Positions 1 through 64,000 of a stretch of DNA of 64,000 bases are shown here, piece by piece; position 1 is the first letter of the stretch, and the number at the start of each line of letters is the position of its first letter. The notes beneath the pieces are model-generated. The model had not been told where the DNA came from. It ran no database searches and worked only from the letters and a program-made list of their open reading frames with translations. The stretch comes from a virus. Its lineage: Duplodnaviria > Caudoviricetes. The position numbers were made by a program, and so were the translations under genes. The stretch is from positions 96,001 through 160,000 of the IMG/VR virus record IMGVR_UViG_3300028549_001457, one strand, 5' to 3'.

Positions 1-2
1 AT

Positions 3-1058
3 ATCTTCCGGGGCCTCGGGCTAGATGTGCTTGGGGATGAACGTTGGTTTAAATATCAGTATTGTGTTGAAGAGATTAAGGGATACCGAACTCAATGGGC
101 AGGTAAGCGGATGCGAAAGATCCCAATTACCGTGACCGTAGGATACAAAAATCTCAATGAATTAAACAATCTCCTAGTCCCCTATTTCTGGGCAAGATCT
201 GTTGCGGATGTAGGGGAGCAGCTTCCGCAGTTAAATACCGATACGATCAATATTGATATGTCTGCCGAACAGCTCCAAAAAACAGAAGATATTTGGAATG
301 GGCTTTACTCAATTGATCATCTAGATGCAGATGAGGAAGAAATTAAGACAGTTACCAGTAAGATGACCGTGCTTCTCTTGCATCAAATGGTCTCAATTAA
401 TCCAGCTATTCTTTCCCAGAAACCTGAAGATTATTTACATGCTAAGACATCTCCCAAGGAAGACGCGCTTATTGAACTTTTAAATACCACCTTGGCTGGG
501 AGTAAAACCATCGTCTACACGAGATTTAGACGAGAACTAGAACGTTTAAAGGTTTTGCTCCCCAAAGAGACTGGTAGAAACGTGCTATATGTGCATGGGG
601 GTATGGATAAGGATCTACGTTATAACATGATGAAGAGGTTCCAGGAAGACCCCAACGAGAACCTTATCTGTATCAATGGAGCGGCCTTCCAAGCGGTTAA
701 CCTTCAGCAAGCTGCCAATTTAATTTCTATGGATCTCCCCTGGTCCTGGGGTGGTGTGCTCCAGTTGGTGGGACGTATGGTTCGCCTCAGATCTCCCCAC
801 GCTATCTGCAATCTGTTTATTTTAAGAACAGAGGGGTCTATTGATGATCATGTTATCGGCCTTTTGAAAAATAAAAAAGGTATCTTTGAGAGGATCCTTA
901 GTAGGAGTGCCTCGCTAGGTGTTTTTGATGAGACCGACCACGAACCTATTCTAGAAGGGGACAAGGGATTTCTTTCCAAGCTGTATGATACCTTGACGCT
1001 GCAACGTAAGCAGTATAAACCAAAACTTTCAGGCAGTATTGCCTTTACCTTGGATTAA
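3..1058 (+). CDS. SNF2/SF2 helicase, C-terminal part (5'-truncated by window edge)
   Basis: Frame is open from base 3; HELICc motifs IVYTRF, VHGGM, VNLQQA, DLPWS..QLVGRMVR. Confidence 0.85.
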   Translation: MFRGLGLDVLGDERWFKYQYCVEEIKGYRTQWAGKRMRKIPITVTVGYKNLNELNNLLVPYFWARSVADVGEQLPQLNTDTINIDMSAEQLQKTEDIWNGLYSIDHLDADEEEIKTVTSKMTVLLLHQMVSINPAILSQKPEDYLHAKTSPKEDALIELLNTTLAGSKTIVYTRFRRELERLKVLLPKETGRNVLYVHGGMDKDLRYNMMKRFQEDPNENLICINGAAFQAVNLQQAANLISMDLPWSWGGVLQLVGRMVRLRSPHAICNLFILRTEGSIDDHVIGLLKNKKGIFERILSRSASLGVFDETDHEPILEGDKGFLSKLYDTLTLQRKQYKPKLSGSIAFTLD

Positions 1059-1064
1059 TTCTCA

Positions 1065-1949
1065 ATGGCCCTGCAATTACCATCAAGACTCCAGGAACAA
1101 CCGTATAAGTGCCCCAATCCCAACTGTAAGAATGGGCAGATCTTCGACTGGAACGTGGGACCCATTGATAAGGAGACTGGGCTCCACAGGGGTGGGATGG
1201 TGAGATGCGAGTGTCAGGAAATCATACGGCACCTTAATTTTCTTGACATTTTTCCAAAAACACCTCACGCACCCTATAGAAACGCCAGTTTTGAAAGCCT
1301 AAACCCTCTGGATCAGAACCTGATCATCCTCGGACCCATTGACAACACCTGGGCGTTAATTAGAGGGGAGTTGGGTCAGCATTATGAAAAACTAACTGTT
1401 AAAGTAATCACTTCCAAGGATGTTGCTGGCTTGCATGTCAATGAGCGTGGTGATTACCAGTGGGGCGCACTAGTGGACGTTGATCTGGTTATTGTTATGT
1501 TAACCCATAATCTAAACACCCCTAAGATTAACACTATGTATCTGGCTCTACTAGAAGCTAGACGTAATAACACTAAAGCCCTCTGGTTTGTTGCCCCTGC
1601 TATAACCTCCTCTATGAAACAGTGCTATGATCCCGCGTTCTGGAAAGTACTAGCCCAGTTTCACGAAATTAACTGTTTGCATTACCCCTCGTTATCTGCT
1701 GCAACCCCCTCCGTATCTCAGCCTAGACAGGAAGCACTCCCCGTAAAAGAGTCTCACGAGCAGATGCAATCCGAGTTATCCCCAGACACGCCTCAGCTTT
1801 CGCAGCCTCCTCGCCCCCGTCCTCCTGCGGCTCCCCCAGTGGTAAATGTTTTTATTCCTAAAACAAGTGTTGATCCCGTAGAGGAAAAGCCCCTTCAGGA
1901 CATGAAAAAATCTGGGGGATATAAGAAGACTAAAAAGGGTAGGGTTTAA
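1065..1949 (+). CDS. DnaC/DnaI/IstB-like helicase loader, degenerate AAA+ with N-terminal Zn finger
   Basis: CPNPNC...RCEC Zn finger, ASFESL, LIILGP and DVDLVIVML at Walker A/B positions; translationally coupled to the DnaB-like gene. Confidence 0.6.
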   Translation: MALQLPSRLQEQPYKCPNPNCKNGQIFDWNVGPIDKETGLHRGGMVRCECQEIIRHLNFLDIFPKTPHAPYRNASFESLNPLDQNLIILGPIDNTWALIRGELGQHYEKLTVKVITSKDVAGLHVNERGDYQWGALVDVDLVIVMLTHNLNTPKINTMYLALLEARRNNTKALWFVAPAITSSMKQCYDPAFWKVLAQFHEINCLHYPSLSAATPSVSQPRQEALPVKESHEQMQSELSPDTPQLSQPPRPRPPAAPPVVNVFIPKTSVDPVEEKPLQDMKKSGGYKKTKKGRV

Positions 1950-3484
1950 TGATTACCGCTAACTTTTGGCCCTTTTTCAATCATCTTTTAACGGATGACA
2001 TTGAAGGGTATGACGCTACGGCAGCGTTGAGTTTTATATCCCCACTTCTCCCGGCTCTCAGTAGGAAAACGCCTTCAAAGTTTGAGGAAAAACTTTTAAA
2101 TTACCTCTTTGACTATATTGAAGCACACCGAGTGGCTCCCTCTCGGATGATGTTTTTCAGCACCCTGACATCCACATCAGCAGCTCACCCCGCCGAAATC
2201 CAGGATCTACAGGAGTATTCAACCAAACTTCAGGCTGGCACTATCTTACGGTTTGGTCTGAATGATGTATCTAGTCTCCTTGATCAATATGAGACCGGGC
2301 GAGACTTCCATATTTTTGAAAATACTGTTCAGACTGCGTTTGAAATATATACCGCACCCACGAAAGTATCTGGTAAAGAGTTGCATGGCCTAACGGCAGC
2401 AATTGATTTCACCCAGCGCCAGATTGCTGGGCTTGGGTCTAGTGCCAATACCGTTGATAGGCATAACCTAGACGAGGACGGTGAAGGTCTATATGGTCAG
2501 TATCTAGCTGAGAAAGCTGATGACTTGATTGCTCAGCGTATTCTGACTGGGATGGATGAGGTTGACTCCGTTATTGGGGGGTTCCGACCAGGGGAGCTAA
2601 TCACGTTGCTGGGATATGTAGGTGACGGTAAAACTACATTGGCAATCAATTGGGCCTACCGAGCATTCCTAGCAGGACTACATGTTGTTTTCATCACACT
2701 TGAAATGCCTGCGGATACCATCAAGAAACTCTTTCATATTCGGCATTCCACACACCCTAAGTTTAAAAGGCACGAGCTTCTTTCAACCACTAAGTATACT
2801 GGTTATACCATGACTCCCGATGAAGAGGAGTTCATGTTTAGAACGGTCATCCCCGACTTTAATAGAGTCAACGAAGATTCCTCAAAGGGGTCCATTCGTA
2901 TTCTGGAGCCTATTGAGTCAGGTTTTACGTATGAGACTCTGAAAGCTGAATTGCTGCGGCTTAACGCCGAACAGCCCATTAACTCTTTTTACCTAGATTA
3001 CCCAAATCTCATGGAAGTTGCCCCAGAGCGTGGGATGGATTATGATAAAGCCATGTCCAGGCTCTATGTAAAACTTAAGACATTGTGCCGAACTTTTAAC
3101 GATGGCCAACGGCTTGTAGGGTTTATTCCTACCCAGGTTAATCGTGCTGGTAGAGAAGCCGCCGAGAAAAACAACGGCTTGTATACGCTACGTGCCATTT
3201 CTGAATACTCTGAAATTGAAAAATCATCTGACCACGTGTTCTTTATTTATCGTGATGACACACTTAATCAGGCTGGGGAGTGTCTAATTGGGCATCTTAA
3301 GTCTCGCCTTAGACGTAGAATTGACCCTTTTAGAGCGGCTTTTCAAGGTGATACTGGTCTGGTGGACTCCATCTTTAAACGTGTCAGTGAACCAAGTGCG
3401 GGGATGCTAACTTCCCTCCCAGGGGAGCCTGGGTCTCTAGCGGTGTTAAATAGTATCCCCATGACGGGAGTTCTCAATCTATGA
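1949..3484 (+). CDS. dnaB: Replicative DnaB-like helicase
   Basis: TGMDEVD..IGGFRPGEL, Walker A GYVGDGKT, FITLEM, YLDY, PTQVNR, SEIEKSSD. Confidence 0.9.
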   Translation: MITANFWPFFNHLLTDDIEGYDATAALSFISPLLPALSRKTPSKFEEKLLNYLFDYIEAHRVAPSRMMFFSTLTSTSAAHPAEIQDLQEYSTKLQAGTILRFGLNDVSSLLDQYETGRDFHIFENTVQTAFEIYTAPTKVSGKELHGLTAAIDFTQRQIAGLGSSANTVDRHNLDEDGEGLYGQYLAEKADDLIAQRILTGMDEVDSVIGGFRPGELITLLGYVGDGKTTLAINWAYRAFLAGLHVVFITLEMPADTIKKLFHIRHSTHPKFKRHELLSTTKYTGYTMTPDEEEFMFRTVIPDFNRVNEDSSKGSIRILEPIESGFTYETLKAELLRLNAEQPINSFYLDYPNLMEVAPERGMDYDKAMSRLYVKLKTLCRTFNDGQRLVGFIPTQVNRAGREAAEKNNGLYTLRAISEYSEIEKSSDHVFFIYRDDTLNQAGECLIGHLKSRLRRRIDPFRAAFQGDTGLVDSIFKRVSEPSAGMLTSLPGEPGSLAVLNSIPMTGVLNL

Positions 3485-4161
3485 ATACCTCACCTACCCG
3501 CCTAAAGAAGGCCCCTCAACTTTTGCAAGAAACAGTTCCAGACGGGGACTCCATTGGCCTTGAGGATATTCTCCCTTACTTGGCAGAATCGGCAGATGGT
3601 CTCAAGGGGTCTGTGTCTCCTGGGGAGGCTGAGCGATTCTACAAGTATGAAAGAGAACCTGATGAATCTACGGAGGCGTTCAATCTTAGGGTCATACTAG
3701 ATTCTCTGTCAGAATTTTATGAAGTTCCTAGGGAACTGATAATGTCTCCTTTCACGCTAGGGTCTTCATCTGTTCAGGGGCTTCTATTGAGGCTTGAGTC
3801 CCAATCAGTTAACTATGCGCCTTGCTTGGTTACGCTTGATTTCCCCCCACAGCTACAATCTGTGTTATCAGAGGGGCCTTCTTCAGCGGGGTGTCGTTTT
3901 GCAGTTATAGGTCTGCCAGAGATTTCCGCTGGAAAAATTTTAGTGCCTGATCTGCCCAAGCACCTCGGGAAATTCTTCCACACACTTCCTAAAAGTTGTG
4001 AGTTTCAAGATTGGAATGCGTCCCCAGCTTCCTCAGACCTATGCCTTATCTTTGATAGCTACCTCGTGGCACCAGCAAGCCTTTTCCCCCATTTTGCCGT
4101 TGATTGTCTAGATAGGCTCCTGGGGTGGCTGCGAGAGCAACACGCTTACCAAGTGGTCTAG
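3481..4161 (+). CDS. Hypothetical protein
   Basis: 226-aa ORF with ATGA overlap to dnaB; no recognised motif. Confidence 0.7.
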   Translation: MNTSPTRLKKAPQLLQETVPDGDSIGLEDILPYLAESADGLKGSVSPGEAERFYKYEREPDESTEAFNLRVILDSLSEFYEVPRELIMSPFTLGSSSVQGLLLRLESQSVNYAPCLVTLDFPPQLQSVLSEGPSSAGCRFAVIGLPEISAGKILVPDLPKHLGKFFHTLPKSCEFQDWNASPASSDLCLIFDSYLVAPASLFPHFAVDCLDRLLGWLREQHAYQVV

Positions 4162-4242
4162 ATGTATTTTTTTTCAAAATCTTCCGTATCTAGGGGGTCG
4201 CTATAATTCTTACTTGTATTAGTTCGTAACCTCGGAGGATAG

Positions 4243-4911
4243 GTGTCCCTAAGTTTCAGTGATTTCATTGAAATTGGCAATGAGGCGGTAGACTTCCGTA
4301 AGCTTTACGACCATTTTGGCTTCTCTTACACGCGAAGTGGTGGGTCCACTCAGTGTAAATGTCCCTTCCACGGAAGGGATCGCCACCCCTCCGCAAGAAT
4401 CTATGAGGACACTAACTCCTGGTTTTGCTTTACGTGTGGATTTTCTAGGACCCCCGTTTATTTTTTCAAGGACATTGTTGAAAAACCTCTAACTGATGCC
4501 GTTTTTGAGTTCTTTACCATATTTAGGTTGGATATTATTTGCCATCGTCCGGACCTACTCAATGAGGACTTCTCGCTAACTGCAATCAAAAAAGCACACT
4601 TTTCACACATTGTTGAGTCTGCCGAGTCGCCACTTGAGGTAACAAGCATAACACTCCCCAAACCCGGTAATACTAGGGTTGAGCATGTATTTTCAAAGGC
4701 AGTTCTAGGTAAGGTGGACACCTCAGTTTTTTATAAAGAAACCAAGGGCATCTGGGATTTGCATTATTCTGCTCCATCTTTCTATTCTATTTACATGGAA
4801 TTTACTAGTCACTTGAATCGTATTGTGTCACCTGCAGCGACTGAAACTGACTGTGTTAATTTCAATAATTTTCTGGCGACCTTAGATTCTCGCTTGAGAA
4901 ACTTCATTTAG
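4243..4911 (+). CDS. CHC2 zinc-finger protein (primase N-terminal domain only)
   Basis: CKCPFHGRDRHPSARIY..NSWFCFTCG; SD GGAGG upstream; no TOPRIM E/DxD motifs seen. Confidence 0.8.
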   Translation: MSLSFSDFIEIGNEAVDFRKLYDHFGFSYTRSGGSTQCKCPFHGRDRHPSARIYEDTNSWFCFTCGFSRTPVYFFKDIVEKPLTDAVFEFFTIFRLDIICHRPDLLNEDFSLTAIKKAHFSHIVESAESPLEVTSITLPKPGNTRVEHVFSKAVLGKVDTSVFYKETKGIWDLHYSAPSFYSIYMEFTSHLNRIVSPAATETDCVNFNNFLATLDSRLRNFI

Positions 4912-4932
4912 GTTGATACCCCATAGGTTGGG

Positions 4933-7900
4933 TTGGAACGTTTCCTTAGGGTCCTTATGCAAGATGATGGTCAGGATGTGGTTGGCGTTTCTATAACCTC
5001 GGAAGAGGCTGCGGAAGCTCTATTTGGGGAACTCCCAACGCAGCAGGGTGCTATTGAAGACGTTATTATGATGGATTGGGATGGGAGTCTCCCAGAACCC
5101 CCCATTGAGTGGATGCGGAACCATGCGTGGAGGCTGATTACCTCTATTGATGAACTCAAGGGGTGGTGGGAAGCCGTGAAAGCTGATACCGCCAATCATG
5201 TCCCTACCGTTGTTGATCTAATCAATAAAACTGGCAAAGTATACCCCAAGGTTGGATTCGATCTTGAGACAACAGGGTTGGATAACCGCGTAGTCTTAGG
5301 CCAGTGCAAAACACACATTGTGGGCGTCTGCCTAGCTTCATATGCTCCCAACAGTATGGCGTATGCCGTGGTGCAGACCCCCTGCATGTCTAACCCACAG
5401 CCTGTGGCCTTGAAGCAGTGCATGGGGATTTATATTCCAATTGCTCATAAAGGTTGGGCGTATAATCTAGATCTACTTGAAGTTGTAGCTATTCTAGATG
5501 ATATCTTTAAGAATGCTATTATTGCTGCTCAGAATGGTAAGTTCGATTTTCTTTCCTTGATTGCAAATGGGGATTTGGTTTCAAGGGATGTTCCTCATTT
5601 TAATTATGTTGAGAGGGTTTTTGAGAGAACTACTATTGACCTCCCCGTGTGGCCTCGCCTTGAAGATCCTCAGAGCCTCATTTATCTCATAGACTCAGAT
5701 CGTATGAAGAATGGTGGTGTGGGCCTTAAGGAGATGTCGAAGAGTATTCTTAAACAAGAGATGATTGAGTTTGAGGCTATTACGAGCACTGGTGTAAAAC
5801 AGAAGAAATCTAAAAAATTCATTCTGAACACCTTTGATGCCGTGGCACCGTTTTTGGCTGTCCATTATGCCGCAGCCGATGCCATTGAAACGCTGTTACT
5901 AACGGATGTGTTGGGGTATATCCGCACACAGGGGAACGGTCTCCCGTTTATCCACCAGTTGGATACCAACACTATTAACGTTCAAACGTGGATTGAGCAG
6001 CAGCGAGTGCTAGTAGATCGTGAATACCTTCTAAATGAAGAGCAGTTCCTGGGTCTAAAATGTCAACATACCCTGGGCCTCATTCATTCTATTCTTGGGG
6101 CTCCCGTAAATCCAGACTCCACAAAGATTCTTGGGGAGCTTCTATTTGAGAAAATGAAGTTGCCCAATAAGGGGAAGACCCCCCCTTCGAAAATGTTTAA
6201 ACAGGGTAACTGGAAGACGGATAAGGAATCTCTAGAGGAACTGGCAAAAGAGCACCCCGAACATGCTATTTTTGATCTAATTGTCAAGTATCGTGAGCTT
6301 AGGAACTCGTATCCTAGAAAACTTTTCAATGGAACCGATCCGCTTGACAGCTCTGCCAAATTTTCTTTTTCGGCTACCAGAACTCCCTCGGGTCGCTTTG
6401 CCTGTTCCGGGGGGGATTTTGAAAAAGATGGTGGGGCTGGGCTCAACGTGCAGGCTATTCAAGCTTTGTATGCCACTAGGTATATTTCGGTTAAGCGCCT
6501 TAACCTAGAGGCCCTACAAGGCGTTCTCGGCCTATCTACCAGCTATGCGTTTGACCCGATTGTGTTTGATTGGCTTAAGGCCAATACGTATCAATATAGT
6601 CCCGTTGCATACCCATCTGAGGATACCTTTTTAGAACAGCTTAAGGCTAGTGCCCCTGACACGGACCCTGCTTCTCTCAAAAGTGCTGCAAAACAGGCCG
6701 TCAAGGAAGAGCTTAAGGCTAATAAGGAACAGGGTCTTGCTACTCTAGTTGAGGGGATCTCCGAAAGTGTTCTTCTCAACAATCCCACTGTAATTAATGG
6801 GCACCTAAAGCTTACACCTGATGGTTGGGTATGTATGCTTGTGGATTGCCCACAGTGTCTTCACTTACCTGAGGGGTCCCCTGAATATTATTTTAGAGAA
6901 CGCTATGAGTATGATACTTCTGAGGTTATGAACCTTCGTCGTGCATTTAAGGCTGCACCGGGGTGGACATTCTTTTCTGTTGACTATTCTGCTATTGAGC
7001 TTAGGATGGTCGCAAATCTTGCTAACGAGACTCTTTGGGTGGACAGCTTTATTGGCGGAACGGATCTTCATGCGTCTATGGCTGAGGCTTGCTTTGGTGA
7101 TAAATTCAGAAATGGGGATAGTGCCACCAAATCTTACTTGCGTAGTATGGCTAAAACCATTACTTTTGGTAATTTATACGGTGGGACCTCTCGGACTATT
7201 CAGCAGAATCTCTCTGAGCCCATTGATATCCATGAAGCCAAACGCCTGTATGCGTCATGGATTGGGGCCATCCCTGGGTACCAGGCATGGGTATCCTATC
7301 AGCAAGCTTACGTGAATACTTATGGAGTTGTTTTTACGGCTTTAGGCAGACAACGGGTTATGTTAAGGGATCTCAGGTCTGGGGATAAGGGTAAAATCTC
7401 TTATGCCGAGAGGACCTCCCTAAATCACCCTGCACAGGGGACCTCTGCTGATATCCTGCGTCTATCCCTTCAAAGAATTATGCAATGGGTGCTTGACAAT
7501 GGGCTATCAGATTATGTTAAGCTACACTTCCACGTTCATGATGAGTTGGATTTTTCCGTAAAGGATGAGTGGGTCCCTTTTATTGTGCCTAACATCTTGC
7601 GTATTATGAAGTGTGATGATATGGTTCGGGGGTATCTTAAATGGCCTGTGGGGTTGGAGTGTGATGTTGAATATGGTCAATCCTGGGATGTTCGATATAA
7701 ATTTGATAAAAAAGCATGGGGGGGAATCTCTGCTCTCAAGGAGTTCAACCAAGACATCTTTAAAGCTCTTTTTAAACATATTTCCGAGGGGAATGACTAC
7801 TCGGTTGAAGATTACCGAAATGTTTACTTACCCGTAATCTACAAAACATGGGAAGCTGGTGGATACAAGGACCCCTACCAGGACTTCTCAAAGGCTACAC

Positions 7901-8004
7901 AACGTAAGGTAGAGGCTTTTGCTAAGTGGCGACTTGAGAACCCCACCGCATGGCCCACACCTGAGCATCTAGAACCCCTCTCTCACAGGACTGTTGATGC
8001 GTAG
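4933..8004 (+). CDS. polA: Family A DNA polymerase with 3'-5' exonuclease and large insertion
   Basis: ExoI FDLETTG, ExoII QNGKFD, ExoIII YAAAD; motif A DYSAIELR, motif B RSMAKTITFGNLYG, motif C HVHDE; exact start uncertain (TTG). Confidence 0.95.
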   Translation: MERFLRVLMQDDGQDVVGVSITSEEAAEALFGELPTQQGAIEDVIMMDWDGSLPEPPIEWMRNHAWRLITSIDELKGWWEAVKADTANHVPTVVDLINKTGKVYPKVGFDLETTGLDNRVVLGQCKTHIVGVCLASYAPNSMAYAVVQTPCMSNPQPVALKQCMGIYIPIAHKGWAYNLDLLEVVAILDDIFKNAIIAAQNGKFDFLSLIANGDLVSRDVPHFNYVERVFERTTIDLPVWPRLEDPQSLIYLIDSDRMKNGGVGLKEMSKSILKQEMIEFEAITSTGVKQKKSKKFILNTFDAVAPFLAVHYAAADAIETLLLTDVLGYIRTQGNGLPFIHQLDTNTINVQTWIEQQRVLVDREYLLNEEQFLGLKCQHTLGLIHSILGAPVNPDSTKILGELLFEKMKLPNKGKTPPSKMFKQGNWKTDKESLEELAKEHPEHAIFDLIVKYRELRNSYPRKLFNGTDPLDSSAKFSFSATRTPSGRFACSGGDFEKDGGAGLNVQAIQALYATRYISVKRLNLEALQGVLGLSTSYAFDPIVFDWLKANTYQYSPVAYPSEDTFLEQLKASAPDTDPASLKSAAKQAVKEELKANKEQGLATLVEGISESVLLNNPTVINGHLKLTPDGWVCMLVDCPQCLHLPEGSPEYYFRERYEYDTSEVMNLRRAFKAAPGWTFFSVDYSAIELRMVANLANETLWVDSFIGGTDLHASMAEACFGDKFRNGDSATKSYLRSMAKTITFGNLYGGTSRTIQQNLSEPIDIHEAKRLYASWIGAIPGYQAWVSYQQAYVNTYGVVFTALGRQRVMLRDLRSGDKGKISYAERTSLNHPAQGTSADILRLSLQRIMQWVLDNGLSDYVKLHFHVHDELDFSVKDEWVPFIVPNILRIMKCDDMVRGYLKWPVGLECDVEYGQSWDVRYKFDKKAWGGISALKEFNQDIFKALFKHISEGNDYSVEDYRNVYLPVIYKTWEAGGYKDPYQDFSKATQRKVEAFAKWRLENPTAWPTPEHLEPLSHRTVDA

Positions 8005-8677
8005 AACTCTAGTAAGTCGTAGATTCCTTTCTCAAGATAAGGCGTGGGTCCCCCCGCAGTCGCTCTCTGAGCTTCACGCCTACGCACCTAATCTGGTGTC
8101 TTCAATTGCGCGGAATGTGCTCCTGGAGCTTCAGCAGGGCAAGCTCCACTACAGTGGTCAGCTAGAAGAGCTTATCTCAGACCTATACCAGGATCTCCTT
8201 GATGGAGAGCGCCTTCGTGCTTTTGACGCCTCAAGATATCCCAAGACTCCAGAGAACGGGTGGAAGGCCTTCATGGTCACGGTTCTTGGGAATTTAACTA
8301 AAAATTGGGTTGCGGCTAAGCACCAAAAACTGCACTTTTGCCCTAGAATCTCTGAAGATCCGCTTCAGCCCAACACCGTTTCCGAGAGGGATCTTCCTCC
8401 TGATTTAGCCGAGAATCCCTATCATATTCTTGAGCGCAGAGAGATATCTCACCGTGCTGAGTCTAAAATGCAGCGGTTTATGGTCTTCATTGAAGACCGC
8501 TGTGGGTGCTCCATTACTTCGAAGGCCATTGAGTTGATGTCCTATGATGGGATGTCCCTTTCTGATGTTCAAAAAGCCTTGGGCCTCTCTGACCAGGAGC
8601 GAGGTATCCTTAAGACTAAAACCCAGGAGTTGTGGTATGTTTTCACTTCTGAAGAGCTAGTTTCCAATAGGGGGTAG
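7994..8677 (+). CDS. Sigma70-like factor (region 2 plus region 4 HTH)
   Basis: LEELISDLYQDLL..FDASR..WKAFM..VLGNLTKNW resembles region 2; GMSLSDVQKALGLS resembles region 4. Confidence 0.6.
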   Translation: MMRRTLVSRRFLSQDKAWVPPQSLSELHAYAPNLVSSIARNVLLELQQGKLHYSGQLEELISDLYQDLLDGERLRAFDASRYPKTPENGWKAFMVTVLGNLTKNWVAAKHQKLHFCPRISEDPLQPNTVSERDLPPDLAENPYHILERREISHRAESKMQRFMVFIEDRCGCSITSKAIELMSYDGMSLSDVQKALGLSDQERGILKTKTQELWYVFTSEELVSNRG

Positions 8678-8703
8678 CTGGCTACTCCACAGGCATGATT
8701 TCC

Positions 8704-8732
8704 AAAAGGCACCTTTGGTGCCTTTTTCTTTT
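8704..8732 (+). terminator. Intrinsic terminator-like hairpin
   Basis: AAAAGGCACC-TTT-GGTGCCTTTT followed by TCTTTT, directly upstream of SD AGGAG. Confidence 0.7.
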
Positions 8733-8747
8733 AGGAGAGGTTGATAC

Positions 8748-9857
8748 ATGCCAGATACCCCCTTTCTACCTAAATTGAGTCCTGCACCTGGGGATCTTAG
8801 TAGCATGCAAGTGCTAACAGAACTCCCTGAACACTATCTATCTAATGCCTCCGCATCAAATTATGTTGCGCTAGGTGTTATGTATACCCTAATGGGTATG
8901 GCTACTCCAGAGGAGCTTGCTTCTGAAGCGTATCTAGATAAAGTTCTAATGGGTGTCTTTACGGCGCTTAATAACAAGACTGCTGAGCTTCAGCTCCCAG
9001 CTTTTGAGCCACCAACTCCTCTAGGTCACCCCATATCTTCAAAACTAGCTTTCCTAGTTGACTCTCAGATATCTCGCAAGAGTGCCGCCTCCGTTTTGCA
9101 GGCAATCGATCTTAAGTTTATCGTTAACTATATATTTGGAAGACGCGCAATACTTTTAGACCATGTGGGCAGTATCAGAGTGGCGGGTATTGTTAATAAA
9201 TCCATTGATTATCTTCGATCTGAGACTGGGAAAGCCTTTCCAAGTTCAACCGAACAAGGTGGAACCTGGAATTATGATGCAATTACCCGTAAAGCTCTAA
9301 CAGATGCAGGAATCACCGATCATTTCTTTGTTGATGAGTTTGTTGGGTGGATGCTTTTAAATAAACTTCAACCAACATCAGCTTGGGTGCGTGGGTGTGA
9401 TGAAACTAAAGGCCATTTAGGGGATAACTTCAAACGGTTTTTACCCAGGTTCATTTCTGATTTTCGCTCCTATGAGCTGCAGAGGCGCGAAATAGGGTCC
9501 TCATCTACAGATGAATCTGGCAACACGGTTGATTTTTTCGACTCGTATTCGGGGTCTGCGTTCCCTGGGTCTGTAGAATCCATGGACGAAGACAAAATTT
9601 CAGATATTAGGACTATTCTATCTAAATTTAGGGAGTTCCTAGTTGCCAACGCCCATAAGTATCACTCTGACGAGAAGTCTCTCGTTAAGATTTTAGACCT
9701 TCTTCTACAGGGTGTTAGGCCTACAGATATTAAATCCCAGTTGGGCCTCAATCCGGGACCCTACAGTGTGCGACATTCCAAAATCTGCTCAGCGGGACAA
9801 GATTTCAAACAGCGTTTCCCGGAGTTTGCATCTGTTATAGAACCTCTATTGGATTAA
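8748..9857 (+). CDS. Putative second sigma-like/HTH transcription factor
   Basis: Region-2-like FVDEFVGWML..DETKG..FKRFL..FISDF; C-terminal HTH LLLQGVRPTDIKSQLGLN. Confidence 0.4.
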   Translation: MPDTPFLPKLSPAPGDLSSMQVLTELPEHYLSNASASNYVALGVMYTLMGMATPEELASEAYLDKVLMGVFTALNNKTAELQLPAFEPPTPLGHPISSKLAFLVDSQISRKSAASVLQAIDLKFIVNYIFGRRAILLDHVGSIRVAGIVNKSIDYLRSETGKAFPSSTEQGGTWNYDAITRKALTDAGITDHFFVDEFVGWMLLNKLQPTSAWVRGCDETKGHLGDNFKRFLPRFISDFRSYELQRREIGSSSTDESGNTVDFFDSYSGSAFPGSVESMDEDKISDIRTILSKFREFLVANAHKYHSDEKSLVKILDLLLQGVRPTDIKSQLGLNPGPYSVRHSKICSAGQDFKQRFPEFASVIEPLLD

Positions 9858-9908
9858 CTATACCGTATGGACTCTCTTGTGATCATCGTTTTGTAGGAGC
9901 CTTCGTTT

Positions 9909-10115
9909 ATGGCGTCTGGGAATTCTTCTGTTTTAGTAGCACCCAAGAAGTCTGTTAAAGTTGTTGAACCCATTGTTGAGGATCTCCGTAGGTGTTCGCA
10001 CCCTACCTGTAAGAAATGTAGAAAACACATGTCTTGTAGGCAGCAACCTCTAGCGGATGGTAGATGTGTGTCATTTGAGGAGGGATTAGCGTGGGATCAC
10101 ATTTGCAAGACCTAA
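9909..10115 (+). CDS. Small Cys-rich hypothetical protein
   Basis: SD AGGAG; CxxxxCxxC..C..C..C pattern. Confidence 0.6.
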   Translation: MASGNSSVLVAPKKSVKVVEPIVEDLRRCSHPTCKKCRKHMSCRQQPLADGRCVSFEEGLAWDHICKT

Positions 10116-10399
10116 CCCAGGGGCAACAAGTAGCCCTTGCTTACATGTTGATGTTAAGGAACTGTGCTGATGTGTGCTTTTCAGAGGCAGCAAAGCAGGC
10201 TTCACTGAAGGACCCCGAGTTTAGGGCCACACTAGATAATTTAGAGCTTGCTCTTACATATGCCTCTAGTATTTTGACCTCGGAGATATCTTCCAATGAG
10301 TCTTGCAATTCTGCTGATGTATCTATAACTGTTAAGACAATCTCAAAAGCTTTTAATTTGTCTGAAGCTTGTTCGGAACGTATCTTCGAGTTTATTTAA
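10091..10399 (+). CDS. Hypothetical protein
   Basis: 102-aa ORF overlapping the upstream gene; start uncertain. Confidence 0.55.
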   Translation: MGSHLQDLTQGQQVALAYMLMLRNCADVCFSEAAKQASLKDPEFRATLDNLELALTYASSILTSEISSNESCNSADVSITVKTISKAFNLSEACSERIFEFI

Positions 10400-10536
10400 T
10401 GAAGGTGGGGGTCCCAGCAGTTAAATCTAATGAAGACTGCATTGTAGTCTACACTGTGGAGACTCTATCAACCTTCTGTCCCATGATTTATTTCCGAGTT
10501 GATGGACCCGAACACAGACTACGCAGATATTTGTAG
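10399..10536 (+). CDS. Possible 45-aa protein (MKVGVPAVKS...), absent from ORF track
   Basis: TAATG stop-start overlap with upstream gene. Confidence 0.35.
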   Translation: MKVGVPAVKSNEDCIVVYTVETLSTFCPMIYFRVDGPEHRLRRYL

Positions 10537-10628
10537 TTTGCTCATGTGCTCTAGGCTATATTTTTTACGACACGGGTTGGGGTGGCCTAGAGACTCTGAC
10601 TGGGTCCCAAACAACACCATTATTAACC

Positions 10629-10892
10629 TTGAGGTCTAACATTATTTTTGATTCCCACTCCGCTAAATCCGTTCTGTGGTCCATGAAAGGGTTCACGGGG
10701 AAGGGCTCTATCATGAAGATTACTAATGCCGACAGGTCCTACTCACATTACTTTGTGGGCGGTATCCTTGAGGGTAAATTTGTATCTGGCGGTGAAGTAA
10801 CTCCAGAGGTTGCGGGGTGGTTGCTGGTGCATTATCCATTTAGTGAGTCCCCCGATCTCACTTCTAATTATTTGGTTACGTGGGTAATATAG
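10629..10892 (+). CDS. Hypothetical protein
   Basis: ORF filling a gap; true start possibly the ATG at 10682. Confidence 0.5.
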   Translation: MRSNIIFDSHSAKSVLWSMKGFTGKGSIMKITNADRSYSHYFVGGILEGKFVSGGEVTPEVAGWLLVHYPFSESPDLTSNYLVTWVI

Positions 10893-10951
10893 TTATGTGT
10901 TTGTTTTGGGTATTATTTACTTCAGGTATTGACCTTTAAGGGGGCTAAATT

Positions 10952-11341
10952 ATGTATAGCATGGATAAGACCCCCTACGGTTTTTCTATTGTTTTAGCAG
11001 GCAGTTTATCCAAGGAAGACCTTGATGCATGGCTGTCAGAGGTGCTTATGCTAATACCATCCTCCCCCATAGGTGTTAAACTCTTAATTGATGCTACTGA
11101 GTTGAAGCTCATACCTAGAGGGTCAAAACGTGGTTATGAAGAAATACTTCGCTATTTTATTGATAATGGCTTGCAAAGATCCTGTGTGCTTTACTCAACA
11201 GCATCTGTTAGGCTTCAACTGGCTAATATATCCTCCACTATTGGGTTCACGGGTGAGCGCTATCTAAATACCTCTAAGGTAGCCTCCTATAAGCGTTTGT
11301 CGCGTGAGTGGCTTGTTTTTGGCAAAGAACCAAACTTATAA
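10952..11341 (+). CDS. STAS/SEC14 (SpoIIAA-like) domain protein
   Basis: MYSMDKTPYGFSIVLAG..LLIDATELK..NGLQRSCVL..ERY pattern resembles bacterial SpoIIAA-like single-domain proteins. Confidence 0.55.
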   Translation: MYSMDKTPYGFSIVLAGSLSKEDLDAWLSEVLMLIPSSPIGVKLLIDATELKLIPRGSKRGYEEILRYFIDNGLQRSCVLYSTASVRLQLANISSTIGFTGERYLNTSKVASYKRLSREWLVFGKEPNL

Positions 11342-11349
11342 GGAGAAGT

Positions 11350-11676
11350 ATGCTACGCAGAATCGTATTTCCTGAGGCCCTCTCGATTTCTTCTAACGAA
11401 GTGTATCTAGACAATGAGGTGCTACCCTCCGATAAGAGACTCCATTTAATCACAAGTCACCAGATGGAAGACAAACTCTGTGCGTTTATGTCTGATGCTC
11501 TAGGTGCCTCAGTCGAATGGGATAGTGTTGAGATATCAACCAGCGCAGACCTCTTTAGGAGAGATCTCACTTCAGGGACTCTTACAGGTCGTATTACTGC
11601 ACAGGATGTCTTCGGAGAGCCCTTTTCGGCTCAATATGAGATACCCGTGCGCCAAATTGTTGCTATTGCAGTTTGA
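11350..11676 (+). CDS. Hypothetical protein
   Basis: SD AGGAG at 11341 supports ATG 11350 rather than 11308. Confidence 0.65.
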   Translation: MLRRIVFPEALSISSNEVYLDNEVLPSDKRLHLITSHQMEDKLCAFMSDALGASVEWDSVEISTSADLFRRDLTSGTLTGRITAQDVFGEPFSAQYEIPVRQIVAIAV

Positions 11677-11706
11677 TTACTTGTATCTAGGATTAGTGAG
11701 GTTCCC

Positions 11707-12567
11707 ATGAATGTTCTGCTAGATTTCTGGAATAAATTTAGAGTAAAGATAATTTTGATAGCCCTTGCTTCTATTGCTGTAATAGGGGTTTCATACTACA
11801 TCTATGACTTAAGGCATAGGAATACCGCCTTAGCTCAGCAGAACTCAACGCTACAGTCTGAATTTGGTAAGCTCGGTGTTAGCTATAGGGCTCAGGGGGC
11901 TGCATTTAAATCCGAAAAAGAGGCTGAGGCTCAGGCACGTAAACTTTTAGGAGATTCTTTTTCGGATGCCATGGCTAAGTCCAATGCTAATATCCGTGTT
12001 TTATACACTGCCGTGGCGGAAGTCAAGGATGAACTAAAAAAACTCCATGAAATTAGAATTGACCCTGATAGTAATGGGGGATTTGCTAACGCAACTTTAG
12101 AGCAACATCGAACGGGACCTAGTTTATCTAAAGTTTCCCTGACATATGATCCTCTAAATATAGACCCTTCTCTTCGTCTAACGGGTTTCTGGACCTCCTA
12201 CAATGAGGAGTTCACAACTACAGTGGGTGAGTGGGTTAAACAGGATAATGGCTACGTGGCTGGCATTAAGATGCGCCGAAAAGTTTCTAAGCCACTTGGT
12301 AATGGTGCATATACCCTTGTTGGTGAAGAAGATCTCCCCCTGGTTAATGGTGTTGCTAGATATAGCCCCATTGCATTTGGGGGGTCCCAGGCTCTTAGTC
12401 CTGTCCCTCGATTTTCTATTTATGGAGGCGGTGGGTGGGATACTGATAGAAAGAAGGCTGTCCCAGTCCTCGGCATGGATTTTAGGGTGACCACTACAAC
12501 CGGAATTGGAGCCGGGATTGCCGGGAATGTTGTTTTTGGCACTGTATCCTATAGATTTGGTAAATAA
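11707..12567 (+). CDS. Membrane-anchored coiled-coil protein with C-terminal beta-strands (spanin-like candidate)
   Basis: N-terminal TM IILIALASIAVIGVSYYI, coiled coil, Gly/aromatic strands ending VSYRFGK. Confidence 0.5.
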   Translation: MNVLLDFWNKFRVKIILIALASIAVIGVSYYIYDLRHRNTALAQQNSTLQSEFGKLGVSYRAQGAAFKSEKEAEAQARKLLGDSFSDAMAKSNANIRVLYTAVAEVKDELKKLHEIRIDPDSNGGFANATLEQHRTGPSLSKVSLTYDPLNIDPSLRLTGFWTSYNEEFTTTVGEWVKQDNGYVAGIKMRRKVSKPLGNGAYTLVGEEDLPLVNGVARYSPIAFGGSQALSPVPRFSIYGGGGWDTDRKKAVPVLGMDFRVTTTTGIGAGIAGNVVFGTVSYRFGK

Positions 12568-12577
12568 TGGAGGCTTC

Positions 12578-12835
12578 ATGGCTGACCTAACGATTAAGAT
12601 TTCAGATATCTCTTCTAAAAAACCCTGCATTAAACTTATTCATACTGATGACTCTGGTATGGATACCCTGGTGGGGGGGCTTTCTCATTTATGTCTTGAG
12701 GTCGATGCGGATACAAATCTTCTTCAAAACTGTCTTGTGCTTGAGTTTGACCCCCTCTTTTCTGATACGTCTAAACTTATTATTGAGGGTCTTTTGAAGG
12801 ACCTTCCTTTTATTCTAATTAAGAAGCCCGAATAG
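12578..12835 (+). CDS. Hypothetical protein
   Basis: SD GGAGG supports ATG 12578. Confidence 0.65.
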   Translation: MADLTIKISDISSKKPCIKLIHTDDSGMDTLVGGLSHLCLEVDADTNLLQNCLVLEFDPLFSDTSKLIIEGLLKDLPFILIKKPE

Positions 12836-12860
12836 CTAGGCTGTATTATTACCTCTTTTA

Positions 12861-12892
12861 GAACAGGGGCAGAAGGCCCCTGTTCCCTTTTT
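12861..12892 (+). terminator. Hairpin with U-tract abutting the next SD
   Basis: GAACAGGGGC-AGAAG-GCCCCTGTTC then CCTTTTT. Confidence 0.55.
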
Positions 12893-12906
12893 AAGGGGAG
12901 TTATAT

Positions 12907-13401
12907 ATGTGTAGCCTAGAAGAACATATCTACCAAGAACTTAGGGATTCTGTTAAAACAGGGGATCTTTTAGTTTGGGAGGGGACTTCCCTCTTTGCTA
13001 GATTGGTTAGTCTTTTTACTAAATCTAGTTACACCCACGTTGGTCTTGCCTGGGTAGTTGGGGGAAGGGTTCTTATCCTCCAGGCTAACCCTGGAGTCGG
13101 GGTTGAGGTTGCAACTCTTAGTGATAATCTGCCTGTTGTTATATTTAAGAGTCCAACTCCCCTATCTGCAAAAGCTTTAAAGGTAGCTTTAGATCAGCTC
13201 CAGGAGCCCTATTCGTTTATGAACGCCATTCGAGCTGGCTTTGGTCTACGAGTTTCTAATAGAGGCTTCCAGTGTGTCCAGTATGTCCTGAGAGTTTTCA
13301 AAGCTAATAAGCTTAAAATTGATTTGTCCTCCCACACTCCCAAGCAGCTCGTTGAGTTCTTCGAGACCACTCTGCACGTTCAAGGTTTAAAAGTATCTTA
13401 G
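12907..13401 (+). CDS. Permuted papain-like NlpC/P60 amidase (YiiX/YebB family)
   Basis: KTGDLL..YTHVGL (His) precedes YSF..FQCVQYV (Cys), the permuted order. Confidence 0.8.
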   Translation: MCSLEEHIYQELRDSVKTGDLLVWEGTSLFARLVSLFTKSSYTHVGLAWVVGGRVLILQANPGVGVEVATLSDNLPVVIFKSPTPLSAKALKVALDQLQEPYSFMNAIRAGFGLRVSNRGFQCVQYVLRVFKANKLKIDLSSHTPKQLVEFFETTLHVQGLKVS

Positions 13402-13452
13402 ATATTGAATAACATTCAAGCGTATCTTAGGAGGTAGCTCTTTAGAGGTAGC

Positions 13453-14004
13453 TTGATGCTCAGCCCTTCACGAAAAAACCCCCCTGCCCTGGATAAATCC
13501 CCACGGCTTAGGTTTACTTCTAGGTATCCCTTTACCACTTCCTCAGACTTACTGGGAGAGGTTAAGCACCTGGAGAATGAGTTTTTTACACAACCCTGGA
13601 TGGGCGCTAAATTCATTTTAGTGGAAAGCTCTAGGTCCTTTATGTATGTCTTTGAGACTCAGCAAACTCGAGTTTCCGGGCCTGAGGATCTTCAAAGTAT
13701 CGCAGCTATGTACCGAGAGCTTGAAAACAAGTTTAATACAACTATTGCATCTTGCATTATTAATGTGAACGCCATTCCAAAAATGCCCGGTAATGTCGGG
13801 TATATTTTTGGCTATCAAGCTTTATACACCCTAACTCGGCAGGGGAGTTTGTGTGATATTTCTAAGGTATCCTATGATGACTCAAATGGAGCGCCTGAAA
13901 TTATTGAGAGCGAGAGTTCTGCTATGAAAACGGCATGGGAAGAGCGTATAGGTGAGCCTCTTGAGCATTTTATAAAGAGGCTTTTTGTGCCTATTGTAGT
14001 GTGA
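13453..14004 (+). CDS. Hypothetical protein
   Basis: 183-aa ORF; SD-like GAGG upstream. Confidence 0.65.
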   Translation: MMLSPSRKNPPALDKSPRLRFTSRYPFTTSSDLLGEVKHLENEFFTQPWMGAKFILVESSRSFMYVFETQQTRVSGPEDLQSIAAMYRELENKFNTTIASCIINVNAIPKMPGNVGYIFGYQALYTLTRQGSLCDISKVSYDDSNGAPEIIESESSAMKTAWEERIGEPLEHFIKRLFVPIVV

Positions 14005-14041
14005 AGGTGCCTTTCTCTTTTAAAGAGAGGTCAATCAACGA

Positions 14042-14413
14042 ATGAAGAAAATCCTATTGGTAGAAGACAACGTAATGAATCAGGAAGGATTCTTCAGGCT
14101 TTTATCTAAGCGTGGGTATACAGTTGTTGTAGCTACTAGTGGGGAATCTGCAATAACTAAATACAATGAGGATATGCCAGATCTCATTCTCATGGATGTG
14201 AGTCTCCCTGATATGTCCGGTTTTGATGTTACTAGGGTCATACGTTCTCTAGAAGCTAGCGCTTCTAGACCAGCTACCCCTATTATTGCAATTACTGCTC
14301 ATGCAATGGTGCAAGACCGTGTGCATGCAATCGAGGCTGGGTGTACTGACTTTGAGCCAAAACCCATGGAGTTCAAAAGATTATTCCAAAAAATAGCAAA
14401 ATATACCTCCTAA
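14042..14413 (+). CDS. Single-domain response regulator (CheY/DivK-like)
   Basis: ILLVEDN, DLILMD (Asp codon 14195), IIAITAHA, FEPKP; all catalytic positions intact. Confidence 0.95.
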   Translation: MKKILLVEDNVMNQEGFFRLLSKRGYTVVVATSGESAITKYNEDMPDLILMDVSLPDMSGFDVTRVIRSLEASASRPATPIIAITAHAMVQDRVHAIEAGCTDFEPKPMEFKRLFQKIAKYTS

Positions 14414-14458
14414 GTGTATTTCAGATATCGGGGCATCGTATCTTGTTAGGAGGTTTTT

Positions 14459-14914
14459 ATGCTTGAGCGTATCCTGGCGAGGTTGATTAAACCTGGGCAC
14501 CCCAGAGACCTACTTTCGATGATGAAGGTGTGTTCTTCTTTGATGGGTCCCGTGATTGGTTTTTGTATGTGTGTGGCTTATGTAGCTTTGACACGAAATC
14601 TATGGGCATACGTTCCAATGGTGCTTCTAGGTGGTCTGGTTTTAGGTGGGTCACTTGCCCTGAAGCATGAAATTAGGCTACGAAAATCCTACCGATCTGG
14701 CAGAGTAGCACTTCCTCCGCTTCTTGCTGAAGGCGTTGACGCCGCAGAACGTGGTGATGCTGAAAGACTCTATGCTTGTATCCAGGCTAGGGTGGACATT
14801 GTGGCTCTGGATGCACACAGTTTGGCGATATTTGACTGCCTTTTACGTGATACCCTTCATGTGTCCCCTGAACTTAAGGCTGATCTCCTAGCCATTCAGC
14901 AGCGCTCAACCTAG
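14459..14914 (+). CDS. Hypothetical membrane protein (2 TM)
   Basis: SD AGGAGG; two hydrophobic segments. Confidence 0.7.
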   Translation: MLERILARLIKPGHPRDLLSMMKVCSSLMGPVIGFCMCVAYVALTRNLWAYVPMVLLGGLVLGGSLALKHEIRLRKSYRSGRVALPPLLAEGVDAAERGDAERLYACIQARVDIVALDAHSLAIFDCLLRDTLHVSPELKADLLAIQQRST

Positions 14915-14941
14915 AACTTCTCTTGAATAGAGGAGGGTTCT

Positions 14942-15625
14942 GTGGCAGATGTCCTAAGTTTAGTTACAAAGTACTGCCCTAATGCTATGACCTTAATAAA
15001 GGACCCGTCTAAAGTTGTCTCAACTTTGACTAAGATAGGTCCCTCTATTCAAACAGCTTTGAGATTAGATCCAAAGTCTGTTCAGGGAACCTCCAATACG
15101 ATTATCACTAAGGCGGCTGCTGTTGCAGCCAGATCTCAGGATACGGCTGCAAAGGCCATTAAGACTGCCACGCAGGATGTTCAAGAGAGGGCCTTGAAAG
15201 TAGCTAAAGATAAAGCTGATGCTATTAAAAAACAAGCTTTAAACGCAGCATCTACCTCCCTAGCTAAAAATGCAGCACCCCTAATGCAGCAGTATTCTGT
15301 TGCAATGGGGTCTGTAAACTCGCTTAAACAATCAGCTTCCGCTATTGTGGAAGCTACAAGTAGCGTGTTTACAGCTCAGAAACTACTTAAACAGATTAAT
15401 TTTAAACAAGCTAACGCATCCCGAGTTAAGGTCCCATCTGGGGAGACTACTTCTATCCAGGGTAAAATTACTGCGATAAAAGATTTAGCGGAATCACAGA
15501 AGGCTACTTTAGACAAGCTTAAACTTCTAAAAAAAGATGCGGATGTAGCGTCTGAAGCCCTTAAGTCTGCTAAGGAAGCTCTAGAAAAAGCCCAAAAATC
15601 CTCAGCATTAATAAACAAGCAATAA
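14942..15625 (+). CDS. Ala/Lys-rich coiled-coil hypothetical protein
   Basis: SD GAGGAGG; heptad-rich composition. Confidence 0.7.
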   Translation: MADVLSLVTKYCPNAMTLIKDPSKVVSTLTKIGPSIQTALRLDPKSVQGTSNTIITKAAAVAARSQDTAAKAIKTATQDVQERALKVAKDKADAIKKQALNAASTSLAKNAAPLMQQYSVAMGSVNSLKQSASAIVEATSSVFTAQKLLKQINFKQANASRVKVPSGETTSIQGKITAIKDLAESQKATLDKLKLLKKDADVASEALKSAKEALEKAQKSSALINKQ

Positions 15626-15652
15626 ATTTGTGGGACTTGAAATCGTCTTTTT

Positions 15653-17566
15653 GTGAAGAACTTTCAAAGGGGTTCTGTTTTTACGATGGATTCCACATTT
15701 AAAAAATACATGCATATAGACGGGGGCACTCTTAGGATGTCTCTGACAAGCCTTTCTTTGGTGTTGTCTACCCCTCTTGGCGTGGTGGTTATTATTCTTA
15801 GTTATCTCGTTTTTGGGTTAACTCATTGGTTTGTTGGTGTCCTATTAGCTCTGGCCCTTTTTACGCTATTCATGCTAAGAGTTGTGCATGTCCATTTCAG
15901 CAACCCCCTTCTGCGATTTTCTCAAGGTATCCGTGAGTTGGATTCTCAAACCCCTCTAGAGGGGACTTCCTGCCTGGAGTTATCCAAGGTTAATGATTCT
16001 TTCTCTGCCCTAACAACCTCTCTCTATGATAAAGATATACGGGTTTCTAGGACTTTGAATACCCTCGAAGATTTAGTAGCAGAGAGAACGCTTGAGTTGT
16101 TAAAAACAAATACTGAATTGCTACTTGCTAATGAGTTAGCAGAATCCGCTGCACATGCTAAATCGGTTTTTCTCACTCATATGAGTACCTCCCTACGAAC
16201 TCCTCTTAATGGTATCCAAATTTATGCTGAGTTGCTAACAGACGCTCTTCAGGAGCTTCCAGTCTCATCTGATGCCCTTGATGATGTAAAACGAATTCAA
16301 AAATCTGCCGATCAGCTTTTGGAGACTATTGATCGAATACTAGACTATGCTCAAGTTGAAATTGGGCATATTAACATTGAGTCAGATACTATCCTTTTGA
16401 TAGACTTTATTAAAGAATGCGAATCTTTAAGTAGGTCTATGGCTAAAAAAGGTAATAACTGGTTCGACTTAATGTTGTCTCCAAACCTTCCAACATATAT
16501 CTCCACGGACCATAAGAAGCTTAAGCATGTCTTAATATCCTTATTAGATAATGCTAATAAATTTACTCACAAGGGGCATGTCAGACTTCATATAGATGAT
16601 GATGGGGATTTTTTAGTATTTACCATCTCAGATACTGGTGTTGGAATACCCCCAGAAGATCTTAAGAGTATGTTTGTTGAGTTTATTTCCAGCAACAAAA
16701 AGGGTGTGACCTCCCTGGGACTTGGATTAACGCTTACAAAAAAATACTTGGATTTGCTGGGAGGAACCATCTCAGTTAGATCTACCCTAAAACATGGAAC
16801 TGTTTTTACGGTAAAGATACCCAAGCTAGCTAAATATTTGGTTAGAAAGAATTCCTCCACGGTTCTAATTATGCTCCCAGACACCCCTGTGCGTAATGAG
16901 TTGATATCTAAGTTAACTCAGCTAGGGTTATGGACCACTGTAGTGGAGACCTTAGATGAATGTATTAAAATATCAACCTCCTTAGGGCCTCAGACCATTA
17001 TATTGGGTATTACCCGCCCTGAAGATTGGGATACGCTACTGCAACTAGGGAATTCTCTTCCTCAGCGGTGTAGGGTTCTCTGCATACAGTTTGCTGAGGA
17101 TTCAATGGAGGGGTCCATTGTAGAGGTGCGTGAGATTGTTAAAAAGCCCATTAAAAGGGATCATTTAGCGTATGTTCTTAATAGCTACGCGGCTCCCAGA
17201 AAGTCCCCCAGGGTCCTAATAATTGAAGATGATAGAGTTACTGCGTTAGCCCTATCTAGGCAAGTTGAATCGCTTGGTTGGAAAACAACTGTTGTTTTTT
17301 CAGCAGAGGCTGCGCTTCCTCACTTAGAAGTCCCCACCATAGATTTGCTTCCCTCTTTGGTGCTCCTTGATTTAGGGCTACCTGGGATGGGTGGGGCGGA
17401 ATTACTTGAGACACACTCACATATTTTTAGGGACCTACCTGTCGTGGTGGTTACTGGATCTTCCGTGTCAGGGGGTGATTTAGCTAGGATAAATATGTTC
17501 GATACTAAGGTTCCCATATCGGAAATAGCTGTGGGTGTTGCTGCTAAAGTTAGTAGATGGTCCTAG
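15653..17566 (+). CDS. Hybrid sensor histidine kinase-like protein (TM-HAMP-like-HisKA-HATPase-REC-REC) with His to Thr substitution
   Basis: AKSVFLTHMSTSLRTPLN versus consensus AKSxFLANMSHELRTPLN; N box LLDNANKFT, G1 DTGVGI, G2 LGLGL; REC1 IILGI, REC2 IIEDD..LVLLD. Confidence 0.9.
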   Translation: MKNFQRGSVFTMDSTFKKYMHIDGGTLRMSLTSLSLVLSTPLGVVVIILSYLVFGLTHWFVGVLLALALFTLFMLRVVHVHFSNPLLRFSQGIRELDSQTPLEGTSCLELSKVNDSFSALTTSLYDKDIRVSRTLNTLEDLVAERTLELLKTNTELLLANELAESAAHAKSVFLTHMSTSLRTPLNGIQIYAELLTDALQELPVSSDALDDVKRIQKSADQLLETIDRILDYAQVEIGHINIESDTILLIDFIKECESLSRSMAKKGNNWFDLMLSPNLPTYISTDHKKLKHVLISLLDNANKFTHKGHVRLHIDDDGDFLVFTISDTGVGIPPEDLKSMFVEFISSNKKGVTSLGLGLTLTKKYLDLLGGTISVRSTLKHGTVFTVKIPKLAKYLVRKNSSTVLIMLPDTPVRNELISKLTQLGLWTTVVETLDECIKISTSLGPQTIILGITRPEDWDTLLQLGNSLPQRCRVLCIQFAEDSMEGSIVEVREIVKKPIKRDHLAYVLNSYAAPRKSPRVLIIEDDRVTALALSRQVESLGWKTTVVFSAEAALPHLEVPTIDLLPSLVLLDLGLPGMGGAELLETHSHIFRDLPVVVVTGSSVSGGDLARINMFDTKVPISEIAVGVAAKVSRWS

Positions 17567-17628
17567 CCCATCATTTCCCCCTGTATTACTACTGGGTGGG
17601 CTAGCTCAAGTTCAGTCCGCTGGCATGG

Positions 17629-18189
17629 GTGCATATGAGTCTACCTTTAGAGATCCTTCTCGGGCATGTGCCCGTCTTCACGTTTGAAGATCAGACTTGT
17701 GGGCTCTGCCTCTTAGCCTCTCAGCTACGGGACTCCTTTTTTGAGCTACAACGCGAAGAGGCTGGCCCTAGCCTAGCTATTGTGACAAAAAATTGCTCTC
17801 CCGCACGTATTATATCTGAGTGTATCCCTGAGTTGCCAGTTGAAGGTCTTGGGGATTCAGAGAATTATGTGGTCACTATTTTGGCGAGTGCTGCTTTTAC
17901 TGGGTATGTTCAGAGAACCCTCTTTGAAATCTGGGCTCGGATAGAGGTAGGGAAAGAAGTTCCAGATCTCATTGGAGGAATCCTGACGATAGAGGGGGTT
18001 TATAAAGGATCTAAAAAGGCACTCTACCAAGTGATTAAGCTGGAAAATGGGTGGGCTCAATATCGTGTGCATCCATTTTCAAGGGATGATTCTGGGGTGG
18101 CGTCTTTGGTTGGGACCCCAATTGTTGAGGGGACTGAAGATGGTCCCCTTGACTTTACAGCATTTCTTGAAAATAATATAAATGGCTGA
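17629..18189 (+). CDS. Hypothetical protein
   Basis: 186-aa ORF. Confidence 0.65.
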   Translation: MHMSLPLEILLGHVPVFTFEDQTCGLCLLASQLRDSFFELQREEAGPSLAIVTKNCSPARIISECIPELPVEGLGDSENYVVTILASAAFTGYVQRTLFEIWARIEVGKEVPDLIGGILTIEGVYKGSKKALYQVIKLENGWAQYRVHPFSRDDSGVASLVGTPIVEGTEDGPLDFTAFLENNING

Positions 18190-18358
18190 CACCATTGTAG
18201 TTACTCTAAATATTCGTGCTCACCAAACTTCATGTTTCTCCTTTGGTAGGCTCGGTTTTTCCGACATCATTGCAGGTAGTTTTTTGTGTCTCTCAGTCTC
18301 ACGAATCTTCTTACAAGTTTGTTACCATGGCGCGGCCATGTCTGAGGTTCTACCCTAA
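18182..18358 (+). CDS. Possible 58-aa protein (MADTIVVTLN...), absent from ORF track
   Basis: 8-nt overlap with the upstream stop; fills the gap. Confidence 0.35.
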   Translation: MADTIVVTLNIRAHQTSCFSFGRLGFSDIIAGSFLCLSVSRIFLQVCYHGAAMSEVLP

Positions 18359-18402
18359 CTTAAATTTAACATTAATAAAACTTCTATTTATAGGAGCTAT
18401 CC

Positions 18403-19002
18403 GTGCTATCTGTCCTTGAATCTACTGGTGTGAATACTTCCACGGCAACTTTATCCGTAGATATTCAAGAATTAACCGGAACTAAAAATGGGCACTCCGT
18501 TTCGTTTCTCCCCAGATCCTCTTTCCAAACTCAGGGACTTGGGGTCCCCGTTGCAACTGTTGAGCCCGTTGCAACTGCTAACCCAGTAGCCCCTGAGCCA
18601 ACTCCCCTGAAGAAGCTCCCTAATAGGCGAGGTGGGTTCAACCAAGTTTTAAAGATGTCCGATGGGATGAAACTCTATCTTAGAACCGGGGAATTCGCAG
18701 ATGGCTCCCTTGGTGAAATCTTCGTAGATACCCAAAAAGAGGGAACCTTTGCTAGGTCAATGTTAAACTGTTTTGCCGTTGCGATTTCTACGGGACTCCA
18801 GCATGGTGTTCCTCTGAGTGTTTTTGTGGACCAGTTTAAGACTGTTATGTTTGAGCCGAAAGGCCCCGTTAGCGGTTCAGATGTTGTTTTTGAGGCTACG
18901 TCCATTATTGATGCCCTTTTTAAGGAATTAGATGCCGCCTACCCTGACGGGGTGGCCCCCATTCCGGCTCCCGTTCGGTCCCCAGTCAAGCAGAATATGT
19001 GA
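18403..19002 (+). CDS. Stand-alone class II ribonucleotide reductase C-terminal (TSCPD-like) domain
   Basis: KLPNRRGG..KLYLRTGEFADGSLGEIFVD..KEG..AISTGLQHGVPL..FEPKG..ATSIIDALFKEL. Confidence 0.8.
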   Translation: MLSVLESTGVNTSTATLSVDIQELTGTKNGHSVSFLPRSSFQTQGLGVPVATVEPVATANPVAPEPTPLKKLPNRRGGFNQVLKMSDGMKLYLRTGEFADGSLGEIFVDTQKEGTFARSMLNCFAVAISTGLQHGVPLSVFVDQFKTVMFEPKGPVSGSDVVFEATSIIDALFKELDAAYPDGVAPIPAPVRSPVKQNM

Positions 19003-19014
19003 ATTTAGTTCTTT

Positions 19015-19026
19015 CCTTTATATAGG
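19015..19026 (+). promoter_or_regulatory. Candidate late promoter motif CCTTTATATAGG
   Basis: TTTATATAG recurs at 24254 and 60046 upstream of fibre genes. Confidence 0.4.
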
Positions 19027-19095
19027 ATTGTCTTAATACGGTCCTTTTAACAAGTCCAACGGTGCAACGCACCCACAATTTAGGAGTTCTTTTCC

Positions 19096-19818
19096 ATGAG
19101 TGAACTAAATCGTCTTCTTCGTCAAGCTGCGCGTATTACGGCTGGGGTCTCCCCCAACACTGATAGATCCGTTGAGGATCACAAGGATGATGCGTCTTAT
19201 GTAACGGCTTTGGCTACTGAAAAAAAAGCTTCTCTAAAGAAGGCCGATGCTGACCCCAACACGGATCAGGCTGAGGAAGATCACAAGGGTGACGCCGCAT
19301 ACGAGACAGCTCTTAACCCAAAGGTTGGCTCTAAGCGTAAGTTAGCTGAATTTTCTGCCCCAGAGCCTGAAGAAGAGGTGTCTGAGGCTCTTGACGCTGA
19401 AACTTCTGAGGAGGACACCCCCCAGGAAGATGTCATCGAATCCGTTACCAATGCCGACCTAGTGGAAGCTCTTGAGGATGTCAAGCAGGGTGTTATGGAT
19501 GCTCAGGAAGAAGCTGGGGAAGGCCCCGCCGCAGACCTCCTAGCGGCAATCCATGAAATTATTGAGGCCGTTGATGCCATTCAGGATGCTGTTTCTGTTG
19601 ATGCAATGAACGACCCCGCCGCTGAAGAGGCTTTTAAAACCGCCTCAAATTTCAAGAAATTCTTCATTAATGAGAGGAACATTAAGGCTGCTAAGGTTAT
19701 CCGCCAGAAGTTAGCCGCTCATCAGGCCGCTACCGCTAAGGCACCCGCTCCCAAAAAGGCTTCTGTTAAGAAGGCATTTGACCCGGCTGTCCTCGCACGA
19801 GCTACCAAAAAGAACTAA
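19096..19818 (+). CDS. Acidic/low-complexity putative head or scaffold protein
   Basis: SD AGGAG; duplicated PNTD..EDHK.DA.Y.TAL motif; acidic core, basic tail. Confidence 0.55.
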   Translation: MSELNRLLRQAARITAGVSPNTDRSVEDHKDDASYVTALATEKKASLKKADADPNTDQAEEDHKGDAAYETALNPKVGSKRKLAEFSAPEPEEEVSEALDAETSEEDTPQEDVIESVTNADLVEALEDVKQGVMDAQEEAGEGPAADLLAAIHEIIEAVDAIQDAVSVDAMNDPAAEEAFKTASNFKKFFINERNIKAAKVIRQKLAAHQAATAKAPAPKKASVKKAFDPAVLARATKKN

Positions 19819-19837
19819 CTAACTAACCTTATTTGAG

Positions 19838-19869
19838 AAGACCTGGGTCTACGGATTCAGGTCTTTTTC
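19838..19869 (+). terminator. Intrinsic terminator
   Basis: AAGACCTGGGTC-TACG-GATTCAGGTCTT stem with cUACGg tetraloop and U-tract. Confidence 0.8.
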
Positions 19870-19870
19870 T

Positions 19871-19875
19871 TGTAT
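19871..19875 (+). promoter_or_regulatory. TGTAT candidate promoter element
   Basis: Immediately after a terminator; begins 14 nt before an SD-less ATG (19885). Confidence 0.5.
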
Positions 19876-19884
19876 AGAGTATGT

Positions 19885-20367
19885 ATGCCTAAACTAATCT
19901 TACCTCCAAGCAACTCGTTTGACCCAACTCCTGAGGAGTTGCCCGAGGAGTCTCCTCAGGATGCCATCGGTGTAAGCGTCAGCCAGACTAAACTGCAAAA
20001 AAAGCCTCAGACTCAGATACATCCTGAAGCTATGCATAAATGCCTTCATGACATTAGGGAATACCGGGCCATGCTGGATGTTTCTAAGGGAAATCTCCAG
20101 CAAGTCCTATCTCTGGTATCTCGGGCCTTATCTTTAACAGAGGAAATTGAGGCTAGGCTTCGTACCACTAGGGCTATTAAGACTTCCGACCACTTTGAGG
20201 CTCTAGAACTTGCTAACCAGGAGTTGACTCGAATAGTTTGCACCACAATCCCCCGTAGCTTTTTAAATGTTTCTGCTTTTGTTGTGGGTAAAGCCCCTAC
20301 AATGCGGGACTCCCTTACGGATAGCCTAGTAGCCCTTACACATCCTCCTGAGACGAAACCGAAATGA
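19885..20367 (+). CDS. Hypothetical protein
   Basis: ORF 19870-20367; ATG 19885 preferred. Confidence 0.65.
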   Translation: MPKLILPPSNSFDPTPEELPEESPQDAIGVSVSQTKLQKKPQTQIHPEAMHKCLHDIREYRAMLDVSKGNLQQVLSLVSRALSLTEEIEARLRTTRAIKTSDHFEALELANQELTRIVCTTIPRSFLNVSAFVVGKAPTMRDSLTDSLVALTHPPETKPK

Positions 20368-20726
20368 CATTTATATTCAATGCAGATTCAGATGTGCATA
20401 TTGAAATTGCGGAGGATATTCTTGAATGTCTTCATGCTAAGTCTAAGTGGGCAATGGGGGCCTGGACCTGGGTGAGCTTAAGTAATCTTCAAGTTTACTA
20501 TGATACTAAGCTAGTTCATACTTTTACCGGACAAAGCTACCCCGAAAAATATTCGCTAGCCTCTTTCTTAAAACATCTAGTTTACGTAGGGATTGTTGAA
20601 CAGAATCAAGAACTCTTCTTAAGGGATTTGTTTTTTAGGTTAACTAAAGAAGGCCGTGCAATACTTGAGCAAAAGGGTGACGCTCTGTATCTATTTCTGT
20701 TAACTCAGAAACATCTATCTAAATAG
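20364..20726 (+). CDS. Hypothetical protein (possible winged helix)
   Basis: ATGA overlap; LKHLVYVGIV..FRLTKEG resembles a wHTH wing. Confidence 0.55.
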   Translation: MTFIFNADSDVHIEIAEDILECLHAKSKWAMGAWTWVSLSNLQVYYDTKLVHTFTGQSYPEKYSLASFLKHLVYVGIVEQNQELFLRDLFFRLTKEGRAILEQKGDALYLFLLTQKHLSK

Positions 20727-20736
20727 ATCACTCGTT

Positions 20737-21522
20737 TTGCCTTCTGATGAAGGCTATATCATGAGTGCCCATATGAACATAGATAACCAAATCCTCCAAA
20801 TTCAACGCGAGGTTGCTAGATCTATATCCCTAGGAGTTCTGTGTGGCCTACAGCCTGGGGGAGTCCCCTATGCTACGTATACTCAAGGGGAGGGGGATGT
20901 TAGGTATTCCTCCGACACATACGAAATCCCCGCCAGTAGTTTTTTTCAAGAATCTTTTCACTTGGCATCTAATTTAGCACTACCTCTTTCCAAGTTGGTT
21001 GCCCATGAGATGGGCCTCCCCAAACCACCTGAAGATAGTTTATTGAGCCTTCTAGCTGGGTATCCGTTTATATTCGCTACCTATGGGCTCTCTACTGTCG
21101 GTGATGACATCCCAATAAATATTGAGTTGTTAGAAGACATTACGTTTACGCATTTCATGCTTGTCGGGGGGGAGGCTAGGATTGGCAACGATGCGGTAGG
21201 GTTTGTTGTATCTCAAGAGTCTCAGCCTGGGGACCTTATAGAAGCTATAGGTTTTGTATCTCCGAGTAGTGTTATAGCTCCGGGCTACTCGGAAGTCCAT
21301 CTAAAAAATCTCGTGCAGCAAGAAAATCTATCCATGAAGACTATTTTAAATGCTCAAGAATCCTTTACATCTTCTTTTATAGAAGAGGTGGCCGCTTTGG
21401 GTGATGTTAACCTTCGTGCAAAAATTGTGTATGGAGTTGCTAGCTCACCATTTAACAATATTGACCAAGTTATTTCAAAGATTAGCCTCAAACGTAATAA
21501 GAAAAGAAAGGTCTCAAACTAG
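20737..21522 (+). CDS. Hypothetical protein
   Basis: 261-aa ORF; start may be ATG 20761. Confidence 0.65.
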   Translation: MPSDEGYIMSAHMNIDNQILQIQREVARSISLGVLCGLQPGGVPYATYTQGEGDVRYSSDTYEIPASSFFQESFHLASNLALPLSKLVAHEMGLPKPPEDSLLSLLAGYPFIFATYGLSTVGDDIPINIELLEDITFTHFMLVGGEARIGNDAVGFVVSQESQPGDLIEAIGFVSPSSVIAPGYSEVHLKNLVQQENLSMKTILNAQESFTSSFIEEVAALGDVNLRAKIVYGVASSPFNNIDQVISKISLKRNKKRKVSN

Positions 21523-21551
21523 CTCTCCTTTATGATTGGACTAAATACTTT

Positions 21552-21935
21552 ATGGCGACTCAAAAAACTGCTCTGAAAATTTACGTAACATGCCCTAGAT
21601 CTCTTGTTTCCTCTGCGTGGTCTAAATTGTCAGAGTCAACTGGGTGGGCTCCTGAAAAATCCTCCGAATTGCGGGATGAGTTCTTTAGGCTAACTGCAGA
21701 ACGGGCGGGTAAAAAACAACCCGGAGCTAAATTCCCTGATAATTTTGTTTTTACTAGATCCTATAAGACACATATTGGTAGGTTTATGGTGGTTGCTCAC
21801 TTCGCCCCCATTTATAATGAGGACGCAAGTGTTACGCTGCACCTCATTCAATTTGGTGCCTACTTTAAAATATGGGAGTCTGAGAAGGTTACCCAAGTCA
21901 ATTCAGGGGACGTAGATACCTACACGCAAGCTTAA
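21552..21935 (+). CDS. Hypothetical protein
   Basis: 127-aa ORF. Confidence 0.65.
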   Translation: MATQKTALKIYVTCPRSLVSSAWSKLSESTGWAPEKSSELRDEFFRLTAERAGKKQPGAKFPDNFVFTRSYKTHIGRFMVVAHFAPIYNEDASVTLHLIQFGAYFKIWESEKVTQVNSGDVDTYTQA

Positions 21936-21980
21936 TCTCTGCAGGGGCCTTAAATTTAACCATTCCAGGAGGCCTCGGCC

Positions 21981-24251
21981 ATGCGCTACTTTAATAGTAT
22001 AAATCTTCAAGATGCCCCCATAAAGAACCTTGTTCTTGAGCAACTAGCTACTGATCCTAGTAGCCCATCCCAGGGTGAACTCTGGTATAATACAACTGGC
22101 AACCTACCCAAGATTATGCTAAATGATCGGGTTATGACTTTTACCGATCAATACATTTCATCCGTTTCTGGGTCGGGGGTTGTCGCGGTTTCTGGTGGTC
22201 TGAATCCCACGATATCCCTAACATCTTCTGCAGTTTCTGGACAGGCTCTGCTTTCAAGGGGTTCCGGGGTAGCTCCTTCTTTTGGAGCCCTTAACTTAGC
22301 TGGAGGGGTCTCTTTTGTCTCGGGGGTTCTCCCTGTAGCCAATGGTGGGACTGGCGTATCCACCGGGGCTGCTAATTTATTTTTTGGGACCCCCACTGGT
22401 GCCGCTGGTGCCCCCGGTCTCCGCGCAATTGTGGTAGCAGACCTTCCCACGATCCCCTGGTCAAAAATAGACGGAGCAACTACTCCTATAACGCTTAGTG
22501 GCTATGGGATTTCTGATGCTATTAACGTTAGCCAGAAGGGTGCTGCAAGTGGGGTAGCCACTTTAGACTCTGGGGGAAAGATCCTCGTCTCCCAGCTTCC
22601 CTCTGCCATAGTTGGGGGGATGGTTTATCAAGGGGTTTGGGATGCCTCCGCTAACACTCCTAGCATCACTTCAGGGTCTTCCTCTGAGGTTAATAAAGGC
22701 TACTTCTATAAAGTTAGTTCCGCTGGGTCCACTACTGTAGACGGGAATTCTTCCTGGCAGATCGGTGACTGGATTGTTTCAAATGGAACTGCGTGGGACA
22801 AGATTGATAATACGGACTCCGTTTCATCTGTAGCAGGTAGAACAGGGGCTATTACCTTAGCTGTATCGGATATATCTGGAGCGGCTCCCTTACTAAATCC
22901 CACATTCTCAGGCACAGTTACCGCTACAACTTTTTCAGGGTCTGGTGCTTCTCTAACAGATATTCCTAACTCTGCATTTATCAATAGTTCTATTACGGTG
23001 GGCTCTACACAAATTTCTTTGGGAGCCTCCACCACAACATTAGCCGGGTTAACCTCTGTGACTGCCACCACTTTTGTGGGTGCTCTTACCGGGACTGCCA
23101 CTAATTCTACAAATGCAGGGATTACTAACGATGTAGCTACTTCCACGGCAGTTTACCCAACTTGGGTATCTGCCAACACTGGCAATCTCCCCGTTAAGAC
23201 TTCTAGCACAAAGCTGTCATTTATCCCTACTACAGGTATTCTCACGGCTTCTGGATTTGTTGGATCTGGAGCAGGGTTAACCGCAATTCCCAATTCTGCT
23301 TTAACCAATAATACAATAACAGTGGGAACCACTGCCATCTCTCTCGGTGCGTCCGCTACCATTCTGGCTGGCTTGTCTTCCGTAACCGCCACTACCTTTG
23401 TTGGGTCTCTAACCGGGACAGCTTCCTCTGCCACTAATACTGCTATTATAAATGATGTTGCCACTGCAACTGCGGTTTATCCAACTTGGGTTTCTGCAAA
23501 CACGGGGAATCTACCTCAAAAAACGTCCAGTACAAAGCTGTCTTTTGTTCCTTCTACGGGGACCCTCAGTGCTACTTCGTTCTCTGGGGCACATTCGGGC
23601 TCTGGTGCTGGTCTAACAGCCATTCCGAACTCCGCTCTAACAAATAGTTCTATTACCATTGGTTCCACGGCTATTACGCTTGGAGCTTCCTCAACAACCT
23701 TAGCTGGGCTCTCGTCTGTAGCCTCCACTTCATTCATAGGGTCCCTAACAGGTAATGCTTCTACGGTAACAACCAATGCTAATTTATCGGGGGATGTTTC
23801 CTCTGTTGGCAACGTTACTACGTTAGCTACCGTGGCAACTGCAGGTACGTATGCTAAGGTTACTGTCAATGTCAAAGGTTTAGTAACATCTGGGGGAAGT
23901 CTCGCGGCCTCAGACATCCCATCCCTAGACTTCTCTAAGATAGTTACCGGAACAGTTCCTGTAAACCAGGGTGGGACGGGGGCTACAACGGCTGCGGCTG
24001 CGAGGGCCAATCTGGGTGCCGTAGGTAAGTCTTCTGATTTAATTGGTGATGGTTCCACAACCTCTATTACTTACACACATGGGCTTGGGCTAGCGTCCAA
24101 GAATGCTTGTACAATTACCGTATGTATTGAAGCTACAGGTGAGGTTATCATGCCAGATATCTTCATTATTGACGCTAACTCCATCCTACTTGTGTATGGT
24201 CCTGGGCTACAGCCAGCCTTGGACGCACATCGAGTCACTGTCATAGGTTGA
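21981..24251 (+). CDS. Fibre-like virion protein with internal repeats
   Basis: SD AGGAGG; Ser/Thr/Gly-rich; ATDPSSPSQGELWYNT, ATLDSGGK..YQGVW module, C-terminal HGL module. Confidence 0.8.
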   Translation: MRYFNSINLQDAPIKNLVLEQLATDPSSPSQGELWYNTTGNLPKIMLNDRVMTFTDQYISSVSGSGVVAVSGGLNPTISLTSSAVSGQALLSRGSGVAPSFGALNLAGGVSFVSGVLPVANGGTGVSTGAANLFFGTPTGAAGAPGLRAIVVADLPTIPWSKIDGATTPITLSGYGISDAINVSQKGAASGVATLDSGGKILVSQLPSAIVGGMVYQGVWDASANTPSITSGSSSEVNKGYFYKVSSAGSTTVDGNSSWQIGDWIVSNGTAWDKIDNTDSVSSVAGRTGAITLAVSDISGAAPLLNPTFSGTVTATTFSGSGASLTDIPNSAFINSSITVGSTQISLGASTTTLAGLTSVTATTFVGALTGTATNSTNAGITNDVATSTAVYPTWVSANTGNLPVKTSSTKLSFIPTTGILTASGFVGSGAGLTAIPNSALTNNTITVGTTAISLGASATILAGLSSVTATTFVGSLTGTASSATNTAIINDVATATAVYPTWVSANTGNLPQKTSSTKLSFVPSTGTLSATSFSGAHSGSGAGLTAIPNSALTNSSITIGSTAITLGASSTTLAGLSSVASTSFIGSLTGNASTVTTNANLSGDVSSVGNVTTLATVATAGTYAKVTVNVKGLVTSGGSLAASDIPSLDFSKIVTGTVPVNQGGTGATTAAAARANLGAVGKSSDLIGDGSTTSITYTHGLGLASKNACTITVCIEATGEVIMPDIFIIDANSILLVYGPGLQPALDAHRVTVIG
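22938..23770 (+). repeat. About 108-aa coding repeat, 2.5 copies
   Basis: Units starting GSGA.LT.IPNSA at 22938, 23262 and 23598. Confidence 0.85.
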
Positions 24252-24261
24252 TTTTTATATA

Positions 24262-24286
24262 GGTGTCCCCTTTTAATAGGGACACC
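24262..24286 (+). promoter_or_regulatory. Hairpin in 5' leader of a fibre gene
   Basis: GGTGTCCC-CTTTTAATA-GGGACACC directly after TTTATATAG. Confidence 0.5.
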
Positions 24287-24305
24287 ACTTTGATCAGGAC
24301 CCCTC

Positions 24306-26132
24306 GTGCCTAAACTTTTAGGATCTCTTACAACAAATGATAACAGTCAGAAAGGTGTGACCTCCTCATGGGTAACCACCTTTCTGACTGGGTATGCTCC
24401 TTTAGCGTCTCCTGCACTCTCAGGGGTTCCCACGGCCCCCACCGCATCAGTAGGGACTAACACATCACAACTTGCTACTACAGCTTTTGTGCTGGCTAAT
24501 GCTGGGACCGCCAATGCATGGAAATTTACAGGGAACGCCGGAACTGATCCAGCAACACACTTCCTTGGAACTACTGATAATCAACCCTTAATGTTTAGAA
24601 TTAACAATTCTATTCAAATGCAACTCACAGCCCTAGGGCAACTTAAATTAGCTTACCCAACTGCTTCTGGAATTACAGGGACGGAACGTCTCATTATTAA
24701 TGATGCTACTGGGAGTCTCTCGGACTTTTCTTTTGTGGCTGCTGGTGGGGGCTACCCAGCCTTGAACTTAGGGTCTTCTCGCGGGACTCCGGTAGTCCGT
24801 GCCACCTTAACTTCAGGGGATTCTCTTGGAAGTTATCTTTGGTGGGGTTTCGACGGGTCCTCATTTATTAAAGCCGCTGAAATTGTGGCAAGAGCCTCTA
24901 CAGTTGCGTCTGGGGTTATGACCGCTAGAGTTGACTATATAGTAAATGGAACTACTGTGGCAGCGATGACTTCTAGCGGGGTTGCCTTAAGTGGTCTCCC
25001 CACCGCCCCCACAGCTTCTGTAGGAACTTCCACTACACAGCTTGCAACTACTGAATTTGTTTCTGCAGCTTTAACTGCGTCTGGCGTTGCCATTCCAGCG
25101 GGAGAAATCCCTTATGGAAATGCTTCGGGGACGGGGCTCACCAGTTCCAGTATGGTCTGGGATAGCATATCTGGGCTCAGTGTGGGTGGGAGTGCTAGTT
25201 TTGCTGGAAATGGAGTCTTTGGTGCAAATCTATCCGCCTTAAATGCAAATCTTTCTGGAAGTCTCCTATTAACCTCGATCCCGGATCCAGCGATACCTTC
25301 TGGGGTGATTGGGAAACTTTATTCAAAAGTAATTGCCGGTAGGGTCCTTCCTAAATGGGTCGGCCCTTCTGGTATTGACTTTACTTTCCAGCCTCTGTTA
25401 GGCCAAGATAAAGTGAGTCAATGGAGCCCTCCTGGGAATGCAACTACGGCTCCAACCCTATTTGGGGGTGCGTCTGTATTTACTGTGGTGGGTACCGCGA
25501 CTAAACGAGACGTTACTACTACGAATAAAGCTACTCGAACTAAACGGTTGGGGTATGTTTCTAACACATCATCTGGCTCGTTAACCTCCATCCGCACTTC
25601 TAGGGCGCAGCATACTCTCGGGGTTCCTGGGAACCCTAATATGGGTGGGTTCTTCCTGGTTTTGAGGTTCGTTCCCTCCAATGCGGCCTATATCTCAAAT
25701 GAGCGATTCTTTGCAGGTTTATGGGCTACAACCGGAGCGCCTACAAATGTCGAGCCGAGCACTCTCACTAACTGTATTGGCCTAGCAAAGCTATCCGGAT
25801 CATCTAACCTACACATTGTTTATGGCGGTTCTGTTGCCCAACCTGCCATTGACCTTGGGGCCACATTTCCTGCTACAGGGCTATCTACCGATTTGTATGA
25901 GCTTATTATATTTGCTCCCCCCAATCTGGATAACACTGTTTATTATAAGGTTGCGCGTTTAAACGTTTCGCAAGCTCATGCGGAGGGGACCCTTGTTGCT
26001 GCAACTCCTGGGAACCAGCTTCCCCTCAATACAACTCGTTTGGCGGCACCTGTGATCTGGAAATGTAATCATACTAGTAATGGCGCTGTAGCCTTTGATT
26101 TAGTTAGTGCTTACCTTGCTACGGATGAGTAA
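24306..26132 (+). CDS. Tail fibre-like protein
   Basis: APLASPALSGVPTAPTA..NTSQLATTAFV repeat (twice), FLGTTDNQPL; followed by a chaperone-like gene. Confidence 0.8.
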   Translation: MPKLLGSLTTNDNSQKGVTSSWVTTFLTGYAPLASPALSGVPTAPTASVGTNTSQLATTAFVLANAGTANAWKFTGNAGTDPATHFLGTTDNQPLMFRINNSIQMQLTALGQLKLAYPTASGITGTERLIINDATGSLSDFSFVAAGGGYPALNLGSSRGTPVVRATLTSGDSLGSYLWWGFDGSSFIKAAEIVARASTVASGVMTARVDYIVNGTTVAAMTSSGVALSGLPTAPTASVGTSTTQLATTEFVSAALTASGVAIPAGEIPYGNASGTGLTSSSMVWDSISGLSVGGSASFAGNGVFGANLSALNANLSGSLLLTSIPDPAIPSGVIGKLYSKVIAGRVLPKWVGPSGIDFTFQPLLGQDKVSQWSPPGNATTAPTLFGGASVFTVVGTATKRDVTTTNKATRTKRLGYVSNTSSGSLTSIRTSRAQHTLGVPGNPNMGGFFLVLRFVPSNAAYISNERFFAGLWATTGAPTNVEPSTLTNCIGLAKLSGSSNLHIVYGGSVAQPAIDLGATFPATGLSTDLYELIIFAPPNLDNTVYYKVARLNVSQAHAEGTLVAATPGNQLPLNTTRLAAPVIWKCNHTSNGAVAFDLVSAYLATDE

Positions 26133-26135
26133 ATA

Positions 26136-26570
26136 ATGTCATACACATACTTCCCCGATTATGGCTCTGTTATTCGAGATTCGGATCAGAAGTTAATTGC
26201 CCCCTGTCAGAGTGTTGATGATTCGGACTACCTAGATTATATCGCCTGGGTACGTGAGGGAAACACCCCCGCACCACCGCCTGAAAACTCTGATATATCC
26301 CTCCTAAAGGAGGAGTTGGTTAACATCATTCAATTAAAAATGGACACTATAGCTGCTTCTAGGGGGTATGACTCCATCCTGTCTCTATGCAGCTACGCAA
26401 CTTCTACTATCCCTCAATTTAACCGTGAAGCAGCGGCGGGAGTTGTTTGGAGAGATCAGTGCTGGTCTCTAGGGTATGGCATTTTAGCCGAAGTTCTCCA
26501 GGGCATTCGTCCAATTCCTACGGTAGAGGAAGTTGTTGCCATGATGCCTGAAATTGATTGGGGTGACTAA
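26136..26570 (+). CDS. Tail fibre assembly chaperone-like protein
   Basis: DYLDYIAWV..GNTP and RGYDSILSLCSYATS..WRDQCW..IPTVEEVVAMMP, typical of genes downstream of tail fibres. Confidence 0.75.
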   Translation: MSYTYFPDYGSVIRDSDQKLIAPCQSVDDSDYLDYIAWVREGNTPAPPPENSDISLLKEELVNIIQLKMDTIAASRGYDSILSLCSYATSTIPQFNREAAAGVVWRDQCWSLGYGILAEVLQGIRPIPTVEEVVAMMPEIDWGD

Positions 26571-26587
26571 GTTGCGCTTTGTTTTCT

Positions 26588-26622
26588 AAATGGCCGGAAT
26601 AAGTTCCGGCCATTTCTCTTTT
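26588..26622 (+). terminator. Intrinsic terminator-like hairpin
   Basis: AAATGGCCGGAA-TAAG-TTCCGGCCATTT then CTCTTTT, abutting SD AAGGAG. Confidence 0.7.
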
Positions 26623-26639
26623 AAGGAGTAAGGTGCATT

Positions 26640-27422
26640 ATGCCAGATGTCTTCCAGCAATTAAAACAAAAATCAGGGTGGGGTGACCTGATTGATACTG
26701 TTAAACATGCAATCCAAGATGCATTTAGAAAACCTTCTAGATATATGTCTAGTATGCGTAATTATAGAGATGATGGTGAAATAGAAGAAGATTTATCATA
26801 CTTGAGTAAAAATAAGGGGAAGAAAATCTCCTGGGATCAATTTAAACGAGAACGCTATTCTACAGCGACTCCTGAGGAGTTTGAGGCCATTAAGAAGATT
26901 TTTATTGAAGGGGGTGCTGGTGATCGCTCAGGGGTCTATGCAGATAAAGCTTTAGCCCTCTTTGTGCCCCCAACTCCAGCAGAGACTACAGCACCCCCAG
27001 CAGCACCTTCTGCTACGGGTGCTCCATCAGCCCCAGGCGCTCCATCAGCCACACCTGAGCCAACACCCGCAGCGGCTGGCACCCCAGCTTCGTTGGCCAA
27101 CCAAGTCCTAGCTAAAATTAATGAGCAATATCAGGCTTCAGGAAAATCTTGGATATCCTACGCGGACGCTCTTGCTATTAGCCCTACAGTGGTTAAAAAT
27201 GTGCTGCCTAAAGTAAGGAGGCAGCTTCAGGCTAGGGGTAAGGATTTATTTAATAATAAGAAACAAAAACGTTATTATATAATTAAAAAGCCTAGAACGA
27301 GTGCCGTTAGTGATCCATGGATGTCCTCTTTAATAGAGGGCGAAACGGCTAGGCTTTTTTTCATGCACCGAGCCTCTCTTATTGCCCCTAAGTCTGTTAC
27401 GTCCCCCTTAAATGAGGTCTAA
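26640..27422 (+). CDS. Hypothetical protein with Ala/Pro-rich linker (possible internal virion protein)
   Basis: SD AAGGAG; central PPAAPSATGAPSAPG tract. Confidence 0.65.
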   Translation: MPDVFQQLKQKSGWGDLIDTVKHAIQDAFRKPSRYMSSMRNYRDDGEIEEDLSYLSKNKGKKISWDQFKRERYSTATPEEFEAIKKIFIEGGAGDRSGVYADKALALFVPPTPAETTAPPAAPSATGAPSAPGAPSATPEPTPAAAGTPASLANQVLAKINEQYQASGKSWISYADALAISPTVVKNVLPKVRRQLQARGKDLFNNKKQKRYYIIKKPRTSAVSDPWMSSLIEGETARLFFMHRASLIAPKSVTSPLNEV

Positions 27423-27425
27423 TTT

Positions 27426-28400
27426 ATGGCAATGTATGGCTGGATAGCCTCCACTCCAGGGTTTAACGATAAGATTAAAAATCCACAGACTTTGGGTCTC
27501 CTTCAGAAGTTTAGTTACTCTGAGGATACTGAGGCCTTTAAGTTTGAGTTGGGTGATGTAGTCGATTCCCATAATTCGGAGGGGTCCTATGATCACACTG
27601 TATGGATAGAAATTTATGAGAAAGCTGGCTCAAAGTTGGGGGAGATCTCTACTGAGATTTCAGATAACTCCGTGGGAAACCTAGGTTCAAAGTATATTCT
27701 TTTAGCAGCCTGCTTAGAGAAACTTGGTTTTGTTGATGAAGACTCTATGACAACGCCCGAGGATGCTTTCGAAGATACAGCACAGGAGCCTCCCTTGGAA
27801 GCCTTGCCGGATGATGATATGCAGCACTCTGCTAGGATGAAAGCGGCTGTTCGTATTCTTAAGGCTATTGCAAGCACTGGTATTGAGCTAGCCGACCCTA
27901 ACTTTAGAAAGCAGGACTCGGAGGGGTGGGGTGCGGATGACACAAAGGCGCATCAGAGGGAGTCTCAGCAACAACAACAATCTCAGTCTCGTCAGCAGCA
28001 GTTTTATTTATCCAGTGCTAAAAGTAAGCTTAAGCGTTTCTATTCCAGTCTTCTGAATACTCCCGCCGAAGGGACCTCGATCCCCATTGCAGAGTATCTT
28101 CGCCAGACTGATGGTAATTGGGGAGCCCTGTTTAATAAACCTGAGTTTAGGCGTGTGGCTATTCAAGCTAAAAATAAGCTCCAAGAATTCTTCACGCATT
28201 CTAATTTGACACAGGAAGAGGCTGAGGCTTTCAAAAATCAGACCGACACCAGTCTTGATACTAAAGCAAATATTGTTAGATTGTTAGAGGAACTTCCGGG
28301 GGCGTCCCATCAGAGCAAGGTTGCCAGTTGTATTTCTGCTCTAGATGCTTTTATTAAGCGTGGGAATACCCTAAATGAAGACTTTGAGGACAAGGATTAA
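27426..28400 (+). CDS. Hypothetical protein with poly-Gln tract (possible internal virion protein)
   Basis: 324-aa ORF; SQQQQQSQSRQQQ. Confidence 0.65.
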   Translation: MAMYGWIASTPGFNDKIKNPQTLGLLQKFSYSEDTEAFKFELGDVVDSHNSEGSYDHTVWIEIYEKAGSKLGEISTEISDNSVGNLGSKYILLAACLEKLGFVDEDSMTTPEDAFEDTAQEPPLEALPDDDMQHSARMKAAVRILKAIASTGIELADPNFRKQDSEGWGADDTKAHQRESQQQQQSQSRQQQFYLSSAKSKLKRFYSSLLNTPAEGTSIPIAEYLRQTDGNWGALFNKPEFRRVAIQAKNKLQEFFTHSNLTQEEAEAFKNQTDTSLDTKANIVRLLEELPGASHQSKVASCISALDAFIKRGNTLNEDFEDKD

Positions 28401-28403
28401 ATC

Positions 28404-29621
28404 ATGGATAATGCTCAGCCTTTAATTACGTCACGGGCACTGGATAGTTTGGCCGTGTCCTCCGAAGTATTTGTTAAGACTGCTCAAGATATCCTTAAGT
28501 ATGCTAAAGATGGGGAGCTAAACGAGGTCCCCTTTATGTTTGGGCATACCACGGAGACTATGCGTCCAGCGGGAACCATTTATATTATCCCACAGGCCAA
28601 ACGCCGTGCAGCATTTCCTCTTTTTTGGGATACGGAACGTTTTAAATACCAATTTCCTAAACTATTCCAAGCACTCAAGGGGCCTCAGTGGAACTCCTCA
28701 TTTAGTCTGGATGAGGATCCTAATGGGACTCTACATTTACAGGATGGCCTGTTATCACCTATTGGTGAGGACATTACTGACCTACCAGATCAGATTGATA
28801 CCTACCTAGATGAGAAGTTCCCTGAGAAAGGTCTAATTCTGCTTTACCGGCCCCTGTTCTCATCCGTTGATCGTATTCGATGCCTTTTAATCCCAGAAAA
28901 AACTGAATTTGACGAAGCTATTACGCTTTTCTTACGTGAGATGTATGGTTTCTACCCCAGTACTAGTGTTGATCCCCTGGCAGCGGTTCGTGGTGCTACG
29001 AATGGCGTTCCTGAAGGTTATGGGGTCCCCGTGGTTAAAACTGCAGCAAGTTCAGGCTGGCGGTATGTTTCGGCTCTCTCGGCCAAGGACGCTAAAAAGA
29101 AAACTAAGTTTTATACCTCATATGCTATTGCTTTAAGCCATGGGGATGAGGGGTGCTCTGTATTTAGGTTTAAGTTGGTGGACTCGACCCCCGATTGGAA
29201 ATCCTTGAAGGAAATGCATTCTGAAGCAGAGGACACAATTACCTCTAAATCAGCCTCTATAGACGCTCCGTGGTTGGCTAAGCTTGAAAACTTCGAGTCT
29301 AGGAAAATGGCATCACGTTTAAAATCAGCTTTTATGGTTGCCAAGAAAGTTGGGGAAGACTTCGTGCCGGGTGCCCACGAAGAGGGGTCTCTCTGCGCTT
29401 ATTGTGGGGACCCCGCTGAGGGTGTTATCACTACCACATATGATGACCCTGAAGACCCCACCTCTAAAGACGCTGCTTGTGCTTCCTGCTGGAAAGCTCT
29501 CACAAGCCCCGTCCCAGAACATGAGTGGGATTCCTGGATGCAGGGTTCTCTAGGTAATTCAATGGATACTGATTTTGATGCTGGTATATCTGCGGACCCA
29601 ACGGAACATGACTATGCCTAA
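28404..29621 (+). CDS. Hypothetical protein with C-terminal Zn finger
   Basis: CAYC..ACASC; KTAA, KSAS, KMAS motifs. Confidence 0.65.
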   Translation: MDNAQPLITSRALDSLAVSSEVFVKTAQDILKYAKDGELNEVPFMFGHTTETMRPAGTIYIIPQAKRRAAFPLFWDTERFKYQFPKLFQALKGPQWNSSFSLDEDPNGTLHLQDGLLSPIGEDITDLPDQIDTYLDEKFPEKGLILLYRPLFSSVDRIRCLLIPEKTEFDEAITLFLREMYGFYPSTSVDPLAAVRGATNGVPEGYGVPVVKTAASSGWRYVSALSAKDAKKKTKFYTSYAIALSHGDEGCSVFRFKLVDSTPDWKSLKEMHSEAEDTITSKSASIDAPWLAKLENFESRKMASRLKSAFMVAKKVGEDFVPGAHEEGSLCAYCGDPAEGVITTTYDDPEDPTSKDAACASCWKALTSPVPEHEWDSWMQGSLGNSMDTDFDAGISADPTEHDYA

Positions 29622-31056
29622 GTCCCCTCTAAGGGCCACCCCAGATTACCTAGAAAATCCGCGAGATGGTTCCACTTTGGAATCGTGGTTAAAAATTTCT
29701 GCTGCAACTATCGTGGATACCTCTATTCAGCCGGATGAGGATCAATTCTTTGCAGATTTAGCCACTAGTCTAGGGCATACTGCTTTTTCGTCATCCTACC
29801 TATTTACTCCTGAGCTAGAGGCCACTCCTGACATAATGGCCCATGATGTTCATGTAGATCCGCTTCAGGACTCTCAGTTTCAGAGGCTCGATCAAGATAC
29901 GCATGGTCCAACTCAAGGTCTGGCCGCATTGGGCATCCATTCCAGTGCCAGTATCAACGAGATCTCTTCTGGTTTGAAAGACGTTCAAAAGAATGCTCAG
30001 GAAGCTACTAAAGCGCTCCAGAGTGTCCCTAAGCAGGCTCCCGCTGTTTCTACACCTACCCCAGCGCCTGCCCCAAAGACCCCTTCTACGCCAACGCCAG
30101 CAGCCCCCTCAACACCAACTCAGTCTTCTACCCCAAAACCGCAGGCTCCTCCCATAGCGCCCCCTGGCCCCAAGCCCACTGGAGTTAAGTATGACTCCCG
30201 TACGGCAGCTTTGGTGAATGATGGTTGCCCCAATTGTGGCCTTGATACCGTGTCCGATGGTGTTTTGTCCTGTCCCTCCTGTGGCTGGGAAGAGGGTGCG
30301 GATATTGAATTTGATATAGATACTGCATTTCACCCTATTATATCTGAGAATGCCCATATAGCGTGGTTCCAATCTAACCCATTTATGCAGTTTAACAACC
30401 CCAGCCCTATGAATCCCGCTGGGCAATACAATGACATGAACTACAATCCTCGCCCTACTTACTTTGAGCAGGGATCTGGGGACTCTAGTTTCGCCAACTT
30501 GCACTCATCTCCTAATGGAAACTACACTCGTGATTCCCTAAATTATGGTGGTGTTACAGATATGTTGGTGGTTCCTCCCGCTGATCCTCGATGGGGCAAT
30601 CAACCCCCTAAAATGCGTGAGACGATGCCAGTTACTCCGGGTGGGATGAAAGACCCCAGGACAGCTTCCCTCGCAAGACGCTTGGATAGATGCATTTTAG
30701 CCAAACGCTTAAGTGACGAAGATAACCCCTACATTCGAGATTATAGTGAGGTTAGACCTCTTAATAATTCCATGGATGCTAGCGTAAACAAACCTGAGTT
30801 AGATCCCAACGATCCTCAAAATCCTGAGGATTCTGCAGCTACCCTTCATCAACAGCCTTCCCCTCGATCCAGAGCTATGGGTCCGCAGAGTCTCATGGGA
30901 CAGTTTGACCCCAATAATAAGGGGGATGGGCCGGGAGCTTTTATTGAAACAGTGAGCCCAGGATCTGCAGATGGGACACGTTTCTCAATTCCTTCGTATA
31001 AAACACAGAGGCCCTCCCCAGGTCTCCCAAGCTTAGATTTTATTAAAGATCACTAA
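29614..31056 (+). CDS. Low-complexity protein with Zn ribbon
   Basis: CPNC..SCPSCGW; Pro/Thr-rich linker; start at 29608 or 29614 more likely than 29575. Confidence 0.65.
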   Translation: MPKSPLRATPDYLENPRDGSTLESWLKISAATIVDTSIQPDEDQFFADLATSLGHTAFSSSYLFTPELEATPDIMAHDVHVDPLQDSQFQRLDQDTHGPTQGLAALGIHSSASINEISSGLKDVQKNAQEATKALQSVPKQAPAVSTPTPAPAPKTPSTPTPAAPSTPTQSSTPKPQAPPIAPPGPKPTGVKYDSRTAALVNDGCPNCGLDTVSDGVLSCPSCGWEEGADIEFDIDTAFHPIISENAHIAWFQSNPFMQFNNPSPMNPAGQYNDMNYNPRPTYFEQGSGDSSFANLHSSPNGNYTRDSLNYGGVTDMLVVPPADPRWGNQPPKMRETMPVTPGGMKDPRTASLARRLDRCILAKRLSDEDNPYIRDYSEVRPLNNSMDASVNKPELDPNDPQNPEDSAATLHQQPSPRSRAMGPQSLMGQFDPNNKGDGPGAFIETVSPGSADGTRFSIPSYKTQRPSPGLPSLDFIKDH

Positions 31057-31193
31057 TGGCCCCTGAGAAACCCCCTGATCCTCCTAAGGTAGCTCCGTGG
31101 GAGCCTCCACACCACTGGAAACCCCTGGAGGATCCGCCCTGGGCAGGGGATCCATACAATCCAGATCCGTATTATCCTAATCCCTACCTATAA
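31056..31193 (+). CDS. 45-aa proline-rich microprotein, absent from ORF track
   Basis: TAATG coupling; MAPEKPPDPPKVAPWEPPHHWKPLEDPPWAGDPYNPDPYYPNPYL (16 Pro). Confidence 0.55.
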   Translation: MAPEKPPDPPKVAPWEPPHHWKPLEDPPWAGDPYNPDPYYPNPYL

Positions 31194-31200
31194 AATCCTC

Positions 31201-31205
31201 TGTAT
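31201..31205 (+). promoter_or_regulatory. TGTAT candidate promoter element
   Basis: Begins 13 nt before the SD-less uvrD ATG. Confidence 0.5.
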
Positions 31206-31213
31206 CTATAGGT

Positions 31214-33358
31214 ATGACGATTTCAACTGTTGACCCAATTATTCAATTTCTGCGGGACGAGTATGGCTTGGATGAATTACAAGCCCCTGCTGCAAACCAT
31301 CTAAATGGGCCAGCCCTGGTATTGGCCAGTGCGGGTAGCGGCAAAACAACCACGTTAACTGCACGAGTTACACATCTTATTAAGCACCACAAAGTGCCAG
31401 CCGATCAAATTCTCTGCATTACGTTTACCAATAAAGCTACCGAGAATATGGTCTCGAAGATCACGGCTAAGATTGGTGAGGGTCAGCCCCTTCCCACAAT
31501 CTCCACAATCCACTCCCTTGGTCTAAGTATTATTAGAAAGTATCCACAGTTAGCAATTGAAGCTATCGCTGATCTTGCTCAAACCGTGCATACGAAAGAA
31601 GCTGGGCATGCCCATTTATCAGTGTGGTCCGAACGGAATTGCAGCACCATATTTAGAAAAATTTGTGAGCAACACGAGCATACGTGTAACTATTCCGAGA
31701 CTCTTTCGCAGATTATGTATCTGTGTAATAGGGGTTTTACTCCCGCCTCCTATGAGGCTATCCGTAAAACGGATCCAAAGAGATTAAAACAAGAACGGGT
31801 TTTCCTGACTGAGACAGAGACCCTTCTTTGGCGGGATTATATTCTCGCCAAGTATACGAGTAGAGCCCTCGATTTTACGGATATGTTGTTAGTAGCCAAT
31901 AGAATCCTGGAAAGAAACCCCAAAGTTTTACAGAAGTATCATGATCGCTGGAATTATATTCTACAGGATGAAGCTCAGGATGCGAGTCCTCTTCAGTGGA
32001 ATCTGTTATACCTTCTTAGTAACTCAAACAATAATATTTTTTGTGTTGGTGATGCCTCTCAGTCCATCATGTCCTTCAACGGTGCCGAGGTCAAACTTAT
32101 TAAGAGTTTTGAGAATGAATTCAAGAGTGTTAAGACTACAGTCTACCCGCTCATGAATAACTATCGCTCTCATCCAACAATTATTAACGTGGCAAATGCT
32201 ATTGAGCATGATCTTGTGGGGAATCATCCATCCCCCATGATCCCTAAAGCTAATATTTCAGGGTCCACCCCAGCATTGTCCTACAAGGAGTATTATGACT
32301 CAAGTGAAGAAGCTAATGATATTGCTAGGACGATCCAACGTATCGCAAATATCCCTGTAAATGAAACTCTTCTTAAGTTTAGAGCATCCCCAAAGGGGCA
32401 GCTCATGGCTAGAAAAACGGCACTGAGACCTGTTGCACAGGCCCCAGTCGCCCCCGCCAAACAGTTCAAATTAAAAGATATTGCTATCCTCGTGCGCTCG
32501 AAGATCATTATTCCCACGATTGAAAACGCATTATTATTTAGCCACATACCCTATTATGTGCGAGATGGAAAATCCTTACTACAATCCAAAGAGGTAATGG
32601 ATCTCCTTGCATATCTCCGTTTATGTATTAATCCGTTTGATGAAGTCTCCTTTGATAGGGCTGTTCAAACCCCTAAGCGTGGTTTTGGGGATGAGAGTGT
32701 CAAAAGATTAATAGCGGACGCTCGACTTAAGCAATGCGATGTCATGTCTCTTGCCCGAGTCAACCCCAAACTTCTCACGTTTACTTCTTTCCTTGATATG
32801 TTTAGTCAGCATCTGGAACAGGCCCCCAAAGAAATTTCTAAGCATATTGAAACTTGGATAGGCACTCCGGTTGTTGATTATAAAGCTGAGATCAAAAAAG
32901 CTTCACTAAAAGATGCGGATGATGAGTCTCGGAGACTTGAAAACATTAATAGGTTTAAACTGCTCCTTCAACAGATCATGGATGAGGGTGTTATTGAAAC
33001 ACTACCAGAGCTTTTAGATCATATTAGTCTTATGCAGGATGCTGGAGCTTCTAACTCTACCGAGGATAGGGTACATATTATGACTGCCCACTCAGTGAAG
33101 GGGCTTGAATACGATGTTGTTTTTGCACCCTGTTTTTTTGATGGGTCCATCCCGCATCATAAATCAAAGTCGCAGGATGAGATTAATGAAGAAGCTCGTT
33201 TAACTTATGTTATTGTAACTAGAGCTATTCGTCAACTTAGAGTAAGTCGCCCAATTACATATGCTAGCCGGGGTTCCAGTAGACCTATGCAAACCATACG
33301 ATCTCGTTTTCTAGAACCCATGCGTCCATTTTTCCAAGACGCGAACAACCTCTTATAG
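31214..33358 (+). CDS. uvrD: UvrD/PcrA/Rep superfamily 1 helicase
   Basis: LASAGSGKTTTL, ITFTNKA, QDEAQD, VGDASQSI, NNYRS, MTAHSVKGLEY, EEARL.YVIVTRA. Confidence 0.95.
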   Translation: MTISTVDPIIQFLRDEYGLDELQAPAANHLNGPALVLASAGSGKTTTLTARVTHLIKHHKVPADQILCITFTNKATENMVSKITAKIGEGQPLPTISTIHSLGLSIIRKYPQLAIEAIADLAQTVHTKEAGHAHLSVWSERNCSTIFRKICEQHEHTCNYSETLSQIMYLCNRGFTPASYEAIRKTDPKRLKQERVFLTETETLLWRDYILAKYTSRALDFTDMLLVANRILERNPKVLQKYHDRWNYILQDEAQDASPLQWNLLYLLSNSNNNIFCVGDASQSIMSFNGAEVKLIKSFENEFKSVKTTVYPLMNNYRSHPTIINVANAIEHDLVGNHPSPMIPKANISGSTPALSYKEYYDSSEEANDIARTIQRIANIPVNETLLKFRASPKGQLMARKTALRPVAQAPVAPAKQFKLKDIAILVRSKIIIPTIENALLFSHIPYYVRDGKSLLQSKEVMDLLAYLRLCINPFDEVSFDRAVQTPKRGFGDESVKRLIADARLKQCDVMSLARVNPKLLTFTSFLDMFSQHLEQAPKEISKHIETWIGTPVVDYKAEIKKASLKDADDESRRLENINRFKLLLQQIMDEGVIETLPELLDHISLMQDAGASNSTEDRVHIMTAHSVKGLEYDVVFAPCFFDGSIPHHKSKSQDEINEEARLTYVIVTRAIRQLRVSRPITYASRGSSRPMQTIRSRFLEPMRPFFQDANNLL

Positions 33359-33366
33359 AGATCTTC

Positions 33367-34413
33367 ATGCCTCCCTCGTTAAGATTTAAAGAATTACTAG
33401 CCCATTGGGAGGGTAAGTCCCCCCTAACAGTCTGTAGTGAAATATCTGCTAGCCATAAATCTTCAAAAGATCAACTGCTTTTGGATGTAATTCTAATTTA
33501 TAACTTTATGTTGGCATACCTCCATCCAACTGGAGTGGAGGTCTCTAAAACTGAATCCGAGTATGAGTTATCCTTTTTATTCTCATGGTCTGCTACAATT
33601 ACTTCATATGTGGGCTACACAGTTTCTTTGTCTGGAACCCCTACATTTAAGCAGACACATCCGGAGCAAGATCCCATATTTCAATGGGCTCCTGGTTCAG
33701 TGTCTCTATTAAACTTGTTTAATTTTATTGTTCTGGGGCAGGTTGGTAATAAAGACACCCTGAAATGCGTTGTTTCTAACTTAAGTTCGGAGTCTAACAC
33801 CCCAAGTTCTAGGGTTTCCAACGCCCTGCTAGCCGCCTTGCCAGATGCCCTTCCACTAGGTTTGTTTGTAGCTTCTGGGCATGTTTCAGGCCCTATTGGG
33901 GGACTCTATAGAGACTCTTTGGAGATAGCGCTGCAAATTTATCAATATATTTCTCATAATGTTGAGAATTATATTAGCTACTATAATGACTTTAATGTTG
34001 GAGGGGACTTCCTTAATCTAACAACCTTAGGGGTTGCCCCTCATCCAGAGTTGGACGAATCATTTATCTCAAGTATGTCTTTTATAATTGGTATGCTTGC
34101 TAATTCTTCAAAAGCACACCTGTATCGAGTAGACTCAACGTCACTCCTTGAGTTGCAGCCACAGGCATTCGTGCGTATTGAATCCATCTATGAGGTTCCT
34201 TATCTGGCGGTATGCGTGGAAAGACTTGTTAAATCTATAGAGGCATCTGTCCCAGATTTAGATATTGAGGCGTGGGAAAACCTTACCAGGGGCATGCTAT
34301 TTAATGGACTTTTTGATTCTAAATCCCCACTTGGCGCTGCTCTTCTTTTCGCTACATCTAACTATGCTAATCGCCCAGTAGTCAACAGCTTCAAGACCGT
34401 ATTTTCTTATTGA
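33367..34413 (+). CDS. Hypothetical protein
   Basis: 348-aa ORF between uvrD and the dead PolA paralogue; no motif recognised. Confidence 0.7.
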   Translation: MPPSLRFKELLAHWEGKSPLTVCSEISASHKSSKDQLLLDVILIYNFMLAYLHPTGVEVSKTESEYELSFLFSWSATITSYVGYTVSLSGTPTFKQTHPEQDPIFQWAPGSVSLLNLFNFIVLGQVGNKDTLKCVVSNLSSESNTPSSRVSNALLAALPDALPLGLFVASGHVSGPIGGLYRDSLEIALQIYQYISHNVENYISYYNDFNVGGDFLNLTTLGVAPHPELDESFISSMSFIIGMLANSSKAHLYRVDSTSLLELQPQAFVRIESIYEVPYLAVCVERLVKSIEASVPDLDIEAWENLTRGMLFNGLFDSKSPLGAALLFATSNYANRPVVNSFKTVFSY

Positions 34414-34420
34414 GGGTATT

Positions 34421-35578
34421 ATGCTCACCGTTGAAAGAAACGCACAGTTATTCCACCAGGGCATCCTGGGACCAACCGCTTACGAAACATTTAGCATAGA
34501 GTCTAATGTAGAGAGTCTGCTAGCTAGCTGCACGAGATATCCCATCAGTATCTCGACCCTTGATTCTCTCTATCATGAATCTCAAGTGGCGCTAAAACGG
34601 CTCCCATTACAGAAGGATTCTTCATTTAACCCAAACTCTAATAAGGATGTCGCCGCTAAACTAGACAGCCTTCATCTAGGGGTATCTATCCCCAAGACTG
34701 AAAAAGGCAACATATCCCTTACCAAAGAATGGTTAGACCTTAATAAGCACAAGCATTCATTTATTGATCTCGTGGGTCAATGGCGCTTATTTAATAGAAG
34801 CCTCCAAACGGTTGACTCACTTAGAAAGCATATCTTCTCAGATGTAGGTAGTTGGACAAAATGGCTCCCTACAAAATGGCGAACCTACTCTGAAAATGGG
34901 TCTGGTAGAATAGTTGCAGAAGCATACCCTATTAACCAAATCCCTGTTAATCTGCGTCAAGCGTTCCCAGCGCCTGTGGGTTTCGTGTGGGTATCCTGCA
35001 AGTATCCCCTTCTAGATCTTCATTTTCTAGCAGCATTGTCGAAAGATCCTCTACTTATTCAAGATCTAACTAGTTCTGATCCTATGGCTTCCTTGGCTGT
35101 TAAGTTAAAACAGGGGTCCCCCGAACAAGCAAAAACTTTCTTGGACACGTTCATATACGACTTTACCCCCGATGTTTATTATAGTCGAGTGCTTGAATCA
35201 GCTTACCCAGATCTGGCAAACTTCCTAAATAAGACATTGCTAGATAGTAGTTCGTCTAAAATGTTATCTCTTGGTTGGATGGATCGTATACGCAACTTTG
35301 CATTAGACCCAGAGGTAATTGATTCTAGTAGTCTACGTAAAAAAACACTTAGCTCTATTTGCACCCAAAATTTATCTTTTTATATTAAAAATTGCATAGA
35401 TGTCTTACTACGTAGCTTCCCAGAGTTGGGGCAGAGCTACTGGATCCCTGGGCAAAATTCCTTGGCATTTACCTGCCCTGAGGGTCTTCTGGGGGATGTG
35501 ACAAAACTTCTGCAAATACCCATTAAATCCATCGTTGCACCTACTTGTATTGTATCTACAAATACCGTCTGGGAATAA
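34421..35578 (+). CDS. Inactivated family A polymerase domain (thumb-palm-fingers only)
   Basis: FNPNS.KDV, KTEKGNIS, SGRI..PINQIPVNLRQAFPAP.GFVWVSCKY..DLHFLAALSKD; motif A Asp to Lys, motif C HDE to QNS. Confidence 0.8.
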   Translation: MLTVERNAQLFHQGILGPTAYETFSIESNVESLLASCTRYPISISTLDSLYHESQVALKRLPLQKDSSFNPNSNKDVAAKLDSLHLGVSIPKTEKGNISLTKEWLDLNKHKHSFIDLVGQWRLFNRSLQTVDSLRKHIFSDVGSWTKWLPTKWRTYSENGSGRIVAEAYPINQIPVNLRQAFPAPVGFVWVSCKYPLLDLHFLAALSKDPLLIQDLTSSDPMASLAVKLKQGSPEQAKTFLDTFIYDFTPDVYYSRVLESAYPDLANFLNKTLLDSSSSKMLSLGWMDRIRNFALDPEVIDSSSLRKKTLSSICTQNLSFYIKNCIDVLLRSFPELGQSYWIPGQNSLAFTCPEGLLGDVTKLLQIPIKSIVAPTCIVSTNTVWE

Positions 35579-35592
35579 CTTTCGAGATTACA

Positions 35593-36417
35593 ATGTCTTT
35601 AATCGGTCATAAGCAGGGCTTGCAGCTCTTAACTAAGTTGCTGAGCCCACCTTACCAACGACGATCCTTAGGTCTCGTAGCTCCTGAAGGCGTTGGTCGA
35701 TACCACTGCCTTCAGACTGCGTTTCAACTTGCAAATCCTACCTTAACTACCCAAGATTTACTCTTGGATACTAGGGTGGCACCCGAAAACCCTTCAGTTG
35801 ATACCCTGCGTGAGCTGATTGCGTGGTCTGATCTAGCCCCCTATAAGGCTCCTTGTAAACTTCTGATCGTTCCAGGGGACTCTCTTTCAAAAGATTCCCA
35901 GCAAGTTCTTCTCAAATTGTTAGAAGATATCCCGCCTCGTGTGGTTTTATGCATTGTATTAACTTCCCTTAATATATCAGATACACTTGTTTCCAGAATA
36001 CTGCCGGTCTACTTATACACCGTTTCACGCAATGAGGCAGAAGCTATCTGGACTTCTCAGGGGATAAGCTCTAGTGTATTTAAACAGTTTTGGGAGTTGG
36101 CCCCAGGCCAGCCAGGGGTCTCTATGAAACGATTTAGTTTGAAGTATCCTCAGTTAGAAAAATCGTTAGTTAAATTTTTTGAGACTCCTTCTGCAATAGG
36201 GATGCTTCAGTGGCAAGATCAAATTGCTCAATGGCCCTCTGGCGATATCCATGCTTTCTGGGAGTGGGTCCTCCCCAATTTATATCGTAGTGTAGGTTTT
36301 GCGAGGCCCGAAAACGCTAAGTTTATCTCACTCGTCTCAGAGGGCATCTCTTTCCATAAACAAGCCTCTTTGTTAATGTTGGTCCCAGCTCTTGCTTTTG
36401 AAGCCTATGGAAACTAA
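35593..36417 (+). CDS. holB: Clamp-loader delta-prime-like subunit
   Basis: LIGHKQ, APEGVGR, SVDTLRELI, SQQVLLKLLEDIP, TLVSRI. Confidence 0.75.
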   Translation: MSLIGHKQGLQLLTKLLSPPYQRRSLGLVAPEGVGRYHCLQTAFQLANPTLTTQDLLLDTRVAPENPSVDTLRELIAWSDLAPYKAPCKLLIVPGDSLSKDSQQVLLKLLEDIPPRVVLCIVLTSLNISDTLVSRILPVYLYTVSRNEAEAIWTSQGISSSVFKQFWELAPGQPGVSMKRFSLKYPQLEKSLVKFFETPSAIGMLQWQDQIAQWPSGDIHAFWEWVLPNLYRSVGFARPENAKFISLVSEGISFHKQASLLMLVPALAFEAYGN

Positions 36418-37413
36418 ATGGCTACGCTAATCGATTGCCTTACGAAGGGCCTTAAGCTCAAGAAACCCTTAACTATTCTCTGGGGTAAGTATGATTCTAT
36501 TACGCACCTTCTAAAGTCACCTTTGGTGGTAGCCTCAGAGATGTCTCCTGGGGCTCTACTAGCCCACGCTCACTCACAGCCCCTTTTTACAGAGCAACAA
36601 GTTTTATGGGTGGAAGGTATCCCCGATGCAGCCCTGCTGACTAAACTTTGCGGTAGAGACCTTCATCAACCTATTATATTTAATGCTACCACAAAAGAGC
36701 CAGAACCTGAGTTTCTGCCTCACACTAAATCGTATGTCCAGGTGGTCTCCAAAACAAATCCTAAGGCTGGATCAAAAGCCCACAAAGACTTCTTAGTTTG
36801 GTATATTGGTCTGGAATTCCCCGCATTAGATCCCAAAGTTTCTGCGGTTATCGCAGGGGCCGCATCCCAATATTTTGGGGATGACTTATTACACTCCGCC
36901 GATAACCTTCGTAAATTACTTTATAGGTTCCCTCAAGAGGCTCTCTCTTCGGTATCCTCTATCAAGTCCTACCTAGTGAGCATTCACCCTGAAAAGTGGC
37001 CCTATCTGTTAGAAATTAATGGGGACCCGCTACTTAATTTGTTAGTTGATACGTTTTATAGTAAATCTAGAAATGTGTATGCCCTCATGAATCGATACCT
37101 TCAAGTAGAGGCCTCCCCCCTTCCATTACTTCACGTTTTAATGGAAACCACACAAGCCTACCTTGAGACAGCGTGGGCTATTAAGGAGGCTCAGGGGAAG
37201 CACCAGGATCCTCAAGCTTTTGTTCAGGGGAGAAGGGTCCCCCTCTCAGCGTTTTCTCTCTACCAAGCCAAGGTCGGTAAGATTTTTGGGGAGCGAATTC
37301 TTTGGGGGATTCTAAAAGATCTCTGTATTATTCAGTCAAGGTATCGAATGGGTGAAAAGTCAACTATTCCGATATATTCACTGCTTACACGGTATGTTGG
37401 ATATGGCATCTAG
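36418..37413 (+). CDS. holA: Clamp-loader delta-like subunit
   Basis: Directly follows the delta-prime gene; PLFTEQQVLWVE, helical C-terminal domain (LLDLVD-like, PLPLLHVL). Confidence 0.5.
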   Translation: MATLIDCLTKGLKLKKPLTILWGKYDSITHLLKSPLVVASEMSPGALLAHAHSQPLFTEQQVLWVEGIPDAALLTKLCGRDLHQPIIFNATTKEPEPEFLPHTKSYVQVVSKTNPKAGSKAHKDFLVWYIGLEFPALDPKVSAVIAGAASQYFGDDLLHSADNLRKLLYRFPQEALSSVSSIKSYLVSIHPEKWPYLLEINGDPLLNLLVDTFYSKSRNVYALMNRYLQVEASPLPLLHVLMETTQAYLETAWAIKEAQGKHQDPQAFVQGRRVPLSAFSLYQAKVGKIFGERILWGILKDLCIIQSRYRMGEKSTIPIYSLLTRYVGYGI

Positions 37414-37422
37414 GAGCCTTAA

Positions 37423-37758
37423 ATGAGTTTTGATCTTACTAAATTGACTGTGACTTCCAGAAGGCATATCCCAACATCGTTTGGGAACAAGGATGCTTTT
37501 TATAGCGAGTCTGTTGAAATTCCCTCAGATTGTGCGGTGGATCGTTCCTCAATATATTCCTTCCTATGCCAAAGACTCGACCTAACATACTTGCTTGATT
37601 ATTACTATAGTTGCCCTGATGGGTCTGGCCAGACTCCTAATGCAGAGGTTTGGCCCCATGTCCAGGCTAGGGTGGACTCTATGGTTAAAATACATTCTGC
37701 ATTCCCCGCTGATATTCAAGGCATTCTTGGATTCAACCCTCAAGTGTATGGGAGATAA
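37423..37758 (+). CDS. Hypothetical protein
   Basis: SD AGGAG. Confidence 0.7.
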   Translation: MSFDLTKLTVTSRRHIPTSFGNKDAFYSESVEIPSDCAVDRSSIYSFLCQRLDLTYLLDYYYSCPDGSGQTPNAEVWPHVQARVDSMVKIHSAFPADIQGILGFNPQVYGR

Positions 37759-37764
37759 TGGATA

Positions 37765-38448
37765 ATGTCTGACGCAATTCCAGCATCTATGCCCAATGTT
37801 ATCTCTAAAGAGGCAGTTCCTGGGAATCTCCAGCTATTTGAAGATTTTGCGATGGAAGCGTGGGACCTGATTCGTGGGCCTCAATGTAACATTAATACTA
37901 AAGCCTACGATTTTTATAACATTAATGACATTCATCAGGCACTTTCTGATCATGGGCAGGCTGAGGCCTACCTTACCGAGCTAGAATCTCTTTATCGCAA
38001 GAATCTACTGATGTTTAAATCTTTTGACCGTGATGTGGAAAACTTGTTTGGTATATTCTTTCGGAGAGATTTTCTCCCAAGAAGTATTAAAGTTAGTGGG
38101 ATGTCCCAGAGTATGTTTGAGGGAATGGCTGATGAAGAGTTCACTGCAGCTTATGGGTTTGATCGCACTAAGATTAGATACGTAGAAGATGTTTACAAGG
38201 AACTCAAAAAAACTTTTGATCAGCAGCATGAATACCTCAAGGGTATCTACTGGGAAATCAAGGACTGCACGAAGTTAGTTGAAATGGCCTTTAACACACA
38301 AAACTCGGGTGTCCCACGATTGACTGCTTCTAGGATTGAGAGTGATGGCACTCCTCAGGCACAGATGCCTAGGGTTAGAGCTGACTCACTTCCCATGCCA
38401 GCCCCCCATCCTCCGCAATTACCCCCGGAGTTTAGACTTCAGGGTTAA
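37765..38448 (+). CDS. Helical hypothetical protein with Pro-rich tail
   Basis: 227-aa ORF; helical core, PAPHPPQLPP tail. Confidence 0.65.
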   Translation: MSDAIPASMPNVISKEAVPGNLQLFEDFAMEAWDLIRGPQCNINTKAYDFYNINDIHQALSDHGQAEAYLTELESLYRKNLLMFKSFDRDVENLFGIFFRRDFLPRSIKVSGMSQSMFEGMADEEFTAAYGFDRTKIRYVEDVYKELKKTFDQQHEYLKGIYWEIKDCTKLVEMAFNTQNSGVPRLTASRIESDGTPQAQMPRVRADSLPMPAPHPPQLPPEFRLQG

Positions 38449-38519
38449 ATATCCCACTTGGGAACTCTCGTGAACCAGCCCATCCACGAGATTAACGTAA
38501 GGGCTACTTGGAGTCATTT

Positions 38520-38888
38520 ATGACTGATACTGTTGCAAAGAAGGTTCGTAAGACCCCCGAAGAGAAGCTTGCGCTGTGCAAGGACGCCGCTCGTATGGGC
38601 CTCGATGAAATGTCCCTTGAGTTGGTGCAGCGTTTCCCCGATCTAACCCCCAAGGAAGCTAAGGAAATCCTAGAAGCTACTTTTGAGATTATTGAGGGTT
38701 CTCTTAAGGCAGGTAGAAACGTTCTTGTTCGTGGCTTTGGTAGTTTCCAGTGTCGTGAACGTAAGGCTAGGAAGGTTCACAACCCACGTGCTGCCGCTGG
38801 TGCTCCTAACGAATGGAGTGAAGTTACAGCTTGTACTGCTTTCCGGTTTAAGCCGGGTCGTGAAATGAAGCCCGTTTTTCATAAGTAA
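38520..38888 (+). CDS. HU/IHF-family DNA-binding protein
   Basis: V.VRGFGSFQ.RERKAR..HNP...FKPG; SD GGAG supports ATG 38520. Confidence 0.9.
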   Translation: MTDTVAKKVRKTPEEKLALCKDAARMGLDEMSLELVQRFPDLTPKEAKEILEATFEIIEGSLKAGRNVLVRGFGSFQCRERKARKVHNPRAAAGAPNEWSEVTACTAFRFKPGREMKPVFHK

Positions 38889-38902
38889 GTTTAAGCATCA
38901 AA

Positions 38903-38974
38903 GGTTGGCTTGTTGTTTTTATCTTTAGTATATCCTAGAGTCTATGGCACTAAGATATAAAACTCAAGCCAACC
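38903..38974 (+). promoter_or_regulatory. Long imperfect hairpin in the SSB leader
   Basis: GGTTGGCTTG (38903-12) pairs with CAAGCCAACC (38965-74); pairing extends imperfectly inward over 38913-38929 and 38949-38964. Confidence 0.6.
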
Positions 38975-39020
38975 ACCCACTCCAACCCAACCCAACCCGG
39001 CTCTAACCCAGCCCAACCCA
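38969..39020 (+). repeat. C/A-rich CCAAC/AACCC pentamer tract
   Basis: ccaaccacccactccaacccaacccaacccggctctaacccagcccaaccca immediately before SD GGAG. Confidence 0.8.
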
Positions 39021-39029
39021 GGAGCTTAA

Positions 39030-39995
39030 ATGCTTGCAGGTGGAATTTCCTTCGGGACAAATATCTCCACGGACCTTCCGAAGTTCGTGTGCAACCCTAA
39101 TCAGACCTATCGAGCCGCTATTTTGCATTATGTTGACGCAAATCAGCAGCTTCAGCCCATTATTCGGGCTAATAGGACTCACTTTCATCAGGTTCCGGAA
39201 GGCCAGCAGGGGCTAGGTGGTTTCATCTGCCTCTCTACTGAGGATTCGGTAGCCTCTTGCTGTCAGAATACTGGGTTGTTTAATGACCCTCTATACAAGA
39301 TCGCTATTCCTATTGTGCTTTATCAGACTAACTATCAGGGTGACATTGTTCCTGGGTTCCCCCCTGAGTTGCAGGTTCTCATTATTTATGAGCGTGGCTG
39401 GAGTAAGTTGAATAACATCAACAAGACCTACCCCCTTATGTCAAATGATTTCACGATCACAGGTAAAAAACAGGGGAAGGGCGTGACTATGGATTTCATG
39501 CCAGCAGGCCCAGCCTATTGGCAGTCTGATCAGACTATCTTTGGTCAGCTTTTGAGCAAGGCCAAGGTTCTGGTAGAAGGCCCCGGTCTGGCGAGTATTG
39601 ATAAGATGCTGGGCAGAAAGGTGACTATTCAGGAGATTGACAACGCTGTTAGAGCCGCTGCTGGACTTCCTCCCACACTTCCAGCCCCTCCAGCCATTCC
39701 TCCCGTCCCTCTCATGCCTTCTATGATGGGTGGAGCTATGCCCCATGCTGCGGCTATGACTCCCCCCGCACTTCCCGCGAGTGCTCCTACAGCGGCTCCC
39801 CTTAGTCCTATGGGTGGTGGTGGGCTTCCTGCTGTTGCTGGGCTCCCTGCTGTTGCTCCAGTTCCGCAAACACTCGTGGAACCCCCTTCAGCACCTGCCA
39901 CCGGGCCAGCTTCTGCGGCTCAAATCTCGGCCATTGCTGGGCTGTTGGCCCCCCCTCCCGCCGTTGCTCCTGATGGACCTGAGGATCCTGCGTAG
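39030..39995 (+). CDS. ssb: Phage single-stranded DNA-binding protein (gp32-like) with long Pro/Ala tail
   Basis: THFH..FICL..SCC putative Zn site, IAIPIVLY, NDFTIT; replication context; low-complexity C-terminus. Confidence 0.6.
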   Translation: MLAGGISFGTNISTDLPKFVCNPNQTYRAAILHYVDANQQLQPIIRANRTHFHQVPEGQQGLGGFICLSTEDSVASCCQNTGLFNDPLYKIAIPIVLYQTNYQGDIVPGFPPELQVLIIYERGWSKLNNINKTYPLMSNDFTITGKKQGKGVTMDFMPAGPAYWQSDQTIFGQLLSKAKVLVEGPGLASIDKMLGRKVTIQEIDNAVRAAAGLPPTLPAPPAIPPVPLMPSMMGGAMPHAAAMTPPALPASAPTAAPLSPMGGGGLPAVAGLPAVAPVPQTLVEPPSAPATGPASAAQISAIAGLLAPPPAVAPDGPEDPA

Positions 39996-40011
39996 TCCCC
40001 TATTCACAAGA

Positions 40012-40041
40012 TTAAAAAAGGCCCCCAGGGGCCTTTTTTAA
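40012..40041 (+). terminator. Intrinsic (bidirectional-type) terminator
   Basis: TTAAAAAAGGCCC-CCAG-GGGCCTTTTTTAA. Confidence 0.85.
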
Positions 40042-40043
40042 TC

Positions 40044-40048
40044 TGTAT
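40044..40048 (+). promoter_or_regulatory. TGTAT candidate promoter element
   Basis: Directly after the terminator; begins 13 nt before an SD-less ATG. Confidence 0.55.
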
Positions 40049-40056
40049 ATACTACT

Positions 40057-40914
40057 ATGACAACCGTTTCTTTTTACTCTGACTGTCTGCCTGCATATGA
40101 AAGAGCCCTTTTAAATAAAGAGTGGCCCATTCCCAGGCTACCAGATGTTGATTTTAACCTAGATATTGGGGTTGACCCATCTATGTCATCGTCTGGTATC
40201 TGCATCATCCTCAGACGTAAGACAGATATTATAAAGTGTCTAACGTTGAATCATAAGACCCGTCCAGGTAGTCCCACACCAATTAGGTTAGGGAGTCTTA
40301 TAGATGCGATTAATACCTTGATTGATGAGATCCTATCTGACATACCTTCGTCTAAGCTTCACATAACTATTTTATCTGAGATTCCACCCGTGGCGATGTC
40401 TTCTTCGGGGTGGCTCTTTGCGCTATGTCAAATGTTATGGATTGGGTTTGGTCCGGATGCTCCCGCGCTGCATAAGCTTCATCAGCGTGGGTTTTCTCTC
40501 AATATTACTCAATTTGGCATTGGTGTCCCGCAATTAAAAAATATATATCTTCACTGGGCCTCCCAATCCACTGCCTTTGAGTCAAGAATTACTTTTAAAG
40601 AAGTTTCAAAACAAAAGTCTTTGGTCGTTAAAATTGTTAACCAAGTTATTGACCAAACTCCATTGCGCCCCTTTCTTCCAAAACGCTTTAATAATGACGT
40701 TGCGGAGGGAATTGCTTTAGCTCTCTGTGCGGGTGGGTGCGCTGATATTTGTAGTTATGATCTGTCAGAGGACATAACTTGTGTTTCTCCGATTATCCCG
40801 GTCAAACTATTGCACTCCCTCATGGTTAACCAAAAAGTTAATAAGCAAAATCAAAGAATGGGGTGGGTATATCGTCCCCTGGAATATTCTTTTGGTTGGG
40901 TTGCCCCTGCTTAG
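40057..40914 (+). CDS. RuvC-like Holliday junction resolvase
   Basis: IGVDPSMSSSGICI, ILSEIP, KSLVVKIV, NNDVAEGIALA acidic catalytic layout. Confidence 0.65.
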   Translation: MTTVSFYSDCLPAYERALLNKEWPIPRLPDVDFNLDIGVDPSMSSSGICIILRRKTDIIKCLTLNHKTRPGSPTPIRLGSLIDAINTLIDEILSDIPSSKLHITILSEIPPVAMSSSGWLFALCQMLWIGFGPDAPALHKLHQRGFSLNITQFGIGVPQLKNIYLHWASQSTAFESRITFKEVSKQKSLVVKIVNQVIDQTPLRPFLPKRFNNDVAEGIALALCAGGCADICSYDLSEDITCVSPIIPVKLLHSLMVNQKVNKQNQRMGWVYRPLEYSFGWVAPA

Positions 40915-40962
40915 GTCTAGAGGTTTCCTAACTGTATCTACAACTATCTAATGAGGTGCCAT

Positions 40963-42282
40963 ATGGCGGCTAAAAAAGCCCCGTCTAATTTTGCAGAACT
41001 CGCCCAATCGCTGAAAGATTCAGCAGATGCCTCCCTGGGGTATATTTCTCATGGGGACACTATTAGTGTAATCCCCACTGGATCTATTGTTCTGGACAAG
41101 CTTTCTGGTAAGGGGGGAATCCCCGTTGGGCGCATTACTCAAATTGCTTCCGAACCCGGTATTGGTAAGTCTACGTCAGCGCTTGCTATTGCAGCTTCCT
41201 GTCAGCGATTGGGGGGATGTGTATTATACCTAGATTTCGAGCAGTCACTTACGGCTGAATACATTGAGATGATGGGTTGCGTCCTTGATAACCAGACCAT
41301 GATTTTTGCTCAGCCAACTGATATTGATGCGGCTTGGGAAATTATTGACATGGCTAGTAATCTAAACGTAAACCTCATCATTCTCGACTCGCTTGCAGCA
41401 ATGTTCCCCCGAGTGGAGGATGAGGATTTTAAGAACCTCAAGGCTTCCGTGGGCTTCCAGGCAAAGGGGCTATCTCTCTTTATTCCTCGTTTGAAGTCCC
41501 TGGCTCGTGTTAAAAATTTCGCCGTGCTTATGATTAATCAGGTTCGTGCTAAAATTTCTATGGGGTGGGGTTCCCAGTTCGTGAAGTCTCCTGCTTACGA
41601 AAAAGAACTCCCCGGTGGATTTATTCCTAAGTTTTACACAGATCTTCTCTACTATTACTCTCTCCGAAAGACTGAAAAAGAGTCCGGAAGAAATATTATG
41701 GGAGAAAAAACAGACGTTCATACAGGTCAGGAAATTAAAGTTCAGACCTGGAAAAATAAGATTGGCACCCCATTTAAGCATGCGTCCATGTATCTCCAAT
41801 TTGGTCGCGGAATTGATGACTTCCGATCTGTGGTCGAGATGGGCATTAGTCATGGGATTATTGACCTCAAGCGGGGCGGCTTCTGGACCCTTCCTAGCCA
41901 GGGCGATTACCCTGGGGTGGAGGCAGGTAGCCCCATTCTAAGTGGGAGAGGGGAGGATACCATTAGTGAAATGCTTGCGGTAAACCCTCAAGCATTTGAA
42001 TACGTTAGGAATAAGGTCGTGGCTGTGGACTTCATGCAGGATCTTACTAGTGAGGAATCTGCGGGTATCGTCAAACTAATGACTGAAGATGACCCTTCTG
42101 GCGGGGCAGCTCCAGCTCCTCAAGCCCCTCGTTTCCTCTCCGTGCCTACTGGGTTCTCTTCCGTCCCAGCCCCTGCTATGTCGGCACCCCCCATTCCCGT
42201 TTCAGCCCTACCTGAGGATCTTGGGGACGATACAGACGCTCCCCTAGTTAAGCGTGGACGTCCTAAGAGTAAGAAGGACTAA
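40963..42282 (+). CDS. recA: RecA/UvsX-like recombinase with C-terminal extension
   Basis: IPTGSIVLD..GGIPVGRI, EPGIGKST, YLDFEQ, IILDSLAA, MINQVR, KNKIG. Confidence 0.92.
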   Translation: MAAKKAPSNFAELAQSLKDSADASLGYISHGDTISVIPTGSIVLDKLSGKGGIPVGRITQIASEPGIGKSTSALAIAASCQRLGGCVLYLDFEQSLTAEYIEMMGCVLDNQTMIFAQPTDIDAAWEIIDMASNLNVNLIILDSLAAMFPRVEDEDFKNLKASVGFQAKGLSLFIPRLKSLARVKNFAVLMINQVRAKISMGWGSQFVKSPAYEKELPGGFIPKFYTDLLYYYSLRKTEKESGRNIMGEKTDVHTGQEIKVQTWKNKIGTPFKHASMYLQFGRGIDDFRSVVEMGISHGIIDLKRGGFWTLPSQGDYPGVEAGSPILSGRGEDTISEMLAVNPQAFEYVRNKVVAVDFMQDLTSEESAGIVKLMTEDDPSGGAAPAPQAPRFLSVPTGFSSVPAPAMSAPPIPVSALPEDLGDDTDAPLVKRGRPKSKKD

Positions 42283-42283
42283 T

Positions 42284-42628
42284 ATGCAAATTAAGGATGA
42301 GATTATTAATAATTTGGACTCATTGAGTGTTACAGATCTGACAGCCCTTCATTTGATCATCTGTGAACGTAAGGGTCAGTTTGCCCGAGAAGGCTGGACT
42401 CAGGAACATGATGACCATCAAAAAGATGGGGACTTGGCCCTGGCCTCTGCAGCCTATGCTAAGGCAGCTTCCGATGAGATTAATGGTGGCGATGTAAAAT
42501 GCCCCCCCTGGTGGCCATGGGCAAAGCACTGGTTTAAGCCGCATGGGTTTCAGCGTAATCTAGAGCGCTCTGGGGCGCTTATTATTGCTGAAATGAGCCG
42601 TTTGCTTCGTATGGAAGACCCCAAGTAG
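42284..42628 (+). CDS. Conserved phage protein of unknown function
   Basis: EGWTQEHDD..GDLALASAAYA..WPW..WFKP..RNLERSGALIIAE pattern common in phages. Confidence 0.7.
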   Translation: MQIKDEIINNLDSLSVTDLTALHLIICERKGQFAREGWTQEHDDHQKDGDLALASAAYAKAASDEINGGDVKCPPWWPWAKHWFKPHGFQRNLERSGALIIAEMSRLLRMEDPK

Positions 42629-42632
42629 CCTC

Positions 42633-44048
42633 ATGTTTACCCTTCGTGTTACTAACTTCCAATCAATCCAGGATATTGAACTCCAAGTTCAGGGTCTGAC
42701 AGTTTTAACAGCCCCTTCTCATTCTGGTAAGAGCGCCATTGTTAGGGCCGTTGATACGCTTCTGACCTCTAATTGGTATCAAGAGGCGTATCAACGGAAG
42801 GGGACCTCCCTAACGACAGTTTCGCTGCAGCATGAAGGGGACTCCCTAGAGTTTATTCGAAAAGGTTCCTCTACCACATACAAGATTAATAACGAATCCT
42901 ACGGAAAGCTTGGTAGAAAAGTCCCCCTAGAGCTACAACAGGCAGGGTATGGGGAAGTTCAGATATCAGAGTCTGCCTCAGAAACTACAACTATTCTTCC
43001 TCAGCTTCAAAATCAATTTGATGGACCTTATCAGGATACTATTAAACCAGCGTCCCTAACTCAACTCTTAGGTTCGTTTACGAATTTAACCCCCTTTCAA
43101 ACGGGGCAAGATAAAGCTAAGAAACAGCAAGCGGATGCTGTTAGGGAAATTTCTAGGCTGCAAAAAGATAGGCTTAAATTGGAAACACTAGTCCAAACTT
43201 TTAGCGCTTTTTCACCTAATACTACGCAATGTCAATTAGAAAATCTTAATACCGCTCTAGCATACACGGATGTTTCCAGGTTTACTTTAACCTCTATTAT
43301 ATCTAAATATGAGCTTCTCTCTAAATTAAATTACACAAGAAACCTGCAGAAAATTTATGGGGATCAGGACTCAGTTGTTAGAGTTGTAAAACCCTTTATT
43401 TCTACGGTTAAACCAACATCCCTCCAAGTTTATAATATATGTAATGCTTGGTCACGTGTAGCCTACATGAAGGCGTTGAAGCTCCGTCTTAGTGGGATGC
43501 TTCCCAAGATGGTGGCTCCCACGGCTTCTCTTGCACAGACACTTACTGTGGTTGGGGGGCACCTCATCCAGGTAAATATTGGGTGGTCTAACGGAGGATA
43601 CTTAAAATACCTGCAGAGAAACTTAAGTCAGGTATATCCTCCTGGGGTTATTGCTACTAGAGGGTTGGTTAAACTCACTGCATCTTTGAAACATCAAATT
43701 TCCGATATACTCCACCATAAACTAGAGGCTCATAAAGCAGCCTCTGTTCGAGAATCCTTACAGACCAGCTTTAAATTAAAGAGATTAGGTTCTCATGTGC
43801 GGGTGTTTATCGTTGTTTCAAGAGATTTCTCTCATGACTTTAAAGCTTTGGTTGAGAGGGTGGAGTCTTATAGAGGCTTGCAATCAGACTTTGCCCACCA
43901 ACAACAAGCCCTTGCTGATTTAACTAAACGGAAGCTGGACCTAGAGAAAGCCGCTACAGAAGGTCTTTGTCCGTTATGCTTCACACCCCTGGTAGATGGT
44001 CATGCAAATACAATTCAGCATATATCTAAAAAATCTAAGAAATCCTGA
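42633..44048 (+). CDS. sbcC: Rad50/SbcC-like ATPase, N-terminal half ending at the Zn hook
   Basis: LRVTNFQSI, Walker A APSHSGKS, Q-loop QNQFD, coiled coil, CPLC; no signature or Walker B. Confidence 0.8.
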   Translation: MFTLRVTNFQSIQDIELQVQGLTVLTAPSHSGKSAIVRAVDTLLTSNWYQEAYQRKGTSLTTVSLQHEGDSLEFIRKGSSTTYKINNESYGKLGRKVPLELQQAGYGEVQISESASETTTILPQLQNQFDGPYQDTIKPASLTQLLGSFTNLTPFQTGQDKAKKQQADAVREISRLQKDRLKLETLVQTFSAFSPNTTQCQLENLNTALAYTDVSRFTLTSIISKYELLSKLNYTRNLQKIYGDQDSVVRVVKPFISTVKPTSLQVYNICNAWSRVAYMKALKLRLSGMLPKMVAPTASLAQTLTVVGGHLIQVNIGWSNGGYLKYLQRNLSQVYPPGVIATRGLVKLTASLKHQISDILHHKLEAHKAASVRESLQTSFKLKRLGSHVRVFIVVSRDFSHDFKALVERVESYRGLQSDFAHQQQALADLTKRKLDLEKAATEGLCPLCFTPLVDGHANTIQHISKKSKKS

Positions 44049-44198
44049 GGGTATCCTCCAAGTTGTTTCCTATACGGGATATTCTATTGTAGGAACCCCG
44101 ATTACCCCCACAGCAACCTTCCCCATAAAATCTACAAAGTTAGGTGTTATATCTGAATTTCCTATTGCGTAGTCTCGTATTTAGGTCAGGAGGCTACA

Positions 44199-44906
44199 AT
44201 GGAATTCATTCATAAGGTTTCAAAAAGTACCAATCTGGATAAACTCAGCCAAGATATGCTAGACGCCATGGCGTACATGTTTGAGAATGTCCAGGATATG
44301 GGGCAAAACATCCAGGCTATCGAAGTTCGCCTGGGGGCTGACATCTGGTTGAGTTTCACGACTGGGTTTAATGCCATGGAGCAAGTATCTCGACTTACAA
44401 CCGATTATGTAAATGAACTGGTGGTTTGCCATGAAGACCCTGCGTGGGCTTGCGTCCTCAAGAAGGATTGTCCAGGGGACCCGGTTCGCGGGGAACGCAT
44501 TTATCAGAAACGGTTTATTACAAATAGGCCGGAGTCTCTTACTACATGGCTAGGGAAGGGGTTTCTTGCCCACGCCCTACTTGTACTTATCATGGCTTAT
44601 TTGTCTATCTTTCACCAGATTTATAAAATTCCGGGTATGCCCAAGGAAGCCGGTAATGTTCTCTTGATGCTAACCCCCGTTTGGGTTGTGACTGGAGTTT
44701 TCTTCGGATCGTTTTTGTTGGTATCTGCCGCATATGAAATCTTTGGAGCTATTGTCCAGCAACACTTTTACATGTGGAGAGGGGACACCCCCTTTAAACG
44801 ACAGAATCTACTGCGAAGAATGCTCAATGGGGTTGGTTTTGGATTCCTAGTTATGTTCCTTCTGCAGCCTAAGGGTGTTATTGCACTGATTAAATGGATG
44901 TTCTAA
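44199..44906 (+). CDS. Hypothetical multi-pass membrane protein
   Basis: SD AGGAGG; about three hydrophobic segments in the C-terminal half. Confidence 0.7.
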   Translation: MEFIHKVSKSTNLDKLSQDMLDAMAYMFENVQDMGQNIQAIEVRLGADIWLSFTTGFNAMEQVSRLTTDYVNELVVCHEDPAWACVLKKDCPGDPVRGERIYQKRFITNRPESLTTWLGKGFLAHALLVLIMAYLSIFHQIYKIPGMPKEAGNVLLMLTPVWVVTGVFFGSFLLVSAAYEIFGAIVQQHFYMWRGDTPFKRQNLLRRMLNGVGFGFLVMFLLQPKGVIALIKWMF

Positions 44907-46130
44907 ATGCCCTCACTTCGATTTAATTATACCACAGACCACCATTTTAGTCATCGTCCACCTGGGCGTAGGCAGGGTGATTATTGGGTGGATCTTTCGT
45001 CTAAGATGGATCAGGTCTCCGCACATTGCCGTGATACGGGTAGTATTCCTCTGTTTGGGGGGGATCTTTTTCATCTAAAGGACCCCTCTAAAATAGCAAC
45101 CTTTCCGCTTCTAAATTTTGTAGGGGCCATGGGCACTCTGCTTAGCAGATTCCCCCAGGCCCCTTTGTGTGCTGTGGGGAATCATGACATTAGATTTGAT
45201 AGACTTTCAACTCTTCCTGAGCAACCCCTGGGGCTACTGTCATCCACGGGGGTTGTTGACCTACTCTGTAATTACAACCCTCTTAATTTAGATACCTGGG
45301 ACGCTCCATCAGGTCATACATACCTTGTTGAGAAGGTCTTATCAGGGAAATCCTTCTCAACAAACGAAGGATCTCATGTATATGTCTATTCAACTCCCTA
45401 CATTGAAGACCCACAGGATCTCCTAGCATACCTAGGGTCTTCAGTATTTCATACTGCTCTAGGGAGGTTTGTTCAGCAAAGCTTCCCAGAGGTTTCGGTA
45501 GCACAGTCACTTACGGGGATCCTATTACTGCATACACTCTCAGGTCCCTCTGGTGGGGAGTTCTATGGGCTTCAACGGGCTTCCTACGGAGCAATCCATG
45601 CCGCATTATCTAACTCATCCCTGGGTCGGGCTACTTCTGCGGTGCTCTTTGGGCACGAACACTCCGAGCTAGCTGATTCGGTCTTTCCTTTAGACCAAAG
45701 CCCAATTCCATTTAATAATTTGCCCTCTGGCTTTTATTTAGCTACCACTGGGACTATTTATATAAACCCAGCTTCATTCTCAAGATCCTCTCTAGACTAC
45801 ACATCCGAGGAAGATTCCGAGAGATCTGTATATATGGTTGAGCTAACATACACGCCCAGTCCAACGGGGCTTGGTCTTGGGGCTGTTAAAATACCTTTGC
45901 AAACTAGGCCAATTACCCAATTGTTTGGTGTATCTTCATTGGAGGACCCGCTCAGTCAAGACGGTGATGACCCTATCATTACCGATCCTCTGCCTGTGTG
46001 GACCTCTTTTAATGAAGCACTTACAAAGCTTGAGTCTACAAGTGTAAACCCATATGAGTATCTAGTAACTCGCCTTCAGGAGGAGCCTCTCCAAGTTGCT
46101 GCTGCTGTAAAAACTCTTTTAACTCCCTAA
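44907..46130 (+). CDS. sbcD: Mre11/SbcD-like metallophosphoesterase nuclease
   Basis: TTDHH, GGDLFH, VGNHD, LLLH, FGHEH, INPAS. Confidence 0.85.
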   Translation: MPSLRFNYTTDHHFSHRPPGRRQGDYWVDLSSKMDQVSAHCRDTGSIPLFGGDLFHLKDPSKIATFPLLNFVGAMGTLLSRFPQAPLCAVGNHDIRFDRLSTLPEQPLGLLSSTGVVDLLCNYNPLNLDTWDAPSGHTYLVEKVLSGKSFSTNEGSHVYVYSTPYIEDPQDLLAYLGSSVFHTALGRFVQQSFPEVSVAQSLTGILLLHTLSGPSGGEFYGLQRASYGAIHAALSNSSLGRATSAVLFGHEHSELADSVFPLDQSPIPFNNLPSGFYLATTGTIYINPASFSRSSLDYTSEEDSERSVYMVELTYTPSPTGLGLGAVKIPLQTRPITQLFGVSSLEDPLSQDGDDPIITDPLPVWTSFNEALTKLESTSVNPYEYLVTRLQEEPLQVAAAVKTLLTP

Positions 46131-46217
46131 GCACCCTGTCGTTGGAATTTATAAACCTCTTTTTATAGTGTCCCCACCGAGTCTATCTGTGGTCTGCAAC
46201 AAAACAAAGGTGTTATT

Positions 46218-46634
46218 ATGAAGAATCTATTCGATTTGGCTATGGATATCAGATATAACAGATACTTGTTAGAAGGGTTAAATGCCATCTCAAAGAGTAC
46301 TGCCTTCCCAGTTATCCCTGTTACTATGCAGCAAAAAGTTGAAAAATTAATGCATAGTGTCTCCGATTCAACTTCTCATTTGCAGCTAGCTTGGGGACCC
46401 AATATGGGTCTCTTGGAAGAGTTTATTAGCTATCTGGATGCCACTAAGCGACCCCAACCGTCTGATTCCTCCCTAGAGTTTATTCAAAGCGCCTCTAAGC
46501 TTATTAACGATTATCTTAAAACTTCTGGTAAGAGGCAGCTCAGCTCTTTTAGAGACCCCGAGGATTTTGGTGACAAAAGAGAGCCTGTCCCGGTAGTCCC
46601 TAAGAAGAGAAAGAAATCCGATGGCCCTGCGTGA
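46218..46634 (+). CDS. Hypothetical protein
   Basis: 138-aa ORF with basic C-terminus. Confidence 0.65.
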   Translation: MKNLFDLAMDIRYNRYLLEGLNAISKSTAFPVIPVTMQQKVEKLMHSVSDSTSHLQLAWGPNMGLLEEFISYLDATKRPQPSDSSLEFIQSASKLINDYLKTSGKRQLSSFRDPEDFGDKREPVPVVPKKRKKSDGPA

Positions 46635-47520
46635 GACAGTCCAGTCCAATCTAGATCCTCAAGGTTGGAATCTTCCCAATAAGTATGATGACCTGTTACT
46701 GCGCTACCACCCTTTAGAATGGAAGCCCCGTAAGAAAGATGATAAGTTACGGTTGAGTTGGTCCCTACTTAAGAGTGGGCTTCATTGTGCTCGTGCTGCT
46801 ACCTGGGAAGTTTTTCCAGAGCGCTTTGGGATCCCAGAGGATGCCCTTAAATTCACGGATTCATTGGCATCGATCCGAGGAAACTTAGTTCAGACGTTGC
46901 TAGAGCATACCTATGCTCATGAATTTTTAAAGTTACCCCCTGAGGACCTAATTCTAGCACTCCAGGCTAGTTGGAGATGGGGTGTATCTTTTTATAAACC
47001 CCTAAATACAGTCTCTCCAAAAGAACTTCTATCTTTAAGGGTTGAGATATTTTCGACGTTGCCTAAAATATTTGATACTATGAATACCCATGGATTGTGG
47101 GCTTCGCATCAAGAGGTTGAAAAGGCTCTCTGGTGGGATATGCACTCACTTCCAGGGGTTCGGCTCACGGGTAAAGCAGACTTTGTTCTGTGTGATCCAG
47201 GTAACATGACGTTGATTGATGGAAAGTGGGTTGGGAATCCCTCCTACCTGGATGCCCGTCAGTTGGGATTTTATGCTCTTATCCTATCCAAGATGACTGG
47301 TAAGATCCCTCAAAGAGCACTCTTTTGGCTATACCCTCAGGGTCGGATTCTAGATTTTTCCGCAGATGTTCTCACACCAGCCTTTTTTCAATTGGTTTTG
47401 CAGGATGCTTCTAAGGTGGCTACTCAAATTAGATCTCTTGATGATACACCCCACGCATCCTCATATAATTGTAAGTGGTGTAAGCACCGAGATATCTGCC
47501 CTGACGCGGTCAGAAAATAG
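46621..47520 (+). CDS. PD-(D/E)XK nuclease, Cas4/RecB-like with probable Fe-S staple
   Basis: LSWS..LHC, RGNLVQ, LTGKADFV, LIDGKW, QLGFYA, CKWCKHRDIC. Confidence 0.85.
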   Translation: MALRETVQSNLDPQGWNLPNKYDDLLLRYHPLEWKPRKKDDKLRLSWSLLKSGLHCARAATWEVFPERFGIPEDALKFTDSLASIRGNLVQTLLEHTYAHEFLKLPPEDLILALQASWRWGVSFYKPLNTVSPKELLSLRVEIFSTLPKIFDTMNTHGLWASHQEVEKALWWDMHSLPGVRLTGKADFVLCDPGNMTLIDGKWVGNPSYLDARQLGFYALILSKMTGKIPQRALFWLYPQGRILDFSADVLTPAFFQLVLQDASKVATQIRSLDDTPHASSYNCKWCKHRDICPDAVRK

Positions 47521-47585
47521 GTCGTAAGAGCTTACCATCTTTGTATCTACTTTAGCCACCTAGATAGGTGTCCATCTAATATTTT

Positions 47586-48041
47586 ATGGTGATGATTATG
47601 ACTCCTCAAGAACTTAGTGACTATCAAACTTCGCAACTAGCCGAACTAGATACTCAGTTGGCTGTGTGGGGGCAGAGGCTCCAACTTTTGGATCAGCAAA
47701 TCTCCTCGGTCCAACAGACCATCTCGGATTCCCTACTTCAGTTGAGGGGGCATCTAAATAATCTAGTTGTTGCCGCTGATGAGTGGCTGGCCCAAGCCTC
47801 CCAAGATAACAGCACCCCTCCTGATCTTCTCACGCGAGTATCCGCGCTTAAGGCTAGGGTCCTTCAGCTTGGGCAGGTGTCTGATGAAACAGATGCAGCT
47901 ACATTACTCAACATTGCTGATGACCTTCAGAGTATCTCTGGTGATTTGCTTCAAAACCTAACTCAGCAGGCTTCTGTTTTTGCCACCGCCCTTGATCAGG
48001 CTGCAAATGACCTAGCCACACACTACGGAATCCAAATCTAA
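47586..48041 (+). CDS. Coiled-coil hypothetical protein
   Basis: Gln/Leu/Asp-rich heptads; start may be 47598. Confidence 0.65.
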   Translation: MVMIMTPQELSDYQTSQLAELDTQLAVWGQRLQLLDQQISSVQQTISDSLLQLRGHLNNLVVAADEWLAQASQDNSTPPDLLTRVSALKARVLQLGQVSDETDAATLLNIADDLQSISGDLLQNLTQQASVFATALDQAANDLATHYGIQI

Positions 48042-48053
48042 CTAGAGGGATCT

Positions 48054-49214
48054 GTGGAAACGACCATCCAAGTTTCAGCTAGACTGTTTACTCAGGCTGC
48101 TTGTATTGCTAAACTAACTGCACTTCAGGGTTCTGGGACTCATACACTTGAGAATACTCTTGTAAGAGTCTACCACGATTCCATCAGATTAACATCCACT
48201 TGTGAGTTGCTGGCAAGTGATGTAAGGGTTCCCCTAGATATAGAACTCCCCGATTTTGAGGGGGACCCATACTCGTTTCTTGTAAAACCCGCAGCGCTAT
48301 TTGATTTAGCGGGGGTTTCCTCAGATGCTTTGTTTATCTTTAGTGTTAACTCAGACAAACATTCGCTAACACTAAAAACATCTAAATCATCTCTTACACT
48401 TCCCATTAGAGGTTCAGAAGATTGGCCTGATATTGATGATAGATTGGTTCCCGACACAGTTGTTACCCCCCAAGATATTGATAAGGGAGGCCTTAAAGAA
48501 GCTATTAGATACTCAAAATACTTTATGGCATCTACACAGGATCCAGCTATGAATCTCATTGAGATTCGGAATAATTTTGCGATAGCTACCGATAGGGCCA
48601 AATTTGGGTTTCTGGAGATACCTGCCCTTCAGGGTGTAAGATTTAAGTTGCCGGGGGACCAGCTAGCCTCCCTCGACAAAATTATAGATGCTTTCCCAGA
48701 GCCTAGTATATCTCTTACATCTACGGCTTCCTACACGCTATTTACAATAGATACGCCTTTTCATGCAGTTGTAGGTTTCTTAAAGTGTATGGCATCCTTG
48801 CCAGAAGGTTTTGATAAAGTACCCCTAGCTAATGAACCTGAGCATTTTAGAATGGACCTAGTAGATCTCTCTAAATCACTTGCTAGGCTTGCTATTGTTT
48901 GCTCTAAGCTTGACCCACGGGTTAAATTTGAGGTCTCAGGAGCGTCTGGGGACTCTTCGGTTACAATATCAACTATAAATGAAACTGGGCATGAGTCCAA
49001 AGAATCCGTTTCGGTATTTCGAGTTTCTGGAGGTCCCCAAAAAAATTCTATTGTTGTGCCTCTCTCCACAATTCAGAAAGCTCTCAAGCTTCTAAGTGGC
49101 ACGGTAGTTCATCTAAAAATAGGGGCTGGATCTAAATATTTAAAATTTGTGAATCAAACCTCTTCTTCGACTTCTTACAGTGTATTTCAATCTTTAGGTA
49201 GTCTGGCCCCCTGA
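48054..49214 (+). CDS. dnaN: DNA polymerase III beta sliding clamp-like protein
   Basis: 386 aa, three-domain beta-rich layout; TLENTL, EDWPDI, AIATDRAKF, SKSLARLAI. Confidence 0.8.
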   Translation: METTIQVSARLFTQAACIAKLTALQGSGTHTLENTLVRVYHDSIRLTSTCELLASDVRVPLDIELPDFEGDPYSFLVKPAALFDLAGVSSDALFIFSVNSDKHSLTLKTSKSSLTLPIRGSEDWPDIDDRLVPDTVVTPQDIDKGGLKEAIRYSKYFMASTQDPAMNLIEIRNNFAIATDRAKFGFLEIPALQGVRFKLPGDQLASLDKIIDAFPEPSISLTSTASYTLFTIDTPFHAVVGFLKCMASLPEGFDKVPLANEPEHFRMDLVDLSKSLARLAIVCSKLDPRVKFEVSGASGDSSVTISTINETGHESKESVSVFRVSGGPQKNSIVVPLSTIQKALKLLSGTVVHLKIGAGSKYLKFVNQTSSSTSYSVFQSLGSLAP

Positions 49215-49222
49215 GGATACTG

Positions 49223-49888
49223 ATGGAATTAAATGTATCTGAACTAATTAAGTTAACTGGGGCTAAGTCTGCACAGTGGGTGTCTGCTCATAAGATTTAC
49301 CAGCACCAATTGGACACACTTGATGAGCAAATCTCGCTTTTGACCCAAGAATCAGCCACGTTAGCCTCCGCTGAAAAAGTCCTGTCTGATATCATCGCTC
49401 ATTGTTCAGCGGAAACTAAAAATAATATTGAAGCGTTTTTATCATTATCCCTTCAACAAATCTTTAACAACCCTGATATATTTATTGAGCTACTTCAGGA
49501 AGTTAAACGTGATCGGGTTGAGACTCAAATTATTTTGCATGAAGGTGATATTGTAGGCCCCCCCGCAAAGATTTCGGGGGGAGGGGTCCAGAACGTCCTT
49601 GGGTTCCTGTTAAGGTTTTTAGCACTTCGAAGAATGCATCTAAAGCCCCTATTGATACTAGATGAGGCGTTTCGTAATGTTAGTGTAAATCACCTCGATG
49701 CTTTGTGTTCCTTTCTAAAGCACCTCACGGAGGATCACAACCTATCTATTCTATTAGTAACCCATGAGCCCTCATTTATGCGGATAGCTAACTCGGTGTA
49801 TGAGGTTACTAAGACTGCGTCTGAGGGACTTAGAATTCTTAAACATAGGCACCCACAGCCTCTTGTTTGTGCTCAGGAGGTTTTATGA
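49223..49888 (+). CDS. Rad50/SbcC-like ATPase, C-terminal half
   Basis: Coiled coil then signature ISGGG, Walker B LILDE, H-loop LVTHE; no Walker A. Confidence 0.85.
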   Translation: MELNVSELIKLTGAKSAQWVSAHKIYQHQLDTLDEQISLLTQESATLASAEKVLSDIIAHCSAETKNNIEAFLSLSLQQIFNNPDIFIELLQEVKRDRVETQIILHEGDIVGPPAKISGGGVQNVLGFLLRFLALRRMHLKPLLILDEAFRNVSVNHLDALCSFLKHLTEDHNLSILLVTHEPSFMRIANSVYEVTKTASEGLRILKHRHPQPLVCAQEVL

Positions 49889-50466
49889 CTGTAGTGGGGT
49901 CCTCTGAAGCCCTCATAAGGCTTATTGAGATTGAATTAGTTAACCAATTCCAGCGATTCTTAAAAAAGCACTCCGGTAAGAGCCCTAAAACTTGTAGGTT
50001 TAACTCGATTACACCTACTCCAGATGGTGGGTATATACGGATTTGTAGATGTCCTGTGGTAAACTCCCCCTCACCTAAAATATCTGCTGCGGTAGCTTCC
50101 GTAGCGGGTAAGCCCTGCACCACATTAGCTCATGCCAAGCGATGTCCTGTGTATCAACATTATACGGGGGTTTCGGAGTCTGAGGTAACTCAGGCTCTTA
50201 TTGATGACTTTTTCAGTAGGATCATGGACCCAGGTAGGAGGTCTACATCCTTTAAAACTCTTCATACTCTATGGATTCTTCTTCACGAAAATATGACGTT
50301 CAAATTATCCTTGGGGACTCGTATTCACCTTAGAATCCTCAGTGTGCTATTTAAGCGGAAGTATCTTGCGTATATGTTAAAATCAACCCCCCAAGCTGAT
50401 TATGAATGGGATTCCCTTACCCGTAATTTTAACTTTGTATTAACTAATGAACTGCCAAGGAGATAA
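49885..50466 (+). CDS. Cys-containing hypothetical protein
   Basis: SD AGGAGG and ATGA overlap support ATG 49885. Confidence 0.65.
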   Translation: MTVVGSSEALIRLIEIELVNQFQRFLKKHSGKSPKTCRFNSITPTPDGGYIRICRCPVVNSPSPKISAAVASVAGKPCTTLAHAKRCPVYQHYTGVSESEVTQALIDDFFSRIMDPGRRSTSFKTLHTLWILLHENMTFKLSLGTRIHLRILSVLFKRKYLAYMLKSTPQADYEWDSLTRNFNFVLTNELPRR

Positions 50467-52165
50467 CTTGTTTTCTAACATACTCACAAAAACGGAAGCT
50501 AAGGATGCACTCACGAGAGGGATTGACAAGCTTGCAGATGCTGTGCAAGTCACACTTGGCCCTAAAGGTCGCAATGTTATTCTTCGTCATCTTCATGGTC
50601 AGGTGAGGATTACCAAGGATGGTGTTTCCGTGGCTAGGCATATTACTCTTCAGGATGCCGCCGAGGATGCTGGGGCAACCCTCCTTAAAGAGTGTGCTAA
50701 TAAGACCGCTGATGACGCAGGGGATGGGACTACAACTGCGACTATTCTGGCTAGGCATATTTATCGTAAGGGTCTAGAAATCTCTCATGAGAATACTGAT
50801 CTTAACGTAGTGCAATTCCAAAGAGGGATCACAGATGCAGCCGTAGACGTATGTTCTTCATTGAACTCTATGGCTACCCCAGTTACTTCGGAGGATCAAA
50901 TCACCTCTATTGCTACGATTTCTGCTAACGGAGATACCGTCATTGGAGGTTTGTTATCCGAGGTTATCTCCCAGGTTGGGCGGGATGGATTTATTACCAT
51001 TGAGGACAGCCCCTCTACCAAAACTTCTTATACCATTACCCCAGGAGCTGAGCTTGAGAGTGGGTATCTTCACCCTGTTTTTGTGGCGAATACCGAGAGA
51101 GATGAGACGCACTTCGAGAACTGTCTTGTAATGACGCTGGATAAAAAAATAAATGGTGCGGCGGATCTTCGCCAAATACTTAGTCTTCTTCAGTATACCT
51201 CCGCTGTGAGTAAGCCTTTGTTAGTCTTTTGTCATGACATTGGAGAAGAAGCTATTGTGCAGGTAGCCGGGAATATTTCCAAGGGCCTCATTAAGCTTTG
51301 TGCGGTTAAGGCACCTGGGTTTGCTACCAAGCGAAGTGAATCTCTAGGCGATATTGCTGCACTAGTTTCCTCGAAGCTTCTCGATGAAGCGGCTCTCGCT
51401 GGGTTAGTAGAATCCGCTCAATTGTTCCATGCTGATAAACCTTCTGATTGGGCTAACTTTCAGGGGCTTGACTATCTGGGATTTTGTGACTCCGCCACCG
51501 TTACTCGTGATAAAACTACACTTGTATGCAATTCAGATATTGATGATGAGTCCCCACTTGGGAAGCGTATTTCCCTTTTGAGGCACCTCATTGAAAATTC
51601 AGGGTCTGAGTATGATACTGAGCAGCTTAAGCGTAGGTTAGCTAAGCTAGTAAGTGGCATTGCAGTTATCCATGTTGGTGCGGATACTGAGCCAGAACAG
51701 CAAGAGCTAAAAGATCGCGTGGAGGATGCGCTACACGCTACCCAGGCGGCTATTGCTGAGGGTGTCCTCCCTGGTGGCGGTGCTGCATTGTATCATTTGA
51801 AGTCTTCTTTTAAACCTTCCACAACACGGTCTGCTTCCTATGATCTAGGATATGATCTACTTATAGGTTCCTTGGACTTACCCATTCGAACTATTCTAGG
51901 AAATGCTGGGTTTTCCCCCGAGATTGTTCTAGATAGACTAGCTACATTTGTTAATGTGGATTCTTCTGTACCCGCTCATGAGTTCGGTATTGATGCGGAA
52001 TCTGGGGACATTCGGAATTTCATGGAAGCAGGCATCCTGGACCCACTTCGGGTTACTAAGTCTGCTCTTACTAATGCTGCTTCTATTGCTGGAGTGCTGT
52101 TGACTACTGAGGGATTGGTATGGCATCAAGAACTGCCATCACTTCTTGATGGCCTTCAATCCTAA
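50447..52165 (+). CDS. groL: GroEL-like chaperonin
   Basis: TLGPKGRNV, ITKDGVSVA, AGDGTTTAT, KAPGF, EGVLPGGG, GILDP; no GGM tail. Confidence 0.95.
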   Translation: MNCQGDNLFSNILTKTEAKDALTRGIDKLADAVQVTLGPKGRNVILRHLHGQVRITKDGVSVARHITLQDAAEDAGATLLKECANKTADDAGDGTTTATILARHIYRKGLEISHENTDLNVVQFQRGITDAAVDVCSSLNSMATPVTSEDQITSIATISANGDTVIGGLLSEVISQVGRDGFITIEDSPSTKTSYTITPGAELESGYLHPVFVANTERDETHFENCLVMTLDKKINGAADLRQILSLLQYTSAVSKPLLVFCHDIGEEAIVQVAGNISKGLIKLCAVKAPGFATKRSESLGDIAALVSSKLLDEAALAGLVESAQLFHADKPSDWANFQGLDYLGFCDSATVTRDKTTLVCNSDIDDESPLGKRISLLRHLIENSGSEYDTEQLKRRLAKLVSGIAVIHVGADTEPEQQELKDRVEDALHATQAAIAEGVLPGGGAALYHLKSSFKPSTTRSASYDLGYDLLIGSLDLPIRTILGNAGFSPEIVLDRLATFVNVDSSVPAHEFGIDAESGDIRNFMEAGILDPLRVTKSALTNAASIAGVLLTTEGLVWHQELPSLLDGLQS

Positions 52166-52186
52166 CGATTTTTTACTATAGTTCCT

Positions 52187-52223
52187 AAAGAGCAACCACA
52201 TAAATTTCTGTGGTTGCTCTTTT
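52187..52223 (+). terminator. Intrinsic terminator
   Basis: AAAGAGCAACCACA-TAAATTTC-TGTGGTTGCTCTTT then T. Confidence 0.8.
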
Positions 52224-52276
52224 AATGGGGGGCTTTAAGAATCCTCTTTCTATAGAGAGTCGTTTTAGGAGCTATC

Positions 52277-54733
52277 GTGGCCGAACTTAGAAAAGATACT
52301 TCTTATGCTGGTATTGCAGCACCAACTGATTTAAGGGAACCTGTTGATAACCTAGATGCTGTAAATAAGCTTTACGCTGACACCCATGTAGCGGGACTCC
52401 CCGTTACAATGACTTCTCCCACCCCTCAGGGGGGTGAATCGTTAGCATGGGATGCCACGACAAGTAGGTGGGTGCTTAGTCATGTTGCAATTGGAGCCCA
52501 AGGACCTCAGGGACCTCAGGGTATCCAGGGTGAAGTTGGTCCCATAGGCCCCGCTGGGGCAGTTGGGTCTATAGGCCCCGAGGGGCCTCAGGGCATTCAA
52601 GGCTCCCAGGGTATCCAGGGTGAGGTTGGTCCTGTAGGCCCAGAAGGGCCTCAAGGACCCATTGGTCCACAGGGTATTGAAGGTCCACAGGGTCCTGAAG
52701 GGCCACAGGGTCTCCAGGGTCCTACCGGGGATGCATTTATTATTGCCAAAACATACCCATCCATTGCTTCATTATTAGCAGATACGGCTCCAGATGTTAT
52801 TTTACCAGGACAGTTTGCTGTTATTGATACTGGCAACGTAAATGATGCCGACAATGCTCGGGTATACCTCTGGAATGGGTCCACCTATCAATATATTTTT
52901 GATATGTCTGGGGAAGTCGGTATTCAGGGTGCTACCGGACCTCAGGGTATTCAAGGACCTCAGGGTATCCAAGGACCCACAGGCCCCGCTGGGGCTGATG
53001 GTGTTAATGGGTCTCAAGGCCCCGCTGGGGCAGATGGAACTAATGGAGTTGACGGTGCAGTTGGCCCCCAGGGACCCATTGGATTGACTGGGCCTGAAGG
53101 TATTCAGGGACCTCAGGGTCCCGTAGGCCCCGCAGGACCTGAGGGTATCCAAGGTCCTTTAGGTCCCCAAGGCCCCGCTGGGGCAGACGGAACTAATGGT
53201 GTTGATGGCGTTGATGGTGCAGTTGGACCCCAGGGTCCTATTGGTCTAACGGGTCCGGAAGGCCCCGCTGGGGCTGACGGAACTAATGGTGTTGATGGTA
53301 AGTCAGCTTATGAAGTTGCGGTAGATGGAGGCTTTGTTGGGACAGAATCTGCATGGATTCTATCATTACAAGGTCCCCAAGGCCCCGCTGGGGCAGACGG
53401 AACTAATGGTGTTGATGGCGTTGATGGTGCAGTTGGACCCCAGGGTCCTATTGGTCTAACGGGTCCTGCTGGTGCTGATGGGTCTCAAGGCCCCGCTGGG
53501 GCAGATGGCGTTGATGGTGCAGTTGGACCCCAGGGTCCCATTGGTCTAACTGGGTCCAGTGCATATGAGCTTGCAGTTGCTCAAGGCTACGTTGGTGATC
53601 TGACTTCATGGTTAGCTTCTTTAAATGGCAACACAGGGCTAGGAGCCTATGAGTATTTTGTAGCCTCTCTACCTAATGGGGCACCTATTCCTACCGTGGA
53701 TGCTTGGTTAGCATCCCTTAAGGGTGAGACAGGCTCACAAGGTATTCAGGGAGAGGTTGGTCCCACAGGCCCCGCTGGGGCAGATGGTGTTGATGGAGCC
53801 ATTGGACCTCAGGGTATTCAAGGTATTCAGGGTGAAGTTGGTCCCACAGGCCCCGCTGGGGCAGATGGCGTTGATGGAGCTATTGGACCTCAGGGTATTC
53901 AGGGTGAAGTTGGTCCCACAGGCCCCGCTGGGGCAGATGGTCTAACTACTTCTGTTAATGGGGTTTCTCAAATTGCTGGTGAGATTACCCTAACAACTGA
54001 CAATATCTCTGATGCCACCTCCACCAATAAATATGTAACTGCAGCTTTAAAAACTAACTATGACACAGCCTACGAATATTCTCAGGCTGTTCAGATTGCT
54101 CATGAGGTGACTCGCTACCAGATCCATTTCAATACAGGGCTGGCTGTTTGGGCTACTAGTGCTTCTAGAGCATGGGCTAACGTAGCTTGGACTCGGACGG
54201 GAACTAGCATGACGTTGAATCATGCGGCACATGGTCATTCTGTAGGGAGTCGTGTTCTCGTAAAAGAATCAAATGTTGAGTTTATAAACGCCCTTATTGT
54301 TTCGGTAGCCACCGATTCGTTCACAATAGCCTGTGCGGATTCTGGAGCAGCTAGTGGCCTTTGTGTCTATACCATTGGGGTTACGTATACTCAAACGGGG
54401 TCTGATTCGGCTGTTTCTGGTGGCACTATCTCTGTTCCCTCTTCTGCTAAATCACTAGTTATTCAACATTTACAGATTCAATCTGGTGCAAATACTAGAG
54501 CTTCCAACTCGTATACGTTAGTTCTTCCTGCAAACGGAGCCAACTTGGGCGCGGGGGATAACACAAATATTGGGAACTTTATAGTCCCAACCCATTGGGT
54601 TAGGCAGGACGCTGACTCCCTTAGTGGAGTCGCGGCAACCCTAGTTAGAAATTATGGTGGTTCATACAACACTCTTCAAGTAGCCGCCTTGCCTGTTGCT
54701 GCAACTGGCGTCTATATTGCCCTCATCTTTTAA
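52277..54733 (+). CDS. Collagen-like (Gly-X-Y) fibre protein
   Basis: Long GPQ/GPA/GAD triplet runs interrupted by SAYE..W..SL.G motifs; beta-rich C-terminal domain. Confidence 0.9.
53161..53466 (+). repeat. Exact 96-bp direct repeat within the collagen region
   Basis: 53161-53256 equals 53371-53466. Confidence 0.85.
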
Positions 54734-54742
54734 GGAGACTAT

Positions 54743-57223
54743 ATGTCCCGTATTATCAATGGTGTTTTATCTATCCCCGCGTTCACCCCTACTGTAACAC
54801 CGGGGGAGTATACTTTTAGTAATGCAGCATATACCAATCAGTCTGATATTGCTGGGAATGGGACAAGTGAACTGGCAGTTGGCTACATTTTAATAGTCCC
54901 AGCCAGTGATACCATTAACTTCAATATGATTCCTGGGGTTGCTCATAGGTATAAATTGACATCCTTAACTATTGAAGATAGTAGCCACGTTGCAGGCACT
55001 ATGATATGGGATGAAGATGGGGCTGAGATTGATAGCCCCACCGGGAATTCACTGGTACTTATCTCCGAGCCCACGACTCATTATAAGTTTGCGCTGCCCG
55101 TCTCAGATACTGTTTACTCAGGGCTAGCTTCTGGTATCACTACTGCCGCTCAAGCAATTGATCTGCAGCAAAAAATTGATACTGTAGGTACGGATTGGGA
55201 TGTGATTTCCAATCACCCCACTTCTCTGAGTGGGTATGGCATTTTAGATGAGGTGGTTTTAAACACTGAGCTACAAACAGAGGTCACCGCTAGGATAGAT
55301 GGTGATTTAGCCGAAGCAGCTTCTCGTGACGCCGCTATCCTGGTTGAGACTACTAATAGAATCTCTGCTATTAATGCTGAGATTACAGCCCGTCAGAATG
55401 CTGTAGCCTCTGAAATGACTGCCCGTCAAGATGCTGATGCCGCTGAAGTAACTGCTCGTAACTCAGCTATTTCTACAGCAATTGATACTGAGGTTTCTGC
55501 CCGTAATTCAGCTATTTCTACCGCAATTGATACTGAAGTAACTGCCCGTAATGCTGCCATTGCCGTGGAAACGACTGCTAGGCAGGATGCCCTTCTGCTA
55601 AAAGTTGATTCAAGTCTACTGGCTGTCAGTAATGGTGTTGCCACTTTGGATGCTGGCGGAAAACTTCTAACATCCCAGATCCCCGCATCCCTCCTAGGGG
55701 GGATGTCTTACCAGGGCATGTGGAATGCTACCACGAATGAACCTGTAATTCCTGCCGCTGATGCTGCAAATAAGGGCTACTATTATATTGTTAGTGTTGG
55801 AGGGACTACCCCTATAGATGGTGGCGCAGATTGGCAACCTACTGATTGGATTGTTTCAGATGGTGCTGCCTGGGTTAAAATCGATAATACCGATAAGGTT
55901 AGCTCAATTAATGGACAAATTGGTATTGTTACCCTTGATACAGATGACATCGATGAGGGTGCCACAAACCAGTATTTCACAGCACTTCGCCATGACTACA
56001 CTACACTGGCAAACGTTCCTACTACCTTTGCTCCCGCTGCCCATAATCAGGACTGGAGCACAATCGATAACGTTCCGACTACATTTACCCCCGCAGCCCA
56101 CGACCAAGCGTGGTCTACTATTACGAATACCCCCACCAGCATTTCTGGGTATGGTATTCTTGATACGATCACAAATACAGTTAATGGAGCTAGTGGAACC
56201 GTAACGCTTGATACGGATGACGTCTCTGAGGGGTCAACTAACCAGTATTTCACCTCGCTACGCCATGACTACTCCACCCTATTAAATATTCCTTCTGTAT
56301 TTACTCCGGATGCTCACAATCAGGACTGGAGCACAATCGATAATAAGCCTACCCTGACCAATACAGTCAATGGGGAAAGCGGGGATGTCACCTTAACTAC
56401 AAGTGAGATCACAGAAGGATCTAACAAGTATTTCACTGAAGCTAAGGCCCTGGCAACCATCCTAGCTGGTTTGGATGTCAATACCTCTGGTGCTGTGACT
56501 TCTGCAGATTCTATTCTGTCAGCTATTGGTAAACTGGTGGCTGATGCCGCTGCTCAGGCTGTTGCGGCTGCGTCCCCTGCAACCGTGTTTCAGGCTACCT
56601 CTCGATACCAAGTTGTGACAACTACTGGTCAGGAGGTATGGGTCCACAGTTCTTCCAAGGCTTACGGGAACCTTTCGTGGGCTCGAACTGGAACCACTTT
56701 GGTGGTAAACCACCCCGCTCATGGGCATGTTGCTGGGGAACGTGTGATTCTTCGCAATGTGAATGTAGATTATCTGTGTGTTCTGATTAACTCGGTTGCC
56801 ACCGATACCTACACCGTAACTTGCGTAGATTCAGGTGCGACCAGTGGTTCCAGCGCTAACTATAGCATGGGGTTCACCTATGCTCATAATACCTCAACCC
56901 CTGGGTCTATCACTTCGGGCACACTCTCGGCTCCTAGTAATGAAAATGTGCAATTAATTTCTGCCCGTATTCATTTAGCCGGGAATACCCGATCCACTAC
57001 TACTTATGACTTAATTGCCCCGGCTTCTGCAACTAACGGGGTTGGAGCTAATGCAGATCAGGGATCCACGTATATCCCCATGCATTCCGTGCGCTCTGAT
57101 GGTGATTCGCTCTCTGGTATTGCAGGTGCTATTGCTATGCATGCTTCATCTAACTGGGGACGGTTCCAACTAAGCAACCTTGGTGTTGCTAGCAACGGTA
57201 TCTTCATTCTTCTGCAGTTCTAA
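54743..57223 (+). CDS. Modular fibre protein
   Basis: E.TAR coiled coil, ATLDAGGK..YQGMW module, repeated VNG..G.VTL.T..EG..N.YFT units. Confidence 0.85.
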   Translation: MSRIINGVLSIPAFTPTVTPGEYTFSNAAYTNQSDIAGNGTSELAVGYILIVPASDTINFNMIPGVAHRYKLTSLTIEDSSHVAGTMIWDEDGAEIDSPTGNSLVLISEPTTHYKFALPVSDTVYSGLASGITTAAQAIDLQQKIDTVGTDWDVISNHPTSLSGYGILDEVVLNTELQTEVTARIDGDLAEAASRDAAILVETTNRISAINAEITARQNAVASEMTARQDADAAEVTARNSAISTAIDTEVSARNSAISTAIDTEVTARNAAIAVETTARQDALLLKVDSSLLAVSNGVATLDAGGKLLTSQIPASLLGGMSYQGMWNATTNEPVIPAADAANKGYYYIVSVGGTTPIDGGADWQPTDWIVSDGAAWVKIDNTDKVSSINGQIGIVTLDTDDIDEGATNQYFTALRHDYTTLANVPTTFAPAAHNQDWSTIDNVPTTFTPAAHDQAWSTITNTPTSISGYGILDTITNTVNGASGTVTLDTDDVSEGSTNQYFTSLRHDYSTLLNIPSVFTPDAHNQDWSTIDNKPTLTNTVNGESGDVTLTTSEITEGSNKYFTEAKALATILAGLDVNTSGAVTSADSILSAIGKLVADAAAQAVAAASPATVFQATSRYQVVTTTGQEVWVHSSSKAYGNLSWARTGTTLVVNHPAHGHVAGERVILRNVNVDYLCVLINSVATDTYTVTCVDSGATSGSSANYSMGFTYAHNTSTPGSITSGTLSAPSNENVQLISARIHLAGNTRSTTTYDLIAPASATNGVGANADQGSTYIPMHSVRSDGDSLSGIAGAIAMHASSNWGRFQLSNLGVASNGIFILLQF

Positions 57224-57254
57224 GCTCTAATTAGGAAACCACTGGAGTAATAAC

Positions 57255-59288
57255 ATGGGTCGGTTTATTCATGGTGTAATCTCTGCAACGTCTTATGACC
57301 CCACGGGGATGCCGGGGGAATACACCTTCACAAATGCTGTATACTCTAATGTCGCTGATGTAGAGGGCCTGGGCACCTCTGCATTAGCGACAGGTTTCCT
57401 CATCTATATTCCTGCGGTTGATAATGTTAATTTTTACCCAATCCCAGGGGTTGCCCATAGATACAAAATTACAGCATTAACTATCGAAGATTCTTCGCAT
57501 ATTAGCGGAACGATTATATGGAATGAAGAGGGGGCTGAACTAGATTACCCTGGAGTAGGGGTTGATGCCATTATCTCGCAAACTTCGGTTAATAATATTT
57601 TTGGGTTCCCTGTTAGTGAAATGGTGTATCCCACACTAGCAGGTGGGACCTCGTTAGCAGCATTAAACTTGGATACGAGTATTATAACTGATAATCTGGC
57701 AGGATCTGGGTTAATCCTAGGTCCAGCTCCTGACGGGTCCTATCTTAATGGTGCGGTCCCGCTAACTGAAGACCAGAAGATTTCGGATGCGATAGACCAG
57801 ATCAACTCAATAATGGGTTTCCTTGTTCCAACGGCACCCCCTAGCTTAGACACAATCACTCCCACAGTGTCTTTAACTTCTTATACTGCCAAGTTGTCGG
57901 CAAATGCCCCTGTCCCCGGACCCTATGCCGCAGGAGAAACGCTTCCACGGGTTACAAAAACTCCCACACCCGTTTTGACATATACGGGTTTTGGGTCTGC
58001 AGATAAGGGTTTAATCCATTCTAGGATTAACTCAACAAATTTTGTTTCGTTTAATTTAGAAACGGCTTTTGTTGAAGCCAATAGAAATGGCAATCAGGGG
58101 GATGGTTATGCAGGTTCGGCGCTACCTTACTCTCCTTCATCGTCTCGCCTTCAGATTACCTCTGTGGGTAGATACGCTTCTTTTGGAGCTTTCCAGACAG
58201 GGACTGTAATTTATAGTCCTTTATCCACGGATGCAGCTCTTGGGTATAATACCTATGAGTTGATCCATACGGTTAGTGGGGATAAAGTTTCTCCCACGTA
58301 TGTTCTCTACTATGATTCCTCAACTCTTCCTACCGCTGGTGCTCTTTCCGGGAGTATCCAGACAAGTTCCTTAAAGTATCTTTCGGGTATCCCTGCATAT
58401 GGGGCTGGATCTTCCATGAGTTTCTCCATGGCTGCGGCTACAGCTCCTTTTGCAAATACCTACATGACTACAGGGGTTTGGGCTACTCTAGCTGGATCTG
58501 CGGTGTCCTCAACTAATATCGTTTTAACAGATGCTTCTGCGGTAGGGGTCTCGAACCCACCCGCTATTGCGGATACCCCATCTATCTCCAGCAAAGTTCT
58601 TTCATTTAACTCTAGTCAGACTACTGATAGTCCCGCTTGGTCGGCCATTATTGTGAGCCCCAGAGGTAACAGTTCGGCTGCAAGTCATTCTAAATCAAGC
58701 TTTTATATTAACACATATGGGAATGACTCAACTGCAATTCAAGATACTTTTGTGGATGAACTTTACAGAATTCCCGCTGACGGTATCTATGATTCTGTTT
58801 CCTCTGTAACTTCAGCCACGTGGGATTCTTCTGCGGCTTTGGCTACCTCAGAATTAATGCTATTTTTAGGTAGCCTAAGGTATTCCAATAAAAATTTTAC
58901 CACGTATGCTCCTGTAGGTCCCGATTATTCAGGGCGGTCAGGGACGCAAGCATATGCTAGGAAGTTTACCCTAGCATCCACCACAAACGCGGTTCTTTAC
59001 TTAACACCCAACAGCCTTCCTAGTGGTGTTAATATCCGAGTGAAACTTCCTGGTTTAACTGGCTGGATTAACCCCCTATCTCCTTATTTAGGGGGGACTC
59101 CCACAAATGATGGTGATGGGTGTCTCGTAGGATCAACTTCTGTTGTATCTACAGAGATAAAGATCCCCATGACTTTTGGGACTAATTCAACTGTAAATTC
59201 TGGTGGCCTTGTGTTGGTTAAACTTTATTGGGATACTACAGTCTCGCCCACCTTTAATGTGACTAAACTCCGAATCGCTCTTAGTTAA
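57255..59288 (+). CDS. Virion structural protein (fibre/baseplate-associated)
   Basis: N-terminal ~150 aa paralogous to the 54743 gene; Ser/Thr-rich beta body. Confidence 0.75.
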   Translation: MGRFIHGVISATSYDPTGMPGEYTFTNAVYSNVADVEGLGTSALATGFLIYIPAVDNVNFYPIPGVAHRYKITALTIEDSSHISGTIIWNEEGAELDYPGVGVDAIISQTSVNNIFGFPVSEMVYPTLAGGTSLAALNLDTSIITDNLAGSGLILGPAPDGSYLNGAVPLTEDQKISDAIDQINSIMGFLVPTAPPSLDTITPTVSLTSYTAKLSANAPVPGPYAAGETLPRVTKTPTPVLTYTGFGSADKGLIHSRINSTNFVSFNLETAFVEANRNGNQGDGYAGSALPYSPSSSRLQITSVGRYASFGAFQTGTVIYSPLSTDAALGYNTYELIHTVSGDKVSPTYVLYYDSSTLPTAGALSGSIQTSSLKYLSGIPAYGAGSSMSFSMAAATAPFANTYMTTGVWATLAGSAVSSTNIVLTDASAVGVSNPPAIADTPSISSKVLSFNSSQTTDSPAWSAIIVSPRGNSSAASHSKSSFYINTYGNDSTAIQDTFVDELYRIPADGIYDSVSSVTSATWDSSAALATSELMLFLGSLRYSNKNFTTYAPVGPDYSGRSGTQAYARKFTLASTTNAVLYLTPNSLPSGVNIRVKLPGLTGWINPLSPYLGGTPTNDGDGCLVGSTSVVSTEIKIPMTFGTNSTVNSGGLVLVKLYWDTTVSPTFNVTKLRIALS

Positions 59289-59299
59289 GTGAGACTGGC

Positions 59300-60031
59300 A
59301 TGGCACTTACAGACTCCCAAAAAGTAGACATTCTCTGGAAGTCTCTCCAGAAACGCGCTACTTCTTCAACAGCTAAGGCCTTCTACGAGGAGGCTAACTA
59401 TTCTGTTAGCTCCGTTATGGGTAGTCAGATTTGGTCCCAAGCGGAGCAGATTCCCACCCCAGCCGTAGCGTCCTCCAGTGCCGTGATAAGTTATCATGCC
59501 TCCGTGCTACTGTCTGAGGATGTTACCGTAACTGGGCAAAAGTCGTTTAAGACCCCTCTAACAGATTGGATTCATCCTAGTATTGATGGGTCCTATCAGG
59601 TTCGTGTGTATCAAAATAATGGGTCTGGAGGCCTTGGGGCAGAAGTCCCCCCTACGGATACTTCCGATTGGGTCTTTGATTATAATTCTGGGACCCTTAC
59701 TTTCTTTGGAACAAATACGTCTCACGTAAAGCCCTACCTAATTAAGGGTTGGAGATATATTGGTCTTAAGGGGGTCTCTGTAGCAACCTCAACATTCTCG
59801 GATACTTTTTCTACAGGTGACTGGGGTGTTGATGCTGGGTCTGATGCCCTGGCTTTAAATTTTGTCCATGGATTAGGAACCTCGTCGCTTCAGGTGGATG
59901 TTTTTGAAAGTCTAGCGGAATCTTTCTTTAAGCCTACTCATGTAGATTGGGTTGCTAACGATACCACGTTAAAGCTCTTGATATCTACTAATGCTTCATT
60001 CTCCGGTAAATTGGAAGTAAGGATACTCTGA
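59300..60031 (+). CDS. Virion structural protein
   Basis: WVFDYNSGTLTF motif; C-terminal HGL module shared with fibres. Confidence 0.7.
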   Translation: MALTDSQKVDILWKSLQKRATSSTAKAFYEEANYSVSSVMGSQIWSQAEQIPTPAVASSSAVISYHASVLLSEDVTVTGQKSFKTPLTDWIHPSIDGSYQVRVYQNNGSGGLGAEVPPTDTSDWVFDYNSGTLTFFGTNTSHVKPYLIKGWRYIGLKGVSVATSTFSDTFSTGDWGVDAGSDALALNFVHGLGTSSLQVDVFESLAESFFKPTHVDWVANDTTLKLLISTNASFSGKLEVRIL

Positions 60032-60122
60032 TCTCTCTTTTTGCCTTTATATAGGCAGGGACACCTTGCTCAACACCTAAAACCTAATGGCCTTTTGTAG
60101 GCCCCAATCAAGGAGTATTTTC

Positions 60123-62306
60123 ATGGCTGAATTCCGCGAACCACTGCATGTAGTACATGGTGCAGCTTCCTACCTCAAGACCCTTGTGGTTCCCACGGCA
60201 GCTCCTGGGACACCTGCGCTGGGTCATATTTTCACCACTGGAAATGTTCTGCATTTCTATAACGGGACAGAAGATCTTTCTATGGTCAGCAACATCACCG
60301 CTCTTGGTGGTGATCTCTCTGGGACCCATGGTTCGGCTACCGTGACCGCCATTCGTGGAGCTGCTATTCCTGCTCCTGCGGCTGGTAATAATGGTTATGC
60401 TGTAACTTATGATCATGCTACTTCCAGCTTCGTATATACAGATGTTTCAGGTTTCGGCGCGGGTCTTGTTGAAGCTGAAGAATCTGCTCGTATCGCTGCT
60501 GATACTGCCCTTGGGATCCGTATTGATTCGGAAATCACCGCTCGTCAGGCTGCTGATGCTCAGGAAGTAATTGATCGCAACGCAGCTATCGCTGCTGAGA
60601 CTACTGCTCGTGCGGACGCTGATACAGTTCTGACTAATGCTATTGCTGTTGAGACTACTGCTCGTCAGGCTGCTGACACCACCCTCACCACGAACCTCGC
60701 TGCTGAAGTCACCGCTCGTGAGAGTGCTGACACCACCCTCACCACGGGCCTCAATGCTGAGATTACTGCTCGTACTGCTGCAGATGCTCAGGAAGTAATT
60801 GATCGCAACGCAGCTATTGCTGTTGAGACTACTGCTCGTCTGGCTGTTGCTACTGCGCTGAATGCTGAGATTACTGCTCGTACTGATGCAGATACAGTTC
60901 TGACTAACGCTCTTGCTGCTGAGACTACTGCTCGTACTGATGCAGATACAGTTCTGACTAACGCTCTTGCTGCTGAGACTACTGCTCGTGAGTCGATGTC
61001 TCTCCAGACAGTCTACAACCAGACAACTGGTGGCATTGCTAACATTAAGTTGGCCACGGGTAAGGATTTCCGCATCACTGATAATGATGATGACCTCATT
61101 TACTTTGGTGTTGACGCTGAGACTGGCCAGACCACCATGACCGGCCCTGTGGCTATTCAGGGCAACATGACTGTATCTGGTGAGCTTTACGTCACTGGTT
61201 CCACTGTTCAGATTGACTCCACCATCACCAGCGCTGATCACCTTGAACTGTCTCCTGACGGAGCCGTGACTGGTTTGAAGGTTGCACCCGGTGACGGGTT
61301 TAATGGTCTGCTCGTGGAGGTTCGCGGTTCTAATGAGGCAAATTTGCTACTGTCGATTGACGGTAGCGCCATTCACATTCCTGAAGCTGTGGAGCAAGAT
61401 TCTCCTGTAACTCTCTATCAGTTGCAGACTTCGGGTACAGATTCCACTCAGGCAATTGCAGATGCCATTGCTCAAGAAGTAATTGATCGCAACGCAGCTA
61501 TTGCTGCCGAAGCAACTCTTCGTGCAGACGCTGATACAGTTCTGACCAACGCTCTCGCTGCTGAAGTGACCAACCGCACAGCGGCTGACGCTGCTGAAGT
61601 GATTGCTCGTGATGCAGCTATCTTGGTTGAGACCACCCGTGCAACAGGTGCCGAAGGTACCCTCACCACGAACCTCAATGCTGAGATTACTGCTCGTACT
61701 GCTGCAGATACAGTTCTGACTAATGCTATCGCTGCTGAGACTACTGCTCGTACTGATGCTGATGCTACCCTCACCGCGAACCTTGCTGCTGAAGTGACTG
61801 CTCGTCAGGCTGCTGACACCACCCTCACCACGAACCTCGCTGCTGAAGTGACTGCCCGTATTGCTGCTATCGCAGCAGAAGCCACGCTTCGTGCAGATGG
61901 TGATCTAGCTAGCCAGACTCTCGCAGTCTCTGGTGATCTCTCGGGCAACCTGCCCAATCCCACTGTGGTCAAGATCCAAGGTATCTCCATTAGTGCCACA
62001 GCTCCTACCGCTGGTCAGACCCTTAAGGCAACCTCTGGGTCCGCTGCTCAGTGGACAAGCGCTCCTGCGTTCACCGGGACTTTCGTGGCAACTGATTTCA
62101 CGGGTGCCGTTGATAAGACCGTGTCTTTCGCCCATGGGCTCACCATGGTTGGCAACATGCTTCCTCAGGTTACCGTTTATGAGGATGTCTCTGGTGCCAT
62201 GAAGTTGGTTGGCGGAGTTGATGTTGAAATCACGACCACCCAGGTTATCCTGACCGTGGCCAACAACGCAGCCTTCAAGGGTAGCGTTCACCTCCTCTAC
62301 GTCTAA
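60123..62306 (+). CDS. Long coiled-coil fibre protein
   Basis: SD AAGGAG supports ATG 60123; many AAETTARxxAD repeats; two GDLSG motifs; C-terminal HGL module. Confidence 0.85.
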   Translation: MAEFREPLHVVHGAASYLKTLVVPTAAPGTPALGHIFTTGNVLHFYNGTEDLSMVSNITALGGDLSGTHGSATVTAIRGAAIPAPAAGNNGYAVTYDHATSSFVYTDVSGFGAGLVEAEESARIAADTALGIRIDSEITARQAADAQEVIDRNAAIAAETTARADADTVLTNAIAVETTARQAADTTLTTNLAAEVTARESADTTLTTGLNAEITARTAADAQEVIDRNAAIAVETTARLAVATALNAEITARTDADTVLTNALAAETTARTDADTVLTNALAAETTARESMSLQTVYNQTTGGIANIKLATGKDFRITDNDDDLIYFGVDAETGQTTMTGPVAIQGNMTVSGELYVTGSTVQIDSTITSADHLELSPDGAVTGLKVAPGDGFNGLLVEVRGSNEANLLLSIDGSAIHIPEAVEQDSPVTLYQLQTSGTDSTQAIADAIAQEVIDRNAAIAAEATLRADADTVLTNALAAEVTNRTAADAAEVIARDAAILVETTRATGAEGTLTTNLNAEITARTAADTVLTNAIAAETTARTDADATLTANLAAEVTARQAADTTLTTNLAAEVTARIAAIAAEATLRADGDLASQTLAVSGDLSGNLPNPTVVKIQGISISATAPTAGQTLKATSGSAAQWTSAPAFTGTFVATDFTGAVDKTVSFAHGLTMVGNMLPQVTVYEDVSGAMKLVGGVDVEITTTQVILTVANNAAFKGSVHLLYV
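60872..60989 (+). repeat. 54-bp (18-aa) tandem coding repeat
   Basis: tactgctcg unit starts at 60872, 60926 and 60980. Confidence 0.85.
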
Positions 62307-62321
62307 CACGTAGTCCTTTAC

Positions 62322-62359
62322 AAAAAAAAATGGCCGGGAGAAATCCCGGCCATTTTTTT
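62322..62359 (+). terminator. Intrinsic (bidirectional-type) terminator
   Basis: A9-TGGCCGGGA-GAAA-TCCCGGCCA-T7. Confidence 0.9.
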
Positions 62360-62443
62360 ATGCCTACAAATATTAGACTGTATTAGTGATTCTGAGTGGA
62401 TCTGACAATCAGACTGCCAACAATCTATTAGGAGACTTCTACT

Positions 62444-63124
62444 ATGGTGTCTAAACCCCTTCCAAAGACTTCTTCCAAAGAAATCCCAGCAGCATCCGCT
62501 CCAACTCCAGCGGCATCCGCTCCAACTCCTGTAGCGCCTCCCCCCGTTCCAGTAATTTCACCGGACACCCCCTACATTATCTATCTAACTAGGCACCAGC
62601 TTGATAACATTCTTGGGATTCTTTCTACCCCTTCAATGTTGGGTGGGGCCGAAATTGTTAAGCGTGGGATTCTAATTGAGACCGTCCAGCAGTCTGTCCC
62701 GGTGTCTACATATAATAAGGCCCTGCTGCAGCGTTTTGTAGCAGAACAGAAGGCTGTCCAGGACAAGGAAGAGGCGGAGCGTTTGTGGGCCGCTCGTGAA
62801 GCTGAAAAGCAAGCTAATCCAGAAGCTAAACCCATTATTGCAAATACAACCGCCACCTTCAAGCCCCATCATGTGCGAGAAGCGGAGGCCGCTGCTGCGG
62901 CTAAGGCTGCTGAAAAGAAGCCTGTTGCCAAGGTTGCAACACCCGCGAAGAAAACTCCAGCTAAGAAGCCGCCCGTTAATAAGGCTTCCGCTAAAGCTAC
63001 TCCTAAAAAGGTGTTAGTATCCTCTAAGCCTACCACTTCTAGTAAGAAGGTATCCACTCCAGCTAAGAAAGCTACTGTTAAGGCCCTTCCAGCTAAGAAA
63101 AAAGTATCTAAGCATAGATGGTGA
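62444..63124 (+). CDS. Protein with histone H1-like Lys/Ala/Pro-rich C-terminus
   Basis: KKPVAKVATPAKKTPAKKPPVNKASAKATPKK; SD AGGAG. Confidence 0.75.
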   Translation: MVSKPLPKTSSKEIPAASAPTPAASAPTPVAPPPVPVISPDTPYIIYLTRHQLDNILGILSTPSMLGGAEIVKRGILIETVQQSVPVSTYNKALLQRFVAEQKAVQDKEEAERLWAAREAEKQANPEAKPIIANTTATFKPHHVREAEAAAAAKAAEKKPVAKVATPAKKTPAKKPPVNKASAKATPKKVLVSSKPTTSSKKVSTPAKKATVKALPAKKKVSKHRW

Positions 63125-63141
63125 TATTATACGACTTTACT

Positions 63142-63177
63142 AAAAGGCCCAGCTTGATACTGGGCCTTTTTTCTTTT
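63142..63177 (+). terminator. Intrinsic terminator-like hairpin
   Basis: AAAAGGCCCAG-CTTGATA-CTGGGCCTTTT then TTCTTTT, abutting the next SD. Confidence 0.75.
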
Positions 63178-63190
63178 AGGGGAGGGGTTT

Positions 63191-63508
63191 ATGCCTGAGA
63201 AGAGTCTAGACGCATTGAGGGAGTCCCTTAGACCAGACTTTAAGGGTAAGTCCCAGAAAACAATGCCTGTTGTAGCTTCTTTTGAGGAGACTCCATCCAA
63301 CCCTGACCTAGTTAGTCTAGCTAGGTCAATGTCTCGGATATCCGAGGAACTTATTCGGCTTCGAGAGTCTCTACCCATGATCCAGGTTAAAACAGATCCA
63401 GACCTTATTTCAATGATAACAAAACTATCAGAGCAGCATTCAGCTTTTAAGGGGGATCTCGCTAGGATCCTAGAGCATCTCGGATACTCAGACCCTTCAC
63501 AGGATTAA
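63191..63508 (+). CDS. Hypothetical coiled-coil protein
   Basis: SD GGGAGG; 105 aa. Confidence 0.65.
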   Translation: MPEKSLDALRESLRPDFKGKSQKTMPVVASFEETPSNPDLVSLARSMSRISEELIRLRESLPMIQVKTDPDLISMITKLSEQHSAFKGDLARILEHLGYSDPSQD

Positions 63509-63509
63509 T

Positions 63510-64000
63510 ATGGCTGAAATTCAAACGGTAAAATCACAATTAAATGCAACTCTAACCCTTCTTGAAGACGTTAGTGAAACTATATGTCGGTTTGAGACCC
63601 ATCTTTCGGATCTAAATACCCAAATAACTAGTTTCGAGAATGGTGCGTTTGCCGAGGAAAATCCGGATGCCTCTGCTATCGCAAATGATGCCGCTGAGTT
63701 AAGGTCCCTTATAATCTCGCTGAAGCAGCAACTTGAGAAATCGTTCTCATCTGACATTGAGCCTCTTGCTGCTACGCTAAAATACCTGCATCACGAGGGT
63801 ATCCCCCAGCTTGTTGAAAATGCTAGTGCTCTGACAGTAACCGTGCAGGCTTTTCAGAATAGTATTCCCCTTCTGAAGGACTCGGTGAACTCAGTTGTGG
63901 CCAACCTAGCTCCTATTAAGGCAGATACAGAAGCCGCTGGTAGATTTGCGTCCTCCTTCCAAGAGCCCATGCAGGAACTTCTAGGTAGGGACGCTCATGG
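63510..64000 (+). CDS. Helical hypothetical protein (3'-truncated by window edge), absent from ORF track
   Basis: ATG at 63510 (MAEIQTVKSQL...) open to the window end. Confidence 0.7.
   Translation, partial: MAEIQTVKSQLNATLTLLEDVSETICRFETHLSDLNTQITSFENGAFAEENPDASAIANDAAELRSLIISLKQQLEKSFSSDIEPLAATLKYLHHEGIPQLVENASALTVTVQAFQNSIPLLKDSVNSVVANLAPIKADTEAAGRFASSFQEPMQELLGRDAH

Follow-up and report, generated by a model that had tools for sequence, protein, structure and literature searches.

Why does a large phage carry an intact single-domain receiver together with a membrane-anchored hybrid kinase that lacks its phospho-acceptor histidine? The question is raised by a locus in an uncultured phage of microbial mats, represented by an IMG/VR virus record of 278,785 bp (CheckV completeness 95%); the window, the whole 64,000-nucleotide stretch analyzed, covers positions 96001-160000 of this record. 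An earlier note on the same DNA had picked out a SpoIIAA-like protein, a receiver and a degenerate hybrid kinase, and had read the three as a host-type signaling island, captured and domesticated as one phosphorelay module that drains or rewires host signaling. All three genes are present (Table 1), and this interpretation is partly supported by our results. Judged from sequence, the combination of an intact receiver with a His-less membrane kinase suggests that these large phages may run or tap a signaling circuit during infection.

A conserved gene block in phage DNA

Genes in the window lie on a single strand throughout and include those for a DnaB-like helicase, a DNA polymerase, UvsX, GroEL and tail fibers; GC content is even across it. 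The DNA of the locus is 100% identical in independently made mat assemblies, and mat metagenome runs belonging to four studies contain identical fragments of it. Diverged related contigs preserve its gene order, the synteny check that the earlier note had proposed. The locus is phage DNA, and a chimeric assembly, which the earlier note had named as refuting its reading, is excluded. Moreover, the signaling block is ancestral to the phage clade; this and the uniform GC content go against the recent insertion that the term island suggests.

Table 1. Features of the signaling locus (window coordinates)
Feature	Coordinates	Strand	Matches and remarks
STAS/SpoIIAA-fold protein, 129 aa	10952..11341	+	fold models
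Conserved protein, 286 aa; N-terminal membrane helix (residues 15-33), coiled coil, Gly-rich beta-type C-terminus	11707..12567	+	
Putative terminator-like hairpin: 10-bp stem (7 G-C pairs) followed by a T run	12861..12885	+	consensus scan only
Permuted papain-like protein (Peptidase_C92 / YiiX-like), 164 aa	12907..13401	+	PF05708 E 1.2e-4, below family cut-off; phrog_1128 3e-11
Conserved protein, 182 aa	13456..14004	+	38% identity in L010 and L016
REC1, intact single-domain receiver, 123 aa	14042..14413	+	PF00072 7e-27, 94 bits
Conserved protein, 151 aa; two predicted membrane helices (residues 21-46, 50-68)	14459..14914	+	
Conserved helical coiled-coil-type protein, 227 aa, Ala/Lys/Gln-rich	14942..15625	+	directly upstream of kinase
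His-less hybrid kinase (pseudokinase), 637 aa	15653..17566	+	HisKA 5e-13, HATPase_c 1e-23, Response_reg 2e-9

The core of the block is the series formed by the 182-aa gene, REC1, the 151-aa two-helix membrane protein (2TM), the coiled-coil gene and the pseudokinase. This order is retained in the related contigs L010, L016/L059 and the 48.8-kb P0246 contig, and in the last of these the downstream genes up to a TSCPD protein also match the window. Across four or five diverged phage lineages, gene order and open frames are kept in proteins that share only 38-58% identity; the other copies of the locus found are either 100% identical or too diverged for dN/dS. Gaps from REC1 through the kinase measure 27-45 bp. 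In L010, L016 and the P0246 contig, the 182-aa gene immediately precedes the receiver, and L013, L015 and the P0246 contig have an equally sized protein at this place; an Atlas search with it returned only weak KaiC/Rad51-like leads (scores 0.85-0.88). Between receiver and kinase, the 2TM protein is 30-37% and the coiled-coil protein 38-42% identical in L010, L016 and L059. The latter has no family match, and a 410-aa protein takes its place in the P0246 contig. Given this conserved adjacency, the 182-aa, 2TM and coiled-coil genes probably belong to one unit with REC1 and the pseudokinase. The papain-like gene stands outside the conserved core, with no counterpart among L010, L013 and L016. 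Further upstream, the 286-aa protein is 45-53% identical in L010, L013, L015 and L016, and its only match, to an Rz-like spanin, is weak (E 0.008).

An intact receiver and a kinase without its histidine

REC1 is, as had been proposed, fully intact: E8, D9, D52 (codon beginning at 14195), T85 and K107-P108 are all present, and they are retained in its phage orthologues and bacterial relatives. Identity is 54-58% to the orthologues in L010, L013 and L016 and 50-58% to lone receivers of a very large bacterial family, a type annotated by JGI as DivK or CheY-like.

The degeneracy ascribed to the kinase is equally clear. The protein consists of a membrane hairpin without a periplasmic sensor, a HAMP-like linker, DHp and CA domains, a pseudo-receiver and a terminal receiver. 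In the DHp domain, T179 and S180 (codons 16187-16192) replace the His-Glu pair, so that the H-box is MSTSLRTPLN; of the 39 homologues in the alignment, 38 have MSHE[LF]RTPL there. The CA domain retains its N-box (N300) and G1 box (D327), with an ATP lid three residues shorter and a degenerate G2 box (residues 353-359, GGTGLGL to TSLGLGL). The first receiver-like domain has lost its acidic pair, and its Asp is replaced by G452; the terminal receiver keeps E525, D526, D573 and T601 and is missing the conserved Lys. None of the six orthologues has the phospho-acceptor His (the site reads T, S, S, A, S and S) or the adjacent Glu, and every one retains the Thr of the HExxT motif. The terminal receiver is phosphorylatable in most of them, the Asp being gone here too in orthologue P0247. 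The most conserved region is the DHp helix: between the window and L016 kinases, identity is 72% in DHp helix 1, 43% in the CA domain and 22% in the membrane part. This helix is the surface on which receivers dock.

Both proteins derive from a bacterial operon type that encodes a YfiR-like protein, a CHASE8 kinase and a lone receiver. On bacterial contig L021, a DUF4154/YfiR-like gene is followed by a CHASE8-HAMP-HisKA-HATPase-REC kinase and then a lone receiver. The L021 receiver is 54% identical to REC1, and the kinase clusters with the best bacterial matches of the pseudokinase, P0002 and P0251 (99% support). Capture from bacteria is thus upheld by homology and phylogeny. The HisKA-HATPase-REC-REC architecture is common to the phage and bacterial kinases; however, the phage locus lacks the YfiR-like gene, the CHASE8/sensor part and the His, and it places the receiver first, with two unrelated genes between receiver and kinase. 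YfiR has been described as part of the YfiBNR c-di-GMP system (PMC3375315), and we found no characterization of these bacterial operons in the literature. The pseudokinases are monophyletic (support 100), their stem branch measuring 1.3 substitutions per site, and only 31-36% identity links the phage protein to any bacterial kinase. H[ED] occurs in 154 of the 161 nearest kinase homologues, and only five phage-clade sequences of that set read otherwise. Domestication rather than decay, the second half of the earlier proposal, is borne out by the preserved order and frames, the conservation of the DHp helix and the absence of the His from every orthologue.

Kinases are found in other viruses as well, with no role assigned to the virus-borne HisKA/HATPase/REC proteins (36 IMG/VR contigs; phrog_20458, phrog_857, phrog_731). 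The brown-alga virus EsV-1, for example, encodes hybrid kinases. On the 36 contigs, from other large viruses, every histidine kinase keeps its His (MSH[ED]IRTP or MSHELRTP), and at 25-39% identity none is a close relative of the pseudokinase. Compared with this set, two features mark out the present phage clade alone: the His is consistently missing, and the kinase is consistently paired with a lone receiver.

Docking pair, decoy or phosphatase

A known precedent is DivL of Caulobacter crescentus, in which the His is replaced and which uses the receiver docking interface to bind DivK~P, with neither kinase nor phosphatase activity (PMC4211667). There too, a HisKA-type body that has lost its phospho-acceptor His goes together with an intact lone receiver, and the docking surface of the DHp domain is preserved; JGI annotation gives the name DivK to many of the bacterial homologues nearest to REC1. 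The phage protein has lost the sensor, the His, the catalytic acid, part of the lid and the first receiver Asp while keeping the anchor, the DHp helix and, mostly, the terminal receiver, a pattern suggestive of a DivL-like pseudokinase. By analogy, the kinase core may have been reused as a receiver-binding input module. The two systems also differ. DivL has Tyr at the His position, where the phage proteins have Thr, Ser or Ala, and PAS domains that contribute to specificity, whereas the pseudokinase has no PAS or other sensor domain and ends in a pseudo-receiver and a receiver. It is, moreover, phage encoded, descends in our tree from CHASE8-type kinases, outside the DivL lineage, and its binding to a receiver is predicted.

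The reading we tentatively prefer is that REC1 and the pseudokinase form such a docking pair, a signaling pair long held by this clade of large phages. The pseudokinase would bind the receiver rather than phosphorylate it, and may sense, membrane-tether or buffer REC1~P. REC1 is not strictly dependent on it, because the L013 lineage has retained the receiver with no kinase at this place. The source of phosphate would most likely be the intact CHASE8 kinase that the phage itself encodes, host kinases of that family, or the two together. That phage kinase, at 206-208 kb of the genome, belongs to a second, intact copy of the operon (DUF4154 6e-18, CHASE8 2e-11, HisKA with MSHELRTPL, REC 1e-25), is accompanied by its own YfiR-like partner and lone receiver, and is not sister to the pseudokinase clade. 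The phage also encodes a GIY-YIG nuclease-receiver fusion. Given this set of genes, a circuit confined to the phage is no less likely than one directed at the host.

Structure prediction lends weak support to the pairing. A DHp-CA dimer with REC1 scored 0.50 (0.48-0.52 across runs), compared with 0.00 for the best of three controls; runs shared at least 71% of contacts, and partner pLDDT was at least 83. In calibration, the mark was reached by 58 of 80 complexes of solved structure and by 2 of 110 mismatched pairs, with only 7 of the 80 passing at scores of 0.60 or less, the range that also held both passing mismatches. Since kinase-receiver complexes have already been solved, the pass may reflect memory of known structures, and a similar score would be expected for nearly any kinase-receiver pair.

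Lone receivers are well known to act as phosphate sinks, and a host-directed variant, in line with the earlier note, is the strongest rival, although we consider it less likely. REC1 would drain phosphate from CHASE8-type or other hybrid kinases of the host, and the His-less kinase would dock host regulators or form mixed dimers with host kinases, silencing an envelope-stress or defense pathway. The similarity of REC1 to a huge bacterial family makes cross-talk with that family's host kinases plausible, the docking helix is conserved despite the missing His, and the phage genome contains neither an HPt domain nor a receiver with a DNA-binding domain, so that transcriptional output would need the host. 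However, the phage's complete sensor-kinase-receiver set makes a host phosphate source unnecessary, and the low identity and long branch of the pseudokinase sit awkwardly with imitation of a single present-day host protein.

It is less probable still that the pseudokinase is a dedicated phosphatase that has retained this one activity of a bifunctional HisKA kinase and, at the membrane, resets REC1~P or some other receiver. HisKA kinases require the acidic residue beside the His to act as kinases and the Thr/Asn to act as phosphatases (PMC3510030), and it is the Thr that all six orthologues retain while kinase-specific residues are lost. Yet phosphatase activity in HK853 and EnvZ draws in part on the chemistry of the His (PMC7005713), the His-less kinase studied in most depth, DivL, shows no such activity (PMC4211667), and the nucleotide lid, which often supports it, is degenerate here.

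The STAS-fold gene upstream

The SpoIIAA-like assignment was confirmed by structure models, even though the protein has no Pfam or PHROG match at E<5. Its ESM Atlas model (pTM 0.89) matches SpoIIAA-like clusters at TM 0.84-0.96, and its AF2 model (pLDDT 89) matches SLC26 STAS domains, DUF3478 (2q3l), SpoIIAA, RsbV and RsbS (E 1e-4 to 1e-2, TM ~0.6). The protein is divergent, with DUF3478/PF11964 as its nearest fold and orthologues of 29-54% identity in related contigs. It shares the fold of STAS/SpoIIAA-like proteins (PF01740) but not their regulatory equipment: we found no conserved phospho-Ser in it or its orthologues, and no partner (anti-sigma) kinase or PP2C/SpoIIE phosphatase in the phage genome. 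Another STAS protein, of canonical type, is encoded elsewhere in the phage genome, at 582-938.

Membership of a single three-protein module, as the earlier note had it, is called into question by these absences and by position. The gene lies 2.7 kb upstream of the receiver, the predicted hairpin sits between the STAS and receiver blocks, and the gene persists in L013, which is kinase-less at the locus. Most likely, the STAS-fold protein is a separate regulator in a neighboring transcription unit, close to a candidate sigma-like gene (7994-8677) that ends 2.3 kb upstream.

The same findings make it very improbable that the STAS-fold protein binds the pseudokinase ATPase domain, in the manner of SpoIIAA and SpoIIAB, to control that sigma-like factor, a scheme that the confirmed fold, the leads for the factor and the location of all these genes in one conserved block would otherwise favor. 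The CA domain of the pseudokinase is the only HATPase_c_2-like match genome-wide, at an E of 2.6e-5 that falls below the family cut-off.

Least credible of all is that the locus consists of decaying remnants of captured bacterial genes or is an assembly artifact: many kinase catalytic motifs are indeed degenerate, but the degeneration is selective, sparing the DHp helix and receiver residues, and frames, synteny, GC content and identical DNA from independent sources all speak against it.

The degenerate hybrid kinase and its phage relatives

A STAS-like protein, an intact receiver and a degenerate hybrid kinase had been described in this part of the phage genome by the earlier note, and domain, residue and fold evidence confirms all three (coordinates and domain matches are collected in the table). 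The H-box of the kinase reads FLTHMSTSLRTPLN, where 38 of 39 aligned homologues have MSHE[LF]RTPL, and the alignment places Thr179 at the position of the phospho-acceptor His and Ser180 at that of the catalytic Glu. A shifted phospho-acceptor at His176 was considered but is not supported, as three orthologues have H there, two have N and one has Q. The N-box (N300) and the G1 box (DTGVGI) are retained; the ATP lid is 3-5 residues shorter than in homologues, and the G2 box has changed from GGTGLGL to TSLGLGL, with the first Gly residues gone in all orthologues that reach the region. At the N-terminus lie two adjacent hydrophobic segments separated by a loop of about five residues, and searches for a sensor domain gave no CHASE8, PAS or GAF match; CHASE8 is present in the bacterial relatives of the protein and in a second kinase of the same phage. 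These bacterial relatives share its HisKA-HATPase-REC-REC layout, with both receiver Asp residues intact. In the first receiver-like domain of the phage protein the acidic pair is gone and G452 stands in place of the Asp. Its terminal receiver has E525, D526, D573 and T601, a set also present in the orthologues P0245 and P0246 and lost in the orthologue P0247; the Lys of this domain is not conserved among orthologues.

Signalling genes and neighbouring features of the phage, with an unrelated kinase on L068 (window, the 64,000-nt stretch; genome, the 278,785-bp record; L-numbers, contigs)
Feature	Coordinates	Description
Probable sigma-type factor	window 7994-8677	227 aa; directly after DNA polymerase gene
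STAS-fold protein	window 10952-11341	129 aa
Terminator-like hairpin (predicted)	window 12861-12885	consensus match; 10-bp stem, 7 G-C pairs, then T run
Peptidase_C92-like gene	window 12907-13401	permuted papain-like (Peptidase_C92/YiiX-like, phrog_1128)
182-aa protein	window 13456-14004	
REC1, lone receiver	window 14042-14413	123 aa; PF00072 at 7e-27, 94.2 bits (cut-off 30.2)
Degenerate hybrid kinase	window 15653-17566	637 aa; HisKA (PF00512) 49 bits, HATPase_c (PF02518) 84 bits, Response_reg
TSCPD-domain protein	window 18403-19002	PF12637, 9e-11
Canonical STAS protein	genome 582-938 (L019:582-938)	PF01740, 8e-20; start of record
DUF4154/YfiR-like match (weak, second)	genome 27755-27955	E 4e-4, below cut-off
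Second signalling set	genome 205762-208089 (L017:1763-4090)	DUF4154 protein, CHASE8 kinase, lone receiver (REC2); intact copy of the L021 operon type
Sigma70_r4 match	genome 213651-213791	E 5e-6, above family cut-off; inside 348-aa frame
GIY-YIG nuclease-receiver in-frame fusion	genome 274169-274777 (L018:1170-1778)	PF01541 9e-16, PF00072 2e-16; receiver intact
Unrelated sensor kinase	L068:1138-2844	568 aa

Three full-length orthologues (P0245, 43% identity; P0246, 41%; P0247, 39%) emerged from an exhaustive HMMER search over 1.84 billion representative proteins; the next matches are bacterial kinases of the ordinary kind, at most 36% identical. Six orthologues have T, S, S, A, S and S at the His position and S, S, M, S, S and S at the Glu position, and all six keep the Thr of the H-E-x-x-T motif. 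Every orthologue reaching the relevant regions has the short lid, the degenerate G2 box and a first receiver-like domain without Asp; the terminal receiver Asp is present in three of four. Among the 161 nearest homologues 154 have H[ED], and other residues occupy these positions only in the five phage-clade sequences of the set. Maximum-likelihood analysis of the DHp-CA core groups these five in one clade (support 100; stem length 1.3 substitutions per site), separate from the intact kinase of the phage. An origin of the protein as a recent duplicate of that intact kinase was rejected, since their identity is 30% and the tree does not place them as sisters.

Identity between the window protein and its counterpart on the related phage contig L016 is 72% in DHp helix 1, 43% in the CA domain and 22% in the membrane part, the helix being the best conserved. 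Such selective conservation indicates that the docking and dimerisation helix, now without its His, is apparently under purifying selection, and it contradicts the alternative raised in the earlier note that the genes are decaying. Judged from its sequence and those of its orthologues, the kinase is a long-standing pseudokinase in the phage clade.

The short metagenome contig L068 encodes a further sensor kinase with the same His-to-Ser and Glu-to-Ser change (FLANMSSSMRTPL) and a degenerate G2 box. It was rejected as a member of the clade, being an unrelated protein with a large extracytoplasmic domain, and represents an independent case of loss.

Phage setting, gene order and the adjoining receiver

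The record that holds the window has a CheckV completeness of 95%. All window ORFs of at least 200 aa lie on the + strand except one, which is itself inside a longer + strand gene, and the window encodes a DnaB-like helicase, an A-family DNA polymerase, a UvsX-like recombinase, a sliding-clamp-like protein, GroEL and several tail-fibre proteins. GC content is 43-47% over the three genes and their flanks, with no step. Independent assemblies from two other JGI samples, a 150-kb contig and a 3.6-kb contig, carry the same DNA at 100% identity (L011 and L012 assemblies, 100% identical); mat metagenome runs from four studies contain identical fragments, and a strain-variant comparison over 10900-17700 found the contigs from four mat runs all identical. 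A look-up of RNA data sets for the stretch and for the kinase gene returned none. Because the same DNA was assembled independently, in a phage gene setting and with no step in GC, the stretch is phage DNA, and a chimeric assembly with bacterial DNA is ruled out.

A DNA search of GenBank phages with 10900-17700 gave no match, and protein searches gave matches at 40% identity or less, mostly to unannotated, metagenomic or bacterial-named records. Searches of viral and metagenome contigs, run with single proteins and with small alignments of the STAS-fold and 286-aa proteins, returned nothing. Relatives were found by protein look-ups, which led to contigs of diverged phages, and by an alignment search with the pseudokinase. 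The earlier note had proposed comparing synteny in related phages, and the order of the block is kept in three of them: L010, L016 (represented also by L059, the same phage from another data set at 99.96% DNA identity) and the contig that encodes P0246. On L010 (10.5 kb) the window order runs from DNA polymerase (61% identical) through the next two genes, the STAS-fold gene (50%), a 286-aa membrane protein (53%), the 182-aa protein (38%), the receiver (56%), a two-helix membrane protein (30%) and a coiled-coil protein (42%) to the start of the kinase (38%). The 13-kb contig L016 has the same gene order. The P0246 contig (48.8 kb) encodes, in turn, a 178-aa protein, the receiver, a 162-aa protein, a 410-aa protein, the kinase, another 178-aa protein and, further along, a TSCPD protein, and genes further downstream match those of the window in size and order. 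L013, L014 and L015 retain the STAS-fold gene (29%), the 286-aa protein and the receiver (58%), and carry other genes, including one for an AAA_5 ATPase, at the position of the kinase.

The Peptidase_C92-like gene and the 85-aa gene preceding it are missing from L010, L013 and L016 and are therefore not core; the peptidase-like gene looks like a lineage-specific insertion into a conserved block. The TSCPD-domain gene downstream of the kinase is conserved on the P0246 contig too. In L010, L016 and the P0246 contig the gene immediately before the receiver is that of the 182-aa protein, for which the Atlas gives weak KaiC/Rad51/ELP6-like feature matches (0.85-0.88) and a poor model (pLDDT 0.35). 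Pfam searches at E<5 with the 108-, 286-, 182-, 151- and 227-aa proteins returned noise only, and PDB sequences searched with profiles of the 227-aa and 369-aa families yielded nothing meaningful.

REC1, the lone receiver, has a complete active site (E8, D9, D52, T85 and K107-P108), and the codon of D52 starts at 14195, as the earlier note had it. E8, D9, D52 and K107 are invariant, and T85 nearly so, among 10 aligned REC1 orthologues and close homologues. The PF00072 match spans residues 4-118, and REC1 has no output domain. Thousands of lone bacterial receivers are 50-58% identical to REC1, many of them named DivK or CheY-like by JGI; DivK on these homologues is an automatic name, borne also by a protein of Holophaga (Acidobacteriota), and of two bacterial examples, the one in which a REC1 homologue adjoins a kinase is a YfiR-CHASE8 kinase operon, not a DivJ/PleC system. 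This operon lies on L021, an 800-kb bacterial contig, where a DUF4154 (YfiR-like) gene, a gene for a 773-aa CHASE8-HAMP-HisKA-HATPase-REC kinase and, directly after it, a REC1-type receiver gene follow one another. The L021 kinase clusters with P0002 and P0251, the best bacterial matches of the pseudokinase, with 99% support in the DHp-CA tree. The statement in the earlier note that receivers of this type sit beside HisKA-HATPase-REC-REC kinases in bacteria thus holds for L021; in the second example, L020, no kinase is adjacent.

Outside the window the phage encodes further signalling proteins. The second signalling set begins with a YfiR-like secreted protein (DUF4154 at 6e-18), followed by a CHASE8-HisKA-HATPase kinase with its His and all ATP boxes (MSHELRTPL and GGTGLGL intact) and by REC2, a 120-aa lone receiver whose gene overlaps the end of the kinase gene; this set is apparently fully functional. 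REC1 and REC2 are 44% identical, less than REC1 and the bacterial receivers, and are therefore not recent duplicates. The GIY-YIG fusion is a candidate phosphorylation-gated nuclease. Across the 279-kb genome we found no PP2C/SpoIIE phosphatase, no receiver with a DNA-binding domain, no SpoIIAB-type kinase and no HPt domain, the sole PF01627 match having E 0.04 and a stop codon inside. A Kelch-repeat protein is encoded 3 kb downstream of the canonical STAS protein, and a weak second DUF4154/YfiR-like match lies elsewhere in the genome (table).

Possible roles of the pseudokinase-receiver pair

The closest studied analogue of the phage pseudokinase is DivL of Caulobacter, in which the His is likewise replaced; DivK~P is bound by DivL at the face where receivers normally dock, and DivL has no kinase activity (PMC4211667). 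By analogy, the pseudokinase may dock REC1, or another receiver, at the membrane. The predicted complex of a DHp-CA dimer with REC1 lends this weak support, with a score of 0.50 (three runs, 0.48-0.52; best control 0.00), with at least 71% of contacts in common between runs and a partner pLDDT of at least 83. Of 80 solved complexes used for calibration 58 reached the mark, and of 110 mismatched pairs 2 did so; at scores of 0.60 or below only 7 of the 80 solved complexes pass, as do both passing mismatches. The pass may stem from prior exposure of the predictor to kinase-receiver complexes, some of which have been solved.

Phosphate for REC1 could come from the phage CHASE8 kinase, from host kinases of the same family or from both. 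Since sequence does not decide between these sources, the proposal of the earlier note, that the module drains or rewires host signalling, is one of two readings still in play. It is also possible that the pseudokinase works as a phosphatase only, since it retains the Thr that phosphatase activity requires and has lost the kinase-specific acid (PMC3510030); against this, part of the phosphatase chemistry is owed to the His itself (PMC7005713), and DivL lacks phosphatase activity as well (PMC4211667).

Docking in the manner of DivL would also be one element of a larger scheme, which we think rather unlikely, in which the phage clade runs its own multi-branch phosphorelay in the infected cell and times its steps by host condition. 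The phage-made CHASE8 kinase and its YfiR-like periplasmic partner would read the state of the host envelope, and the kinase would phosphorylate REC1, REC2, the terminal receiver of the pseudokinase and the receiver fused to GIY-YIG. The His-less membrane kinase would serve as a DivL-like reader of receiver phosphorylation, and host DNA degradation or lysis would be timed to the condition of the host. To our knowledge, no virus-encoded two-component decision circuit has been described so far.

Two-component signalling is treated as a cellular trait, and phage copies of it are usually dismissed as host carry-over or contamination. The brown-alga virus EsV-1 has hybrid kinases, and PHROGs includes virus-borne kinase families, so that such kinases are not new as sequences. 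We also identified 36 IMG/VR contigs (L023-L058), including giant-virus MAGs and phage contigs of 314-367 kb, that encode HisKA kinases with the H-box His intact in all, and kinase genes thus appear to recur in large viruses. A survey of jumbo phages reports only a divergent 'cREC' domain, outside kinase systems (PMC7824862), and no publication on the two-component genes of large phages, or on the role of phage kinases, came up in our literature search. The pair itself is of a known kind in a new setting. What is new is a His-less, sensor-less hybrid kinase kept across a phage clade and adjoining an intact lone receiver, as is the occurrence of this pair in a phage with a second, working-looking sensor kinase set. 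Through the deep divergence of a large-phage clade, the selectively disabled kinase has stayed together with its neighbouring receiver. If the pair, the intact kinase set and the nuclease-receiver fusion work together, phages would sense and compute by phosphorylation during infection, and the pseudokinase would be a second, independent instance of a kinase turned into a receiver sensor, a design known mainly from Caulobacter DivL. The pseudokinase also offers a compact, sensor-less object for studying the function of His-less DHp domains.

The STAS-fold protein and a sigma-like neighbour

The STAS-fold protein has no Pfam or PHROG match even at E<5, and PF01740 gives nothing at its place in the genome at E<=1. 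Its ESM Atlas model (pTM 0.89) superposes on SpoIIAA-like clusters with TM 0.84-0.96; PF11964 is found on 32% of the members of the cluster matching at TM 0.84. Foldseek with an AF2 model built from six orthologues (pLDDT 89) returned SLC26 STAS domains, SpoIIAA, RsbV and RsbS at TM 0.53-0.62 and probability 1.00. PDB matches of this model have E values of 1e-4 to 1e-2 and include the DUF3478 structure 2q3l (E 4e-4, TM 0.62); the protein has no Pfam PF11964 match. On these models, the protein has a STAS/SpoIIAA fold.

We found no evidence tying the STAS-fold protein to the receiver-kinase pair, which lies 2.7 kb downstream of it. The predicted hairpin is the only such strong terminator-like site in 9800-19200 and sits between the STAS and receiver gene groups, between the 85-aa and Peptidase_C92-like genes. 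A link of the protein to the sigma-like neighbour or to the CA domain of the pseudokinase, the only HATPase_c_2-like match in the genome and one that is weak and below cut-off, is highly improbable speculation. Only two of four close orthologues carry the phospho-Ser expected where helix 2 begins, the hairpin separates the gene groups, and the STAS-fold gene persists in L013 where that place holds no kinase.

The sigma-like protein is encoded 2.3 kb upstream of the STAS-fold gene and is conserved in L010, L013 and L016. Its Atlas features score 0.96-0.97 against clusters with Sigma70_r2, Sigma70_r4 or ECF domains, and a Sigma70_r2 match at E 0.029 was obtained for one orthologue. When its modest AF2 model (pLDDT 68) was searched with Foldseek, nearly all of the top 50 matches were sigma factors, none at E<0.04. 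It is probably a divergent sigma-70/ECF-type factor. The Sigma70_r4 match elsewhere in the genome points to a further putative sigma-type factor in the phage.

Follow-up and report, generated by a model that had tools for sequence, protein, structure and literature searches.

The gene analysed here lies on the plus strand of the window, a stretch of 64,000 nucleotides (positions 96,001 to 160,000) of the IMG/VR virus record IMGVR_UViG_3300028549_001457. The record has a length of 278,785 bp (95% complete according to CheckV) and represents a phage from microbial mats. PHROG matches in the window include a DNA polymerase, DnaB-like and other helicases, several tail fibres and GroEL. The open reading frame 15653-17566 has a GTG start and encodes a protein of 637 amino acids, P0001. 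A strong terminator-like hairpin is situated upstream of the gene block 12907-18189. The other terminator-like matches on the plus strand were weak, i.e. two stems of 5-6 pairs within the first gene of the block (12977-12991) and a stem of 9 pairs within a 183-aa gene (13783-13803), and the next promoter-like sites of the consensus scan were at 18149 and 18186. The features of the locus are:

12861..12885, plus strand: strong terminator-like hairpin, 10-bp stem with 7 GC pairs and a T run (consensus scan only)
14042..14413, plus strand: stand-alone single-domain receiver P0124, 123 aa (Pfam, 94.2 bits)
14459..14914, plus strand: small membrane protein, 151 aa, conserved module member (homologues at the same position in L019, 29%, and L027, 26%)
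14942..15625, plus strand: Ala/Lys/Ser-rich helical protein, 227 aa, conserved module member (homologues directly upstream of the pseudokinase in L019, 38%, and L027, 36%)
15653..17566, plus strand: hybrid histidine pseudokinase gene, P0001, 637 aa (translation; Pfam HisKA, HATPase_c and Response_reg)
15731..15892, plus strand: two transmembrane helices, about residues 27-80, with a very short loop (model helices 27-53 and 60-96)
16160..16360, plus strand: HisKA (DHp) domain, residues 170-236 (Pfam)
16169..16213, plus strand: degenerate H-box FLTHMSTSLRTPLNG (alignments, residue counts)
16508..16825, plus strand: HATPase_c (CA) domain, residues 286-391, N box and G1 intact (Pfam; alignment columns)
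16685..16735, plus strand: remodelled ATP lid and G2 box, residues 345-361, with a 3-residue deletion (alignments; pLDDT falls to about 60)
16859..17185, plus strand: pseudo-receiver REC1, residues 403-511, (beta-alpha)5 fold kept (model, pLDDT about 90; alignments)
17210..17560, plus strand: receiver REC2, residues 520-636 (Pfam 521-604; complete fold including helix 5 in the model)
17629..18189, plus strand: conserved downstream gene, 186 aa (30% identity to the L027 copy)

P0001 is thus composed of two transmembrane helices, HisKA, HATPase_c, the pseudo-receiver REC1 and the receiver REC2, in this order. The Pfam scores were 49.3 bits for HisKA (residues 170-236; cut-off 26.9), 84.4 bits for HATPase_c (residues 286-391; above the cut-off) and 37.8 bits for Response_reg (residues 521-604), the last match spanning only model positions 1-80 of 111. 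The HisKA and HATPase_c folds were confirmed by an AlphaFold2 model of the protein (mean pLDDT 85.7) and by structural matches. In the translation and in the model, the loop between the transmembrane helices consists of a few residues, and a periplasmic sensor domain is absent. In the relatives P0126 and L019, a HAMP match directly follows the transmembrane helices.

Motif columns were counted in an alignment of 49 sequences, 43 of which are homologues from outside the P0001 clade described below. The H-box of P0001 reads FLTHMSTSLRTPLNG, and that of the aligned homologues FLANMSHELRTPLNA (43 of 43). T179 (codon 16187) occupies the position of the canonical His and S180 (codon 16190) that of the canonical Glu (His+1), while the 43 homologues without exception have His at the former and Glu or Asp at the latter position. 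The Thr at +4, T183 of P0001 (codon 16199), is present in all five clade members as well as in all 43 homologues. The initial annotation had described exactly this combination, the exchange of His for Thr and of Glu for Ser with retention of Thr+4 and RTP, and translation and alignment agreed with it at every coordinate. An extra His at -3, which it had also reported, was found as H176 (codon 16178). In a wider set, 282 of 289 homologues have kept the acceptor His and only two sequences outside the clade are devoid of it; given this count, the loss in the clade is more than chance.

The ATP-binding domain of P0001 is a mosaic of kept and lost motifs. The N box (N300, K303) and the G1 box (D327, G329, G331) are intact in the alignment columns, as expected from the annotation. 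It had further regarded the G2 box as partly eroded; erosion was indeed observed, but its extent had been underestimated. The invariant G354 is replaced by Ser, T355 by Leu, the invariant Q346 by Ser and R350 by Lys, and the ATP lid is three residues shorter. With the N and G1 boxes kept and the G2 box and lid replaced, binding of ATP appears possible, while catalysis is doubtful. Judged from its residues, i.e. the absence of the acceptor His and of the catalytic acid at +1 together with the degenerate lid, P0001 is predicted to be unable to autophosphorylate. REC1 has lost the acidic pair, the phosphorylatable Asp (G452, codon 17006, the predicted Asp-to-Gly exchange) and the Thr, and has kept K498-P499. 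REC2 has retained E525-D526-D527, D573 (codon 17369) and T601, in accordance with the acidic residues and the Asp noted before. K619 is a candidate for its Lys, which is present in P0001 and not conserved in P0126 or P0127.

An exhaustive representative search and a metagenome scan yielded a clade of five sequences, namely P0001, P0126, P0127, P0128/P0296 and L019, two of which are without long flanks. The four relatives have identities of 38-43%, and their reading frames of 569-641 aa are open. In a quick tree the clade is monophyletic (SH-aLRT 100) and sits on a long stem branch. The residues at positions 0/+1 are TS, SS, SM, AS and SS, the acceptor position thus being T, S, S, A and S and never His. 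In all five members both the His and the acid at +1 are missing and Thr+4, RTP, the N box and G1 are present, with R182, T183, P184, N300, D327, G329 and G331 invariant in the clade alignment. The annotation had proposed to ask whether homologues share the substitutions, and the answer is that they do. The three-residue deletion in the ATP lid and the loss of the invariant G2 residues are also common to the clade, so that the damage to the kinase extends beyond the H-box. Hence, the earlier view of a selectively disabled kinase holds insofar as the kinase function was specifically and heritably lost and the protein was kept, but not as a lesion of the H-box only. Conservation differs between regions: DHp helix 1 is best conserved (48-71% identity), followed by REC2 (57-60% among the three members that keep it), while the CA domain (about 42%), REC1 (about 30%) and the transmembrane region (about 20%) are less conserved. 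The D573 pocket of REC2 is kept in three of four full-length members; P0128/P0296 has lost REC2, and in the P0128/L027 lineage the stand-alone receiver persists. The clade combines a histidine kinase fold with a conserved absence of the acceptor His and thus consists of histidine pseudokinases.

Additional searches did not enlarge the clade. Nucleotide and protein searches of GenBank phages gave no close relative of P0001, and the protein matches were ordinary kinases of at most 35% identity, mostly in contaminating bacterial contigs. Scans of IMG/VR with the protein, the phage DNA polymerase and the clade alignment gave no clade member and only one unrelated phage hybrid kinase, L018, with a normal His. 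When the clade profile was used in a word-indexed protein search, generic kinases dominated the result and the known members were not recovered, and a search with the REC1-REC2 part of P0126 gave no new member.

The degenerate motifs could in principle reflect an assembly or sequencing artefact or the decay of a captured host kinase, and for decay it could be argued that the H-box, G2 and REC1 are degenerate at once and that the stem branch is long. However, this reading is contradicted by the data and has hardly any credibility left. The DNA of the gene is 100% identical, with 0 differences, in five other assemblies (JGI, Logan and ENA), i.e. in six assemblies in total. The contigs of 4 runs from 4 studies contain 0 other letters over the gene, and 3 of these runs cover codon 179. 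Both sequencing error and random decay in homologues had been named in the annotation as findings that would overturn it; the assemblies and runs gave no sign of the former, and the shared motif losses, the non-random conservation and the open frames argue against the latter. The same losses have occurred in four relatives with 38-43% identity and preserved synteny, and therefore P0001 is a maintained kinase-dead protein and not a product of decay or error. It is also highly improbable that the protein has remained a kinase by using another acceptor, be it His176, which lies one helical turn upstream, or Ser/Thr at 179/180 as in kinases derived from the histidine kinase fold. His176 is present in three clade members, a Ser or Thr stands at position 0, at +1 or at both in each of the five sequences, and N300, D327, G329 and G331 of the adenine pocket do not vary, all of which would be compatible with residual kinase activity. 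Yet L019 has Asn and P0128 has Gln in place of His176, and P0128 has Ala at position 0. As the His at -3 is thus found in only three of five members, it is unlikely to be a shifted acceptor. In addition, the +1 acid is gone, and the lid lacks G354, T355, Q346 and three residues.

The order receiver, small transmembrane protein, coiled-coil protein and pseudokinase was found wherever enough flanking sequence is known, i.e. in the P0127 contig, L027 and L019, and genes of 178-184 aa follow the pseudokinase in every context. The receiver P0124 has all catalytic residues. L027 (52% identity) and the P0127 contig each have a counterpart in the corresponding place, and in the comparison with L027 the receiver is better conserved than the pseudokinase (52% versus 38%). 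P0124 is a likely partner of the pseudokinase, an assignment made from the gene neighbourhood only. The 151-aa and 227-aa proteins had no match in Pfam or PHROGs, and atlas look-ups gave nothing above the chance range. In L027, two open reading frames precede the module, one of 266 aa without a Pfam match and one of 146 aa with DUF5675. They are unlike the open reading frames at 7994, 8748 and 10952 of the window in size and annotation; the latter are situated before the hairpin at 12861 and gave no Pfam match at E <= 0.1.

The same phage genome contains an intact YfiR/CHASE8-HisKA-HATPase kinase, P0122, together with a receiver, to which P0124 is 43% identical. No cellular homologue is closer to the pseudokinase than P0122 (36% over DHp-CA), and the quick tree, in which two long branches are involved, places it as a tentative sister of the pseudokinase clade (SH-aLRT 83). 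Both proteins have a bulky residue at H+11, a position occupied by Gly in 33 of the 43 homologues. The presence of this second, canonical kinase-receiver pair changes the likely targets of the pseudokinase compared with those considered in the annotation. An Hpt domain was not found in the phage genome. The nearest cellular relatives of the pseudokinase are CHASE8-type hybrid kinases, the nearest of all being P0002; its sample of origin also yielded the P0127 phage contig.

Taken together, P0001 is a maintained kinase-dead signalling protein and probably a brake on receiver phosphorylation. Three roles had been proposed at the outset, a phosphatase-only enzyme, a dominant-negative dimer partner and a sensor of phosphorylated receivers, and all of them are still possible. 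We tentatively favour, at a little less than an even chance, a pseudokinase that is maintained by selection in a fixed module and is a negative regulator by way of phosphatase activity, phosphate drain or RetS-like antagonism. The membrane-anchored protein would act on phospho-signalling via the conserved surface of DHp helix 1. Its binding partner would be the co-encoded receiver, perhaps along with the receiver of the canonical CHASE8 module or host receivers. The retained Thr+4 would speed up dephosphorylation of the receiver, making the protein a transmitter phosphatase, and the intact Asp of REC2 would add a phosphoryl drain in most members, as has been described for RetS acting on GacS. 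The motif losses, their conservation, the synteny, the fold and the canonical kinase were observed, while we infer which partners are bound and that the protein works as a phosphatase or drain. A source of phosphate is present, namely the intact CHASE8 kinase with its receiver. The invariance of Thr183, Arg182 and Pro184 in the clade seems compatible with phosphatase activity. In CrdS, HK853 and other HisKA proteins, the +1 acid is needed only for the kinase and Thr/Asn+4 only for the phosphatase reaction, and a His-to-Ala mutant of CrdS keeps most of its phosphatase activity, with a CrdA~P half-life of 2.6 min versus 53.5 min for CrdA~P alone (PMC3510030). The corresponding His-to-Ala mutant of PleC lost its phosphatase activity too (cited in PMC3510030). 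Moreover, HisKA helices conserve Thr+4, Arg and Pro for structural reasons as well, and their retention therefore is no proof of phosphatase activity. P0128/P0296 has no REC2, and therefore the phosphate drain cannot be the core function.

The main rival of negative regulation is reversed signalling as in DivL, in which a non-catalytic DHp/CA core senses the phosphorylated neighbouring receiver and relays the signal by protein contacts, e.g. to the canonical kinase of the phage, a host kinase or the co-conserved membrane and helical proteins. We regard it as possible, but rather unlikely. In its favour, a His-less core adjoins a DivK-like single-domain receiver without an output domain, DHp helix 1 is the best conserved region, the degenerate ATP lid fits a non-catalytic role, and the two conserved uncharacterised proteins of the module could be the output. 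Structurally, the DivL core matches clearly (4q20, TM 0.74 by target), and DivL is described as a repurposed kinase that reads DivK~P (PMC4211667). However, P0001 is not an orthologue of DivL, its nearest homologues are CHASE8 hybrids and it has no PAS sensor region; in addition, a pure scaffold would not call for the invariant Thr+4 and the intact acidic pocket of REC2. A purely dominant-negative role, with the DHp domain of the pseudokinase forming heterodimers with P0122 or host hybrid kinases and blocking their autophosphorylation without phosphatase chemistry, is still less likely. The similarity to P0122 (identity over DHp-CA, tentative sister position, shared bulky H+11) and the common sample origin of P0002 and the P0127 contig would be in agreement with it, and RetS blocks GacS in this manner, among other ways (PMC5992135; also PMC8498467). 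Yet heterodimerization would be unusual for kinases of 36% identity, the sister relation stems from a quick tree with two long branches, and such a role alone leaves the conserved adjacent receiver and REC2 unexplained.

Negative regulation by the pseudokinase could, as an unlikely extension, be part of a phospho-signalling network that a lineage of large mat phages runs on its own. The network would consist of the YfiR/CHASE8 kinase as a sensor of the envelope, two paralogous single-domain receivers, a GIY-YIG nuclease fused to a receiver, a 60-residue DHp-only protein and the pseudokinase as a RetS-like brake (phosphatase, sink and kinase blocker). The phage might use it for timing an infection decision according to the state of the host envelope or for shutting down a related hybrid-kinase pathway of the host. 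Few bacterial histidine pseudokinases are known, i.e. DivL, PsmA and RetS-like proteins, and a full-text literature search gave no paper describing a histidine kinase or pseudokinase of a phage. In the present case, the loss of the His is ancestral to a phage clade and was kept together with a receiver gene, and an intact kinase-receiver pair is present in the same genome. One kinase, one pseudokinase and a few receivers make up a small natural system, in which one could probe how kinase-dead paralogues shape two-component signalling and learn whether phages apply phosphatase or sink logic to their own phosphorelays or to those of their hosts.

RetS of Pseudomonas aeruginosa, which antagonises GacS, shares with P0001 the order HisKA-HATPase-REC-REC, a non-functional kinase core, the phosphatase-motif Thr of the H-box and the Asp of the second receiver (PMC5992135). 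RetS does not autophosphorylate, has a T428-dependent transmitter phosphatase activity and uses D858 as phosphoryl acceptor (PMC5992135). Its kinase core (6dk8) was the best-superposing template for P0001 (TM 0.82 by target, rmsd 2.8 Å). However, RetS has retained His and Glu and is inactive due to its degenerate HATPase domain, whereas P0001 has lost His and Glu as well. RetS has a large periplasmic sensor (7TMR-DISMED2) and is encoded on a bacterial chromosome, while P0001 has no sensor and is encoded by a phage. P0001 is not an orthologue of RetS, the PDB sequence match having an E value of only 2e-20. ShkA of Caulobacter has the domain order DHp-CA-pseudoREC-REC in common with P0001, and 6qrj was the top Foldseek match over the full length (E 2.8e-21). 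The pseudo-receiver of ShkA binds c-di-GMP. In contrast to the His-less P0001, ShkA is an active kinase with the His. The nearest cellular homologues, the bacterial YfiR-associated CHASE8 hybrid kinases P0002 and P0315, have the same HK-REC-REC layout, again with a receiver gene downstream in the locus; the P0315 locus has, in addition, a YfiR/DUF4154 gene upstream. Unlike P0001, they keep the CHASE8 sensor, the His, the Glu, a full G2 box and two intact receivers.

P0001 is orthologous neither to DivL of Caulobacter (distant PDB match, E 2.6e-17) nor to PsmA of Streptomyces. DivL resembles it in the absence of the acceptor His, the conservation of this loss in the family and the pairing with a single-domain receiver (PMC4211667). 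In DivL, the position of the His is taken by Tyr, PAS domains are present and receivers are not attached, whereas the P0001 clade has Thr, Ser or Ala at this position, no sensor and two receiver-like domains, and belongs to a CHASE8-related subfamily. PsmA is, like the P0001 clade, a hybrid protein with a variable residue in place of the His, a degenerate ATP lid and a retained receiver Asp (PMC12963549). It acts through DivIVA without phospho-chemistry and does not have the phosphatase-motif Thr/Asn (XSLRGP; PMC12963549), while the P0001 clade keeps Thr+4 in all five members and adjoins a receiver gene. Further parallels are the H371A and E372A mutants of CrdS and mutants of HK853, which have lost the His or the +1 acid, both of them absent from P0001, and which are kinase-negative but still phosphatases that depend on Thr/Asn (PMC3510030). 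For ChrS, too, a pseudokinase version has been reported (PMC9491836). The CrdS, HK853 and ChrS proteins are laboratory or single-strain variants of active kinases, whereas the state of P0001 is ancestral to a phage clade and is accompanied by erosion of the ATP lid.

The ORF at 15653-17566 (+) encodes a protein of 637 residues (P0001), in which Pfam profiles detected three domains above the cut-offs.

Pfam domains of P0001
Residues 170-236: HisKA (DHp)
Residues 286-391: HATPase_c (CA)
Residues 521-604: Response_reg

An AlphaFold2 model, calculated from a 49-sequence alignment (mean pLDDT 85.7), predicted two N-terminal membrane helices with a loop of only a few residues between them, and a long signalling helix that continues as DHp helix 1. 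Next come DHp helix 2 and the CA domain, and the model ends with two complete (beta-alpha)5 domains, REC1 (403-511) and REC2 (520-636).

The H-box of P0001 reads FLTHMSTSLRTPLNG; all 15 nearest word-search homologues have FLANMSHELRTPLNA. In the 49-sequence alignment, each of the 43 non-clade sequences contains His at position 179, Glu or Asp at 180 and Thr at 183. The initial annotation had placed H176 at 16178, T179 at 16187, G452 at 17006 and D573 at 17369, and these positions were all correct. The N and G1 boxes are indeed intact (N300, K303, D327, G329, G331). The G2 box had been described as partly eroded, which is true but understates the extent: the ATP lid is three residues shorter, and Q346, R350, G354 and T355, conserved in 43, 39, 43 and 42 of 43 homologues, respectively, are all replaced. 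In REC1, the proposed exchange of Asp to Gly452 was verified, and the acidic pair and the Thr are also gone; Lys498-Pro499 is retained. As had been reported, REC2 keeps its acidic residues and Asp (Glu525-Asp526-Asp527, Asp573), and also Thr601. Judged from the sequence, P0001 cannot carry out canonical autophosphorylation chemistry, since it has lost the acceptor as well as the catalytic acid and the lid. Among 289 homologues, clade members included, only two from outside the clade were without the His. Both are sporadic bacterial cases, with Tyr in place of the His and Ser at +1 in P0218 (FLRSLSYSMRTHLTD) and Arg in place of the His in P0013 (FLANMSRELRTPLNA).

Three JGI samples, two Logan runs and one ENA assembly contain contigs that encode the identical protein, and within the gene and as much as 13.9 kb of its surroundings their DNA matched the window at 100% identity. 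When contigs from four runs, belonging to four studies, were compared with the window over 14000-17600, no letter differed; three of these runs covered codon 179. Sequencing error, which the initial annotation had named as a possible refutation, is thus ruled out. With identical DNA in all of these, the population shows no variants in which selection could be read.

An exhaustive search of 1.84 billion representatives yielded three proteins that are far closer to P0001 than any ordinary kinase, and a metagenome scan added a fourth relative.

Clade relatives of P0001 (length, identity to P0001, H-box)
P0126: 641 aa, 43%, FLSHMSSSLRTPLNG
P0127: 634 aa, 41%, FLSHMSSMLRTPLNG
P0128: 569 aa, 39%, FLSQMSASFRTPLMG; a variant, P0296, lies on the longer contig L027
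L019: partial, from the metagenome scan, FLTNMSSSLRTPITG

The substitutions turned out to be shared: the His and the +1 acid are missing and Arg-Thr-Pro is retained in all five members; a His at -3 is found in only three. All five carry the deletion in the lid and lack G354 and T355, and four of them also have another residue in place of G358. The four full-length members all have a degenerate REC1; three of them keep an intact REC2, which P0128 has lost. The DHp-CA regions of 111 sequences were placed in a quick maximum-likelihood tree, in which the clade members clustered together (SH-aLRT 100); the stem leading to them is long, at 1.33 changes per site.

Within-clade identity
DHp helix 1 region: 48-71%
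REC2 (three members retaining it): 57-60%
CA: about 42%
REC1: about 30%
Membrane part: about 20%

Random decay across all motifs, another outcome that could have overturned the annotation, is contradicted by the common losses and the uneven conservation: frames of 570-640 codons have remained open at such divergence, and conservation is focused on the receiver-contacting helix. The clade protein is thus kinase-dead yet maintained by selection, beside a receiver.

The gene order around the pseudokinase is conserved between the window, the P0127 contig and L027.

Neighbourhood of P0001 in the window (identity to L027)
12907-13401: Peptidase_C92/YiiX-like protein, 60%
14042-14413: stand-alone receiver P0124, 52%
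14459-14914: small membrane protein, 26%
14942-15625: Ala/Lys/Ser-rich helical protein, 36%
15653-17566 (+): pseudokinase P0001, 38%
Downstream gene: 30%
18403-19002: TSCPD-domain protein, 64%

P0296 is flanked on L027 in the same order as in the window. The P0127 contig (48.8 kb) encodes proteins of 159 and 178 aa, a receiver (126 aa), proteins of 162 and 410 aa, the pseudokinase, proteins of 178 and 133 aa and the TSCPD protein; in L019, the small membrane protein and the helical protein are immediately upstream of the pseudokinase. The C92-like and TSCPD proteins flank the module and are its best-conserved neighbours. The receiver P0124 has every catalytic residue and is kept even where the lineage lost REC2. 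The membrane and helical proteins always lie between receiver and pseudokinase in related contigs. The latter is enlarged to 410-561 aa in other contigs, and in L027 its N-terminus carries a Ser/Thr-rich extension; the former, in its Atlas model, only weakly resembles the N-terminal part of small kinases (TM 0.43-0.45). A consensus scan found a strong terminator-like hairpin upstream of the block (12861-12885), only weaker + strand matches inside it (12977-12991 and 13783-13803, stems of 5-9 pairs) and the next promoter-like sites at 18149 and 18186, and therefore 12907-18189 may be one transcription unit.

The window spans bases 96001-160000 of an IMG/VR record of 278,785 bp, which is rated 95% complete; its DNA is present in microbial-mat metagenomes. 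The large ORFs of the window are all on the + strand, and the phage assignment holds because PHROG profiles matched a DNA polymerase, DnaB-like and other helicases, several tail-fibre proteins and GroEL. The phage-encoded GroEL-type chaperonin (50447-52165, E 6.5e-126) is followed by an 818-aa collagen-like tail-fibre protein (52277-54733) in a region of raised GC (0.526). Profile searches and ORF reading across the whole record revealed further two-component genes and, by profile, no Hpt domain.

Other two-component genes of the record
L013:215-2542 (G000:C1 about 205762-208089, outside the window): canonical module of overlapping or abutting genes for YfiR/DUF4154 (163 aa), the CHASE8-HisKA-HATPase kinase P0122 (493 aa) and the single-domain receiver P0123 (120 aa)
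L015:1486-1668 (G000:C1 about 213261-213443): 60-residue stand-alone DHp-like protein, H-box HDLRNAL, HisKA E 1.4e-4 (below cut-off), directly upstream of a 342-aa ORF
L003:1249-1857 (G000:C1 about 274169-274777): P0125 (202 aa), GIY-YIG (Pfam 58 bits) in frame with a receiver (Response_reg 61 bits) with intact acidic pocket, possibly a phosphorylation-gated nuclease

P0122 has a normal His in its H-box (FLANMSHELRTPLT) and a full GGTGLGL. With 36% identity to P0001 over DHp-CA, it is no more distant than any cellular homologue; P0124 and P0123 are 43% identical. The quick tree placed P0122 as sister of the pseudokinase clade (SH-aLRT 83), with CHASE8-type hybrid kinases next to both; since P0122 and the clade each sit on a long branch, we regard this position as tentative. 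For the kinase core of P0001 as well as for its REC1-REC2 tandem, the closest cellular proteins are of the CHASE8-HK-REC-REC type; their loci have a receiver gene downstream and, in one genome, a YfiR gene upstream. A reasonable history would be that a CHASE8-type locus was captured once and then duplicated, that one copy kept sensor and His, and that the other lost sensor, His, lid and REC1. The nearest cellular-type homologue, P0002 (CHASE8-HK-REC-REC), is followed by genes for a 124-aa receiver and a REC-HisKA-HATPase protein. Its contig and the P0127 phage contig come from the same sample (ENA ERZ1426824), which may hint at the host lineage or the donor locus.

While the observation and the conclusion of a kept, kinase-dead protein are solid, we infer the mechanism. 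HisKA kinases need the +1 acid only for kinase activity and Thr/Asn at +4 only for phosphatase activity; CrdS H371A retains most and E372A all of its phosphatase activity (PMC3510030). RetS has no autophosphorylation ability and dampens GacS by phosphoryl transfer to D858 of its second receiver, by a T428-dependent transmitter phosphatase and by blocking autophosphorylation (PMC5992135). Based on these precedents, and given a protein that is dead but kept, we tentatively prefer a negative regulator: the conserved DHp helix 1 would bind receivers, phosphate would be stripped from them, and REC2 would serve as an added sink in most members. The phosphate could come from host kinases or from the CHASE8 kinase that the phage itself encodes.

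The main rival, which we consider rather unlikely, is a non-catalytic reader of the phosphorylated receiver with output to the two conserved neighbour proteins or another kinase, for which DivL is a precedent (PMC4211667). It is still less probable that P0001 acts solely by forming heterodimers that block P0122 or a host kinase. A shifted His or a Ser/Thr as acceptor is very improbable, because position 176 is not conserved and lid and catalytic acid are lost.

By profile and fold, P0001 belongs to the HisKA/HATPase_c superfamily, but it lacks the catalytic features by which a functional kinase is defined. Pseudokinases of its type are already known in bacteria, as are kinase-like genes in phage collections (PHROG families and L018, an unrelated IMG/VR phage contig); full-text searching of a paper library found no description of a phage histidine kinase or pseudokinase. 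The 492-aa hybrid kinase of L018 (9782-11260) has a normal H-box (FLSRMSHEIRTPING) and a stretch of about 18 Ala-Gln repeats between its CA and receiver domains. The best solved relative by sequence was the GacS kinase core (7z8n, E 3e-30), and RetS, ShkA and DivL matched too; orthology to DivL, PsmA or RetS was rejected. The top match by fold was full-length ShkA, with the domain order DHp-CA-pseudoREC-REC. The RetS core superposed best (TM 0.82 by target, rmsd 2.8 A), and RetS has the HisKA-HATPase-REC-REC layout in common with P0001. The hybrid pseudokinase PsmA acts without any phospho-chemistry (PMC12963549) and lacks Thr+4, which, in contrast, the clade of P0001 keeps.
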